In this document: piece after piece, positions 1 through 5,880 of the stretch
How positions within the stretch are numbered: position 1 is the first letter of the stretch
How the letters are laid out: the number at the start of each line of letters is the position of its first letter
Origin: Escherichia coli
Lineage (GTDB): Bacteria; Pseudomonadota; Gammaproteobacteria; Enterobacterales; Enterobacteriaceae
Strand: one strand, 5' to 3'
DNA length: 5,880 bases
NCBI RefSeq assembly: GCF_030013595.1
Contig: NZ_CP122773.1
Notes under the pieces: generated by a model
What the model was told of the DNA's origin: nothing
Databases searched by the model: none
What the model saw: the letters and a program-made list of their open reading frames with translations, nothing else
Program-made: the position numbers and the translations under genes

Positions 1-1554
1 ATGATAGTTAAATTTCATGCCAGGGGAAAAGGTGGTGGCAGTGGTCCGGTTGATTACCTGCTGGGGAGGGAGCGTAACCGCGAAGGCGCAACGGTGCTTC
101 AGGGTAATCCGGAAGAAGTCCGGGAACTCATCGATGCCACGCCATTTGCGAAGAAATACACGTCCGGTGTTCTGTCGTTCGCGGAGAAGGAGCTGCCGCC
201 GGGAGGACGTGAAAAAGTGATGGCGAGCTTTGAGCGTGTACTGATGCCCGGTCTCGAAAAAAATCAGTACAGCATCCTGTGGGTGGAGCACCAGGACAAG
301 GGACGGCTTGAGCTGAATTTTGTCATTCCGAACATGGAGCTACAGACCGGAAAACGCCTCCAGCCGTACTACGACCGCGCAGACAGGCCTAGAATTGATG
401 CCTGGCAGACGCTGGTAAATCACCATTACGGGCTGCATGACCCGAACGCCCCGGAGAACCGCAGGACGCTGACACTCCCTGATAACCTGCCTGAAACGAA
501 ACAGGCGCTTGCTGAGGGCGTCACGCGAGGTATAGATGCACTTTACCATGCCGGAGAGATAAAAGGCCGTCAGGATGTGATTCAGGCGCTCACTGAGGCG
601 GGGCTGGAAGTGGTCAGGGTGACGCGAAGCAGTATCAGCATTGCAGATCCGAACGGCGGGAAGAATATCAGGCTGAAAGGAGCATTTTATGAGCAATCTT
701 TTGCAGACGGGCGCGGAGTTCGAGAAAAAGCTGAAAGAGAGAGCCGAATCTACAGAGAAAATGCTGAACAACGAGTTCAGGAGGCTCGGCGAATCTGTAA
801 GCGAGGCTGTGACATCAAACGAGACGAAAATCAGAGACGCTATAGCCCTGTTCACAGCCTCGACAGAGGAATCGCTGGAAAAACACCGGGAAGGGGTGAA
901 AGAGGCGATGATGCAGCACAGGAGGGACGTGTTAAAGCTGGCAGGGAATACGGGCATGATGTTACTGGGGATAGTCTTTCTCCTGTTTACCGCGAGTGGC
1001 GGGACGCTCTGGTATCTTGGAGGGAGGATACAGGCGAACCTGGAAGAAATCAGGAAGCAGGAAGAGACATTGCAGAAACTGAACGCGAAGACATGGGGCG
1101 TGGAGTTTGTGCAGGACGGGAACAGGAAATTCCTTGTCCTTCCGTACGGGAAATCAGCGGAGGTGATTCCCTTTCAGGGGAAAGAGTGGGTACATCTGAA
1201 GGAGTGACACAGAGTGACAGAGCTGGAAACACATTTGCTGAACGCCTTAGAGCAGCTGCAACAGGACTATATGCAGCGGCTGAGCGAATGGGAGAGCGCC
1301 TTCGTGGAATTGCAGAAGATGTTTTCGCTTACGCAACGGGACAACGCGATGCTGAACGAGCGGGTCATGCAGTTGAGTCAGCAGGTGCAGCACTTGAGCG
1401 AGCAGACAGAACGCTTGAGCCAGTTATACAGCGAGAACTGGAGATAAGAGAGGAACGGCTGATACAGGAGCGCGAACATGTGTTATCCCTGGAACGGGAG
1501 CGTCAGCCGGAAATACAGGAACGCACGCTGGATGGCCCTTCGCTGGGATGGTGA
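1..1554 (+). CDS. mbeA: Mobilization relaxase MbeA (ColE1-type)
   Basis: 517-aa ORF starting at ATG at base 1; N-terminus MIVKFHARGKGGGSGPVDYLL and overall sequence match my recollection of ColE1 MbeA; GC-rich backbone composition; mbeB and mbeD nested in an alternate frame as in ColE1. Confidence 0.9.
   Translation: MIVKFHARGKGGGSGPVDYLLGRERNREGATVLQGNPEEVRELIDATPFAKKYTSGVLSFAEKELPPGGREKVMASFERVLMPGLEKNQYSILWVEHQDKGRLELNFVIPNMELQTGKRLQPYYDRADRPRIDAWQTLVNHHYGLHDPNAPENRRTLTLPDNLPETKQALAEGVTRGIDALYHAGEIKGRQDVIQALTEAGLEVVRVTRSSISIADPNGGKNIRLKGAFYEQSFADGRGVREKAERESRIYRENAEQRVQEARRICKRGCDIKRDENQRRYSPVHSLDRGIAGKTPGRGERGDDAAQEGRVKAGREYGHDVTGDSLSPVYREWRDALVSWREDTGEPGRNQEAGRDIAETEREDMGRGVCAGREQEIPCPSVREISGGDSLSGERVGTSEGVTQSDRAGNTFAERLRAAATGLYAAAERMGERLRGIAEDVFAYATGQRDAERAGHAVESAGAALERADRTLEPVIQRELEIREERLIQEREHVLSLERERQPEIQERTLDGPSLGW
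689..1207 (+). CDS. mbeB: Mobilization protein MbeB, encoded inside mbeA in a different frame
   Basis: 172-aa ORF; ATG at 689 preceded by AAGGAG (677-682); hydrophobic segment MMLLGIVFLLFTASGGTLWYL; same nested arrangement and length as ColE1 mbeB. Confidence 0.8.
   Translation: MSNLLQTGAEFEKKLKERAESTEKMLNNEFRRLGESVSEAVTSNETKIRDAIALFTASTEESLEKHREGVKEAMMQHRRDVLKLAGNTGMMLLGIVFLLFTASGGTLWYLGGRIQANLEEIRKQEETLQKLNAKTWGVEFVQDGNRKFLVLPYGKSAEVIPFQGKEWVHLKE
1214..1447 (+). CDS. mbeD: Mobilization protein MbeD, nested in mbeA frame-shifted
   Basis: 77-aa ORF with GTG start at 1214, GGAG at 1201-1204; begins 7 nt after the mbeB stop; position and size fit ColE1 mbeD. Confidence 0.7.
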   Translation: MTELETHLLNALEQLQQDYMQRLSEWESAFVELQKMFSLTQRDNAMLNERVMQLSQQVQHLSEQTERLSQLYSENWR

Positions 1555-1559
1555 AACCA

Positions 1560-1730
1560 TGAAAAATGGCAGGTTCATTGGATTAAGGCGGACTAATGTG
1601 CTCTGTGCCATCTGGTTGCATAGGTATTCATACGGTTAAAATTTATCAGGCGCGATCGCGGCAGTTTTTCGGGTGGTTTGTTGCTATTTTTACCTGTCTG
1701 CTGCCGTGATCGCGCTGAACGCGTTTTAGC
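1560..1730. promoter_or_regulatory. cer-like accessory sequences (ArgR/PepA binding region) of the multimer-resolution site
   Basis: ARG-box-like TGCATAGGTATTCATA at 1617-1632, about 100 bp from the Xer core as in ColE1 cer; the stretch matches my recollection of the ColE1 cer accessory sequence almost base for base; contains inverted repeat 1649-1664 / 1701-1715. Confidence 0.65.
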
Positions 1731-1759
1731 GGTACGTACAAACTGTTGTTATGTTAAAT
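1731..1759 (+). other. XerC/XerD core recombination site (cer-like, variant central region)
   Basis: GGTACGTACAA (1731-1741; 10/11 to cer XerC arm GGTGCGTACAA), 7-bp central ACTGTTG (1742-1748), TTATGTTAAAT (1749-1759; identical to the dif XerD arm, 10/11 to cer TTATGGTAAAT). Confidence 0.7.
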
Positions 1760-1781
1760 ACTGATGGGCTTTCCTGATTGA

Positions 1782-2696
1782 TTATCCGAAGATCAATCCC
1801 CAAACACTTTTAGCTACAGAAACAATGGCTTTCTTGGCGACTTTAGCCACTGACGCTATTGGTTTAGGTAGTACGGTGTCTATTATATCATCAATAGCTC
1901 TATCTACGGTGTCTGCGAACCCGTCCTTTGCCGTTTCTACAATTTCTTTTGTTTTTATTTCGTCTTTTACTTGATGCACCACTCCGCTCTGTGCTTCCTT
2001 TGGGAGCGATCTTACTATTGCCTCCACTAACCTTGAAATGTTATAACCTTCATTCGCAGATACAGATATAACGGGATGTTTGGTAAAACCGAATCGTTCT
2101 ATTAAGTATTCTTCCTTTTTTCTAATATTTATTTGTTGTGAGGGTGATGGTTGGTGTTTTTCTTCATCCCATTCGCGGAATGGCTCAATCTTGTCGACTT
2201 GGTTTAAAACAAACAACACTTTTTCATCACCACCAACTGGTTTTAAAACATTTTTATAAAAGTGCTCATCAGCTGAAAATGCTCGATCATCACCTTTAAC
2301 AACCCAAAGCACCAGATCTAATTCTGGGAGAAGATTTTTATACAACTCTTCATATTCTATATCTTTAGCTTCATTTTCACCTACACCTGGTATATCTATT
2401 ATTTTAATTGTTCTATCACCAAATGAAATTATTAATTCCTGAACCTTTCTCGTGCATGCTTCTACATCACTCACTGCACATACATTACCTTTAAAGATAG
2501 AATTACATAGGCTGGATTTACCAGCGCCGGTTTTACCCATAATCCCTATTACTGGTTCGTAATTAATAACATTTCTAATTTTGTTATAGACAGACTTGCG
2601 AATCTCTTTAGGTAGAACATCCACAGCTTCTTTGATTAATTTTATACCTTGCGTATTGTTTTCCATAGTTACTATTTTCCTCATTTTGTTGTTCAT
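1782..2696 (-). CDS. P-loop GTPase, YfjP/YeeP/YkfA-like (50S ribosome-binding GTPase / MMR_HSR1-type domain)
   Basis: Walker A GKTGAGKS (nt 2514-2537, minus), G3 DIPGVGE, G4-like NQVDK; stretch VIGIMGKTGAGKSSLCN...DxPGVGE...LDLVLW resembles E. coli prophage GTPases YfjP/YkfA as I recall them. Start is ambiguous: ATG at 2696 lies 5 nt after the upstream gene stop; ATG at 2666 has an AGGAA 9 nt upstream; the track's ATG at 2753 gives a K/R-rich extension overlapping the upstream gene and has no SD. Confidence 0.8.
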   Translation of the reverse strand: MNNKMRKIVTMENNTQGIKLIKEAVDVLPKEIRKSVYNKIRNVINYEPVIGIMGKTGAGKSSLCNSIFKGNVCAVSDVEACTRKVQELIISFGDRTIKIIDIPGVGENEAKDIEYEELYKNLLPELDLVLWVVKGDDRAFSADEHFYKNVLKPVGGDEKVLFVLNQVDKIEPFREWDEEKHQPSPSQQINIRKKEEYLIERFGFTKHPVISVSANEGYNISRLVEAIVRSLPKEAQSGVVHQVKDEIKTKEIVETAKDGFADTVDRAIDDIIDTVLPKPIASVAKVAKKAIVSVAKSVWGLIFG

Positions 2697-2701
2697 ATGA
2701 A

Positions 2702-3136
2702 TTAACGGAAGCTTGTTTTTCTTTCTTCTTTTTCTTCCCCGCATACAGAACATTTGTAATGGCGATAGGTATCAGAACTCCCACTAAGATACCAATTGTG
2801 TCTTTTACCATGAACTCGCTCTGTAAAACATCTCACGCATCTTTCTTTCACATTGCAATAATCATCGACTGCAATTTCAACAAATCTTTCATGCCTTTCG
2901 CCTTCTTGTTCAGCGCCACAGTCGATACACTTTTTTACAGTTGTGCACTTGAAATCGTATTTATAATTTTCCTCTCCGTATTTATGCTGTTCTTTTTGTA
3001 TAGTGCGATTGCAGTCAGGGCATAGTTTAGAATATTTACAAGTCTCACCATCAATAAGCTTATAGTTTCCTCCGTGTATACCTACCCCACACTTAGCCTT
3101 GATTGCTGCATTTTTTATGCTATCCCAAAAGCCCAT
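2702..3136 (-). CDS. Cysteine-rich putative zinc-binding protein (three tandem C-x5-C-x2-C...H modules plus terminal CxxC)
   Basis: 144-aa ORF; SD GGGAG 8 nt upstream of ATG at 3136; 12 Cys; C33-x5-C39-x2-C42, C64-x5-C70-x2-C73, C94-x5-C100-x2-C103 with periodicity ~30 aa, each followed by His, and C129-x2-C132; AT-rich like neighbours. Confidence 0.75.
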   Translation of the reverse strand: MGFWDSIKNAAIKAKCGVGIHGGNYKLIDGETCKYSKLCPDCNRTIQKEQHKYGEENYKYDFKCTTVKKCIDCGAEQEGERHERFVEIAVDDYCNVKERCVRCFTERVHGKRHNWYLSGSSDTYRHYKCSVCGEEKEERKTSFR

Positions 3137-3181
3137 GGAAAAATCTCCCTACGATTAGTTGATATAAGTTGAACAATTCAT

Positions 3182-3225
3182 CGACATGATTATACACGTA
3201 TAGTGTGTGGATATATAAAAATGAG
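3182..3225 (-). promoter_or_regulatory. Candidate sigma70 promoter for the zinc-ribbon/GTPase operon
   Basis: Perfect TATAAT on the minus strand (complement of 3189-3194) about 46 nt upstream of the 3136 start codon; -35 is weak (TATATA-like); AT-rich intergenic region. Confidence 0.3.
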
Positions 3226-3363
3226 TATGGATTTATGCTCTGTATAATGTTGTTGTTATATTAAATATAGAGCTGAAAAAGTGGGGGCACTGGATAAACT
3301 TCGTGTTTTTCCCGCAAAGATAGTATTGGAAAGTCATTGTCTAATTCATCCAAGATAAATATT

Positions 3364-4176
3364 TTACGAATTTGTGAGTTTGCTTGAGATTTTTATATAT
3401 TCAGCCTTTATTAACTCATTGCCATATTTTTTCTCGAGCCTTTTAACAATGAAATGACCTCGAGCCATATCTTGATAATAGTCGGTAAACATTGTGTTTA
3501 ATGTGGCTCCAGTTAGTGCTCCAATAACGGGAACGACTTGAGCTGCCATTTTTTCCGTAATAACTATACCAAATCTTGTTGCAACTTTTTCTATTAACGA
3601 AGCTAACCATTTTCCTGTTTGTACTGAAGATGCGTTTTTGACAGCAATGTTAGAAATTTCTTTGGATAAATCTTGTACGATCTCGGCAGTCAAACTTCTT
3701 GTTGCATAGTATGCAGTATTAGCTGCATCATCGTCATCAGATGGTCCTCCCAAGGAAAACACCTCTAAGCAGGCCAGTTTGGTATCAATATTATCTAGCT
3801 CAAAACCTTCACTTCTTGCTATGTCAGCAATTGAACGAAGCATAATTGTCGTTGAAACCGGTAACTCAATTGCTAATGCAGAAAAGCCAAAAGCGCCACC
3901 AATGGCTCCAGATACGGCCGCAAAGAATTTATTTGTCTTAGTTGATGCTATTCGGTTAGGTTCATTGTCTAGACTCCATAAGGCTGCATCAGCAGCTTTG
4001 TGGAGAGATTTTTCTACTAGACTATAAATTTGCTCTTCTGCCCCTTTGGGAAGTTTACTCATTAAGTAATCTATTGGGGTTCCAACTAATTGGGTTAATG
4101 TTTCAGTAATTGTATCTTGTTCTAATAATTCTACGGCCCTTTCTAAAGCCCGCAGATCTCCTTCTTCAAGATGCAT
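3364..4176 (-). CDS. Hypothetical protein, possibly EcsC-family-like
   Basis: 270-aa ORF; AAGGA 8 nt upstream of ATG at 4176; Gly/Ala-rich hydrophobic segments (AAVSGAIGGAFGFSALAIELPV, VVPVIGALTGATLNTMF), acidic patch GGPSDDDD; overall impression matches EcsC-family proteins but this is from memory, not a search. Confidence 0.7.
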   Translation of the reverse strand: MHLEEGDLRALERAVELLEQDTITETLTQLVGTPIDYLMSKLPKGAEEQIYSLVEKSLHKAADAALWSLDNEPNRIASTKTNKFFAAVSGAIGGAFGFSALAIELPVSTTIMLRSIADIARSEGFELDNIDTKLACLEVFSLGGPSDDDDAANTAYYATRSLTAEIVQDLSKEISNIAVKNASSVQTGKWLASLIEKVATRFGIVITEKMAAQVVPVIGALTGATLNTMFTDYYQDMARGHFIVKRLEKKYGNELIKAEYIKISSKLTNS

Positions 4177-4329
4177 ATAATGAATCCTTTATGAATCAAT
4201 CGATAGTCTACTTTTGTAAGTGATTCGTCTTGGGAGCTTACCTTGAGCGAGTTCAGTGATTCAATAGGCGAGATGCCGACATCATTGTTGTCTGTGAAGC
4301 AGGAGTGATGAAAAGATCAAAGGATCCTC

Positions 4330-4358
4330 TTGTGATCCTTTTTTTCTGCGCGTAATCT
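4330..4358 (+). promoter_or_regulatory. RNA II (replication primer) promoter
   Basis: -35 TTGTGA (4330-4335), 17-bp spacer, -10 TAATCT (4353-4358); aligns with the pMB1 P2 region (TTGAGA...GTAATCT). Confidence 0.7.
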
Positions 4359-4367
4359 GCTGCCTGT

Positions 4368-4475
4368 AAACAAAAAAACCACCGCTACCAACGGTGGTTT
4401 GTTTGCCGGATCAAGAGCTACCAACTCTTTTTCCGAAGGTAACTGGCTTGGTGGAGCACAGATACCAAATACTGT
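4368..4475 (-). ncRNA. RNA I antisense copy-number control RNA (108 nt)
   Basis: Reverse complement of 4368-4475 reads ACAGTATTTGGTATCTGTGCTCCACCAAGCCAGTTACC...CCACCGTTGGTAGCGGTGGTTTTTTTGTTT, i.e. the canonical three stem-loop RNA I with terminal hairpin plus U-run; differs from pMB1 in loop-proximal bases. Confidence 0.85.
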
Positions 4476-4483
4476 CCTTCTAG

Positions 4484-4511
4484 TGTAGCCGCAGTTAGGC
4501 CACCACTTCAA
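4484..4511 (-). promoter_or_regulatory. RNA I promoter
   Basis: On the minus strand, -35 TTGAAG (complement of 4506-4511) and -10 CTACAC (complement of 4484-4489), 8 nt upstream of the RNA I 5' end; same arrangement as pMB1. Confidence 0.6.
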
Positions 4512-5149
4512 GAACTCTTAATATCTCAATCCACCTTGTCCAGTTACCAGTGGCTGCTGCCAGTGGCGCTTTGTCGTGTCTTACCGGGTTGGACTCAAGA
4601 CGATAGTTACCGGATAAGGCGCAGCGGTCGGGCTGAACGGGGGGTTCGTGCACACAGCCCAGCTTGGAGCGAACGACCTACACCGAACTGAGATACCAAC
4701 AGCGTGAGCTATGAGAAAGCGCCACGCTTCCCGAAGGGAGAAAGGCGGACAGGTATCCGGTAATCGGCAGGGTCGGAACAGGAGAGCGCACGAGGGAGCC
4801 ACCAGGGGGAAACGCCTGGTATCTTTAAGTCCTGTCGGGTTTCGCCACCTCTGACTTGAGCGTCAATTTTTGTGATGCTCGTCAGGGGGGCGGAGCCTAT
4901 GGAAAAACGCCAGGGGCGCGGCCTTTTTCCTGGTTTTGCCTTTTTGCTCACATGTTCTTTCCGGCCTTATCCCCTGATTCTGTGGGTAACCGCATTACCG
5001 TCTCTGAGTGAGCTGATACCGCTCGCCGCAGCCGAACGACCGAGCGCAGCGAGTCAGTGAGCGAGGAAGCGGAAGAGCGTAGGCATTTGCATTTTCTCCT
5101 TACGCATCTGTGCGGCATTTCACACCGTCCATGGCGCACTTTTCATACA

Positions 5150-5300
5150 ATCCGCACTGATGTCGCATAGTTAAGCCAGTATACACTCCGCTAGCGCTAC
5201 GTGACTGGTTCAGGGCTTCGCCCCGAAACCCCCTGACGCGCCCTGACGGGCTTGTCTGCTCCCGGCATCCGCTCACAGACAAGCTGTGACCGTCTCCGGG
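5150..5300 (-). other. oriT / bom region (ColE1-type), nic site approx. 5175/5176 on the minus strand
   Basis: Minus strand reads ...GTAGCGCTAGCGGAGTGTATACTGGCTTAACTATGCGACA..., near-identical to the pBR322 bom/nic region as recalled; nic position inferred by alignment, not seen directly. Confidence 0.6.
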
Positions 5301-5311
5301 AGCTGCATGTG

Positions 5312-5503
5312 TCAGTGGTTTTCACCGTCATCCCCGAAGCGTGCGAGGCAGCTGCGGTAAAGCTCATCGGCGTGGTCGTGAAGCGATTCACAGATATCTG
5401 CCTGTTCATCCGCGTCCAGTTCGTTGAGCTTCTCCAGCAGCGTTAATGTCTGGCTTCTGATAAAGCGGGCCATGTTAAGGGCGGTTTTTTCCTGTTTTGT
5501 CAC
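5312..5503 (-). CDS. rop: Rop/Rom RNA I-RNA II pairing modulator (63 aa)
   Basis: GTG start at 5503 preceded by GGAGG 5 nt upstream; protein (M)TKQEKTALNMARFIRSQTLTLLEKLNELDADEQADICESLHDHADELYRSCLARFGDDGENH matches pMB1 Rop except the last residue; the 87-aa track ORF is an upstream in-frame extension. Confidence 0.9.
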   Translation of the reverse strand: MTKQEKTALNMARFIRSQTLTLLEKLNELDADEQADICESLHDHADELYRSCLARFGDDGENH

Positions 5504-5567
5504 TGATGCCTCCGTGTAAGGGGGATTTCTGTTCATGGGGGTAATGATACCGATGAAACGCGAGAGG

Positions 5568-5880
5568 ATGCTCACGATACGGGTTACTGATGATGAACAT
5601 GCCCGGTTACTGGAACGCTGTGAGGGTAAACAACTGGCGGTATGGATGCGGCGGGTCTGCCTGGGGGAGCCGGTTGCCCGTTCCGGAAAACTGCCGACAC
5701 TGGCACCGCCGTTACTGCGTCAGCTGGCCGCCATCGGAAATAACCTGAATCAGACAGCCCGTAAGGTGAACAGCGGGCAGTGGTCTTCCGGTGACCGGGT
5801 TCAGGTGGTGGCCGCACTGATGGCCATCGGGGATGAGCTGCGCCGGCTGCGTCTGGCTGTCAGGGAACAGGGGGCGCGGG
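5568..5880 (+). CDS. mbeC: Mobilization protein MbeC (3'-partial, runs off window end)
   Basis: ATG at 5568; open frame to window end translating MLTIRVTDDEHARLLERCEGKQLAVWMRRVCLGEPVARSGKLPTLAPPLLRQLAAIGNNLNQTARKVNSGQWSSGDRVQVVAALMAIGDELRRLRLAVREQGAR, matching ColE1/pMB1 MbeC as recalled; not in the ORF track because it has no stop in-window. In-frame ATGs at 5535, 5544 and 5553 are alternative starts. Confidence 0.85.
   Translation, partial: MLTIRVTDDEHARLLERCEGKQLAVWMRRVCLGEPVARSGKLPTLAPPLLRQLAAIGNNLNQTARKVNSGQWSSGDRVQVVAALMAIGDELRRLRLAVREQGAR

Follow-up and report, generated by a model that had tools for sequence, protein, structure and literature searches.

The stretch of DNA analysed here (5,880 nucleotides, hereafter the window) is very probably a complete circular plasmid of the ColE1 type whose sequence is given starting at the mbeA ATG, a reading that rests on its sequence and on comparison with deposited plasmids. 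The initial annotation had proposed a whole circular plasmid opened at the mbeA start, and this was borne out by alignment with doubled circular relatives, in which the window forms one full unit: positions 1-5880 are recovered as a single blastn HSP against plasmids of 5,879, 5,880 and 5,891 bp. The parts identified on it (Table 1) make up the full ColE1 replicon set, namely RNA I, RNA II and ori, bom/oriT, rop, mbeC together with mbeA/B/D/E, and cer. Their proposed order (ori, oriT, rop, mbeC, mbeA/B/D, cer, cargo and again ori) agrees with the ORF, domain and Rfam results and with the comparison to ColE1.

Table 1. Features located on the 5,880-nucleotide window, with the evidence for each assignment.
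Feature	Position	Strand	Evidence
mbeA, MOB-HEN relaxase, 517 aa	1..1554	+	ATG at base 1; NCBIfam NF047848, Pfam Relaxase
mbeB, 172 aa, inside mbeA in a different frame	689..1207	+	Pfam MbeB_N 78.9 bits; annotated in relatives
mbeD, 77 aa, mobilization/exclusion protein	1214..1447	+	Pfam MbeD_MobD 121 bits; NCBIfam NF033829 120 bits
mbeE-like 53-aa 'mobilization protein' ORF	1478..1639	+	ORF; annotation of relatives
cer multimer-resolution site, ColE1-type accessory sequences and core	1613..1759	+	near-identical to ColE1 cer up to 1741
cer core: GGTACGTACAA (XerC arm) - ACTGTTG - TTATGTTAAAT (XerD arm)	1731..1759	+	pattern search, arm scoring, ColE1 alignment
Cargo gene 1: GTPase of 294 aa with a TRAFAC-type G domain (YeeP/Era-like 'GTPase family protein')	1782..2666	-	Pfam MMR_HSR1 62.6 bits
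Cargo gene 2: 144-aa Cys/His-rich protein	2702..3136	-	ORF, conserved Cys/His, AlphaFold2 model
Second, degenerate Xer-like core: GCTCTGTATAA-TGTTG-TTATATTAAAT	3240..3266	+, oriented as cer	direct repeat
Cargo gene 3: 270-aa EcsC-family protein	3364..4176	-	Pfam PF12787 EcsC 110.5 bits
RNA II primer transcript, to origin at ~4920-4930	4366..4926	+	93% identical to ColE1 ori region; coordinates inferred
RNA I, antisense copy-number regulator	4370..4473	-	Rfam RF00106
bom/oriT	5140..5310	-	90% identical to ColE1 oriT
Conserved nic region GGAGTGTATACTGGCTTAAC	5171-5190	-	within bom/oriT
rop, 63 aa, RNA I/RNA II kissing-complex modulator	5312..5503	-	Pfam Rop PF01815 128.6 bits; annotated in all relatives
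mbeC, MobC/NikA-like relaxosome accessory protein	5568..5880, continuing at 1..11	+	Pfam MobC 46.5 bits, NikA-like 35.4 bits

A check of the window ends for terminal overlap returned no direct repeat of 8-400 nt and, because of this, circularity is argued by comparison with the relatives. A junction probe composed of the last 600 and the first 600 nt of the window (1,200 nt) is found gapless within four records by blastn, with 100% identity in p602A1-12K (CP100018.1). In seven rotated relatives, the end ...GCGCGGG lies immediately before ATGAT[A/T]GTTAA, and joining base 5880 to base 1 neither loses nor gains a base with respect to them. The same junction completes mbeC, whose portion up to the window end comprises codons 1-104 and one base, base 5880 being the first of codon 105. 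This gene had been suspected of falling about three codons short of its stop; indeed, bases 1-11 supply D, D, S and the stop, and the joined gene encodes 107 aa from the ATG at 5568, ending in GARDDS with TAA at 9-11. The joined product is 93-99% identical to, and shares its C-terminus with, the annotated 107-aa MobC proteins of the relatives, which are internal in their records. The expectation that mbeC directly precedes mbeA also holds, as after closure the two genes overlap by 11 nt and the same overlap is annotated in the relatives.

The better surviving alternative, which nonetheless appears improbable, is that the window represents one unit of a larger molecule (a multimer, an IS-mediated cointegrate or an integrated copy) with no free 5.9-kb monomer. 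The closest sequence match is the 12.9-kb IS91 cointegrate p602A1-12K (12,915 bp), which holds the whole window at 100%, end-to-start junction included, and ColE1-like segments also occur in chromosomes (308 places) and in large plasmids (197-kb record H48). In the cointegrate, however, IS91 lies after CTTG at window 5254/5255 and links the plasmid to another ColE1-like one, whereas the window lacks IS91 and continues unbroken across this insertion point; a 21-nt tandem duplication that p602A1-12K carries after window 1420 is likewise absent from the window. Moreover, the window is exactly one unit long and opens on a start codon, which an arbitrary cut would not produce, and 19 independent records describe free circles 5.88-5.89 kb in size. 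A multimer would be indistinguishable from a monomer by sequence, yet it would be the same plasmid. The start at the mbeA ATG reflects an existing rotation convention, since the deposited record used here to represent ColE1 (pHN68-4, NZ_CP141848.1, 6,647 bp) begins there too. An incomplete linear contig whose ends adjoin by chance, with bases lost or doubled at the join, would fit the lack of an overlap directly proving circularisation, but it is even less probable in view of a join that is the same as in the relatives with nothing missing or added, of the in-frame closure of mbeC with exactly their C-terminus, and of a total length inside their range of 5,878-5,892 bp.

As a complete circular plasmid, the window belongs to a type that is already known, since about 20 near-identical plasmids of 5.88-5.89 kb have been deposited from E. 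coli, Klebsiella and Salmonella. Two overlapping lists, with seven records from PLSDB and 13 from RefSeq E. coli, contain plasmids of 5,878-5,892 bp that cover 100% of the window, and one further relative of 5,885 bp was deposited as linear and gapped. The relatives are deposited as circular plasmids, those of PLSDB being typed as 'mobilizable' by MOB-suite, and their hosts are E. coli, K. pneumoniae and S. Typhimurium from several countries; the sources of the plasmid type include humans, livestock, food and the environment. Size, gene set and gene order are those of the window in pE1246_2, pSTEC711_3, pR18.0292_5.9k, pMV-v4-SK2-O-b, pTig228-5K and the unnamed plasmid of CFIAFB20180540. Neither PLSDB nor the set of RefSeq complete E. 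coli genomes contains a record matching the full circle at 100%; the highest full-length identity is 98.7% (5,879 bp). Within the 5.88-5.89-kb relatives the cargo is 99.2-100% identical to that of the window and the cer core is identical, whereas backbone identity is only 90-97%. The mobilization region of the window is 99.3% identical to that of ColE1 versus 94-96.6% to its own 5.88-5.89-kb family, so that the window copy can be regarded as a mosaic variant. The 3.27-kb ColE1-like plasmids (e.g. NZ_CP033763.1) share with the window the EcsC gene and the adjoining ori region (92% identical, window 3370-4864) as well as a 7-bp cer central region, but they are devoid of the mbe, GTPase and Cys-rich genes and carry EcsC as their only cargo.

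Comparison with ColE1 reveals the same gene order and orientation, with 99.3% identity over window 1-1741 (mbeA/B/D/E and the cer accessory region) and 93.1% over window 4310-5880 (ori, oriT, rop and mbeC); for ori and oriT identity is 88-94%. The two plasmids differ in RNA I at window 4450-4460 and by a 10-bp indel in oriT. The main difference lies in the 3.3-kb exc1/exc2-cea-imm-lysis block of ColE1 (colicin, immunity, lysis and exclusion), in place of which the window carries a 2.57-kb GTPase, Cys-rich and EcsC cargo.

At the level of replication, a promoter for RNA II can be read from the sequence as TTGTGA-17 nt-TAATCT at 4330-4358, and the +1 and +555 positions of this transcript were placed from the ColE1/pBR322 maps, which we take to apply here. 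A general promoter and terminator scan was uninformative (four promoter-like sites versus 7.1 expected). RNA I matches its Rfam family over its full length (68.6 bits, gathering score 47, E = 1.7e-11). Rop, also known as Rom, is present in ColE1 and optional among ColE1-type replicons. No plasmid Rep domain is detected by Pfam or NCBIfam in any ORF of the window, and a 52-aa ORF annotated in the relatives as 'replication initiation protein' sits inside RNA II. By analogy with ColE1, RNA II would prime theta replication, and antisense RNA I together with Rop would restrain it. From the same homology we infer that the plasmid is probably maintained in multiple copies.

Regarding mobilization, MbeA scores 882 bits against the NCBIfam 'relaxase MbeA' model (cut-off 500) and carries Y19, H97, E104 and N106, corresponding to the catalytic Tyr and the H-E-N motif in what is presumably the residue numbering of ColE1 MbeA. 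The mbeE-like ORF has no match in Pfam or NCBIfam; at its position the relatives annotate a 162-nt 'mobilization protein' gene (WP_071779130.1). Within oriT, the nic-region block GTTAAGCCAGTATACACTCC is unchanged across the relatives, and the exact nick position was predicted from the pBR322 map, which we assume to hold for this plasmid; the consulted papers on ColE1 oriT give no nick sequence in their text. MbeA, aided by MbeB, MbeC and MbeD, would nick at oriT, with the mating apparatus being provided by a co-resident conjugative helper plasmid. Homology to ColE1 thus suggests that the plasmid may spread when such a helper is present, and the 'mobilizable' typing of relatives and their distribution over three genera lend this indirect support only.

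The multimer-resolution site cer was recognised by its two arms of 11 bp each and by some 180 bp of accessory sequence that precede the XerC arm on its upstream side. The core pattern occurs once in the window and in none of 200 shuffles, and the core is unchanged across the relatives. Upstream of the XerC arm, the accessory region (ArgR/PepA region) is near-identical to that of ColE1 cer, and a second ColE1-like plasmid likewise matches window 1613-1741. Homology to ColE1 stops exactly at the XerC arm (base 1741): the 8-bp central region of the ColE1 type, TTAAGGGA, is absent from the cer of the window, where an unrelated 7-bp ACTGTTG is found instead, and the XerD arm that follows is TTATGTTAAAT rather than TTATGGTAAAT. 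Because its central region is both shorter and unrelated, the site is a hybrid rather than ColE1 cer as such, and its efficiency in resolution is not guaranteed given the difference between 7 and 8 bp. In analogy with ColE1, host XerCD, ArgR and PepA acting at cer would keep the plasmid monomeric.

The cargo comprises three genes of low GC content (0.30-0.42, compared with about 0.55 in the backbone) encoding a GTPase, an orphan Cys/His-rich protein and a member of the EcsC family. The GTPase retains intact G1 (GKTGAGKS), G3 (DIPG) and G4 (NQVD) motifs, its gene displays a GAGGA Shine-Dalgarno before the ATG at 2666, and the protein falls into a 100%-identical cluster (P0014). The Cys/His-rich protein has no match in Pfam, NCBIfam, PHROG or PADLOC, and only 13 homologous clusters were retrieved in the homologue search. 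It contains 15 invariant Cys/His residues, and its AlphaFold2 model, with a mean pLDDT of 89, has no fold match in the PDB. In PADLOC, the EcsC protein hits the candidate PDC-S29 (2.7e-10). A conserved pairing of the Cys-rich and GTPase genes was considered and rejected, as Cys-rich homologues are found alone in variable islands with no adjoining GTPase gene and GTPase homologues occur in integrase islands without a Cys-rich gene. Homologues of all three cargo genes do occur in defence-type islands; together with the EcsC match to PDC-S29, this makes a load devoted to phage defence or competition conceivable.

The GTPase and Cys/His-rich genes are bracketed by two Xer-type cores, cer and the second, degenerate core (Table 1), and are flanked by direct copies of TGTTGTTATGTTAAATA, which spans the central region and the XerD arm. 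The 17-nt direct repeat formed by the second core and window 1744-1760 is identical at 16 of 17 positions in the window and at all 17 in L001, and no shuffle out of 200 contained two matches to it; in the relatives, the second core has a perfect XerD arm, TTATGTTAAAT. The end of ColE1 homology at the XerC arm and the location of the module between direct copies of TGTTGTTATGTTAAATA lead to a tentative and rather doubtful proposal, in which this 1.5-kb module was caught at cer by XerCD and might still be excisable, the cargo perhaps being a phage-defence or competition load that replaced the colicin operon. Neither the GTPase and Cys-rich module nor the 3137-3400 spacer was found in PLSDB in any context beyond this plasmid family, and the same database yielded no empty-site relative lacking the GTPase module. 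Xer-bounded modules have been described mostly in Acinetobacter (PMC7399989). In Acinetobacter pdif modules and in IMEX elements, cargo is bounded by XerC/D sites, much as the GTPase and Cys-rich genes lie here between two Xer-type cores, but the two sites of the window are directly oriented, and cer, one of the two, is complete and includes its accessory sequences.

The whole-plasmid assignment sets the context for all genes of the window, placing the conserved three-gene cargo on what appears to be a self-sufficient, mobilizable and likely multicopy ColE1 backbone. The finding is correct but ordinary and does not extend what is known of plasmid biology. If Xer sites did mediate the capture of cargo, this ColE1 plasmid of enterobacteria would harbour a Xer-bounded cassette.

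The window's 5,880 bases make up the entire source sequence, and the initial annotation had read them as probably a complete circular plasmid linearised at the mbeA start, with mbeC, if about 107 aa long as in ColE1, about three codons short of its stop. The mbeC frame, entered at ATG 5568 (or 5553), runs without a stop up to base 5880. Once base 5880 is joined to base 1, wrap-around translation ends the frame in ...REQGARDDS*; its TAA stop occupies window 9-11, and mbeC shares 11 nt with the start of mbeA. The product from ATG 5568 is exactly 107 aa long, and the predicted shortfall of about three codons thus proved exact. Wrapped MbeC is 93-99% identical, with the same C-terminus, to the 107-aa MobC annotated within the records of six relatives, where the 11-nt mobC/mbeA overlap is annotated likewise. 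By blastn, a join probe made of the last 600 and first 600 bases aligned without gaps in the four records that have this point internally, with 100% identity in CP100018.1. Moreover, all seven relatives rotated to the window start end in ...GCGCGGG directly before ATGAT[A/T]GTTAA. This shared contiguous join indicates that no base is absent or extra at 5880|1. A search for a terminal direct repeat at the window ends found none.

At the family level, this is an ordinary plasmid type, already known and deposited many times. Seven circular plasmids of 5,878-5,892 bp in PLSDB match the window over its full length at about 97% identity, and the complete E. coli genomes of RefSeq hold 13 (the best of 5,879 bp, at 98.7% identity), the two lists sharing entries. 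The records of eight relatives were fetched for local blastn, in which doubled circles of 5,879, 5,880 and 5,891 bp gave a single HSP over window 1-5880. Unit-length alignment with circular relatives, the base-exact join and mbeC closure together uphold the complete-circle reading, and sequence comparison makes it highly probable that the window is a complete mobilizable ColE1-type plasmid opened at the mbeA ATG. It is very unlikely that one unit was cut out of a larger molecule: part of p602A1-12K (CP100018.1), a 12.9-kb IS91 cointegrate, matches the window at 100% identity, but the window is exactly one unit long and unbroken across the IS91 insertion point at 5254/5255. Even less credible is an incomplete contig whose ends adjoin by coincidence, given that the join is base-exact in relatives.

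The cointegrate p602A1-12K combines the window's plasmid with another ColE1-like plasmid and two IS91 copies. Its IS91 sits immediately after CTTG in the oriT region, and 21 nt of its mbeA/mbeD (GAGCAGACAGAACGCTTGAGC), at window 1420, are duplicated in tandem. Regarding the complete plasmid, its start at mbeA would reflect rotation of the circularised contig after assembly. The record of pHN68-4 (NZ_CP141848.1), a deposited ColE1, likewise has the ATG of mbeA as its first bases and shares the window's mbeB and mbeD coordinates, which indicates that opening such plasmids at mbeA is existing practice. Plasmids of this type have been recovered in Sweden, China, Taiwan, Switzerland and Canada from E. 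coli, K. pneumoniae and S. Typhimurium; the sources were humans, goat, sheep, mink, food and environmental swabs. Together with the database typing of the relatives as 'mobilizable', this range lends indirect support to spread.

Features of the plasmid in window coordinates
Feature	Position	Strand	Details
mbeA	1-1554		517 aa; 882 bits against the NCBIfam ColE1 relaxase MbeA model (cut-off 500)
mbeB	689-1207		nested in mbeA
mbeD	1214-1447		nested in mbeA
'mobilization protein' ORF	1478-1639		53 aa
cer	about 1613-1759
cer core	1731-1759		GGTACGTACAA-ACTGTTG-TTATGTTAAAT (XerC arm, 7-bp central region, XerD arm)
GTPase	1782-2666	minus	294 aa
Cys/His-rich protein	2702-3136	minus	144 aa
second Xer-like core	3240-3266		degenerate; same orientation as cer
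EcsC-family protein	3364-4176	minus	270 aa
RNA II	about 4366 to origin near 4925	plus	placed by ColE1 alignment and published-type plasmid maps; approximate
RNA I	4370-4473	minus	Rfam, 68.6 bits
bom/oriT	about 5140-5310		conserved block GTTAAGCCAGTATACACTCC
rop	5312-5503	minus	Pfam, 128.6 bits
mbeC	5568 across the join to 11

MbeA retains Y19, H97, E104 and N106, which correspond to the catalytic tyrosine and the HEN motif of the ColE1 relaxase. By homology, the plasmid would be primed for replication by RNA II and throttled by RNA I and Rop to a multicopy state, the Mbe relaxosome would nick oriT, and a helper conjugative plasmid would provide the mating apparatus. Host XerCD, with ArgR and PepA, would resolve multimers at cer, a mechanism summarised elsewhere (PMC4743918, PMC5935869). 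Helpers of the IncF, IncP, IncI and IncW groups are described as mobilising ColE1, for which bom is required in cis (PMC9282650). The 5' stem-loop of RNA I (window 4450-4460) reads GGCTT-GGTGGAGCAC, versus GGCTTCAGCAGAGCG in ColE1 RNA I, and is identical to that of its own family and of 3.27-kb EcsC plasmids; since it differs from ColE1, the plasmid may be compatible with ColE1. A 52-aa minus-strand ORF (4495-4653), annotated by PGAP as 'replication initiation protein' in relatives, lies wholly within the RNA II primer region, and this annotation is probably spurious.

ColE1 is 99.3% identical to window 1-1741 and 93.1% identical to 4310-5880. In place of the 3.3-kb ColE1 segment with exc1/exc2 and the genes for colicin E1, immunity and lysis, the window has 2,568 bp, in which GC drops from about 0.55 in the backbone to 0.30-0.42. 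Within the family (window versus L001, L002, L004 and L015-L018), identity is 99.2-100% in the cargo (1761-4309) and only 90-97% in the backbone, while the mobilization region is closer to ColE1 (99.3%) than to the window's own relatives (94-96.6%). This pattern suggests that the conserved cargo sits in a backbone made mosaic by recombination.

Among the cargo genes, the one for the EcsC-family protein has a PADLOC match to the candidate PDC-S29 (E = 2.7e-10), and together with the adjoining origin it is 92% identical to the 3.27-kb plasmids (L006), in which EcsC is the only cargo. A chromosomal copy with about 81% identity (L007, 8979-9812) neighbours a type I restriction-modification system. 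A hydrophobic, Gly-rich segment spans residues about 84-110 of the EcsC-family protein. A faecal ColE1 amplicon survey lists 'era GTPase' and 'escC family', the latter probably EcsC misspelt, among cargo genes (PMC5864857); thus, both kinds of cargo had already been seen on such plasmids, with no function assigned. The GTPase has intact G1, G3 and G4 motifs, and homologues of 66% identity reside in integrase islands beside WYL regulators. Annotations of relatives place its start at ATG 2666, which is preceded by a GAGGA Shine-Dalgarno; the longest ORF, from ATG 2753, would overlap the Cys-rich gene. The Cys/His-rich protein has only 13 homologous clusters among 5.8 billion proteins, with 15 invariant Cys/His residues. 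In a confident AlphaFold2 model (mean pLDDT 89), β-hairpin repeats come after a helix at the N-terminus, and a PDB fold search with this model returned no match. Its homologues are solitary in variable or defence-type islands, such as the mutS-rpoS variable region in Mixta and a tmRNA-adjacent island beside SMC_N/MComp1/CTD4 genes in Yersinia, and they also adjoin McrB-like and WYL genes.

At the cargo border, ColE1 homology ends exactly at the last XerC-arm base of the cer core (1741). ColE1 continues with TTAAGGGA-TTATGGTAAAT as central region and XerD arm, in contrast to ACTGTTG-TTATGTTAAAT in the window. On alignment, cer is therefore a hybrid site, and looks like what Xer-mediated exchange would leave when two heterologous cer-like sites recombine. 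In the second Xer-like core, the 17-mer TGTTGTTATATTAAATA repeats 1744-1760 at 16/17 positions (none of 200 shuffles reached two matches) and at 17/17 in one relative, L001. The XerD arm of this core is a perfect TTATGTTAAAT in relatives, among which the length of the central region differs. The two cores bracket the GTPase and Cys-rich module; PLSDB yielded no empty-site relative without it. Xer-bracketed modules have been reported mostly from Acinetobacter (PMC7399989). The potential for novelty in this plasmid is limited to its Xer-bracketed cargo.

Follow-up and report, generated by a model that had tools for sequence, protein, structure and literature searches.

A cer-type Xer site and a second, direct-repeat core bracketing a cargo module in a ColE1-type plasmid of Escherichia coli

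Organization of the plasmid

The window, by which the whole analysed stretch of 5,880 nucleotides is meant, is a complete ColE1-type mobilizable plasmid from Escherichia coli, and near-identical circular relatives of 5878-5892 bp are known from E. coli, Klebsiella and Salmonella. Its mobilization genes occupy positions 1-1554, with mbeB and mbeD contained inside, and 5575 onward, and a bom/nic sequence is found at about 5175-5190. Positions 1560-1759 hold a cer-like site on the plus strand, followed by a low-GC stretch (1760-4309) with three genes on the minus strand, after which BLAST comparison shows the ColE1 backbone to resume with the RNAII promoter region (4310-4473, plus strand). In an Rfam scan of the window RNAI was the sole match (4370-4473, minus strand, 68.6 bits), with no match to Rcd; the strand of RNAI places RNAII on the plus strand.

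Mismatch maps have revealed a mosaic backbone in three parts. The mobilization block (5613-5880 plus 1-1572) is 100% identical to ColE1, while a second block, from 1573 to about 4900, shares about 99.7% identity with a sibling plasmid from Klebsiella (L004) and includes cer, cargo and ori together. The third stretch, about 4900-5600, matches neither ColE1 nor this sibling. The recent, datable recombination breakpoints of the plasmid are 1573, about 4900 and 5613, none of them at the Xer core or the oriT nick: the breakpoint at 1572/1573 coincides with the far edge of cer, 160 bp to the left of where the core lies, while the sibling-like block ends near 4900, about 280 bp short of bom/nic. Homologous recombination in the backbone has clearly been active in this plasmid.

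Two of the three cargo genes make up module A (1760-3236, low GC, minus strand), as delineated from open reading frames, the RefSeq annotation of a sibling, and NCBIfam and PADLOC matches. The first (1782-2666) encodes a GTPase of the YfjP/YkfA/YeeP-like family, which is common on integrative islands, with weak matches to the LeoA/LeoBC models. The second (2702-3136) encodes a 144-aa Cys-rich protein with no match in Pfam, PHROG or NCBIfam. As the two genes lie 35 bp apart on the same strand, they probably form an operon. Module B (3364-4176, minus strand) encodes an EcsC-family protein matching the PADLOC candidate PDC-S29 (E about 3e-10). The cargo may have a role in defence. Two divergent TGTATAAT motifs of the extended -10 type occur in the intergenic region separating the modules, one at 3189-3196 on the minus strand, well placed for driving the Cys-rich/GTPase operon, and one at 3241-3248 on the plus strand, which would read antisense into the EcsC gene.

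The EcsC gene is also found beside the same type of ori, at about 91% identity, on 3.3-kb plasmids devoid of module A. Given this separate occurrence of EcsC and ori, and a GTPase/Cys-rich pair that is enclosed between two Xer cores (see below), the cargo can be divided into at least two modules. Module A was recovered from siblings only in a BLAST search for distant relatives in PLSDB, in complete E. coli genomes, among contigs with an identical GTPase and in an exact-pattern metagenome scan to the right of the second core; the same searches returned neither an empty-site progenitor nor a donor, and the closest GTPase homologues lie in integrase/AlpA islands or on uninformative contigs, with no Xer-flanked source among them. 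Several further observations concern the EcsC gene and its plasmids. One sibling contig (L011) carries a 30-bp insertion inside the gene, at the equivalent of position 4044, which may be either a genuine duplication or an error of assembly. In two larger plasmids the 3.3-kb EcsC backbone has acquired OXA-48 between IS1 copies (L100, NZ_CP195445.1) and a CMY beta-lactamase with ISKpn26 (L101, NZ_CP049849.1); Xer sites were considered as the entry route in both and rejected, the insertion sequences being responsible.

Anatomy of the cer-type site

The sequence-only reading had described a cer-like Xer site lying at the junction between backbone and cargo, with an accessory region close to that of ColE1 cer. 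Comparison with the real ColE1 record (L001), by alignment (A1) and BLAST, bears this out, with the accessory region being 93% identical to ColE1 cer without gaps. Over the 169 bp of 1573-1741 there are 12 substitutions and no indels, ten of them in 1573-1610 and the others at 1685 and 1734, so that only two fall within 1611-1741 and none within 1611-1684. In ColE1, the counterpart of this region contains the DNA bound by ArgR and PepA together with the Pcer promoter and Rcd (PMC5357621, PMC2831885).

The accessory sequences of the window (1560-1730, plus strand) were assigned their elements by identity along the gap-free alignment. Sites of the cer type have about 180 bp of accessory DNA on the XerC side of the core, with the ArgR box at a conserved spacing; the window agrees with this in about 170 bp of ColE1-like DNA that align without gaps, and the cer landmarks within 1611-1684 are intact by identity to ColE1. 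They include a promoter-like sequence at 1616-1642 on the plus strand (TTGCAT, 15 nt, TAAAAT) that overlaps the ArgR box in a segment identical to ColE1 and that we take to be the Pcer motif. An imperfect inverted repeat with 34-nt arms (1631-1734, plus strand; repeat pair I1, 71% complementary) is likely to be the Rcd stem region, judging from the same identity. A 53-aa open reading frame (1478-1639, plus strand) overlaps the accessory region and runs over the ArgR-box/Pcer DNA; it is annotated as a 'mobilization protein' in the Klebsiella sibling (3346-3507 of L004) and is probably not a real gene.

The primary core occupies 29 bp (1731-1759, plus strand) and reads GGTACGTACAA, ACTGTTG, TTATGTTAAAT, compared with GGTGCGTACAA, TTAAGGGA, TTATGGTAAAT in ColE1. 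Its 11-bp XerC-binding arm (1731-1741) matches the consensus GGTGCGYRYAA at 10/11 positions and shows a single change relative to ColE1, an A at arm position 4 (1734). The central region (1742-1748) has 7 bp where ColE1 has 8 bp, and the 11-bp XerD-binding arm (1749-1759) is dif-type, with 11/11 consensus matches and with its last base also being the last one held in common with other backbones. These are the three core differences that the sequence-only reading had listed, and all of them were recovered against the ColE1 record. The orientation of cer relative to RNAII is reported to be invariant in the family, with rcd and RNAII co-directional (PMC2831885), and the window conforms to this arrangement, both being on the plus strand. 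The core is moreover invariant across the 13 readable plasmids of the family, which fits purifying selection on a working site.

The earlier description of this core as altered holds in the sense that it differs from ColE1, but not in the sense that it is unusual. A scan of one genome per species with the pattern AGCGGTNCGNNNAA, 6-8 N, TTATGNTAAAT yielded 66 sites, and 62 of these have a plasmid-like cer context. Among these 62 natural cores a spacer of 7 bp was found in 39, one of 8 bp in 14 and one of 6 bp in nine, in keeping with the natural range of 6-8 bp given in reviews (PMC2699498). The XerD arm TTATGTTAAAT was present in 23/62, and GGTACG-type XerC arms occur in five other cer-like sites. 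The 7-bp spacer and the dif-type XerD arm are thus the norm and the 8-bp spacer of ColE1 is the minority form; only the spacer sequence ACTGTTG, which is less G-rich than most, was seen nowhere else among the 62. The scan also returned enterobacterial cer-like sites on short contigs labelled Varibaculum, Streptococcus, Marinifilum, Bradyrhizobium, Arthrobacter, Solirubrobacter, Allobacillus and Corallococcus (L020, L026, L037, L043, L046, L055, L077, L081 and others), which are most likely contaminating small plasmids in those assemblies.

By every feature that can be judged from its sequence, 1560-1759 is a member of the cer family of multimer-resolution sites, at which host XerCD together with ArgR and PepA would convert plasmid dimers into monomers. 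The site by itself is an ordinary, textbook plasmid stability element.

The homology break at the core

Similarity to ColE1 in BLAST extends at 99.3% identity over 1-1741 and is then absent until 4310, while similarity to other ColE1-like backbones ends at 1759-1765. Across this junction the GC content falls from about 0.52 to 0.33-0.40, and the stop codon of the GTPase gene (1782-1784, minus strand) lies 22 bp past the end of the XerD arm at 1759. Backbone similarity had been said to end within about 22 bp of the core; alignment to ColE1 cer and to related sites places the break nearer still, at the core itself.

A survey of 65 pairs of cer-like sites, at least 96% identical in the 80 bp upstream and followed by unrelated downstream DNA, showed the break at the core in all 65/65. 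The spacer was the same in only eight pairs, and the XerC arm was identical in 28/65 and differed by 2-4 bases in 34/65. The break thus often begins within the XerC arm, leftward of the position cut by XerC, and this is not expected from a simple Xer crossover. Furthermore, conservation of the backbone simply ends with the XerD arm, so that homologous recombination in the flanking conserved DNA would give the same picture. A junction at the core is therefore generic for this plasmid family and is not, taken alone, diagnostic of Xer exchange. One pair differs from this pattern in an informative manner: L065 and L076 share their downstream DNA and switch inside the spacer (TGCG-ACG versus GGAG-ACG), which is the signature expected from an Xer crossover.

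The junction had been read as the trace of Xer-mediated exchange of cargo between small plasmids, a mechanism already reported for ColE1-like plasmids (Tran et al., 2012; Zakharova et al., 2002, as cited in PMC8683028, PMC6764390 and PMC10454011). The generic nature of the junction, the differing XerC arms and the position of the three backbone breakpoints away from the core weaken the inference that had been drawn from the junction. For part of the cargo the idea itself nevertheless gains from two other lines of evidence, a second core around the GTPase and Cys-rich genes and core-bracketed modules in other plasmids.

A second Xer core in direct repeat

When the window was searched for XerD arms, a single additional near-match appeared, at 3256-3266. 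It forms part of a bare core, devoid of accessory DNA, at 3237-3266 on the plus strand, which consists of a XerC-like arm GCTCTGTATAA (3237-3247), an 8-bp centre TGTTGTTG (3248-3255) and the XerD arm TTATATTAAAT. The XerC-like arm agrees with the XerC consensus at 8/11 positions at the 8-bp spacing (p about 0.008 at the given place). The resemblance between the two cores is concentrated on the XerD side, where they have the XerD arm and the adjoining 5 bp of the spacer in common: the 17-mer TGTTGTTATGTTAAATA, composed of the last 5 bp of the primary spacer, the XerD arm and one further base, recurs at 3251-3267 with one mismatch, a level of agreement reached in 0/200 shuffles (repeat family D7). 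The lone mismatch is a G to A change at 3260 that is private to the window. The XerD arm of the second core is a perfect TTATGTTAAAT in 12/12 siblings, and the entire 17-mer is exact in 10/12. The second core also carries the ATAA-spacer-TTAT (ATAA-CR-TTAT) motif, which has been named decisive for XerC/XerD binding and cutting (PMC11705084).

The two cores form direct repeats, both on the plus strand and 1507 bp apart, and enclose exactly the GTPase and Cys-rich genes. At the other end of the cargo, next to ori (4177-4309), a search for XerD-like sequence gave nothing above chance level. A relic core just upstream of the EcsC gene in an EcsC-only plasmid (L005) was considered as well and set aside, its similarity to the second core being too weak to count.

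The two cores differ in their conservation. Only 12 positions of the cargo vary among 11 full-length members of the family, and three of these (3252, 3260 and 3271) fall at the second core. A sibling from metagenome data (L083) shows an extra 3-bp deletion that leaves a spacer of 5 bp, while elsewhere the 227-bp intergenic region does not vary among siblings. With about 0.16 changes expected in 35 bp, such clustering has a probability of roughly 1 in 1000 (our own Poisson estimate). The second core, with four variants among siblings, is therefore either decaying or unusually mutable and is not conserved like the primary core. This variability, the 5-bp spacer included, indicates that it is probably not a working site at present. 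Its XerC-like arm could also be fortuitous, given its overlap with the plus-strand TGTATAAT motif.

Secondary cores and bracketed modules in other plasmids

Secondary cores are not confined to the window. In 65 loci from the species scan that hold cer-like cores (295 kb), 11 extra exact XerD arms were observed against 0.28 expected, an enrichment of about 40-fold. All 11 lie downstream of the primary core in direct orientation, with none inverted or upstream, and eight of them have a XerC-like arm matching at least 7/11 positions, compared with 6.4% of random positions. One of the 11 (L054) is not in a plasmid setting, and the XerC arms of two are poor. The intervals between primary and extra cores measure 0.3-2.5 kb and contain one or two ORFs. 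Seven small plasmids of Rosenbergiella, Tatumella, Pantoea and others (L021, L023, L027, L029, L036, L040, L053) carry one or two extra bare cores of this kind downstream of a cer-like site. Within the small set of Rosenbergiella/Tatumella-type plasmids, no sharing of the modules between secondary cores was seen from locus to locus.

An independent sample of 16 PLSDB plasmids yielded one further case, a very common 5596-bp plasmid of Klebsiella pneumoniae (L093) in which a RelE/ParE toxin-antitoxin pair lies between two cores. This unit (3375-4272) is bounded by direct repeats reading GGTGCGGGCAA, CGGGTG, TTATGTTTAAT and GATGCCGACAA, CAGGTA, TTATGGTAAAT. The same core-module-core unit is present at 95% identity in pB1021 (L102, 166-1065), a plasmid in which both the accessory DNA and the downstream DNA differ from those of the Klebsiella plasmid. 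Homology between the two runs from the XerC arm of the first core to the final base of the second core's XerD arm, and the four spacers of the two units are all different (CGGGTG, CAGGTA, CAGATG, CGGATG). In a further plasmid, H203, the accessory DNA is 98.5% identical and divergence sets in within the first core. The comparison of L093 with pB1021 provides direct comparative evidence for the movement of core-module-core units between ColE1-type backbones. About one in seven of the sampled cer-bearing small plasmids has a secondary core.

In the sampled ColE1-type plasmids (L084-L099), the cargo beside the cer core is often defence- or addiction-like, with examples including ToxN/AbiQ, RloB plus an ATPase, a DUF3226 protein plus an ATPase, an NYN-domain protein, a DNA methyltransferase and RelE/ParE.

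Origin of module A

The reading that we favour, with a probability of about 0.6, is that the window holds a cer-type resolution site and a module A that was inserted by Xer recombination at the plasmid's own cer core, or that arrived through an equivalent fusion and resolution of two plasmids. A donor circle bearing a core would have recombined with the primary core through XerCD, of which XerC is known to make the first exchange at cer (PMC5357621); alternatively, and to the same effect, two plasmids would have fused and then been resolved. Either course would leave a hybrid core joined to the accessory sequences, and module A would end on its other side in a bare core. Because the bare core has no accessory DNA, no cer-type synapse would be built between the two cores and module A would not be readily excised, and the bare core may since have been decaying. 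The identity shared on the XerD side of the two spacers could reflect either an exchange that requires homology in that part or no more than a common origin of the cores.

Several observations weigh against insertion. The spacers of the two cores are unequal in length and diverge on the XerC side, a difficulty for an exchange begun by XerC. Resolution sites of the cer type favour intramolecular resolution over integration and other intermolecular reactions. No donor, other context of module A or empty-site plasmid appeared in the searches described above, homology to the EcsC-only plasmids (L005) starts at 3370, about 100 bp past the second core and not at it, and in many of the surveyed pairs the break lies inside the XerC arm.

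A history in which Xer plays no role is regarded as unlikely. According to this explanation the junction would mark the edge of functional constraint, with the cargo having been swapped by homologous recombination in its conserved flanks, namely cer accessory DNA and ori, or by illegitimate recombination, and the second core would either have come with the cargo or be an AT-rich promoter region that looks like a Xer site. Such a history is in line with backbone breakpoints that avoid the core and the nick, with homology that stops at the core in nearly every pair, irrespective of mechanism, and with a XerC arm that differs in about half of them, as well as with the overlap of the promoter-like motif and the XerC-like arm and the lack of an empty site in the searches. 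It is countered by the 17-bp identity, which covers exactly the XerD arm and the adjoining spacer and which chance would not be expected to give, by the strong enrichment of secondary cores that are all direct and all downstream, and by the toxin-antitoxin unit common to two backbones with breaks at the cores.

Exchange of the entire region from the Xer core to oriT, cargo and ori included, by fusion at oriT and resolution at the Xer site or the reverse, is considered improbable. Such a two-site model (Tran et al., 2012) has been published, according to the accounts cited above, for ColE1-like qnrB19 plasmids and for pECL18/pKPN2, and the block near-identical to the Klebsiella sibling does hold cer, cargo and ori together. 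The model predicts identity switches at its two recombination sites, the oriT nick and the Xer core, whereas those observed are at 1573, about 4900 and 5613, so that the sibling-like block begins to the left of the core and stops short of bom/nic; an internal second core is also left unexplained. Least probable of all is that the primary core is a crippled hybrid from a past exchange that no longer resolves dimers, with the second core active or neither, for although ACTGTTG is unique in the scan and an A at XerC arm position 4 is uncommon, it is the primary core that is invariant in 13 siblings while the second has four variants, its accessory DNA is intact and correctly spaced, GGTACG arms occur in five other sites, and the wide distribution of the family in E. 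coli, Klebsiella and Salmonella argues for stable inheritance.

Significance

A role for Xer recombination in the reshuffling of ColE1-like plasmids had already been proposed between 2002 and 2012, as far as the citing papers relate it (Zakharova et al., 2002; Tran et al., 2012). What is new here is a second core in direct repeat that brackets a module, together with its recurrence in other plasmids, which amounts to a modest variation on a known kind of site. A search of the literature on Xer/dif-like flanking sites in ColE1-like plasmids or Enterobacteriaceae, with many subscription papers outside its range, found no enterobacterial plasmid described as having direct-repeat core arrays anchored at cer.

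Should the secondary cores prove to be genuine substrates of Xer, the small high-copy plasmids of Enterobacterales would possess a site-specific route for the gain and exchange of single-gene cargo, such as toxin-antitoxin pairs, defence-like genes or resistance genes, with no transposase or integrase needed; the carriers of secondary cores include a very common 5.6-kb Klebsiella plasmid. A broader proposal, put forward tentatively and at somewhat below even odds, is that the cer-type sites of small enterobacterial plasmids may serve as cassette-capture platforms, where circles would insert at the primary core and build up arrays of one- or two-gene modules, each ending in a bare core in direct orientation. 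Under this proposal the window would be one such array, with the GTPase/Cys-rich module followed by the EcsC module, and the system would represent a Xer-driven, integron-like counterpart of the dif modules of Acinetobacter.

Comparison with known systems

The closest likeness is to ColE1 cer and cer-like sites such as mwr of pJHCMW1, with the accessory DNA (about 170 bp, at 93% identity to cer), the spacing and the layout of two 11-bp arms around a spacer of 6-8 bp all being alike; ColE1-family cer sites also agree in orientation relative to RNAII and in their position between the mobilization genes and a variable region. Relative to ColE1 cer, the window differs in the 7-bp ACTGTTG spacer, the dif-type XerD arm, the A at XerC position 4 and the presence of an extra, accessory-less core 1.5 kb downstream. 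The oriT/Xer swapping model (Tran et al., 2012; Zakharova et al., 2002) resembles the present case in a variable region that abuts the Xer site and in site-specific fusion and resolution, although here the edges of the mosaic lie off nick and core and the evidence consists of a second Xer core and not of an oriT partner.

Integrative elements that use dif (IMEX: VGJphi-type, TLCphi, the gonococcal island) offer a second parallel. They are likewise bounded by direct-repeat hybrid cores, one good and one poorer, with spacer homology that is one-sided, and the window similarly shows an insert between direct Xer core repeats at a resident Xer site. The target here is nevertheless a plasmid cer core and not a chromosomal dif, and genes for replication, phage functions or transfer are missing from the insert. 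No unoccupied target was found in PLSDB, the E. coli genomes or the metagenome scan, and the lack of replication genes sets the insert apart from elements with a free, replicative form.

The pdif modules of Acinetobacter, a system that has been called unique to that genus in the recent literature (PMC13141974), resemble the window in an arrangement of one or two cargo genes between XerC/XerD cores on small plasmids, with divergent XerC arms and conserved XerD arms; compatibility of pdif cores is thought to depend on the spacer sequence (PMC11705084). In the window the two cores around 1760-3236 would correspond to such flanking, the second one having a XerC-like arm with 8/11 matches only and a sequence that varies among siblings. 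Module A was found in one plasmid family only, while occurrence in several plasmid contexts is seen for the toxin-antitoxin unit of L093 and pB1021. Whereas pdif modules have alternating, inverted cores, reside on Rep_3 plasmids and lack ArgR/PepA accessory DNA, the window presents two plus-strand cores in direct repeat, anchored at a cer-type site.

Follow-up and report, generated by a model that had tools for sequence, protein, structure and literature searches.

The window considered here, that is, the whole 5,880-nt stretch of DNA that was analysed, looks like a small ColE1-type mobilizable plasmid, the features of which are collected in Table 1. RNAI is located on the minus strand and RNAII is therefore located on the plus strand. 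The segment from 1540 to 1741 aligns with the cer site of ColE1 (NC_001371, 3719–3919) at 93% identity over 202 bp, with the alignment breaking off at 1741 inside the XerC arm. The cer region is 100% identical to that of the E. coli plasmid p602A1-12K. Its core aligns with the ColE1 core GGTGCGTACAA-TTAAGGGA-TTATGGTAAAT, from which it differs by a G to A change in the XerC arm, by a central region of 7 bp (ACTGTTG) instead of 8 bp and by the XerD arm TTATGTTAAAT. An inverted repeat that an earlier note on this DNA had assigned to the cer accessory region lies between the ArgR box/Pcer element (ArgR box and −35 hexamer at 1616–1632) and the XerC/XerD core (1731–1759). With the 93% identity to ColE1 cer and the ArgR box and core flanking the repeat, this assignment was borne out.

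Table 1. Features of the window and of its cer region
Feature	Position	Strand	Basis or remarks
517-aa ORF (mbeA)	1–1554		stop at 1554; a near-identical record annotates the mobilization genes MbeB and MbeD there
Pcer-equivalent candidate promoter	1616–1642	+	−35 TTGCAT at 1616–1621, 15-bp spacer, −10 TAAAAT at 1637–1642; inferred from sequence
Putative Rcd-equivalent RNA gene	1647–1722	+	covariance model R1, 82.5 bits; limits as set by the model
5′ arm of the predicted Rcd stem	1649–1665	+	1650–1664 of the earlier note plus G1649 and U1665 as G:U pairs; MFE, RNAalifold, covariation
Apical part of the predicted Rcd	1670–1696	+	weak inner helix 1670–1676 with 1690–1696, and near-invariant GGGTGGTTTGTTGC
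3′ arm of the predicted Rcd stem	1700–1716	+	contains 1701–1715 of the earlier note; MFE, RNAalifold, covariation
Small GC hairpin plus TTTTA, function unsupported	1711–1728	+	CGCG 1711–1714 with CGCG 1720–1723, TTTTA 1724–1728
cer core	1731–1759	+	XerC arm GGTACGTACAA, 7-bp central region ACTGTTG, XerD arm TTATGTTAAAT; aligns with ColE1 and 22 other cores
MMR_HSR1-type GTPase	1782–2753	−	weak matches to LeoA and LeoBC models, PADLOC defence library
Cys-rich 144-aa protein	2702–3136	−	no family
EcsC-family protein	3364–4176	−	matches candidate defence model PDC-S29
RNAI	4473–4370	−	RF00106, 68.6 bits, Rfam search

Positions 1782–4176 on the minus strand, located between cer and the origin, form a low-GC cargo block with three genes, which may represent a defence or stress module. 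The best-matching database record, p602A1-12K (CP100018), comprises 12.9 kb, carries a pair of ColE1-type replicons, two sets of rop/mobC and a transposase of the IS91 family, and looks like a cointegrate containing the plasmid of the window.

The arms of the inverted repeat read GCGCGATCGCGGCAG (1650–1664) and CTGCCGTGATCGCGC (1701–1715) and are separated by a spacer of 36 nt (1665–1700). They are Watson-Crick complementary at 14 of 15 positions, G1658:T1707 being the sole exception, which confirms the coordinates, the single mismatch and the spacer of about 36 nt given earlier. A repeat finder placed the same pair of arms within a looser, 34-nt inverted repeat with 71% match. When the entire 5880-bp window was scanned for inverted repeats with arms of 15 nt, no more than one mismatch and spacers of 3–100 nt, this was the single pair of such quality, while dinucleotide-preserving shuffles contained 0.015 such repeats on average (any in 3 of 200). 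Each ColE1-type arm harbors a GATC (Dam) site, at 1654–1657 and 1708–1711, within CGATCG or TGATCG, and the inner part of the arms is itself palindromic (CGCGATCGCG), hence the element can also be read as a direct repeat 54 bp apart. This GATC/palindromic core is probably incidental because it is missing from the other stem types; among the types aligned it belongs to the ColE1 stem type only.

Folded as RNA, the plus strand from 1649 to 1728 yielded a minimum free energy structure of −42 kcal/mol (z −6.7) with a 17-bp stem, in which 1649–1665 pairs with 1700–1716 and three pairs are G:U, and a 7-bp apical helix. For a 70-nt version the z-score was −8.1. The minus strand reached only −27.6 kcal/mol and had an internal mismatch. 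The ColE1 regulatory RNA Rcd has been described as a single stem-loop of ~70 nt with a conserved 15-nt sequence (PMC5935869; PMC5357621), and this sequence was considered a candidate interaction site (Sharpe 1999, as cited in PMC5935869). The stem hairpin of the window spans ~68 nt compared to the 70 nt published for Rcd, a figure taken from secondary descriptions; the published lengths themselves differ (70, 90 and ~95 nt). Read in this way, the arms of the repeat essentially coincide with the two ends of Rcd.

For a comparative analysis, the window was aligned with 23 further cer-like plasmid sites, bringing the total to 24; among them are those of ColE1, of CloDF13 and of small plasmids from Escherichia, Salmonella, Yersinia, Klebsiella and Enterobacter. 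The arms fall into five or more distinct sequences in this alignment, yet they have remained complementary: 90.2% of the stem cells pair over the 24 sites compared to 38–52% when the partners were slid by 1–3 columns, and compensatory changes were found in 11 of the 17 stem pairs. The observed pairing, compensatory counts and covariation score were reached by none of 500 shuffles, although the sites are related and their independence is overstated by this figure despite the five arm types. RNAalifold, which was given no structure, independently predicted the 17-bp stem helix. Among 20 distinct stem haplotypes, the stem positions deviating from Watson-Crick pairing were G:U on the plus strand in 43 cases and A:C in 7, and four of these seven belong to two hybrid sites. 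Such an asymmetry would not be expected from a palindrome acting as DNA; therefore, the covariation together with the G:U bias indicates, on the strength of the alignment, an RNA stem on the plus strand rather than a DNA palindrome. The apical sequence GGGTGGTTTGTTGC (1671–1684) is nearly invariant across the 24 sites, which fits the conserved 15-nt sequence published for Rcd. The pairs of the inner helix (1670–1676/1690–1696) are mostly invariant or changed on one side only, so that this predicted helix is compatible with the data but unproven by them.

The two hybrid sites are natural ones (L004, 308–383, CP057945; L005, 308–383, NZ_CP028636), in which the conserved loop links a ColE1-type 5′ arm to a 3′ arm of the Klebsiella type. 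Watson-Crick pairing is retained there at merely 9–12 of the 17 stem positions and the covariance-model score is lower by 20–30 bits. These broken-stem Rcd variants may have arisen by homologous recombination in the conserved loop. The cer sites are also mosaic around the crossover, with differing cores combined with differing accessory/stem types among the 24 sites.

In ColE1, Rcd is transcribed from the promoter Pcer within cer (Patient & Summers 1993; Sharpe et al. 1999; as reviewed in PMC4393325), which has a 15-bp spacer (PMC5935869). The gene rcd is always co-directional with RNAII, so that read-through comes into cer at its ArgR end (PMC2831885). With RNAII on the plus strand, Rcd is therefore expected on the plus strand of the window as well. 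A scan that allowed spacers of 14–19 bp and a relaxed −35 element returned, for the two strands of 1540–1770 together, a lone −35/−10-like pair, TTGCAT-15 bp-TAAAAT on the plus strand, whose spacer and direction equal those of published Pcer. A standard promoter and terminator scan of 1450–1850 found no promoter, but it considered spacers of 16–18 bp only and hence missed a candidate with 15 bp. The candidate −35 hexamer matches the consensus at three of six positions and overlaps the ArgR box (TGCATAGGTATTCATA), so that its conservation is inseparable from that of the box; the GCAT and AAAA cores of the promoter-like element are kept in the 24 cer-like sites. The stem begins 7 nt downstream of the −10 hexamer, which implies a start at ~1649, the first base of the stem, and 70 nt counted from there end at ~1718, two bases past the stem. 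In the earlier note, direction and promoter had been regarded as not establishable from the sequence. Both can now be inferred, with Rcd predicted on the plus strand and its promoter at TTGCAT(1616)-15 bp-TAAAAT(1637). A transcript of the minus strand was considered and rejected, since that strand folds less stably, would have A:C as its mismatch and gives no covariance-model match.

The covariance model used here (R1) was built from 14 relatives, all with stem sequences other than that of ColE1. It matched the plus strand of the window at 1647–1722 with 82.5 bits and an E-value of 4.8e-22, and returned no match on the minus strand. Other ColE1-type sites scored 73–84 bits and the ColE1 record 66.6. 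Two of the sites, L008 (29–94, 19.4 bits) and L006 (31–95, 17.8 bits), gave a weak second match ~200 bp upstream of the genuine Rcd; these are probably chance hits or a degenerate copy. Searching the whole window against Rfam 15 at E ≤ 1 returned nothing at cer, but only RNAI and a sub-threshold STnc240 match at the origin; an Rcd family is absent from Rfam 15. The cer region of the window (1540–1780) is matched by 3440 plasmid records, and the match carried an annotated feature in none of the 60 of these records that were listed.

Compared with Rcd of ColE1, the element shares the location between ArgR box and XerC arm, the direction relative to RNAII, identical promoter hexamers, the 15-bp spacer and the conserved loop, and the Rcd segment is ~96% identical. 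Besides C for A at 1670 and T for C at 1686, the window has an extra G at ~1660 that makes the stem continuous, whereas it is bulged in the ColE1 record; apart from this one G missing in the 5′ arm, the arms of NC_001371 are those of the window. In that record, position ~3838–3839 corresponds to 1660 and the 5′ arm reads GCGCGATCGC-GCAG without one G, which is present in the window and in all five other ColE1-type sites. The ColE1 record also folds less stably (−36.6 versus −42 kcal/mol) and scores lower (66.6 versus ~83 bits); the missing G may reflect either a true variant or a compression artefact of early sequencing. With parB of CloDF13 and small ColE1-like plasmids from Klebsiella, Enterobacter, Salmonella and Yersinia, the element shares the single long hairpin with its near-invariant apical sequence, as well as a promoter-like hexamer, TAAAAT or TAAAAA, at constant spacing. 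In contrast to the ColE1-type arms of the window, the arms read, for example, GCGCGTTTCCGGCGG and CCGCCGGAAACGCC in CloDF13 and GTCACGAACGGGGCGG and CCGCCCCGTTTGTGGC in one Klebsiella plasmid. RNAI (RF00106), which is also encoded in the window, is like Rcd a small, structured, plasmid-encoded regulatory RNA, but differs in locus and fold and base-pairs with RNAII, whereas the reported target of Rcd, which lacks an Rfam family, is a protein, tryptophanase (PMC4393325).

Different explanations of the repeat have to be weighed against these observations. A functionless match that arose by chance would have to be attributed to nothing beyond the GC-rich, locally palindromic composition; with such a repeat in merely 3 of 200 shuffles and the structure kept across diverged plasmids, the probability of this explanation is practically nil. 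Alternatively, the repeat could act as double-stranded DNA, either as a protein-binding palindrome or cruciform shaping the PepA/ArgR complex or as a Fis/XerCD-related control site of Pcer, with the RNA structure being incidental. It is indeed located in the accessory region that is wrapped by PepA/ArgR and has phased A/T tracts (PMC2831885), and the inner parts of its arms are palindromic (CGCGATCGCG) with a GATC in each arm. But it is the complementarity that has been kept and not the sequence of the arms, as seen from five arm types and compensatory changes in 11 of 17 pairs; the departures from Watson-Crick pairing are strand-biased (on the plus strand, G:U 43 times versus A:C 7 times), and the GATC and palindromic core are confined to the ColE1 type. 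We consider a DNA site very unlikely.

The structure could also serve as a terminator, either for Rcd itself, by means of the small hairpin and TTTTA at 1711–1728 as had been proposed before, or for read-through from the upstream mob operon before it reaches the Xer core. A very stable hairpin of −42 kcal/mol just downstream of mbeA (stop at 1554), followed by a T-run at 1724–1727, would suit such a function. The small GC hairpin plus TTTTA is present as a sequence, but its fold is no better than that of shuffled sequence (−4.3 kcal/mol, z −0.01; 98 of 200 shuffles fold equally well), and it needs the bases 1711–1714 that are used by the long stem, which out-competes it. Neither does the long stem itself resemble a Rho-independent terminator, that is, a GC-rich hairpin with a U-tract directly after it, with the T-run starting 8 nt past its end. 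Moreover, the CloDF13 and Klebsiella types have GTCTGAG or GTCCGG in place of the T-run, and a consensus terminator scan of 1450–1850 returned no terminator-like site. A second hairpin, 1713–1719/1725–1731, which reaches into the XerC arm, looks plausible on visual inspection of several plasmids, but showed no significant covariation (75% paired versus 73% in shuffles, reached by 65 of 500). Taken together, these results speak against the terminator idea, to which we attach hardly any credence.

In the reading that we prefer, to which we give a probability of roughly 0.9, the inverted repeat encodes the long stem of Rcd, the ~70-nt regulatory RNA of ColE1-type cer sites. The element lies inside a cer-type Xer site, flanked by the ArgR box and the XerC/XerD core; judged from the sequence, it has a promoter with a 15-bp spacer that points toward the core and is co-directional with RNAII. 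It is predicted to form a single long stem-loop of ~70 nt with compensatory conservation among related plasmids, and a conserved sequence of ~15 nt lies at its apex. The suggestion in the earlier note that the structure belongs to Rcd is thus supported by the 93% cer identity, the position, the length of ~68 versus 70 nt, the covariation and the G:U bias of the plus strand.

According to this model, transcription would start at ~1648–1650 on the plus strand, driven by a weak promoter that has a 15-bp spacer and overlaps the ArgR box, and would run toward the XerC/XerD core. The transcript is predicted to fold as one long hairpin, with the 17-bp stem displaying the near-invariant GGGUGGUUUGUUGC at its top. 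Rcd of ColE1 was reported to bind tryptophanase, leading to a rise in indole and a delay of growth and division until dimers are resolved (PMC4393325; PMC2831885). By analogy with the ColE1 literature, the promoter would be repressed in plasmid monomers and active in dimers, and the RNA would bind tryptophanase and raise indole, with growth and division pausing until Xer recombination has resolved the dimers. In addition, the hairpin might have a second role, on nascent RNA or supercoiled DNA by the XerC arm, as part of the switch by which Pcer distinguishes monomers from dimers, which we regard as improbable. If this second role were true, the hybrid sites L004 and L005 could mark plasmids in which the checkpoint has been lost or rewired.

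The feature is already known: it is the Rcd checkpoint RNA, well studied in ColE1-type plasmids, in a copy that is almost unchanged here, and as a textbook feature it has little value as a discovery. The contribution of the analysis is to identify the repeat as the structural stem of Rcd, on which the conserved apical sequence is displayed. The practical value lies in annotation, with strong covariation support for the stem and a transcribed strand that can be read from the G:U bias, and the alignment and covariance model would suffice to seed a curated Rcd family.

Follow-up and report, generated by a model that had tools for sequence, protein, structure and literature searches.

YkfA/YfjP/YeeP-type GTPases are found in most E. 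coli genomes and are still uncharacterised; a real partner protein would have helped to explain them. The 5,880-nt stretch of E. coli DNA analysed here (the window) carries a GTPase gene of this type directly downstream of a gene for a Cys-rich, zinc-repeat protein, both on the minus strand. Do the two genes form a translationally coupled, functional pair, as the initial annotation proposed, or are they neighbours brought together on one plasmid? We favour, at a probability of roughly two-thirds (0.68), a reading in which the GTPase is translated from its own initiation site and the adjacency is a lineage-specific juxtaposition on a mosaic plasmid, with an mRNA that the two genes probably share.

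The plasmid GTPase

The GTPase gene (1782..2666, minus strand) encodes a protein of 294 amino acids (WP_021551692.1) that matches Pfam MMR_HSR1 at 1.2e-16. It is 44% identical to K-12 YkfA over residues 3-261 of 294 (88% of the length; tblastn, E 1e-62), which bears out the YfjP/YeeP/YkfA family assignment made at the outset. Its Era-like G domain has an intact P-loop (GxxxxGKS), DxxG motif, and N/TxxD motif; the corresponding stretches, GKTGAGKSS, DIPGVGE, and NQVD, vary little or not at all in alignments A2 and A5. Homologues fall into 4389 clusters, named 'GTPase family protein', the closest named homologue being from Edwardsiella, and the best PDB matches by sequence are EngA and Era. Searches of NCBIfam and PHROGs give no specific family for the cargo proteins of the plasmid, and nothing functional on YfjP, YkfA, or YeeP was found in the literature.

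YkfA (CP4-6), YfjP (CP4-57), and YeeP (CP4-44) of K-12, members of the Era-like TRAFAC group, are full-length homologues of the same length class. They share with the plasmid GTPase the G1/G3/G4 motifs, a C-terminal W..F tail, and carriage on mobile elements. The K-12 genes are integrase-proximal in P4/CP4-type islands with WYL and DUF932 neighbours, whereas the plasmid gene is cargo of a 5.9-kb ColE1-type plasmid and has a zinc-repeat gene upstream, which no sampled homologue has.

The protein is laid out as two N-terminal helices, the G domain, and a C-terminal helical amphipathic tail that ends in W..FG. The best full-length PDB matches of its AF2 model (pLDDT 86.6, pTM 0.88) are immunity-related GTPases (IRGs), with E values of 6e-8 to 1e-6 and TM scores of 0.52-0.56, and Pfam IIGP (PF05049) is assigned to several homologues. 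The predicted fold aligns nearly end to end, G domain and flanking helices included, with IRG/p47 proteins (IIGP1/Irga6, Irgb6, Irgb10) and with GIMAP/Toc34, but the plasmid protein is only 14-18% identical to these, is ~100 residues shorter, and exceeds a TM score of 0.5 barely. The likeness to IRGs is an architectural resemblance, and homology is demonstrated no further than the G domain. The protein may be a self-sufficient GTP-dependent switch that combines an IRG-like architecture with an Era-like G domain, and its amphipathic tail would suit membrane association. PADLOC matches to the protein are at the level of the G domain (LeoBC 8e-12, profile positions 50-237 of 601; LeoA 3e-9). Membership in the Eleos (LeoA/LeoBC dynamin-like) systems was rejected, as only the G domain matches and the protein is 294 residues long and unpaired.

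The zinc-repeat protein

The upstream gene (2702..3136, minus strand; stop codon TAA at 2704-2702) encodes 144 amino acids and is preceded by a Shine-Dalgarno (SD) sequence, AGGGAG (3145..3150, minus strand), with an anti-SD duplex of -8.9 kcal/mol and 7-nt spacing. The protein contains three C-x5-C-x2-C-x8/9-H repeats and a terminal C-x2-C. Fifteen Cys/His residues are invariant in alignment A1, and C103 comes in addition; four zinc ions are predicted. An N-terminal amphipathic helix is followed by an array of beta-hairpins that bear the putative ligands; the AF2 model (pLDDT 89.1) places the helix at residues 4-17 and has 11 strands. The protein matches nothing in Pfam, NCBIfam, PADLOC, or PHROG and nothing in the PDB by sequence or fold, and its AFDB matches are all uncharacterised.

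A profile search yields 390 representative relatives, and the family is small (13 clusters versus 4389 for the GTPase). Long relatives share an N-terminal motif (a helix plus C-x4-H) followed by C-x5-C-x2-C ... H repeats, and distant ones are fused to CHAT (8.6e-30) and EAD7 (2e-15) domains. EADs act in conflict systems (PMC7159879). The protein thus appears to be an array of beta-hairpins, stabilised by zinc, that occurs here on its own, and in the CHAT- and EAD7-containing conflict proteins the same array is presumably the N-terminal, binding or sensing module.

Close homologues of the gene stand by themselves, in the manner of morons, in prophages and in defence islands. For example, it is present on 7 IMG/VR prophage-type contigs, while the INPHARED phages contain no match. 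A Yersinia homologue lies in a defence island, where it adjoins a gene for a JukA-domain protein, and one close homologue stands directly upstream of an McrB-like GTP-dependent defence NTPase.

Are the two genes linked elsewhere?

Gene neighbourhoods were compared for 80 species-representative GTPase loci, out of thousands, and for close relatives of the zinc-repeat protein. The zinc-protein profile matches nothing in the 80 GTPase loci, and no ORF upstream of the GTPase in these loci contains more than two CxxC motifs. The reciprocal search agrees: a YkfA/YfjP/YeeP-family GTPase is absent from all of ~26 zinc-protein loci in prophages, defence islands, and chromosomes, which include Mixta, Yersinia, Leclercia, metagenomes, and the 7 prophage contigs. 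Among 72,556 plasmids, the pair is confined to a single lineage of ~5.9-kb plasmids. At a query coverage of at least 80% it is found in 11 of 5426 complete E. coli genomes, the one listed being this ~5.9-kb plasmid; among the matches listed, E. coli chromosomes have only a distant ykfA/yfjP/yeeP-type GTPase, with the zinc-gene part uncovered. Without the zinc-repeat gene, the GTPase is carried by a 4.8-kb Col156 plasmid, Aeromonas pY47-3, and Acinetobacter pAV1, and its island copies adjoin P4-type integrase or WYL genes.

We therefore have, in 80 GTPase loci, no homologue beside a Cys-rich partner, the very outcome that the initial annotation had named as speaking against its proposal. It had expected the Cys-rich partner to help reveal the role of the GTPase family; as that partner is not conserved, this route falls away. 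The adjacency would be best described as a lineage-specific juxtaposition rather than a conserved two-component system.

It could still be argued that the two proteins make up a real, lineage-restricted two-gene system expressed from one mRNA, in which the hairpin array binds or senses a phage or plasmid target and regulates or localises the GTPase. The genes lie on the same strand, 35 nt apart, with no predicted terminator or internal promoter, and both sit in one module between Xer-like sites (see below). Their shared low GC content and common pair of flanking sites fit acquisition as one unit and would allow a functional link. In CHAT and EAD7 conflict proteins, relatives of the array form the N-terminal module, and the homologues upstream of the McrB-like NTPase and of the JukA-domain protein have conflict-related neighbours. 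The argument is weakened by the lack of a second case in any of the collections above, by the occurrence of each gene alone and intact elsewhere, so that neither requires the other, and by the absence of a PADLOC system match. On balance we hold a functional pair to be unlikely. Its more specific form, in which the Xer-bounded module is a recently assembled two-component conflict system of one ColE1 lineage with a zinc-hairpin sensor controlling an IRG-like GTPase, we hold to be quite unlikely; if it is true, the functions of the YkfA/YfjP/YeeP family and of the zinc-repeat family, which is absent from Pfam, would become approachable for the first time.

A precedent for combining the two kinds of domain comes from DO-GTPases with N-terminal zinc ribbons, which Kaur et al. 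(2020; PMC7159879) describe in conflict systems. As in the present locus, the DO-GTPase/GAP1 systems bring a TRAFAC GTPase and a zinc ribbon together, there in biological-conflict loci (PMC7159879). In those systems, however, ribbon and GTPase are parts of one polypeptide and GAP1 is obligatory, whereas here the zinc array is a separate, multi-repeat protein. Membership was rejected because neither DO-GTPase1 nor DO-GTPase2 is matched (Pfam, down to E = 10) and the window has no GAP1 gene.

The GTPase start codon

The reading frame of the GTPase offers four ATG codons on the minus strand, at 2753, 2696, 2684, and 2666. The initial annotation correctly placed the end of the Cys-rich ORF at 2704-2702, an in-frame ATG (2696) 5 nt beyond it, and a maximal overlap of 52 nt between the two ORFs. 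The longest GTPase ORF begins at 2753. The initial annotation took 2696 as the first plausible start and saw no independent strong SD sequence, and on both points the evidence leads elsewhere. The N-termini of homologues align to the Met at 2666, and when the ORFs of 80 species-representative homologues are extended as far as possible, 54 of them still begin at most 4 codons from the residue aligned to this Met. RefSeq/PGAP also starts the protein at 2666. An SD-like GAGGA (2678..2682, minus strand) lies ~10-11 nt upstream of this codon, with an anti-SD duplex of -6.3 kcal/mol, which places it among the best ~10% of the cargo's 20-nt windows; the energy is moderate, and the spacing is about as long as a functional one can be. 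The other three ATGs have anti-SD duplexes of at least 0 kcal/mol, that is, no SD at all. Because homologue N-termini, the RefSeq annotation, and the only SD match coincide, the GTPase probably starts at ATG 2666.

With this start, the genes would be separated by 35 nt (2667..2701, minus strand) and not by 5, and the GTPase would have an independent ribosome-binding site. The spacer includes the in-frame ATGs 2696 and 2684, and it is identical in four plasmid variants, which makes it uninformative about coding. By our estimate, DNA of 34% GC would readily contain both two further in-frame ATGs in a span of 10 codons and 29 open codons upstream.

Transcription and translational coupling

The only perfect -10 hexamer is TATAAT at 3194-3189 (3189..3194, minus strand), upstream of the zinc-repeat gene. 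It is the candidate -10 element of a predicted promoter for both genes, with a weak -35 element (TATATA) and a 17-nt spacer. It emerged from our own hexamer scan and falls under the threshold of a consensus scanner, which returned nothing on the minus strand. The transcript start predicted from this consensus-level match, ~3182, agrees with the one initially suggested. The hexamer scan detects no -10-like sequence between 3189 and 2667, and no terminator-like hairpin is predicted between the genes. On these grounds it is plausible, if weakly indicated, that the zinc-repeat gene and the GTPase are on one mRNA, which would begin from a promoter near 3190. Of the coupled two-gene operon originally proposed, the single transcription unit thus survives as a computed prediction, and the coupling is set aside in view of the GTPase's own SD sequence and the 35-nt gap.

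It is reasoned that the GTPase would be translated from ATG 2666 by means of its own GAGGA, 35 nt past the upstream stop codon, and that its expression would then be independent of termination-reinitiation. RNA folding across the junction reveals no structure able to sequester GAGGA above shuffled controls (z = 0.18). Obligatory translational coupling is not supported by the sequence; partial coupling could occur if ribosomes that end at 2702 scan 35 nt and reinitiate. The junction resembles those of coupled pairs (overlapping ATGA or TAATG) in that the genes are on the same strand, closely spaced, and probably on one mRNA. It differs in the 35-nt gap to the supported start, in having its own SD sequence, and in being conserved in no homologue.

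Under classical coupling the GTPase would start at 2696 (or 2684), and most of its translation would come from ribosomes arriving directly from termination at 2702. ATG 2696 is indeed in the GTPase frame just past the stop codon, and as neither of these ATGs has an SD sequence, both would depend on upstream translation. A start at 2696 would, however, add 10 residues without counterpart in homologues, most of which cannot encode them, and it would bypass an SD-preceded ATG 30 nt further downstream that RefSeq uses. We regard classical coupling as distinctly improbable and retain independent initiation at 2666.

A probable mosaic cargo, with a module between Xer core-like sites

The GTPase copy is plasmid-borne, as had been supposed: the window is a mobilizable plasmid of the ColE1 type, with MobA/MbeB/MbeD, Rop, and RNAI at 4370-4473 (Rfam), and 8 near-identical plasmid records exist. 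The cargo, ~1760-4300, is AT-rich, with 33-40% GC versus 52-58% in the backbone (GC profile). In addition to the zinc-repeat gene and the GTPase it includes an EcsC-family gene (3364..4176, minus strand; Pfam EcsC 1.8e-31; PADLOC candidate PDC-S29 2.7e-10), and the ORF list of the window contains no further cargo gene.

The 1.5-kb module of the zinc-repeat gene and the GTPase is flanked by two Xer (cer/dif-like) core-like sites in direct orientation. The arm sequences by which we recognised them are what we take to be the XerC and XerD consensus. Site 1 (1731..1759, plus strand) reads GGTACGTACAA / ACTGTTG / TTATGTTAAAT, with good arms and a 7-bp centre. Here the conserved ColE1-type backbone stops and the cargo joins on; ColE1-like plasmids with other cargo align up to ...TTATGTTAAAT and diverge immediately past it. 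The XerD-arm motif occurs twice in the window against 0.23 expected, and the second occurrence belongs to site 2 (3237..3266, plus strand; GCTCTGTATAA / TGTTGTTG / TTATATTAAAT). This site has a XerD arm matching at 10/11 positions, an 8-bp centre, and a degenerate XerC arm (7/11). It is identical to the junction sequence of pACN001-C at 22 of 25 positions, and in three other variants of the plasmid it has the perfect arm TTATGTTAAAT (11/11), one variant having a 3-nt deletion in the central region. Chance was rejected as the origin of a 17-nt direct repeat, D3 (~0.2 expected by our estimate), since alignment to cargo-less plasmids identifies it as a cer-like core.

The architecture of cer and dif sites is 11 + 6-8 + 11 bp (PMC5357621). 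The predicted arrangement, cargo between XerC/XerD-type core sites, has parallels in cer of ColE1 and in the pdif modules of Acinetobacter plasmids (PMC7399989, PMC9947245), and here, as in Xer-bounded modules, backbone homology breaks exactly at the putative site. Two differences are seen: pdif modules typically have inverted site pairs, whereas the two putative sites here are direct repeats, and site 2, unlike those of known Xer modules, has a degenerate XerC arm and varies among plasmid variants.

The EcsC-family gene lies beyond the Xer-like sites that enclose the module and can be parted from the pair; 3.2-kb plasmids carry it, at 91% nucleotide identity, without the other two genes. On the basis of this occurrence, the GC profile, and the Xer-like sites, the cargo would be a mosaic whose three accessory genes are mobile independently of one another.

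That all three genes form one defence-like cassette is highly improbable. In its favour, they share strand and low GC, no terminator is predicted between ecsC and the zinc-repeat gene, EcsC matches PDC-S29, and a preprint (10.1101/2022.09.17.508391) reports fusions of JukA sensors with Ras-like GTPases and Zn-fingers as well as operons that combine them with EcsC-like genes. Against it, EcsC stands alone on the 3.2-kb plasmids, the 227-nt spacer between it and the pair contains both a separate -10 element and an Xer-like site, an EcsC match is present in 0 of 80 GTPase loci and in none of the zinc-protein loci, and the window has no JukA homologue (PADLOC). Membership in Juk (JukA/JukB) was rejected, as none of the three cargo proteins matches the JukA profile in PADLOC; the one protein with similarity to JukA is encoded next to the zinc-protein homologue in Yersinia.

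Implications

The reading of independent initiation and lineage-specific juxtaposition provides a corrected start codon and a ribosome-binding site for the plasmid GTPase. The plasmid would also illustrate how enterobacterial ColE1 plasmids accrete cargo between Xer sites. An uncharacterised zinc-repeat family is recognised that connects prophage morons, defence islands, and CHAT/EAD7 proteins. As for the GTPases themselves, repeated carriage as a single gene on small plasmids and islands, together with the IRG-like architecture, points to a self-contained and possibly membrane-directed role in conflict, whether with phages or with mobile elements, or in maintenance.

Plasmid and cargo

The ORF listing and the sequence identify the window as a ColE1-type mobilizable plasmid with a backbone of mobA (1-1554), mbeB, mbeD, rop and RNAI (4370-4473; Rfam RF00106). 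The block at ~1760-4300 is foreign cargo, because its GC content is 33-40% as against 52-58% for the backbone. All three cargo genes lie on the minus strand: an EcsC family gene (3364-4176; Pfam PF12787, 1.8e-31), a Cys-rich 144-aa ORF (2702-3136), here called the zinc protein, and a GTPase gene running to 1782 from a candidate start at 2666, 2696 or 2753. It is probable, at roughly two chances in three, that the zinc gene and the GTPase gene are co-transcribed but independent neighbours.

Positions 1700-4300 recur at 99.3-100% identity in eight plasmid records (5.88-5.89 kb, plus one 12.9-kb derivative) from E. coli, Salmonella and Klebsiella, whose cargo is annotated as 'GTPase', 'hypothetical protein' and 'EcsC family protein'; the plasmids and these annotations are already public. 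The sole 100%-identical record is the 12.9-kb CP100018.1, a larger derivative of the 5.9-kb plasmid. Segments of rop/mobC are duplicated in it, it carries a transposase of the IS91 family, and it resembles a cointegrate or a rearrangement of the smaller plasmid. Among four plasmid variants, variable positions number 5 of 435 nt in the zinc gene, 1 of 885 nt in the GTPase gene and none in the 35-nt spacer.

The GTPase

The GTPase matches Pfam MMR_HSR1 (1.2e-16). Its best curated matches are the G domains of Der, Era and MnmE, all far under cut-offs, and its PDB matches by sequence are EngA and Era. In a tblastn search of plasmids, part of them chromosome fragments, it is 44% identical to genes annotated ykfA over 88% of the protein (E 1e-62), which bears out its initial placement in the YkfA/YfjP/YeeP family. 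This family comprises 4389 clusters in the protein collection, and no functional literature on it was found; the GTPase is thus another member of a known, uncharacterised family.

AF2 gives a confident model (pLDDT 86.6, pTM 0.88) in which the G domain lies between two N-terminal helices and a set of long C-terminal ones. The hydrophobic, lysine-rich tail has a W and an F invariant family-wide. Over nearly the whole protein, the closest PDB structures are the mammalian immunity-related GTPases IIGP1/Irga6, Irgb6 and Irgb10, together with GM4951 of the same class (E 6e-8 to 1e-6, TM 0.52-0.56), with Era, EngA, GIMAP and Toc34 ranking below them. A Pfam IIGP match is precomputed for several homologues.

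Two variations occur among the homologues. P0091, a 322-aa E. coli protein whose UniRef cluster has 161 Enterobacterales entries, contains an internal tandem duplication of ~32 residues across the P-loop (IGIMGKSGAGKSSLCNALFQGEVTPVSDVHAG twice). Providencia homologues (P0004-P0018; 388-390 aa) have an N-terminal extension of ~94 residues without counterpart elsewhere, and in Providencia alcalifaciens the gene (locus L013, 6001-7167) lies directly upstream of genes for VgrG and a PLD-like T6SS effector.

The zinc protein

The zinc protein has no match in Pfam, NCBIfam, PADLOC or PHROG. A word-based search recovered only 13 clusters, whose alignment holds 15 invariant Cys/His residues: C16, H21, C33, C39, C42, H51, C64, C70, C73, H82, C94, C100, H113, C129 and C132. 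These form three C-x5-C-x2-C-x8/9-H repeats flanked by half-sites, and this ligand set would suffice for as many as four zinc sites. AF2 predicts an N-terminal helix followed by eleven short strands in a hairpin array (pLDDT 89). No PDB entry matches by fold or sequence; in AFDB, the matches come from Campylobacter, Helicobacter and Acinetobacter and are all uncharacterised.

An exhaustive profile search extended this Pfam-less family to 390 representatives. In the long relatives, the N-terminal helix and motif and the C-x5-C-x2-C...H repeats form the N-terminal part. The repeats are followed by a CHAT protease (two proteins, 8.6e-30) or EAD7 (two proteins, 2e-15) domain, or by weaker regions resembling lipocalin and nucleoside deoxyribosyltransferase. 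Both EADs and CHAT typify conflict systems that depend on NTPs (PMC7159879).

Conservation of the pairing

The pairing of the two proteins is not conserved. In a neighbourhood scan of one genome per species, neither the zinc-protein profile nor EcsC matched anything in the 80 GTPase loci, and none of these had an upstream ORF with more than two CxxC motifs. Recurrent neighbours are WYL-domain and DUF932-like proteins, a typical CP4-type island context; in Citrobacter koseri, a P4-type integrase precedes the gene. Other small plasmids carry the GTPase gene as their only cargo or as an independent part of it.

Conversely, the GTPase-family HMM found no match in 21 scanned zinc-protein loci, and the gene lists of the remaining loci contain no GTPase. 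The Mixta calida homologue stands isolated between an MFS transporter and an acetyltransferase/IS. In Yersinia enterocolitica (L008-L011, 6001-9413), the gene lies within a variable defence island flanked, depending on the strain, by Hachiman-type (HamA and helicase), DO-GTPase/GAP1 or SMC-type (SMC_N, MComp1, CTD4) genes; it is 0.3 kb upstream of a 621-aa protein, whose N-terminal domain is JukA-like (5e-50), and of a PDDEXK_4/PDC-S26-like protein. The Leclercia homologue follows a TM2 gene, one on a metagenome contig has a McrB-like AAA_5 protein downstream, and seven IMG/VR prophage-type contigs carry an isolated gene; other homologues are located in small islands. On the IMG/VR contigs (L107-L113), the homologues are 39-61% identical and moron-like, with the gene at ~5001-5440, and on the Pseudomonas-type contigs a holin-like gene comes next.

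The initial annotation had offered the Cys-rich partner as a handle on the GTPase family. Across the loci sampled, GTPase homologues do not occur beside such a partner, and the idea that the zinc protein is the GTPase's functional partner is ruled out by genomic context. A true functional pair specific to this lineage is improbable: the full pair is present in 11 of 5426 complete E. coli genomes (at least 80% query coverage), and among the matches listed the one case is this ~5.9-kb plasmid.

The gene junction

The stop codon of the zinc gene is TAA (2704-2702); 5 nt past it comes an ATG (2696), and the longest GTPase ORF, from 2753, would overlap the zinc gene by 52 nt, all as initially described. 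There are four in-frame ATG candidates (2753, 2696, 2684 and 2666), and three independent lines of evidence pick 2666. Firstly, when 22 homologues with 42-76% identity to the ORF in the window are aligned, most N-termini start at the residue matching Met 2666, and upstream extensions, where present, lack conservation. Secondly, 54 of the 80 homologues that represent species cannot begin further out than 4 codons from this position, even if their ORFs are taken at maximum length. Thirdly, GAGGA at 2682-2678 pairs with the 16S 3' end at -6.3 kcal/mol ahead of ATG 2666, whereas 2753, 2696 and 2684 have no Shine-Dalgarno match (score >= 0). RefSeq also places the start at 2666. The GTPase gene therefore follows after a 35-nt gap and has its own ribosome-binding site, contrary to the earlier view that it lacked an independent strong one. 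Folding of the junction RNA is no stronger than that of shuffled controls (z = 0.18), thus giving no sign of a Shine-Dalgarno-sequestering structure opened by upstream translation. Reinitiation at 2696, to which the nearby stop codon lends some appeal, is accordingly quite unlikely.

The proposed two-gene operon is plausible; its coupled expression is not upheld. No terminator-like hairpin was found between the genes. For the minus strand a consensus scanner reported no promoter-like site. A laxer scan found one perfect TATAAT at 3194-3189, upstream of the zinc gene and with a weak -35, and no -10-like hexamer between 3189 and 2667. Co-transcription from the predicted site at ~3182 is plausible on these grounds.

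Xer-like sites and proposed assembly of the cargo

A 17-nt direct repeat is part of two directly oriented Xer (cer/dif-like) core-like sites, called with the XerC and XerD consensus arms: site 1 at 1731-1759 (GGTACGTACAA-ACTGTTG-TTATGTTAAAT) and site 2 at 3237-3266 (GCTCTGTATAA-TGTTGTTG-TTATATTAAAT). The XerD-arm motif occurs in the window only at these sites (0.23 expected; two occurrences are reached in 4 of 200 shuffles). The conserved backbone of ColE1-like plasmids whose cargo is unrelated can be aligned to the window up to exactly site 1 and diverges beyond it; site 2 shares 22 of 25 positions with the pACN001-C junction. At site 2 the arm is perfect in three other plasmid variants, and one variant has a 3-nt deletion in the centre of this site. 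The 11 + 6-8 + 11 core architecture is documented (PMC5357621).

The zinc gene and the GTPase gene form one 1.5-kb module, because both sit between these sites, and ecsC lies outside it, which suggests that cargo was added stepwise at the plasmid's cer site. A three-gene cassette, despite the common strand, is very improbable, as ecsC also occurs without the pair on 3.2-kb plasmids at 91% nucleotide identity (L003, 1746-2585). The EcsC-family gene matches the PADLOC candidate PDC-S29 (2.7e-10), and a preprint on Juk reports that EcsC-like genes share operons with jukA (10.1101/2022.09.17.508391). Convergent with ecsC on the 3.2-kb plasmid is an unannotated ORF for a small zinc ribbon of ~60 aa (L003, 1478-1660, plus strand) that has two CxxC pairs.

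Functional implications

As independent neighbours, the two genes would be read from a single mRNA starting at ~3182. The GTPase would initiate on its own at 2666, with ribosomes that scan on after termination adding a share at most. It may be a self-sufficient GTP switch, possibly membrane-associated, and the zinc array, which stands alone here, may be a module that conflict systems use for binding or sensing. By sharing one module the two genes now move as a unit, but this does not imply a joint function. The zinc-repeat family and the Xer-bounded module, by-products of this analysis, are of greater interest.

Follow-up and report, generated by a model that had tools for sequence, protein, structure and literature searches.

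A minimal Cys/His repeat protein of an Escherichia coli plasmid that may form a metal-stapled beta-hairpin rod

The window, a stretch of 5,880 nucleotides from an Escherichia coli ColE1-type plasmid (NCBI RefSeq assembly GCF_030013595.1, contig NZ_CP122773.1), carries a cysteine-rich gene followed by a GTPase gene, which together make up one AT-rich two-gene cassette (33-40% GC in the cassette, 52-58% in the backbone). At its edges lie two sites in the same orientation, which resemble Xer sites by the cer and dif consensus. The features of the cassette are:

1731..1759, plus strand: putative Xer (cer/dif-like) core site, GGTACGTACAA-ACTGTTG-TTATGTTAAAT, at the left cassette edge (repeat D3)
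1782..2666, minus strand: downstream gene for a YkfA/YfjP/YeeP-family GTPase of 294 aa (G1 GKTGAGKS, G3 DIPG, G4 NQVD; 44% identity to E. coli ykfA)
2702..3136, minus strand: coding sequence of the 144-aa Cys/His repeat protein, with the TAA stop at 2702-2704; annotated (WP_021551691) and with homologs
3145..3150, minus strand: Shine-Dalgarno AGGGAG as read from the sequence, 8 nt 5' of the ATG of the cysteine-rich gene
3189..3194, minus strand: TATAAT, a perfect -10-like hexamer with a poor -35, read as a weak putative cassette promoter
3237..3266, plus strand: second Xer-like site, GCTCTGTATAA-TGTTGTTG-TTATATTAAAT, at the right cassette edge, with a weaker XerC arm

The XerD arms agree with TTATGTTAAAT at 11/11 positions in the left site and at 10/11 in the right one, the latter being found once where no match is expected. 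Homology to other ColE1 plasmid backbones ends near 1767, beside the left Xer-like site; on the other side the break falls at 3370, some 100 bp beyond the right site with its weak XerC arm. A consensus promoter scan showed no minus-strand promoter around 3189..3194.

The reading frame at 2702-3136 is a real gene. Homologs of its product have 28-65% identity and are spread over Gamma- and Epsilonproteobacteria, and remoter relatives by structure occur in Actinobacteria and Bacteroidetes. Two ORFs that overlap it, at 2759-3025 (plus strand) and 2608-2811 (minus strand), were dismissed as spurious because the conserved frame is that of the 144-aa protein. The translation contains cysteines at residues 16, 33, 39, 42, 64, 70, 73, 94, 100, 103, 129, and 132 and histidines at residues 21, 51, 82, 109, 113, and 126. 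The protein (pI 8.4, GRAVY -0.98) is predicted to be soluble, and sequence prediction found no signal peptide or transmembrane segment; since it is also strongly hydrophilic, it is expected to be cytoplasmic, with its cysteines reduced.

A preliminary description of this DNA proposed an internally triplicated C-x5-C-x2-C module, and the protein indeed has exactly three copies, starting at residues 33, 64, and 94. This is far beyond chance: composition-preserving shuffles (n = 200,000) contain at least one copy in 5.8% and at least three in 0.002% of cases. The self-alignment that had been proposed as a check supports the internal repeat (repeat 2 versus repeat 3, z = 5.9; repeat 1 versus repeat 2, z = 3.8), and with single-repeat HMMs from the family alignment the remaining repeats are recovered in register (i-E 1e-4 to 4e-6). 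The protein divides as follows:

3074..3136, minus strand: N-cap, residues 1-21, a conserved helix MGFWDSIKNAAIKAKC ending in C16-x4-H21, with the helix predicted from residue 2 or 4 to 17
2984..3073, minus strand: repeat 1, residues 22-51, with C33, the knuckle C39-x2-C42 and H51; predicted strands 34-38 and 45-49
2891..2983, minus strand: repeat 2, residues 52-82, with C64, the knuckle C70-x2-C73 and H82; predicted strands 65-70 and 76-80
2798..2890, minus strand: repeat 3, residues 83-113, with C94, the knuckle C100-x2-C103 and H113; predicted strands 85-90, 95-100, and 106-111
2705..2797, minus strand: C-cap, residues 114-144, with predicted strands 115-120 and 124-129, then the bare knuckle C129-x2-C132

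Across 30 homologs (28-65% identity), 16 potential ligands are conserved, namely the 12 cysteines and H21, H51, H82, and H113, with a mean majority-residue frequency of 99.4% in the ligand columns and 37% in the other columns of residues 24-140. The N-cap non-ligand columns have a mean of 65%, versus 37% elsewhere, and C103 is missing in two Leclercia-type homologs. C16 and H21, which had been overlooked, are invariant in the homologs and belong to the ligand system. The histidine that had been noted after each unit is conserved as H51, H82, and H113, lying 8, 8, and 9 residues past the third cysteine, but H109 is kept in only 40% of homologs; H126 is conserved in 23%. The terminal C129-x2-C132 is present as described; it is, however, no extra, but the C-terminal cap, which has neither an upstream cysteine nor a downstream histidine of its own and would complete a fourth site. 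The 16 ligands are thus enough for four Cys3His sites, and at the sequence level the general picture of structural zinc is seen, with sets of four conserved Cys/His ligands in a cytoplasmic protein.

The family comprises 390 cluster representatives at E <= 1e-3, and a search with an 11-sequence alignment found seven viral and four genome loci. Related arrays contain 3-10 knuckles that recur every 31-32 residues, and this variable array length argues against ring closure by the two caps. In the 149 arrays obtained from 161 relatives, C-x4-H opens 114/149 and a bare CxxC closes 111/149, while both the upstream cysteine and the downstream histidine are present in 390 of 405 inner repeats.

The preliminary description could not assign the protein to a named family, and our Pfam, NCBIfam, PADLOC, PHROGs, and PDB searches agree, none giving a significant match for the repeat. 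The profile searches (Pfam, NCBIfam, PADLOC 2.0 with its defence systems, and PHROGs) covered the 144-aa protein and eight relatives; for the former, the best Pfam matches have E values of 0.68-7, and the NCBIfam match to a rubredoxin-like domain (E 0.098) falls far short of the cutoff. The family-profile HMM search of PDB sequences returned zero matches at E <= 10, no PDB fold match was found for the 144-aa protein, and tblastn against the INPHARED phage collection gave no match. The AFDB50 search returned uncharacterised relatives, plus matches of low TM score to surface proteins of Gram-positive bacteria (LRR, Ig-like, dockerin), which we regard as generic beta-hairpin similarity and not as homology. 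In the literature we found no mention of the protein accession numbers, and no description of the array in two Aravind-lab conflict-system papers, one of them Kaur et al. 2020 (PMC7159879). The "cysteine-rich repeats" of rusticalin that are tied to phage att sites (PMC7379824) are unrelated, being eukaryotic, defensin-like, disulfide repeats.

The AlphaFold2 models of the 144-aa protein have a mean pLDDT of 89.1 and 91.6 in two runs (at least 90.6 for all five models of the second run) and agree on one helix plus 10-11 strands; the pTM is low (0.58-0.64) despite the high pLDDT. A strand between C33 and C39 and another between C42 and H51 hold these ligands apart, and a three-residue turn at 121-123, joining strands 115-120 and 124-129, sets H113 opposite C129/C132. 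Covariation, computed over 404 adjacent-repeat pairs, shows a beta1/beta2 ladder (a+4:c+4 0.25, a+2:d-3 0.15) in which the first cysteine of a repeat faces the residue just before its histidine. A weaker ladder between beta3 of repeat n and beta1 of repeat n+1 (d+7:a'+2 0.09, d+5:a'+4 0.07; inter-repeat 99th percentile 0.072) lets the histidine of one repeat face the next repeat's knuckle. The control block of within-repeat pairs is also noisy.

On secondary-structure logic, parsimony, and this weak covariation, the sites are probably shared between repeats, each uniting the base Cys/His of one hairpin with the CxxC of the next. Each repeat would be a beta-hairpin with its CxxC knuckle at the tip and its Cys/His pair at the base, and the 16 ligands would form four tetrahedral sites, most likely for structural Zn2+, with each metal bridging the base pair of one repeat and the knuckle of the one after it. 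This gives as favoured sites {C16,H21,C39,C42}, {C33,H51,C70,C73}, {C64,H82,C100,C103}, and {C94,H113,C129,C132}; we infer both this ligand-to-site assignment and the metal identity. Held together by the metals as by staples, successive repeats would form a rigid all-beta rod of elongated shape, capped at one end by the N-terminal helix with its C-x4-H and at the other by the bare CxxC. The arrays P0046 and P0048 stop after a histidine, without a terminal knuckle, leaving an unpaired Cys/His pair which the inter-repeat model does not explain. Ligand co-loss in degenerate repeats, considered as an aid to site assignment, was not cleanly seen among the 11 irregular cases, which are too few.

Other readings of the same ligands have to be weighed against these shared sites. 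The preliminary description saw repeated zinc-ribbon or treble-clef-like units. Taken as three self-contained tandem fingers, each C-x5-C-x2-C...H would have its own zinc, and C129-x2-C132 and other residues would make a separate C-terminal finger. The motif reads naturally in this way, and the C-terminus gives weak sub-threshold zinc-ribbon matches, but the predicted 5-residue strands part C33/C39 and C42/H51 by ~17-25 Å, too far for one metal, and C16, H21, and the bare terminal knuckle go unexplained, though such caps are found in 114/149 and 111/149 arrays. A treble clef would moreover require a helix, and the models contain none past residue 17, with all ligands after H21 in strands or turns. 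Capping pattern, strand geometry, and covariation, with ladders that set the histidine opposite the next repeat's knuckle, all point to sites common to neighbouring repeats, and we consider the separate fingers very unlikely. What stands of the ribbon comparison is an internally repeated, probably metal-chelating all-beta Cys/His module with its CxxC at hairpin tips, ribbon-like in style but without a ribbon profile match.

A distinctly unlikely arrangement is the opposite offset, in which knuckle n would join the Cys/His base of repeat n+1 ({C16,H21,C33,H51}, {C39,C42,C64,H82}, {C70,C73,C94,H113}, and a Cys4 ribbon {C100,C103,C129,C132}), the repeats being stacked head to tail. Here, too, every one of the 16 ligands finds a place and both caps are accounted for; zinc ribbons typically show the C100xxC...C129xxC spacing, and the low pTM with high pLDDT suits a bead-like rod. 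At the caps, however, three ligand-role substitutions are needed where the favoured scheme needs one; the tight turn at 121-123 brings H113 rather than C100/C103 beside C129/C132; and the covariation block for the opposite offset has no pair above 0.05 versus eight for the favoured pairing. We would be most surprised by a redox or iron protein (rubredoxin-like or Fe-S sites) or a disulfide-rich exported peptide in place of a structural zinc protein. Iron can bind at Cys3His and Cys4 sites and the sub-threshold rubredoxin-like match has been mentioned, but Fe-S maturation genes or redox partners occur in none of the contexts, the hydrophilic sequence without signal peptide or transmembrane segment indicates a cytoplasmic protein with reduced cysteines, and the invariant histidines speak against a purely disulfide structure.

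Among known folds, the classical zinc ribbon (TFIIS/TFIIB C-terminal, Pfam Zn_ribbon) is likewise all-beta, with CxxC knuckles at hairpin tips binding a structural metal, and the C100xxC...C129xxC spacing is ribbon-like. In contrast, some 30-40 residues with two knuckles and a single zinc make up a self-contained ribbon, whereas the unit described here has one knuckle and a Cys/His pair, its sites are apparently common to adjacent repeats, and it occurs in 3-10-unit arrays with dedicated caps. A two-knuckle, single-unit ribbon is possible only for C100xxC...C129xxC, where H113 and C94 are the likelier partners of C129/C132, judging by strand geometry and covariation. Zinc-ribbon profiles gave no match to the 144-aa protein at E < 0.1 and sporadic single matches among relatives (1/76 each). 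The N-terminal CHY/CTCHY region of Pirh2/RCHY1 is reported (Sheng et al. 2008) to contain a left-handed beta-spiral whose three small beta-sheets are aligned, in an interleaved manner, by three zinc ions. It shares with the proposed rod the concept of consecutive small beta-sheets held by interleaved, cross-braced zinc sites; the CHY zinc finger (PF05495) has no match in the 144-aa protein and matches 1/76 relatives at E 8.5e-3.

The GTPase gene starts 35 nt past the stop codon of the cysteine-rich gene, with GAGGA at 2678-2682, and no terminator was found in the gap; the two genes are probably co-transcribed. The cysteine-rich protein had been proposed to act as a sensor or regulator of this GTPase. 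In such a two-component system the protein would be a dedicated subunit that, on binding a nucleic acid or protein as trigger, gates the adjacent GTPase. The shared strand, the short gap, and the similar AT-rich composition are in line with such a pair, as is the location of both genes within one cassette flanked by Xer-like sites. The module is also kept whole, with both genes intact and at least 99% identical in 11/11 E. coli genomes and 8/8 plasmid-collection records carrying it. Additionally, N-terminal zinc ribbons are common in the DO-GTPase family, which is unrelated to the YkfA-type neighbour (Kaur et al. 2020, PMC7159879). Comparison across loci nevertheless does not bear out a dedicated regulator. 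At none of 25 loci with cysteine-rich homologs (36-65% identity) does a GTPase homolog lie within ~5 kb, and none of five GTPase-homolog loci, which include the closest paralog (65%), has a cysteine-rich partner. The homologs stand solo in prophages or islands, or beside unrelated self-contained systems, and a fused GTPase domain is absent among 76 long relatives. YkfA/YfjP/YeeP GTPases of CP4-type integrative elements, for their part, are usually alone or beside WYL, AlpA, or Ag43 genes, without such a partner, and a function for YkfA, YfjP, or YeeP was not found in the literature. The two genes co-occur only in the ~5.9-kb plasmid lineage; the pairing is lineage-specific and not a family property, and we consider the two-component reading unlikely. 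The tempting label "zinc-finger regulator of the GTPase" was removed as unsupported. With the tight linkage in this one plasmid lineage, a local functional link of the two genes may exist.

The contexts of the homologs include nin/Q regions of lambdoid and Pseudomonas prophages, a Mixta mutS-rpoS island, an adjoining McrB-like gene, and Yersinia islands beside a JukA-like protein, Lamassu-like genes, and DO-GTPase/GAP1 systems; in one Yersinia locus near DO-GTPase/GAP1 genes, IS genes lie in between. Fusions among the 76 long relatives involve EAD7 in 9-10 and CHAT in two, with TIR- or Nuc_deoxyrib_tr-like domains weakly seen. The long relatives resemble the repeat modules of bacterial conflict systems (TPR, WD40, EAD-coupled; Kaur et al. 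2020, PMC7159879) in joining the array to EAD7, TPR-CHAT, and TIR-like modules, and their arrays sit where conflict systems place adaptor, sensor, or effector domains. Unlike the EAD-coupled systems, the 144-aa protein has no EAD (Pfam search), NTPase, or effector domain. Conservation is confined to the ligands and the N-cap, and the remaining surface varies freely. A membrane-targeting, amphipathic N-terminal helix was considered and rejected, its hydrophobic moment being like that of shuffles (p = 0.29); as a part of the cap, the helix is also kept in the long relatives, which are cytoplasmic, and membrane targeting is therefore not claimed.

From the variable surface, the prophage-moron and defence-island contexts, and the fusions to immune domains (EAD7, CHAT, TIR-like), we infer that the rod may serve as a scaffold for binding and recognition in conflicts with phages or mobile elements, defence-island membership being circumstantial evidence of such a role. 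Taken as a whole, the preferred reading is about evenly balanced between right and wrong: the 144-aa protein would be a minimal stand-alone member (three complete repeats and the caps) of a large superfamily, as yet un-named, of ~31-residue Cys3His beta-hairpins, an inter-repeat metal-stapled rod acting as a binding scaffold in such conflicts. A wider proposal is possible but rather doubtful, namely that the ~31-residue Cys3His unit is an undescribed, variable-length zinc-stapled beta-rod used as an immune or conflict recognition module in the manner of LRR, TPR, and WD40 arrays. The stand-alone forms of ~145 aa could then be single-gene phage-exclusion factors, decoys, or adaptors pluggable upstream of different NTPase effectors, such as the YkfA-type GTPase and the McrB-like and JukA-like neighbours.

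If the rod model is true, it would provide a new architecture for rigid, length-adjustable protein rods built from tiny metal-stapled hairpins. The family has no solved structure and no match in Pfam-A, NCBIfam, PADLOC, or PHROGs, which makes it of interest to structural biology and protein design, and with 390 cluster representatives, apparent enrichment in prophage moron slots and defence islands, and fusions to immune adaptor or effector domains, it could represent a recognition module of bacterial immunity that has gone unrecognised. The cassette of the 5.9-kb E. coli plasmid offers a small, experimentally tractable two-gene unit.

Translation of the 144-aa open reading frame at 2702-3136 (minus strand; WP_021551691, annotated as a hypothetical protein) reproduces exactly the cysteine positions of the preliminary description, with three copies of C-x5-C-x2-C at residues 33, 64, and 94 (repeats R1 to R3). 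At least three copies are reached in just 0.002% of composition-preserving shuffles. The repeat segments, aligned pairwise against shuffles, score z = 5.9 (R2/R3) and z = 3.8 (R1/R2), and single-repeat HMMs taken from the family alignment recover the other repeats in register (i-E 1e-4 to 4e-6). The triplication of the Cys module is real.

An alignment of 30 stand-alone homologs (28-65% identity) confirms and extends this observation, showing 16 invariant or near-invariant positions with a mean conservation of 99.4%: C16, H21, C33, C39, C42, H51, C64, C70, C73, H82, C94, C100, C103, H113, C129, and C132. The remaining columns of residues 24-140 average 37%. H51, H82, and H113 belong to this set, and H109 and H126 are not conserved; it is the comparison across homologs that reveals the 16-ligand pattern, which a single sequence could not show, the latter two being indistinguishable there from conserved histidines. 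The 12 cysteines and four histidines are exactly enough for four Cys3His sites. In two Leclercia-type homologs (P0008 and P0009, from loci L009 and L017), a 3-residue deletion takes out the C103 equivalent, which would leave these otherwise intact proteins with one site of only three obvious ligands.

The AlphaFold2 predictions are confident, reaching a mean pLDDT of 89.1 with an 11-sequence alignment and 91.6 with a 30-sequence alignment (five models, all at least 90.6). Both show the same secondary structure, with a helix at residues 2-17 and thereafter only the following predicted strands:

Residues 34-38, 45-49, and 53-58: strands, of which 53-58 is incompletely assigned in the second model
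Residues 65-70, 76-80, and 85-90: strands
Residues 95-100, 106-111, and 115-120: strands
Residues 124-129 and 135-139: strands

Five-residue strands are predicted to separate C33 from C39 and C42 from H51. Since this places them at opposite ends of a hairpin, neither pair would be able to share a metal; the hairpin base would hold the first Cys and the His, with the CxxC knuckle at the tip. A predicted 3-residue turn connects strands 115-120 and 124-129 and would thereby set H113 directly opposite the C129-x2-C132 knuckle.

The ends of the arrays point to sites shared between repeats. In the 149 arrays that could be parsed from 161 relatives, a C-x4-H element precedes the first full repeat in 114, and 111 end in a bare CxxC lacking an upstream Cys or downstream His, whereas 390 of 405 internal knuckles have both. 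This capping is expected if each site combines the Cys/His pair of one repeat with a neighbour's knuckle, and is not expected of self-contained fingers. The variable array length (3-10 knuckles) argues against the caps meeting in a closed ring. The earlier structural reading is supported in part: metal-binding repeats find support, self-contained ribbons or treble clefs do not.

Covariation (MI-APC) was calculated over 404 adjacent-repeat pairs, with a denoting the first Cys, b and c the knuckle cysteines, d the His, and a prime the next repeat. It recovers the beta1/beta2 ladder (a+4:c+4, 0.25; a+2:d-3, 0.15), which sets the first Cys opposite the residue preceding the His. A second ladder, antiparallel and coherent though weaker, joins beta3 of one repeat to beta1 of the next (d+7:a'+2, 0.09; d+5:a'+4, 0.07; inter-repeat pairs have a 99th percentile of 0.072) and, extrapolated, would bring each His to face the knuckle of the following repeat. 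The block of base (n) against knuckle (n+1) holds eight pairs above 0.05 and the opposite offset zero, but the same-repeat control is noisy too, so that covariation is only suggestive of the offset. Geometry, capping, and covariation, as three independent lines, together make the sites {C16, H21, C39, C42}, {C33, H51, C70, C73}, {C64, H82, C100, C103}, and {C94, H113, C129, C132} probable. The opposite offset, whose final site would be a classical Cys4 ribbon {C100, C103, C129, C132}, appears unlikely. With either offset, the sites would be interleaved in sequence and the metals would staple successive repeats.

The protein is hydrophilic (GRAVY -0.98, pI 8.4), and neither a signal peptide nor a transmembrane segment is predicted. 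Its cysteines should therefore be reduced, making metal binding far likelier than disulfides, and the putative metal is most probably zinc. Two relatives containing an EAD7 domain (P0046 and P0048) have N-terminal mini-arrays ending after the second His without a terminal CxxC cap, leaving an unpaired Cys/His pair immediately ahead of EAD7 that might be completed in trans, e.g., by zinc-mediated dimerisation.

Only 13 close relatives, all lacking a Pfam domain, emerged from a word-indexed search; an HMM run against all 1.84 billion cluster representatives returned 390 proteins at E <= 1e-3 (95 at E <= 1e-10). Many are long, up to 1046 aa, and repeat the Cys3His unit 3-10 times every 31-32 residues. 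This large family has no name: none of the Pfam, NCBIfam, PADLOC, or PHROG models covers the repeat unit, the family profile matches nothing among PDB sequences up to E = 10, and no description was found in the literature searched. Among named kinds, the zinc ribbon comes nearest, likewise with a CxxC knuckle borne on a beta-hairpin. No ribbon profile matches, however, and here the sites are apparently shared between repeats. The closest concept to the stapled repeats is the Pirh2 beta-spiral, in which three small sheets are reportedly aligned by three interleaved zincs (a description attributed to Sheng et al. in 2008), but repeat length and ligand pattern differ, and sequence and fold searches gave no link between the two. 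We classify the family as a structural zinc-binding hairpin module with a new capped, variable-length repeat architecture and no solved structure, without calling it categorically new. It is a well-defined fold family lacking a name, with a structural prediction that can be tested and a cassette amenable to experiment; the function given below is proposed.

Conservation is limited to the ligands and the N-terminal cap (the helix with C16-x4-H21), the rest of the surface being variable, which is typical of a scaffold whose surface recognises. As stand-alone genes, members of the family sit in prophage morons, in defence islands, and on small plasmids, all classic accessory slots for conflict genes. 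Close homologs occur alone in the mutS-rpoS variable region (Mixta). In lambdoid prophages they lie alone in the nin/Q region, on the opposite strand, and in Pseudomonas prophages they follow NinG/Q-like genes. Others adjoin an O-antigen acyltransferase-type gene (Leclercia) or lie upstream of a McrB-like AAA protein. On Yersinia genomic islands, Lamassu-like, DO-GTPase/GAP1, and PDC-S26 genes lie close by. Nine to ten of the 76 long relatives fuse the array to EAD7, a homotypic adaptor proposed to recruit effectors to NTPase-based conflict systems (Kaur et al. 2020, PMC7159879). Two of the 76 are TPR-CHAT protease fusions, and weaker fusions involve TIR-/nucleoside-deoxyribosyltransferase-like and lipocalin-like domains and a DnaJ. 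Surface variation, gene slots, and fusions point the same way, to a recognition or adaptor role. The protein would be a rigid metal-stapled binding rod used for recognition or as an adaptor in phage or mobile-element conflict, with the 144-aa form working by itself or, in this cassette, jointly with the GTPase. Its binding partner may be a protein or a nucleic acid; the pI and a net charge of about +4 do not strongly suggest nucleic-acid binding. The rod itself we consider quite likely, the conflict role only tentative, and the two combined evenly balanced.

In the Yersinia enterocolitica islands L005, L006, and L007, the protein conserved 3' of the Cys-rich homolog (621 aa, 6761-8627) matches JukA of the Juk anti-phage system over its first 235 residues (E 4e-50), and the remaining ~385 residues have no match. 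It is possibly a fused or variant form of Juk; L007 has a PDC-S26/PDDEXK_4 gene after it.

The window is a practically complete ~5.9-kb ColE1-type mobilisable plasmid with MobA, MbeB, MbeD, an origin region, and Rop, and plasmids 99.2-100% identical to it occur in E. coli, Klebsiella, and Salmonella. The AT-rich, minus-strand cargo at 1750-4300 has 33-40% GC versus 52-58% in the mob/ori backbone, which indicates a foreign origin. The features of this region, with the three cargo genes, are as follows:

1731-1759, plus strand: left putative Xer-type (cer/dif-like) core site, GGTACGTACAA-ACTGTTG-TTATGTTAAAT
1782-2666, minus strand: GTPase gene, 294 aa
2702-3136, minus strand: Cys-rich gene, 144 aa
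3237-3266, plus strand: right putative Xer-type core site in the same orientation, GCTCTGTATAA-TGTTGTTG-TTATATTAAAT
3364-4176, minus strand: EcsC-family gene

The XerD arms match TTATGTTAAAT at 11/11 (left) and 10/11 (right) positions. Homology to other ColE1 plasmids ends near 1767, beside the left site, and homology to 3.27-kb plasmids carrying the EcsC-family gene alone begins at 3370, ~100 bp outside the right site. From these sites and breakpoints, the Cys-rich and GTPase genes apparently move together as a single cassette, which 11 of the 5426 complete E. coli genomes carry, every time on a ~5.9-kb plasmid. The arrangement suggests gain or exchange via Xer-mediated recombination, as reported for other ColE1-type plasmids.

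The GTPase belongs to the YkfA/YfjP/YeeP family (44% identity to ykfA). The earlier proposal makes the Cys-rich protein a possible sensor or regulator of this GTPase. Within the plasmid the two genes are tightly linked: the GTPase start (2666) lies 35 nt past the stop codon of the Cys-rich gene with no terminator-like structure between, each gene has a plausible SD sequence, and the Xer-type sites bracket both. Beyond this plasmid the link vanishes, as tblastn detects no GTPase homolog within ~5 kb at any of 25 other loci encoding Cys-rich homologs, and no Cys-rich gene adjoins the GTPase homologs at five loci examined on other plasmids and islands, the closest paralog (65% identity) lying next to a WYL gene. 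A dedicated GTPase sensor or regulator is thus not a family property, and a lineage-specific partnership in this cassette seems doubtful. The best PADLOC similarity of the GTPase is to dynamin-like LeoBC/LeoA proteins (E 8e-12), and its hydrophobic amphipathic tail (residues ~266-294, window 1782-1870, minus strand; PIASVAKVAKKAIVSVAKSVWGLIFG; maximum KD19 1.2) is a possible membrane-association element.

For the EcsC-family gene, PADLOC gives a match to the phage defence candidate PDC-S29 (E 2.7e-10). The gene is also found by itself, with ~91% nucleotide identity, on the 3.27-kb plasmids, which are likewise ColE1-type, and no terminator was found between it and the Cys-rich gene. Open reading frames of 67 and 88 aa at 2608-2811 (minus strand) and 2759-3025 (plus strand), which overlap the Cys-rich gene and the junction between the genes, look like by-products of AT-rich sequence, the conserved frame being the 144-aa one. 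The sole 100%-identical match to the module is CP100018.1 (hits H1, H21, and H30), an E. coli record of 12,915 bp, about twice the usual 5.9 kb; since it matched at two places in the DNA search, a multimer, a cointegrate, or an assembly artefact is possible.

Follow-up and report, generated by a model that had tools for sequence, protein, structure and literature searches.

Small multicopy ColE1-type plasmids often carry resistance genes, colicin genes and possibly defence genes, and how they take up such cargo is only partly understood. In some known systems, genes lie between recombination sites of XerC and XerD. In Acinetobacter, the sites of dif modules alternate in inverted orientation, and the same module occurs in many plasmid contexts. 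Degenerate Xer sites can be functional, as is known for, e.g., integrative elements that exploit Xer. For ColE1-type plasmids, the passages of PMC6764390, PMC10454011 and PMC8683028 that cite Tran 2012 and Zakharova 2002 describe a proposed exchange of segments at oriT and at Xer sites. Every Xer site on small plasmids is reported to be accompanied, on the side of the XerC arm, by accessory sequences of about 200 bp that include an ArgR or ArcA box (PMC11724359). Sites of 29-30 bp need these accessory sequences, and only 28-bp sites recombine without them, in a process that depends on FtsK (PMC11724359).

Here, we analyze a stretch of 5,880 nt (the window), which is a complete ColE1-type mobilizable plasmid of 5.9 kb. 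A sequence-only reading of this DNA had reported that half of the Xer core recurs inside the cargo and had proposed that the two copies delimit an excisable cassette. We find that the second copy is probably the vestige of a cer core at a seam between two cargo blocks.

Results

The plasmid is ordered as mob genes, cer, AT-rich cargo and RNAII/RNAI origin. The mob genes mbeA, mbeB and mbeD occupy 1-1554, cer lies at about 1600-1760, and the cargo extends from about 1761 to 4310 with 30-42% GC, compared with 50-60% in the backbone. RNAII/RNAI and the origin follow from about 4330, with an Rfam match to RNAI at 4370-4473, and the plasmid also has rom and the start of mobC. The 2.55-kb cargo contains three genes, all on the minus strand and all in the list of open reading frames. 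The first, at 1782-2666, encodes a 294-aa GTPase with a Pfam MMR_HSR1 match; it is about 44% identical to E. coli ykfA, is annotated as a GTPase in the sister plasmids, and shares about 70% nucleotide identity with a GTPase gene in an E. coli chromosomal island adjoining tRNA-Gly. The second, at 2702-3136, encodes a zinc-ribbon-like protein of 144 aa with four CxxC motifs, and the third, at 3364-4176, encodes a 270-aa protein of the EcsC family (Pfam EcsC). Reading the minus strand, we find an extended -10 element, TGTATAAT, at 3189-3196, 53 nt upstream of the ATG at 3136, which is likely the promoter of the zinc-ribbon/GTPase operon; its -35 is weak, and a simple promoter consensus scan did not report the element.

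We searched for further contexts in PLSDB (72,556 plasmids), in 5,426 E. coli complete genomes and in about 30 contigs. PLSDB contains eight sister plasmids of 5.88-5.89 kb, one of them within a 12.9-kb hybrid, from E. coli, Salmonella and Klebsiella; their identity to the window is 97-100% overall and 99.3-100% in the cargo. The E. coli complete genomes add 13 plasmid copies, and the EcsC protein of the window is indexed in 2,085 sample blocks. With a cargo identity of at least 99% across the sister plasmids, the comparative sample is effectively one lineage.

By consensus, an XerC arm resembles GGTGCG(C/T)(A/G)(C/T)AA and is most conserved in its inner five bases, an XerD arm is near TTATG(T/G)TAAAT, and the centre between them has 6-8 bp. 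To score individual arms, we used 130 curated Xer sites of enterobacterial plasmids (supplement of PMC11724359) as the basis of position matrices. The plasmid's own cer site is well preserved by this measure. Its XerC arm, GGTACGTACAA at 1731-1741 on the plus strand, scores 13.7 bits, near the median of the curated sites, and is followed on the same strand by a 7-bp central region, ACTGTTG (1742-1748), and by a perfect dif-type XerD arm, TTATGTTAAAT (1749-1759), with 20.8 bits. The accessory sequence contains an ArgR box, TGCATAGGTATTCA, at 1617-1630 on the plus strand, about 100 bp upstream of the XerC arm. No other stretch of the window matches TGCATNNNNATKCA exactly, and the box is the same as the one marked in ColE1 cer (supplement of PMC11724359). 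The sequence-only reading was right to use this region as its cer reference. The blastn homology of the window to ColE1 stops at 1741, i.e., at the end of the XerC arm, and the AT-rich cargo starts at about 1761, directly after the XerD arm. Relatives show the same arrangement, in that their differing cargos likewise start at the core of cer, and a core of its own accompanies each of them. The exact cer core of the window is found in PLSDB only in eight plasmids of this family, always with this cargo, and it is identical in 19 of 19 copies.

The reported repeat is exact in both coordinates and bases. The cer stretch 1744-1760 reads TGTTGTTATGTTAAATA and 3251-3267 reads TGTTGTTATATTAAATA, which are identical at 16 of 17 positions on the same strand, and the match is even stronger in the sisters, four copies of which reach 17/17. 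When laid out as a Xer site on the plus strand, the second copy consists of a weak XerC-like arm, GCTCTGTATAA (3237-3247), an 8-bp spacer, TGTTGTTG (3248-3255), and an XerD-like arm, TTATATTAAAT (3256-3266), which matches TTATGTTAAAT at 10 of 11 positions and differs by a G>A change at 3260. The last 5 bp of the spacer are the same as the last 5 bp of the window's cer centre. The cer core (1731-1759) and the degenerate core (3237-3266) lie on the same strand, and no recombinase gene lies between them. The predicted fold around the second site is no better than that of shuffled sequence (z = -1.07), and RNAI is the only Rfam match. The right flank of the second site, GCTGAAAAA, resembles the cer flank of another plasmid in contig L017, over 9-10 nt only.

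The proposal of a repeated Xer site came with the caveat that such a match might be expected by chance at this AT content, and the numbers speak against chance. Shuffling of the whole window gave an expectation of 0.03 matches at three or fewer mismatches, and no shuffle contained two matches. We also fitted Markov models of orders 1 to 3 to just the AT-rich cargo and simulated 6 Mb of sequence from them. None of it contained a match of at least 16/17 on either strand, which gives an expectation below about 4e-4 per 2.55-kb cargo, and the chance expectation is still about 4e-4 per cargo when any 17-mer of the 30-bp core is counted. The XerD arm alone is less informative: a perfect arm is expected about 0.01 times per cargo, and the mutated arm of the window about 0.2 times, which alone is non-significant.

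These statistics bear on the view that AT-rich intergenic DNA with divergent TGTATAAT promoter boxes just happens to resemble an XerD arm. The region does have a GC content of 30-33%, the cargo holds many short chance repeats, and a second TGTATAAT, at 3241-3248 on the plus strand, overlaps the putative XerC arm, with the other copy on the opposite strand at 3189-3196. Together with the unremarkable frequency of the window's own arm, these features are what a coincidence would draw on. Such a coincidence would, however, also have to produce the 16/17 match, the perfect arm in the sisters with one allele at 17/17, and the likeness to a real cer core described below, which includes most of a centre that is not conserved. 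Moreover, the other ColE1-type plasmids examined have one XerD-arm motif each (at most one mismatch), always at cer, with no spurious arm elsewhere, and nothing resembling the second site lies upstream of the zinc-ribbon homologues. We regard coincidence as highly improbable, and the statistics already bring it close to refutation.

The second site can be related to particular cer cores. Among related plasmids there is a subgroup with 8-bp centres of the form TAYTGTYG followed by TTATGTTAAAT. The cer core of pACN001-C reads GGTGCGTACAA-TATTGTTG-TTATGTTAAAT, and the cer centres of pSM107_2 and pSCU-111-4 are TATTGTCG and TACTGTCG, respectively. The window's cer centre, ACTGTTG, fits this subgroup minus one base, and looks like a 1-nt-shorter relative of TACTGTCG and TATTGTTG. 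The ancestral allele of the second site, GCTCTGTATAA-TGTTGTTG-TTATGTTAAAT (3237-3266), agrees with the pACN001-C core at 25 of 30 positions, namely 7/11 in the XerC arm (5/6 in its inner six), 7/8 in the centre and 11/11 in the XerD arm. Since the centres of Xer sites are otherwise highly variable and unconserved (PMC11724359 and its supplement), the 7/8 match ties the second site to a genuine cer core, beyond a generic likeness to the consensus. Judged by its sequence, the second site derives from a Xer core of the cer type, beyond chance, and forms a direct repeat with cer.

Descent from a cer core does not imply that the site is in working order, and the arm scores indicate decay. The window's TTATATTAAAT scores 12.8 bits, below the 5th percentile of real XerD arms (15.2 bits), and its change falls at arm position 5, where 98% of the 130 curated sites have G and none has A. 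At the 8-bp spacing, the XerC-like arm GCTCTGTATAA scores -0.5 bits, which places it in the bottom 1% of curated sites (5th percentile 6.6, median 13.3 and minimum -3.4 bits), and a score of at least -0.5 bits at a spacing of 6-8 bp has a chance probability of P = 0.02. The terminal ATAA, which had been offered as a sign of an XerC arm, is neutral, as it is about equally likely in a random flank and in a real site. The XerC-like arm thus appears indistinguishable from chance and may simply be the -10 promoter element TGTATAAT that overlaps it. Furthermore, the 200 bp upstream of 3237 contain no ArgR box and no accessory-like sequence; this stretch is occupied by the promoter and the coding sequence of the zinc-ribbon gene.

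The second site also varies among sister copies. We aligned the intergenic region in six sister plasmids and then examined about 30 contig copies, and most sister copies have an intact XerD arm, TTATGTTAAAT, at the second site. Among the first 24 copies, written as spacer, arm and flank, the allele TGTTTTTG-TTATGTTAAAT-ATAGC is the most frequent (13 copies), followed by the window type TGTTGTTG-TTATATTAAAT-ATAGA (five copies), the allele TGTTGTTG-TTATGTTAAAT-ATAGA with its 17/17 match to cer (four copies), and TGTTG-TTATGTTAAAT-ATAGC with a 5-bp spacer (two copies). Beyond these 24, L034 has the 5-bp-spacer allele, L039 is of the window type, and the five contigs L040-L044 have the TGTTTTTG allele. 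The G>A change at 3260 is private to the lineage of the window, and is also present in L008, L021, L022 and L039. The spacer is 8 bp in the window and most sisters, and 5 bp in the 5,878-bp lineage and in L034; its variants are TGTTTTTG, or TGTTG after (GTT)n slippage. Across 1600-4400 (2,801 bp), the eight haplotypes differ at 18 variable columns, two of which fall within the 31-bp second site and one more 4 bp past it, where about 0.2 would be expected. The second site thus has four alleles while cer is invariant, i.e., it drifts with no sign of constraint, and this pattern indicates that the relic is not maintained by selection.

The allele data also bear on the suggestion that the relic has been kept as a putative binding site for XerD or XerCD. 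It would then not recombine but regulate, as an operator or a roadblock in the promoter region that separates EcsC from the zinc-ribbon operon. Repression by XerCD of the promoter Pcer inside cer has been described (PMC4393325; PMC2831885), and the second site overlaps the plus-strand extended -10, at a distance of about 45 bp from the likely promoter of the operon. An XerD arm that is intact in most lineages would also be in line with such a role. The four alleles, the spacer indel and the G>A change of the window nevertheless argue against constraint, and the comparative data lend the idea no support, which makes a regulatory role very unlikely. Two related ideas were rejected. The idea that the second site supplies the zinc-ribbon operon with a Pcer-like promoter does not fit, as Pcer sits in the accessory sequence, which is absent here, and runs in the direction of RNAII on the plus strand. 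The motif is also not a conserved upstream element of zinc-ribbon genes, as the Mixta, Yersinia and Leclercia homologues share nothing upstream of the ribosome-binding site.

The cargo genes differ in their distribution outside this family. EcsC occurs without the GTPase and zinc-ribbon genes on ColE1-type plasmids of 3.27-3.28 kb, where it is about 91% identical, and these EcsC-only plasmids share 3370-5503 with the window at 88-92% identity. On the sequence-only reading, EcsC would be a separate neighbouring acquisition, with the cassette boundary at the motif. The solitary occurrence of EcsC agrees with the first part of that claim; the boundary does not. The similarity to L001, a plasmid of 3.27 kb, sets in only at 3370, which is about 100 bp beyond the motif on its right and already within the 3' end of EcsC. 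An orphan segment of 102 bp (3268-3369) separates this edge from the second site; in PLSDB and the E. coli complete genomes, it was found nowhere outside this plasmid family. In the EcsC-only plasmids themselves, unrelated DNA separates their own cer from EcsC.

It had also been suggested that other plasmids be searched for the GTPase/zinc-ribbon pair, either between similar sites or as an isolated module. In PLSDB, the E. coli complete genomes and about 30 contigs, the pair has no second context; it is found only in this family, always with EcsC, and all copies keep the three genes together. Homologues of the zinc-ribbon protein with 60-65% identity are encoded in the chromosomes of Mixta, Yersinia and Leclercia, by single genes with unrelated flanks that have neither a GTPase gene next to them nor a Xer site. 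Some candidates for a second context were discarded: L039 is the same plasmid with assembly frameshifts, and L035-L038 are chromosomal or island sequences without an adjacent GTPase gene. Hybrid contigs that fuse this plasmid with a second ColE1-type backbone were likewise rejected as proof that the second site is used, as the breakpoints in L008, L017, L020 and L023 lie in the backbone, between the origin and oriT.

Recombination between cer and the second site would leave recognizable junctions, GTACAAACTGTTGTTATGTTAAATATAG[AC]GCTG for the deletion product and TGTATAATGTT[GT]TTGTTATGTTAAATACTGATGGG for the excised circle. No deletion product or empty site was found in PLSDB or the 5,426 E. 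coli complete genomes. JGI metagenomes gave no match in scans for the predicted deletion junction, with little power as they contained only one parent contig, and the pattern of the second site had no match in GTDB representative genomes. The databases searched also contained no free circular form and no copy of the segment integrated at other Xer sites, nor was an "empty" ancestor found in which the cer core is directly followed by ATAG(C/A)GCTGAAAAAG and then EcsC.

With these results, the original proposal can be judged. The bracketing of the GTPase and zinc-ribbon genes by direct Xer repeats holds at the level of sequence, as both ends are Xer-type cores. The step from bracketing to an excisable cassette is not borne out, given the poor XerC arm, the missing accessory sequence, the drifting spacer, the G>A change, the lack of an excision product in the data searched, and a boundary at 3370 rather than 3267.

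On the cassette reading, the second site would still be active as a secondary Xer site, and the GTPase/zinc-ribbon segment would be a Xer-mobilised cassette that excises and re-inserts at cer sites, an enterobacterial analogue of the Acinetobacter dif modules or of integrative elements that exploit Xer. This reading can point to cores in direct repeat, a perfect XerD arm in most sisters, the 5 bp of the centre beside that arm that are the same as in cer, and a cargo that begins exactly at the cer core, with a cer centre that in PLSDB occurs only with this cargo. In addition, the inner TATAA of the XerC-like arm is that of the experimentally active R27 site AGTACATATAA. Against this, the XerC arm ranks among the very lowest of the curated sites, recombination without accessory sequences was reported for 28-bp sites only (PMC11724359), the spacers differ between the two sites (7 and 8 bp) and drift to 5 bp, and the window allele is altered at a near-invariant position of the XerD arm. 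Neither a deletion derivative nor a second context was found among 72,556 plasmids, 5,426 E. coli genomes and the sampled contigs, the zinc-ribbon homologues elsewhere stand alone, and the breakpoints of the hybrid contigs are away from the second site. An active site is therefore unlikely.

Discussion

The explanation we favor is that 3237-3266 is probably a vestigial 30-bp cer core, left at the seam of two cargo blocks. The centre and the XerD arm would have stayed near intact, the XerC arm would have been degraded or replaced, and the accessory sequence of about 200 bp is wholly absent. The order of cer, GTPase and zinc-ribbon genes, relic core, EcsC and origin can be read as two "cer-then-cargo" units joined together; since the cargo of ColE1-type plasmids starts right after the XerD arm, a relic core placed before EcsC fits this reading. 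The ancestor would then have had the cer core directly followed by ATAGCGCTGAAAAAGTGGGGGCAC. The hybrid contigs of this plasmid with a second ColE1-type backbone and the published proposal of exchange at oriT and Xer sites also speak for a seam. Against it stand the absence of such an ancestor from the data searched, the EcsC-only plasmids, whose homology sets in only at 3370 and which have unrelated DNA between their own cer and EcsC, and an XerC-like arm at chance level.

Either of two routes could have produced the relic. In the first, XerC would have catalysed strand exchange at the boundary of XerC arm and centre, between the resident cer and a weak site on incoming DNA; each product would then retain the centre of its own parent, which would explain why the centre has 7 bp in cer and 8 bp in the relic. 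In the second, two ColE1-type plasmids would have fused, and the redundant backbone would then have been deleted up to the XerC arm. Whichever route was taken, the relic most likely no longer supports efficient XerCD recombination, as its XerC arm is poor, it lacks accessory sequence and its spacer drifts. The allele of the window, with its additional G>A change, would be the least able to recombine.

A further reading would see the 1.5-kb GTPase/zinc-ribbon segment as a present or recent integrase-less cassette, which entered cer via the weak site GCTCTGTATAA-TGTTGTTG-TTATGTTAAAT by XerC-catalysed exchange. The right-hand site, with its poor XerC arm and no accessory sequence, would then have locked the cassette in. 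We consider this quite unlikely. If it were true, cer sites of enterobacterial ColE1-type plasmids would be capture points for Xer-mobilised cargo and thereby the counterpart of the Acinetobacter dif modules. Insertion of a transposon with a 17-bp target duplication was also considered and rejected, as no terminal inverted repeats are seen at 1761 and 3250; moreover, 17 bp is an atypical length for a target duplication.

If the relic is a vestigial seam, a cer core within the cargo is a physical trace of the assembly of cargo blocks at Xer sites, which fits the oriT/Xer exchange model. It would also provide a searchable signature of such seams: a core that lacks accessory sequence and has a centre matching those of real cer cores. 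In practice, the three cargo genes act as one stable block, and an annotation of the second site as a functional recombination site is not warranted.

The Acinetobacter pdif (dif) modules also consist of genes between short XerC/XerD-type sites without accessory sequences on small plasmids. Unlike in those modules, the sites of the window are direct repeats, one arm is very weak, and there is a single context. Elements that exploit Xer, such as the CTX phage, the TLC phage and the gonococcal genetic island, resemble the locus as integrase-less segments between a good and a degenerate Xer site in direct repeat, where the degenerate site would hinder excision. These elements, however, enter the chromosomal dif and are seen both free and integrated, whereas neither a free form nor an alternative site was found here.

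A further comparison is with ColE1 cer and its kin, which are plasmid multimer-resolution sites with ArgR/PepA accessory sequences. The second site shares with them the layout of 11 + 6-8 + 11 bp, the consensus XerD arm in the sisters, the centre subgroup and the orientation of the plasmid's own cer. It differs in that it has no accessory sequence or ArgR box, its XerC arm is far below the range of real arms, it is unconserved in the family, and it lies inside the cargo and not at the junction of mob and cargo. Compared with the oriT/Xer model, as far as it is set out in the citing accounts of the qnrB19 plasmids (Tran 2012) and of pECL18/pKPN2 (Zakharova 2002), the plasmid likewise has a cargo bounded by a Xer site, mosaicism and hybrid contigs. 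The exchange in those accounts is between complete sites, while here a truncated second core lies within the cargo. The Yersinia pestis pPCP1 family offers a further parallel, in which a small ColE1-type plasmid has a functional Xer element and, next to it, another that seems to be inactive or truncated (supplement of PMC11724359). There, the accessory sequence is truncated or the neighbouring site is inactive, whereas here the core survives without its accessory sequence. Collectively, the second site is a further example of the known mosaicism of ColE1-type plasmids.

Variation and putative promoter elements at the second site

Among plasmids that are at least 99.3% identical elsewhere, the variable positions 3252, 3260, 3271 and 3275 and a 3-bp indel (3249-3254) are clustered within or just past the second site, the probably vestigial cer-type core at 3237-3266 (+). 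The variants include (GTT)n slippage, by which the spacer is shortened from 8 to 5 bp. Possible causes of this clustering are relaxed constraint, microsatellite instability and repeated interaction with cer.

Two perfect extended -10 elements, TGTATAAT, are found at 3189-3196 (-) and 3241-3248 (+), pointing outward from each other with a separation of about 45 bp, and both are contained in an imperfect inverted repeat of 22 nt (3175-3196 / 3241-3262). The element on the (-) strand lies in a suitable position for a promoter of the zinc-ribbon/GTPase operon. Its (+) counterpart overlaps the XerC-like arm of the second site, and a putative transcript starting there would be antisense to the 3' end of EcsC.

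The cer centre and cer-adjacent DNA

The cer site of the window has a centre of 7 bp (ACTGTTG, 1742-1748), and position 4 of its XerC arm is A, not G. The centre looks like the 8-bp centres TACTGTCG and TATTGTTG of close relative plasmids after deletion of 1 nt.

The flank directly past the second site (ATAGCGCTGAAAAAGTG, 3267-3285) has 9-10 nt, CGCTGAAAAA, in common with GACGCTGAAAAATG, which is the DNA directly past the XerD arm of the cer of another plasmid (L017 2890-2925, -). The shared stretch could be due to chance or be a remnant of a common ancestral cer flank. In the 3.27-kb plasmids which carry EcsC only, the DNA between cer and EcsC holds a small ORF of about 60 aa with CxxC motifs (1476-1658 in L001, one of these plasmids); it is a different ORF, and it occupies the position held in the window by the genes for the GTPase and the 144-aa zinc-ribbon protein.

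The ends of EcsC

The 3' end of EcsC is the exact homology breakpoint between the window plasmid and the 3.27-kb plasmids. The EcsC stop codon is polymorphic across the sequences compared (3364-3369 in the window, L001 and the related records L040-L044): the protein has 270 aa in the window, a variant with a point change in this codon has 276 aa, and the 3.27-kb plasmids encode 279 aa. At the other end, an Xer-like sequence (4170-4199) overlaps the EcsC start codon: GATGCATATAA, with an XerC-arm score of 9.5 bits, is followed after 8 bp by TTATGAATCAA, in which the inner TTATG is kept. The 3.27-kb EcsC plasmids carry a similar sequence. The XerD-like half has a poor score, and the window holds several more XerC-like matches as strong as GATGCATATAA, so this Xer-like sequence is probably due to chance, although it does lie close to where the cargo ends on the right.

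Hybrids, mosaic backbone and a possible link to defence

In the related records and contigs L008 (CP100018.1, 12.9 kb), L017, L020 and L023, the window plasmid is joined to a second ColE1-type backbone, with breakpoints in the origin-rom-oriT region. The partners contain IS91 copies, AbiEii, a lysozyme-like gene, or an ABC-ATPase with DUF4435. These hybrids may be a mixture of genuine cointegrates and chimeric assemblies. The backbone of the window is mosaic. Its identity to ColE1 is 100% in 1-1500, 94-98% in the cer accessory region and only 84-93% in 4901-5300; the RNAI/RNAII segment (4401-4700) matches that of the 3.27-kb EcsC plasmids at 100% identity.

This small plasmid is very common, and its cargo may have a connection to phage defence. 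Among the PADLOC models, EcsC (3364-4176) matches the candidate defence family PDC-S29 (E = 2.7e-10), and the GTPase (1782-2666) shows a weak match to the GTPase domain of LeoA and LeoBC (E = 1e-11).

Follow-up and report, generated by a model that had tools for sequence, protein, structure and literature searches.

An EcsC-family gene on a small ColE1-type plasmid of Escherichia coli is a single-gene accessory module with a possible role in inter-genomic conflict

RESULTS

The ecsC gene of a small E. coli plasmid proved to be an autonomous single-gene accessory module, which was joined secondarily to an unrelated segment carrying a zinc-ribbon gene and a GTPase gene. The window (i.e., the whole stretch of DNA that was analyzed, 5,880 nucleotides) was an entire ColE1-type mobilizable plasmid of about 5.9 kb. 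Its low-GC cargo (36 to 38% GC) consisted of ecsC, the zinc-ribbon gene, and a YfjP/YkfA-type GTPase gene. We considered it very probable that the ecsC protein belonged to the EcsC family (PF12787) and was independent of the GTPase.

ecsC is a coding gene of the EcsC family

The ecsC coding sequence occupied positions 3364 to 4176 on the minus strand, stop codon included, and encoded a protein of 270 amino acids. Its start codon was ATG, and a likely ribosome-binding site with the consensus-like sequence AAGGA was located 8 nt before the ATG (positions 4185 to 4189, minus strand). Given the local base composition, the chance of 270 stop-free codons was about 2.6e-9. Pairwise comparisons with plasmid, E. 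coli, Aeromonas, and Vibrio homologs yielded dN/dS values of 0.13 to 0.26, and we therefore concluded that ecsC was a real coding gene; the value was 0.23 when one plasmid lineage (5.9 kb) was compared to the other (3.27 kb). Such values pointed to purifying selection acting on the protein. PGAP had named the same ORF in near-identical plasmids "EcsC family protein" (WP_000549944.1); that is, the EcsC-family label for the identical protein was already known and public in RefSeq. The first-pass annotation had proposed a 270-amino-acid ORF in this interval, and the strand, ATG, ribosome-binding site, dN/dS, and PGAP data bore it out.

The same annotation had guessed that the protein might be EcsC-like, and this guess proved correct. 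Residues 18 to 243 matched positions 31 to 236 of the 240-position Pfam PF12787 model (E=1.8e-31, 110 bits). The family contained 1,777 clusters at 50% identity (E<=0.001). In an alignment of 93 diverse sequences, G90, G94, R160, N227, and H241 were invariant, and G97, E104, P106, C136, Y156, P216, G219, and G223 were at least 90% conserved. Both of the motifs that characterized the family, a G-x-GG-x-x-G/ELP helix and a P-x-x-G-x-x-x-G-x-x-x-N helix, were present in the plasmid protein.

Other searches added little to this picture. NCBIfam and PHROGs had no model for EcsC, and only one domain fusion (SRPBCC/Polyketide_cyc) was found among 26 longer members, which was too thin for use. No EcsC copies were found in phage genomes, and a search of 2.9 million viral contigs returned only three weak relatives. 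In the literature, we found no functional study of EcsC with a GTPase, a phage, a plasmid, or the accessions of the protein; the proteomics and network papers that mention it offered no useful information.

The predicted fold contains two conserved hydrophobic helices

The AlphaFold model of the ecsC protein (pLDDT 87, pTM 0.88) contained ten helices. It matched EcsC-family entries in AFDB with E values down to 1e-25 and TM scores of 0.8 to 0.93, and the AFDB fold search retrieved family members only. In this confident model, the predicted fold was an all-alpha bundle of about 10 helices, organized around a pair of long hydrophobic helices that were conserved and bore glycine zippers. Among solved structures, we found no meaningful relative of the protein by sequence or by fold, and no fold similarity to a known pore-former was found. 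The protein was without a signal peptide and had an acidic N-terminus.

The first hydrophobic helix was encoded by codons 84 to 113 (positions 3838 to 3927, minus strand) and read FFAAVSGAIGGAFGFSALAIELPVSTTIML. Kyte-Doolittle values and conservation in the 93 sequences placed in it a glycine zipper, G90-x3-G94-x2-G97 (GxxxGxxG), and a conserved E104-L-P106. The second helix, which was identified via conservation and family hydrophobicity, was encoded by codons 205 to 232 (positions 3481 to 3564, minus strand) and contained P216 and G219-x3-G223-x3-N227 (GxxxGxxxN). These two segments were the most hydrophobic and best conserved across the family, and they accounted for the Gly/Ala-rich hydrophobic stretches that had been noted before. 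In a 19-residue window, the Kyte-Doolittle maximum of the ecsC protein was 1.74 and fell in the first helix, the family median was 1.66, and 74% of members reached at least 1.6; the median for the second region of the family was only 1.52. Thus, the two helices were borderline for membrane-spanning hydrophobicity. The compact packing of the helices in the AlphaFold model would suit a soluble protein equally well, and we regarded association of the protein with the membrane as an evenly balanced question.

ecsC is independent of the neighboring genes

The zinc-ribbon and GTPase genes were both outside the ecsC module. The zinc-ribbon gene (positions 2702 to 3136, minus strand; 144 amino acids) was identified from the ORF list and from its motif positions, namely, three C-x5-C-x2-C...H units plus a CxxC. 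No Pfam-type family was found for it, and NCBIfam and PHROGs had no model. The GTPase gene (positions 1782 to 2666, minus strand; 294 amino acids from the PGAP start) was assigned to the YfjP/YkfA family via a family match, PGAP, and its G1 (GKTGAGKS), G3 (DIPG), and G4 (NQVD) motifs, and its product was about 44% identical to YkfA-type proteins. Elsewhere, zinc-ribbon homologs occurred without EcsC and without the GTPase, and relatives of the GTPase were solo cargo on other small plasmids.

The ecsC gene was likewise found alone. In ColE1 plasmids of 3.27 kb, a 92%-identical ecsC was the only sizeable ORF besides rop. Homology between these plasmids and the window stopped at a recombination junction at positions 3367 to 3372 (blastn end point at 3370, confirmed in the alignment). 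The break fell two codons before the stop codon and swapped the C-terminal tail of the ecsC protein, which ended in ..TNS* in one version and in ..TNQNQRKHLNSN* in the other. For chromosomal ecsC copies, homology was confined to the coding sequence. We also searched for EcsC loci with a 17-sequence alignment and analyzed the neighbors of 80 loci from other species, using GC3-filtered ORFs and confirming neighbor identities with NCBIfam. Neither the GTPase nor the zinc-ribbon gene was found within 8 kb of EcsC in any of the 80 loci, and neither adjoined ecsC in any of the other E. coli genomes that carried it. The three genes were found together in one plasmid lineage only, whose members were at least 99% identical and always carried all three, and this co-occurrence counts as no more than a single evolutionary event. 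Whether ecsC was a partner of the GTPase or independent cargo had been left as a question, to be checked by co-occurrence; the 80 loci, the solo 3.27-kb plasmids, and the break at 3370 answered it in favor of independent cargo.

Three apparent counterexamples were rejected. On pMTY18781-2, a GTPase with 65% identity was followed by a hypothetical 261-amino-acid gene that was not an EcsC, the GTP-binding protein encoded near ecsC on pAPEC3701 was unrelated to the GTPase of the window (E=0.6), and a 73-amino-acid Cys-rich ORF of the 3.27-kb plasmid was unrelated to the zinc-ribbon protein.

The ecsC leader and the downstream spacer

The antisense RNA RNAI of ColE1 was placed at positions 4370 to 4473 on the minus strand by Rfam (RF00106, 68.6 bits), with its terminator hairpin at 4400 to 4376. 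The ecsC gene was located just downstream of this terminator and was co-directional with RNAI. Because RNAI was on the minus strand, ecsC was divergent from RNAII and 3' of the RNAI terminator, and read-through from RNAII into ecsC was rejected. The ecsC leader, which extended from the RNAI terminator to the gene (positions 4177 to 4369, minus strand, delimited by the Rfam placement), overlapped in its upper part with the RNAII promoter of the other strand, and it was about 90% conserved among the 5.9-kb plasmid, the 3.27-kb plasmid, and pAPEC3701. No convincing sigma-70 promoter for ecsC was found upstream; a relaxed scan of the leader gave weak matches only, with a best score of 8/12.

The spacer downstream of ecsC (positions 3137 to 3363, minus strand) was exactly 227 nt long and had a GC content of 31.7%, in agreement with the 227-bp AT-rich spacer described earlier. 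Based on blastn and the alignment, this spacer was part of the zinc-ribbon/GTPase segment rather than the ecsC module. It contained a perfect match to the -10 consensus, the candidate hexamer TATAAT, 52 nt before the zinc-ribbon start (positions 3189 to 3194, minus strand), as well as a putative AGGGAG ribosome-binding site for the zinc-ribbon gene. No terminator hairpin was found after ecsC. Because neither an ecsC promoter nor a terminator was found, read-through into the zinc-ribbon gene was possible. Thus, the first-pass proposal of a separate transcription unit stood in part: the end of homology near 3370 and the spacer signals for the zinc-ribbon gene favored it, whereas the failure to find a promoter or a terminator for ecsC did not. 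A separate ecsC transcription unit appeared to be supported, mainly by the comparative evidence and less by the spacer argument.

Genomic contexts of EcsC homologs

A mobile EcsC clade, represented on plasmids and in E. coli and Vibrio, was low in GC and 72 to 80% identical across genera. Each sampled E. coli copy of ecsC had a cdiBCAI locus on one side and a variable slot on the other. More specifically, in over 20 E. coli contexts that were sampled, ecsC followed cdiA-cdiI and orphan modules on the same strand, 160 to 450 nt past the last small ORF, and the variable slot held a type I restriction-modification system with PrrC (453 bits), DarT/Macro, or RADAR-like genes resembling RdrA/RdrB. 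In Vibrio, ecsC belonged to an island that also carried GajA (601 bits) and PDC-S15 and that occupied two distinct chromosomal locations, and a DUF262 gene was located 30 nt after ecsC on a Raoultella plasmid. Other copies had different surroundings. The Aeromonas gene adjoined the trp operon, the order TadA-Orn-EcsC-NemA-like-PpsA was conserved in Xanthomonadaceae, and syntenic tadA/orn/nemA-like/ppsA flanks were observed at about 30 to 38 of the 80 EcsC loci. In Brenneria and Pectobacterium, ecsC was flanked by hrpA on one side and by a gene for a c-di-GMP phosphodiesterase on the other.

Comparison to known systems

The plasmid protein was homologous to the product of ecsC in the Bacillus subtilis ecsABC locus over nearly its full length, with the same predicted all-helical fold. 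However, B. subtilis ecsC is part of an operon with genes for the ABC ATPase EcsA and the permease EcsB, whereas the plasmid gene was a solo, plasmid- or island-borne gene of Gammaproteobacteria, and neither ecsA nor ecsB was present in the window or beside the sampled relatives. According to work by Leskelä and colleagues in the 1990s, B. subtilis ecsC was reportedly named for its operon position only and proved dispensable for the Ecs phenotypes.

The HMMs of two EcsC-like PADLOC phage-defense candidates, PDC-S29 and PDC-S30, matched the ecsC protein with E values of 2.7e-10 (38 bits) and 3e-4, respectively. Both are single-gene candidates, which suits a solo ecsC, and to our knowledge both are unvalidated. 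The PDC-S29 scores were 38 to 51 bits family-wide, including members with housekeeping flanks, and were no stronger for the mobile clade; the top score (50.7 bits) belonged to a syntenic Stenotrophomonas copy. Because the matches were equal for housekeeping-flanked members, the models appeared to represent another EcsC branch. Only one paper that mentioned PDC-S29 was found, and it simply listed a match (PMC11514479), and our literature search found no experimental report of anti-phage activity for either candidate.

EcsC-like genes have been described in putative operons with the JukA jumbo-phage sensor (10.1101/2022.09.17.508391), and in a type III-E CRISPR locus the genes induced by the sigma factor included an EcsC homolog (PMC10028731), although the EcsC gene itself was untested in both studies. 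The genes linked to JukA and to type III-E (Cas7-11/Csx29) are of the same Pfam family and fit an effector-like role. In contrast to those loci, no JukA (Cbp3-like/DUF3944), CRISPR, or sigma-factor genes were located beside the plasmid ecsC, whose neighbors were the GTPase and zinc-ribbon genes only. The ecsC protein resembled, by analogy only, the alpha-helical proteins that conceal hydrophobic helices and insert them into membranes, such as pore-forming colicin domains and ClyA/YaxB-type toxins: it was an all-helical bundle with two conserved hydrophobic Gly/Ala-rich helices, and its gene used the ColE1 cargo slot that colicin E1 has in sister plasmids. We found no experiments on EcsC-family proteins in defense in the literature.

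DISCUSSION

The ecsC protein would most likely act alone, using its Gly/Ala-rich helices to engage the cytoplasmic membrane; these helices may lie at its periphery, re-enter it, or insert only under certain conditions. Members of the mobile low-GC clade would most likely serve in inter-genomic conflict, as stand-alone anti-phage or stress effectors that perturb or guard the membrane. Taken as a whole, the autonomous module, the membrane action, and the conflict role, with the proposed mechanism, form a tentative explanation that we rate somewhat short of an even chance. The role in conflict or defense, taken separately, seems doubtful but plausible. The immune and toxin genes around the mobile clade, the JukA and type III-E links, and the EcsC-like PADLOC candidates speak for it; the family-wide PDC-S29 match, the many copies outside islands, the borderline hydrophobicity, the failure to find a clear ecsC promoter, and the dispensability of the gene speak against the explanation as a whole. 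We think it rather unlikely, though worth stating, that mobile-clade EcsC is a one-protein conflict module whose latent membrane-active, glycine-zipper helices are hidden in a soluble bundle and which aborts phage infection or shields the cell from membrane-targeting toxins. On this view, such a benefit would be why small ColE1 plasmids have ecsC as their sole cargo.

A possible alternative, to which we give a substantial minority share of our belief, is that EcsC does housekeeping-type work in the cytoplasm or in membrane homeostasis and has no part in conflict; the plasmid and island copies would then hitch-hike or help the cell under envelope stress in a general way. EcsC is a very broad family, its PADLOC match fails to separate the clades, the copies in the tadA/orn/nemA-like/ppsA and phosphodiesterase/hrpA contexts are syntenic and vertically inherited, and the Aeromonas copy adjoins the trp operon. 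However, the mobile clade crosses genera and has been found repeatedly among defense and toxin genes in unrelated hosts, and purifying selection (dN/dS of 0.23) appears to have kept ecsC as the sole cargo of a 3.27-kb multicopy plasmid, which is not what a hitch-hiker would lead one to expect. It is improbable that EcsC is instead an immunity-like protector against toxins that attack the membrane, for example CDI ionophores and pore-forming colicins. Such a role would account for the fixed place of ecsC at the 3' end of cdi loci, where it follows cdiA-cdiI on the same strand, and for its place in ColE1 plasmids, since same-backbone sister plasmids carry the colicin E1 operon (colicin E1, its immunity gene, and Exc2) in the ecsC slot; the conserved hydrophobic helices would also fit. 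Yet the link to cdi was seen in E. coli only, with no CDI genes at the Vibrio, Aeromonas, and Raoultella loci or the 80 other loci. Furthermore, ecsC is constant while the C-terminal toxin of CdiA varies (Ntox25, Endonuclease_NS_2, and others), and it is therefore unlike a cognate immunity gene. A largely hydrophilic protein of 270 amino acids is also unlike the known immunity proteins of pore-formers.

The remaining alternatives fared worse. An enzymatic function, such as that of a peptidase using C136, N227, and H241 with R160 and Y156, is very unlikely: these residues are invariant or highly conserved in the 93 sequences and many UniProt/AFDB relatives bear the name "Peptidase," but that name is an unsupported legacy annotation, sequence and fold searches found no likeness to any peptidase or other enzyme, and no catalytic Pfam or NCBIfam domain was matched. 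Slightly less credible still is the idea that EcsC, the zinc-ribbon protein, and the GTPase form one three-gene system, which the comparative data appear to have largely refuted. The three genes are co-directional, alike in GC content, inseparable in the ~5.9-kb lineage, and without a detected terminator after ecsC, and JukA sensors can form a fusion with a Ras-like GTPase or have an EcsC-like gene as their partner (10.1101/2022.09.17.508391). Some E. coli chromosomes even have a YfjP-type GTPase gene, a member of the YfjP/YkfA/YeeP islands, in the ecsC island. That gene, however, is not adjacent to ecsC but about 7.6 to 8.5 kb away, beyond a convergent hsd operon, and adjacency of such islands to EcsC is not conserved outside the one plasmid lineage, which counts as a single event. 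The homology breakpoint falls exactly at the 3' end of ecsC, ecsC occurs without these partners on the 3.27-kb plasmids, in all other ecsC-bearing E. coli, and at all 80 loci, the GTPase and zinc-ribbon genes each occur alone elsewhere, and the GTP-binding protein of pAPEC3701 is no relative. We give least credence to a role for EcsC in the service of the plasmid, through copy-number control, stability, or addiction. The gene does lie beside RNAI and the RNAII promoter, and the order RNAI-leader-ecsC is shared by the 5.9-kb plasmid, the 3.27-kb plasmid, and the integrated copy of pAPEC3701. Against this, thousands of ColE1 plasmids with the same backbone are without ecsC, E. coli, Vibrio, and Aeromonas have close homologs on their chromosomes, no antitoxin-like partner gene was found, and ecsC is broken by insertions in a 6.3-kb plasmid that is maintained (PMC10848155). 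Given this interrupted copy, ecsC is dispensable.

The separation of ecsC from the zinc-ribbon/GTPase pair means that the pair can be judged separately. EcsC (PF12787) is a large family without a solved structure, and it recurs near immune genes (JukA, type III-E CRISPR, PADLOC candidates, and CDI, restriction-modification, PrrC, and Gabija islands). With ecsC as its only cargo, the 3.27-kb plasmid offers a natural test construct that could hardly be simpler, and a phenotype, if there is one, should be easily found. If mobile-clade EcsC does act as a one-protein conflict module, this would be the first function for a family of about 1,800 clusters at 50% identity.

The plasmid and its cargo slot

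The 5,880-base window is essentially one complete small plasmid, and 5.88- to 5.89-kb mobilizable plasmids from E. coli, Salmonella, and Klebsiella matched it end to end, circularly permuted, at 97 to 99.6% identity. The ColE1-type backbone (54 to 57% GC) carries a MobA relaxase gene with nested mbeB/mbeD, Rop, and RNAI (4473-4370, minus strand; Rfam RF00106, 68.6 bits). A low-GC block (36 to 38% GC) contains three co-directional minus-strand genes: the target ORF ecsC (3364-4176), the gene for a 144-aa Cys-rich (zinc-ribbon) protein (2702-3136), and a GTPase gene (1782-2666 with the PGAP start). In place of these three, sister plasmids that share the backbone (96.5% identity over 56% of the window) carry the genes for colicin E1, immunity, and the Exc2 lipoprotein. 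Positions 1640-4370, from the RNAII promoter side to the end of mob, form one exchangeable cargo slot.

The ecsC gene and its product

The frame at 3364-4176 starts with ATG, spans 270 codons, and is preceded at 8 nt by an AAGGA ribosome-binding site. The chance probability of an open frame this long was ~2.6e-9 at the local composition, and pairwise dN/dS values for ecsC versus five homologues were 0.13 to 0.26; ecsC is a genuine gene and evolves under purifying selection. The first-pass annotation had proposed a possible EcsC-family character from Gly/Ala-rich hydrophobic stretches. Two such stretches were located (residues 84-113 and 205-232), and every test of membership that could be applied placed the protein in the EcsC family. 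Judged from sequence, the N-terminus is acidic and without a signal. Two conserved helices have small residues on one face (G90-x3-G94-x2-G97 and G219-x3-G223-x3-N227), a pattern that is typical of tight helix-helix packing, and helix hydrophobicity fell on the borderline for a transmembrane segment (1.74 here; family median, 1.66).

ecsC is independent of the zinc-ribbon and GTPase genes

It had been left open whether ecsC is a partner of the GTPase and zinc-ribbon genes or independent cargo, and the comparative evidence answered in favor of independent cargo. A 92%-identical ecsC occurs on 3.27-kb ColE1 plasmids, where it is the sole sizeable ORF besides rop, and a 193-kb IncF plasmid holds an integrated copy of a 3.27-kb-type plasmid, ecsC included. 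DNA homology between the window and the 3.27-kb plasmids ran from the replication region through a 142-nt leader into ecsC and collapsed at ~3370, two codons before the ecsC stop, with an altered C-terminal tail. By this breakpoint, the 227-nt spacer is part of the zinc-ribbon/GTPase segment. In the case of chromosomal homologues, DNA similarity was restricted to the coding sequence.

ecsC-like DNA was found in 47 of 5,426 complete E. coli genomes, as 13 copies of at least 99% identity on the 5.9-kb plasmid, 16 copies of 90 to 95% identity that were mostly on 3.27-kb plasmids, and 18 chromosomal places (full-length copies, 77 to 81% identity). The zinc-ribbon/GTPase segment was restricted to the 5.9-kb lineage in these genomes, and its union with ecsC amounts to one evolutionary event. 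Neither a YfjP-type GTPase nor a zinc-ribbon homologue was found within 8 kb of ecsC at any of 80 EcsC loci from species-representative genomes (49 to 76% identity). Pointing in the opposite direction, some E. coli chromosomes have a YfjP-type GTPase ~7.6 to 8.5 kb from ecsC, past a convergent hsd operon; the two share an island, which is not linkage. The evidence says that ecsC does not work with the GTPase pair; the family identity of ecsC and its independence from its neighbors are both shown.

Three C-x5-C-x2-C-x(5-8)-H units follow one another in the 144-aa protein (residues 33-51, 64-82, and 94-109), which also has a C-terminal CxxC; searches against Pfam-type, NCBIfam, PADLOC, and PHROG families gave no match. 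Among 5.8 billion proteins, 13 relatives were all that was found, and the rare homologues, in Mixta, Yersinia, and Leclercia, had neither EcsC nor the GTPase alongside. In Yersinia, the gene was carried by integrative islands, where its neighbors were Hachiman-like, SMC/MComp1, DO-GTPase, and AAA_15+HNH genes and a 621-aa protein of unknown function was encoded downstream. The GTPase belongs to the YkfA/YfjP/YeeP family (~44% identity; G1 GKTGAGKS, G3 DIPG, G4 NQVD) and has an amphipathic, hydrophobic C-terminal tail (…KAIVSVAKSVWGLIFG). Its longest ORF (1782-2753, minus strand, 323 aa) starts at 2753 and shares 52 nt with the zinc-ribbon gene; the PGAP start is 2666. Relatives without EcsC were solo cargo on small plasmids (4.8-kb Col156 and 5.1-kb Aeromonas plasmids) or adjoined WYL, toxin-antitoxin, and R-M genes.

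Transcription

The AT-rich spacer that had been described as 227 bp measured 227 nt, with 31.7% GC. A perfect TATAAT (3194-3189) stands in it 52 nt before the zinc-ribbon gene begins, and the spacer also has a strong ribosome-binding site (AGGGAG); therefore, the zinc-ribbon/GTPase pair plausibly has its own promoter. The RNAI terminator lies ~195 nt upstream of ecsC, which is read in the same direction as RNAI and diverges from the RNAII promoter. No stable hairpin was found in the sequence after ecsC, so transcription could read through. That ecsC is probably a separate unit, as had been proposed, is based mainly on the comparative breakpoint; for ecsC itself, only weak promoter-like matches were found.

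Genomic homes of ecsC relatives

The clade nearest the window ecsC, with 72 to 80% identical members in E. coli, Morganella, Aeromonas, and Vibrio, is horizontally mobile. In every sampled case (>20 loci), chromosomal E. coli ecsC was in an AlpA/YfjJ-type island, and the gene (277 to 287 aa) always ended a cdiB-cdiC-cdiA-cdiI locus plus orphan toxin/immunity array on the 3' side (retrieved loci L005-L010, L025-L029, and L122-L132). The variable slot just downstream held a type I R-M system, plain or with DarT/Macro or PrrC (453 bits), or, in other strains, an RdrA/RdrB-like pair. Chromosomal E. coli ecsC looks like the conserved flank of a defense hotspot. In E. coli O111:NM (L122, 20414-24807), genes for a YfjP-type "GTPase family protein," a dynamin-family protein, an RdcB-family protein, and a patatin-like phospholipase stand in a row past the hsd operon, ~7.6 kb from ecsC, and may be a multi-gene module of their own.

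In Vibrio, the island that contains ecsC also has GajA (601 bits) and a PDC-S15/FRG gene and was seen at two chromosomal sites. The ~9-kb island (FRG/PDC-S15 gene, several unknown ORFs, ecsC, and GajA) was identical in L019-L024, after a SUI1-family gene at one site and a FIST/histidine-kinase pair at the other, which suggests a mobile defense island. On a Raoultella plasmid, a DUF262 gene follows a 55%-identical ecsC after 30 nt.

Not all of the family resides in islands. Xanthomonadaceae have ecsC within the conserved gene order TadA-Orn-EcsC-NemA-like-PpsA; in Brenneria and Pectobacterium, ecsC is flanked by a c-di-GMP phosphodiesterase gene and hrpA; and the Aeromonas copy follows the trp operon. 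Essentially no EcsC was found in phages. A Stenotrophomonas-like EcsC (57% identity) on a "Bacillus subtilis" contig (L041) and the AFDB entries E9I5U5 and B9TH88 ("Daphnia pulex" and "Ricinus communis," labeled Peptidase) most likely reflect bacterial contamination of those assemblies.

The 3.27-kb plasmids also have an unannotated 73-aa CxxC…CxxC ORF (L002, 1614-1835; L003, 8927-9148; both minus strand) that is convergent with ecsC at a distance of 87 nt from the ecsC stop and may be spurious; it had no NCBIfam match and no similarity to the window zinc-ribbon protein.

Possible function

No experimental test of any EcsC-family protein was found in the searchable literature. There are three independent hints of a connection between the family and immunity. 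The unvalidated PADLOC single-gene candidates PDC-S29 and PDC-S30 are EcsC-like, a match that is family-level only (each EcsC branch scored 38 to 51 bits, and the top was a housekeeping-flanked Stenotrophomonas copy). The jumbo-phage sensor gene jukA and EcsC-like genes form putative operons (10.1101/2022.09.17.508391), and a type III-E CRISPR locus includes an EcsC homologue among its sigma-induced genes (PMC10028731). The window ecsC belongs to neither a Juk nor a CRISPR-linked arrangement, and it is not part of the Ecs ABC-transporter system because ecsA and ecsB are absent. The fold test for similarity failed, so the protein resembles colicin- or ClyA-type latent membrane proteins only by analogy.

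We propose that EcsC would act alone at the cytoplasmic membrane, which we judge about as likely as not, and that the mobile clade would serve inter-genomic conflict, a defense role that we put forward tentatively. The main rival is a generic housekeeping or stress protein; the neighborhoods in Xanthomonadaceae, in Brenneria and Pectobacterium, and of the Aeromonas copy are consistent with it, the defense-island homes of the mobile clade speak against it, and we regard it as possible. Less weight falls on an immunity-like protector against membrane toxins, even with the cdi and toxin/immunity arrays beside E. coli ecsC; on an enzyme using C136/H241/N227; and on a three-gene system with the co-directional zinc-ribbon and GTPase genes, which ecsC lacks on the 3.27-kb plasmids. 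A plasmid-maintenance role is likewise a smaller rival: in a 6.3-kb plasmid (NZ_CP049849.1; 6336-bp E. coli plasmids), ecsC is split by an insertion that introduces sugE and a blaCMY remnant, with ~72% of the gene in one piece, and is therefore dispensable for maintenance. The source paper called this copy a pseudogene (PMC10848155).

The gene and its family label already stand in public annotation. Our analysis adds a defined boundary for ecsC, shows that the gene is an independent module, and describes its two contrasting genomic lifestyles.

Follow-up and report, generated by a model that had tools for sequence, protein, structure and literature searches.

The window, the whole stretch of DNA that was analysed (5,880 nt), is a complete, circular, natural mobilisable plasmid of the ColE1 family, linearised at the start codon of mbeA. 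It was judged to be a complete plasmid because circular plasmids of 5,878-5,892 bp from E. coli, Salmonella and Klebsiella are colinear with it along the whole of its length, at 96.7-98.7% identity, and because the mobC reading frame, which runs over the ends of the window, closes across them. Besides the mbe genes and a cargo island, the plasmid carries an RNA I/RNA II origin, rop and mobC. The features are listed below in plasmid order, with the strand where it was assigned.

1-1554: mbeA, mbeB and mbeD
1740-4200: cargo island of low GC content (36.5%, against 54.4% in the backbone)
1782-2666, 2702-3136 and 3364-4176, minus strand: the three cargo genes
4330-4358, plus strand: RNA II promoter, placed by alignment to ColE1/pMB1 (-35 TTGTGA at 4330-4335, where ColE1 has TTGAGA; -10 TAATCT at 4353-4358; 17-nt spacer)
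4366-4907, plus strand: RNA II primer transcript of about 542 nt, start at G4366, placed by alignment
4475 to 4369, minus strand: RNA I gene, antisense copy-control RNA of about 107 nt (Rfam RF00106; 3' end approximate)
4438-4466, minus strand: 5' hairpin of RNA I, loop CCACCA at 4449-4454 and bulged U at 4458, from folds and the Rfam alignment
4407-4435, minus strand: middle hairpin of RNA I, loop UUGGUAG at 4418-4424, same as in ColE1 and pMB1
4370-4406, minus strand: 3' hairpin of RNA I, also its intrinsic terminator, loop UUGGUAG at 4385-4391
4482-4511, minus strand: RNA I promoter, placed by alignment to ColE1/pMB1 (-35 TTGAAG at 4511 to 4506; -10 TACACT at 4487 to 4482; 18-nt spacer)
4901-4908, plus strand: predicted replication origin, site of RNase H processing and of the RNA-to-DNA switch (GGAAAAAC), assigned by homology
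5312-5503, minus strand: rop/rom, GTG start, 63 aa (Pfam PF01815; 1ROP)
5568-5880 and 1-11: mobC

The proteins encoded by the cargo island are a small GTPase (Pfam MMR_HSR1, with weak PADLOC matches to LeoA/LeoBC), a cysteine-rich protein of 144 aa without a family match, and an EcsC-family protein that weakly matches PDC-S29, a candidate defence family. This trio is kept in all relatives of about 5.9 kb and could be a putative defence or addiction module.

RNA I was identified with the Rfam RNAI model (RF00106), which matches the minus strand from 4473 to 4370 and scores 68.6 bits where the gathering score is 47 (E = 1.7e-11, model positions 1-102 of 102), a score that rules out a chance resemblance. 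The 5' end at 4475 and the length were taken from identity to ColE1/pMB1 RNA I (108 nt). Read from 4475, the minus strand of the window is ACAGTATTTGGTATCTGTGCTCCACCAAGCCAGTTACC...CCACCGTTGGTAGCGGTGG, or, as RNA, ACAGUAUUUGGUAUCUGUGCUCCACCAAGCCAGUUACC...CCACCGUUGGUAGCGGUGG. The minimum free energy (MFE) fold of this RNA is the same as the centroid fold and consists of a 9-nt tail followed by three hairpins, and a terminator scan returned a terminator-like hairpin at 4400 to 4376 (minus strand) followed by a U-run. The hexamers of the RNA I promoter were assigned after those of the pBR322 promoter; a generic promoter scan of the window made no call at this promoter. Hairpins are named here by the published numbering, which runs III, II, I from 5' to 3' (Chaillou 2022, PMC9458437, Fig. 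1 legend). Because of this order the variant 5' hairpin is hairpin III; the preliminary description of this DNA, which had named the hairpins the other way round, referred to it as stem-loop I and to hairpin I as stem-loop III.

RNA II can be aligned over its full extent with the ColE1 and pMB1 origins, with promoter hexamers and GGAAAAAC conserved, and RNA I is complementary to its first 110 nt or so. It is 91% identical over 706 nt to the ColE1-type origin, and alignment to a pMB1 RNA II reference sequence gave 548 identical columns of 613. The 3' end was set at the last A of GGAAAAAC, on which nt 555 of that pMB1 sequence falls. By homology, then, RNA I of the window would be antisense to the 5' end of a primer RNA II of about 550 nt, with an origin processed by RNase H at the other end. 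Divergence from the ColE1-type origin is found mostly in two segments, one at 4519-4580, downstream of the RNA I promoter and net 13 nt shorter, and one at 4912-4941, around the predicted origin; the roughly 330 nt between them are almost invariant. Rop scores 128.6 bits with Pfam PF01815 (cut-off 25) and is identical to PDB 1ROP at 62 of 63 residues (E = 7e-38), the sole mismatch being the last residue; the earlier wording was "essentially identical to pMB1 Rop".

In relatives of this plasmid, annotation pipelines place a short CDS, labelled "replication initiation protein", within the non-coding RNA II/RNA I region (e.g. WP_071529495.1), and in the window two minus-strand ORFs, at 4317-4511 and 4495-4653, overlap the origin. 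Because ColE1-type origins need no plasmid-encoded Rep protein, such a CDS is most likely a spurious annotation.

Differences between the RNA I of the window and that of ColE1 are limited to the 5' hairpin. They comprise positions 4450-4453 in the loop, which reads CCACCA in the window and CUGCUGA in ColE1 and pMB1, and the bulged base at 4458 (C to U). Just beyond RNA I, position 4367, which is RNA II +2, differs as well. The loop change amounts to three transitions (U to C, G to A, U to C) and a 1-nt deletion, which together alter four of the seven loop positions. CCACCA at 4449-4454 is left open as a 6-nt loop on the closing stem GCU/AGC; in the MFE and centroid folds each of its bases is unpaired at P = 1.00, and the Rfam alignment likewise assigns these bases to loop columns. 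Because the substitutions sit in the loop of the 5' hairpin, the view that they are only compensatory changes within a stem can be set aside. The middle and 3' loops are the same as in ColE1, and on the RNA II strand the loop that faces the variant loop reads UGGUGG.

The two RNA I strings that the preliminary description had quoted for this locus are both present on the minus strand of the window, and the pMB1 RNA I with which it had compared them is real, being found as an exact ...CTGCGCTCTGCTGAAGCC...CCACCGCTGGTAGCGG... in 17 metagenome contigs. The second difference that it had drawn from that comparison, CCGTTGG in place of CCGCTGG, does not set this plasmid apart, the same T being present in the 6,646-bp colicin E1 plasmid pSN38_s1 and in 12 metagenome contigs. 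The U/C difference at 4391 is a polymorphism between ColE1 and pMB1, of which the window carries the ColE1 allele. The same base had been described as keeping its pairing through a G-U wobble. It forms a U·G stem pair in the MFE fold only; in the Rfam consensus structure a loop of 7 nt begins with it.

The UGGUGG loop of RNA II (4449-4454) is in addition complementary to both other RNA II loops, which read CUACCAA (4385-4391 and 4418-4424), with an isolated-loop duplex energy of -6.9 kcal/mol as against +1.3 kcal/mol for the ColE1 loop. Speculatively, UGGUGG may kiss the CUACCAA loops within or between RNA II molecules and in this way modulate sensitivity to RNA I.

The origin was compared with those of known plasmids. 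ColE1, represented by pSN38_s1 (NZ_LC438465.1), shares with the window the RNA I/RNA II, Rop and MobC/MbeA/B/D organisation, and its RNA I is identical in the 5' tail and in the middle and 3' hairpins, including the U at 4391. It differs from the window in having the CUGCUGA loop with a C bulge (CCACCA and U in the window), C at RNA II +2 (U in the window), a longer segment at 4519-4580 and differences around 4912-4941, and its cargo is colicin E1 in place of the island for the GTPase, the cysteine-rich protein and the EcsC-family protein. The pMB1/pBR322/pUC origin has the same architecture as the window and a Rop matching at 62 of 63 residues, but carries the CUGCUGA 5' loop and C, where the window has U, at 4391. 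ColE1 and pMB1 form one incompatibility group (PMC9458437, introduction); p15A, RSF1030 and CloDF13 are separate ColE1-type incompatibility groups that use the same antisense mechanism (PMC9458437).

Other plasmids carry the loop of the window on different surroundings. The Eco29kI restriction-modification plasmid pECO29 (NC_001537.1), with plasmids of 4.1-5.4 kb from E. coli, Salmonella and Shigella, shares CCACCA, the 3' hairpin and the RNA II 5' end GUAAAC, but the cargo is different, and pECO29 itself has a C bulge and one extra nucleotide per strand in the middle hairpin. Plasmids of the pR18.1932_5.4k type have the U bulge of the window but an altered middle stem and, again, different cargo. 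In pU90-3 and pFUJ80155-3 (5.6 kb), CCACCA is set in an RNA I region that is otherwise that of ColE1 over the 130 nt compared; these two are unlike the window in their C bulge, ColE1-type RNA II 5' end and cargo, which in pU90-3 includes EcoRI restriction-modification genes.

The spread of the allele was assessed in plasmid, genome and metagenome collections. The 110-nt RNA I region is 100% identical in 7 PLSDB plasmids, all of the same 5.9-kb family, and in pTig228-5K, a further member of that family, and one metagenome contig carries the exact RNA I of the window. A 53-nt segment spanning the hairpin was used as a query that has no seed on the ColE1 allele; 13 RefSeq E. coli records, which come from 11 strains and again belong to the 5.9-kb family, match it at 100% identity. 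That the variant arose from an error of sequencing or assembly was rejected on the independence of these 13 records and on the repeated finding of the full region in the PLSDB plasmids and the contig. With the 53-nt query, the CCACCA hairpin was matched in 167 PLSDB plasmids (about 160 carriers; 84 from E. coli, 33 from Shigella, 27 from Salmonella, 13 from Klebsiella and 5 from Edwardsiella) and in 126 of 5,426 complete E. coli genomes. Among 49 metagenome contigs with identical stems, the loop was CUGCUGA in 29, CCACCA in 17, and CCACUUA, CCACUAA and CCACUUU in one each. The CCACCA loop is an already known and common natural allele, and the novelty implied by the preliminary description is absent; the complete sequence of pECO29 dates from 1998, according to the entry in the reference list of PMC3039593. 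Because CCACCA occurs on several backgrounds (otherwise ColE1-type in pU90-3 and pFUJ80155-3, with an altered middle stem in pECO29 and the pR18.1932_5.4k type) and because an allelic series exists on identical stems, the 5' loop behaves as a discrete module that is recurrently exchanged or selected.

RNA I hairpins are mosaic in nature. The exact ColE1 5' hairpin is found beside unrelated middle and 3' hairpins (e.g. in strains Survcare045 and Z1323HEC0399), and the CCACCA hairpin is paired with at least four variants of the middle stem.

Copy control in the window would follow the ColE1 scheme. RNA II (4366 to about 4907) would prime replication as in ColE1, and RNA I (4475 to 4369) would kiss RNA II through its three hairpin loops and then zip from the free 5' tail, preventing maturation of the primer, with Rop stabilising the kissing complex. 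In this type of control, complementary loops interact first and full pairing comes after (PMC9458437). The passages of PMC9458437 that cite Tomizawa & Itoh 1981 and Lacatena & Cesareni 1981 give loop bases as accepted determinants of RNA I/RNA II recognition and state that single point mutations in RNA I loops can alter incompatibility; in this the preliminary description, which had named loop changes as what sets copy-control specificity in the family, agrees with the accepted view as given there. Replacement of CUGCUGA by CCACCA would remove one of the three kissing contacts with ColE1/pMB1 partners, and the remaining contacts would be cognate, since the 5' tail, both other loops and Rop are of ColE1 type.

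Nearest-neighbour energies were calculated for duplexes of the isolated loops, a crude measure that does not describe the kinetics of kissing complexes, and gave -8.4 kcal/mol for the cognate pair of window RNA I and window RNA II, -9.6 kcal/mol for the cognate pair of ColE1 RNA I and ColE1 RNA II, +1.9 kcal/mol (no pairing) for window RNA I with ColE1 RNA II, and -2.6 kcal/mol for ColE1 RNA I with window RNA II (five pairs, three of them G·U). The energies of the two heterologous pairs are asymmetric because the substitutions are all transitions. ColE1/pMB1 RNA I could therefore still pair with the RNA II loop of the window, in a helix that contains G·U pairs, and RNA I of the window would be unable to pair at the RNA II loop of ColE1.

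The region is the RNA I/RNA II antisense module of a ColE1-family plasmid, and we lean, with moderate confidence, towards a reading in which its incompatibility with ColE1/pMB1 is weakened, probably non-reciprocally, and not replaced by a cleanly separate specificity. Both the size and the direction of this effect are what we infer from the loop contacts. Cross-inhibition would probably be weakened and not abolished because the 5' tail and the two other loops are identical to those of ColE1, and asymmetric residual cross-talk is suggested because ColE1 RNA I can wobble-pair with RNA II of the window. Of the distinct incompatibility specificity put forward in the preliminary description, one part holds, in that a loop and not a stem has changed; the other is undercut, in that two of the three loops agree with ColE1 and what had been counted as a second difference is simply the ColE1 allele. 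In a directed-evolution study, loop divergence alone was not predictive of compatibility and cross-talk could be non-reciprocal (Chaillou 2022, PMC9458437), and because divergence is insufficient and cross-talk asymmetric in that work, a decision on compatibility from sequence alone is disfavoured. Searches of the literature returned no experiment on the CCACCA allele.

Natural co-residence, as a proxy for mutual exclusion, was sought among sequenced strains. Intersecting the strain names from two hairpin-allele searches gave, among the matches listed, six E. coli strains with both 5'-hairpin alleles; the ColE1-hairpin query returned 362 E. coli genomes, a count that overstates the ColE1 allele because the query also catches C-bulge CCACCA plasmids through a shared 28-nt prefix. 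For the complete E. coli genomes as a whole, allele frequencies give an expectation of about 7 genomes with both hairpin alleles, whatever their other loops (roughly 126 × ~290 / 5,426). In five of the six strains, again among the matches listed, the partner plasmid matches ColE1 in the 5' hairpin only, with different middle and 3' hairpins. Strain U90 is the only one of the six listed in which partners differ solely at the 5' loop. It holds pU90-3, with CCACCA in an otherwise ColE1 RNA I, beside pU90-2 (NZ_CP068037.1), an 18.7-kb head-to-tail dimer of a ColE1::IS66 plasmid. The dimer has origin copies near 8990 and 18350, one canonical ColE1 and the other with the CCACCA loop and the short form of the variable segment on ColE1-type flanks. 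Colicin E1/immunity and EcoRI restriction-modification are modules in U90 that possibly favour retention of the plasmids. Ambiguous as the strain is, U90 shows that the CCACCA and ColE1 alleles can share one cell.

The halves of pU90-2 differ in only three patches, two of which are the RNA I loop (CCACCA versus CUGCUGA) and the variable segment of RNA II; the RNA I promoter spacer between these patches is ColE1-type in both halves. The mosaic could have arisen by gene conversion from the co-resident pU90-3, or could be an artefact of assembly or polishing.

Three further cases were considered as evidence on compatibility with ColE1/pMB1 and rejected. The small co-resident plasmids pMD29 (strain ECL27829) and pTig228-4K (strain Tig228), the two that came from a search of neighbouring accession numbers in which the other records were chromosomes or large plasmids, are uninformative, their RNA I being divergent in all three hairpins, and the second RNA I of p602A1-12K is divergent everywhere. 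In their loops, these origins differ from ColE1 in all three, and the window in one only. The last of these plasmids (CP100018.1, 12.9 kb) carries the origin of the window (721 of 721 nt) and its cargo island. It also has a second, divergent origin of ColE1-like type, at 86.6% identity, and two transposase genes of the IS91 family, and is apparently a cointegrate that joins two plasmids of ColE1 type.

Of the alternatives to weakened, probably non-reciprocal incompatibility, the one that survives best is that proposed in the preliminary description, in which the loop swap by itself would put the CCACCA lineage into a separate class, stable together with ColE1/pMB1 replicons. Because single-base loop mutants are reported to be sufficient to affect incompatibility (PMC9458437), full compatibility could follow from a change at four of seven loop positions, which counts against a merely partial effect. 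A separate class is also favoured by the absence of any predicted pairing between RNA I of the window and the RNA II loop of ColE1. The recurrent allelic series at the 5' loop is the expected product of selection to escape cross-inhibition, and the presence in U90 of a canonical ColE1-allele origin, on pU90-2, alongside pU90-3 fits real compatibility better than residual incompatibility and so also speaks against our reading. Against a fully separate class stand the two loops and 5' tail that are the same as in ColE1, the wobble-paired contact that persists between ColE1 RNA I and the RNA II loop of the window, and the finding of Chaillou 2022 that loop divergence is no predictor of compatibility. 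U90 itself can be read otherwise, pU90-2 being a heterodimer with a mosaic and possibly artefactual origin and both plasmids carrying retention modules, and the other five co-resident pairs differ beyond the 5' loop, in all three hairpins. On balance we regard a fully separate class as unlikely.

A little less likely again is the view that specificity is unchanged, the allele being neutral and the two shared loops and the tail sufficing for cross-inhibition, with copy number at most tuned by loop size (6 versus 7 nt). In its favour, the plasmid keeps to the ColE1 type in two loops, the tail, the promoters and Rop; in plasmids without Rop, copy number correlates with the summed length of the RNA I loops (Chaillou 2022, PMC9458437); and among the co-resident plasmids examined, no clean natural coexistence depending on the 5' loop alone was found. 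This view has to contend with the concentration of RNA I changes in the 5' loop within about 100 nt of almost invariant sequence, with the occurrence of several alternative alleles at that loop, which is unlike neutral drift, and with a heterologous loop helix that is predicted to be lost in one direction and weak in the other.

Weakened and probably non-reciprocal incompatibility is the reading carried forward here. The compatibility of this replicon with pMB1/ColE1 vectors that the preliminary description suggested is a moderately plausible prediction. More tentatively, and as something we would not expect to hold, the CCACCA allele might mark off, inside ColE1 itself, a natural subclass of incompatibility that works in one direction, so that competition between the two lineages would be one-sided. 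The understanding of ColE1 control would be unchanged by this plasmid: its principle dates from 1981, engineered orthogonal ColE1 origins already exist (PMC9458437) and the allele is common in public plasmid sequences. If the loop swap truly gives compatibility with ColE1/pMB1, the family would offer a ready-made natural origin, one loop away from ColE1, of use for work with two plasmids, and with it a clean test, provided by nature, of the number of kissing contacts that determine incompatibility and of the reciprocity of cross-talk.
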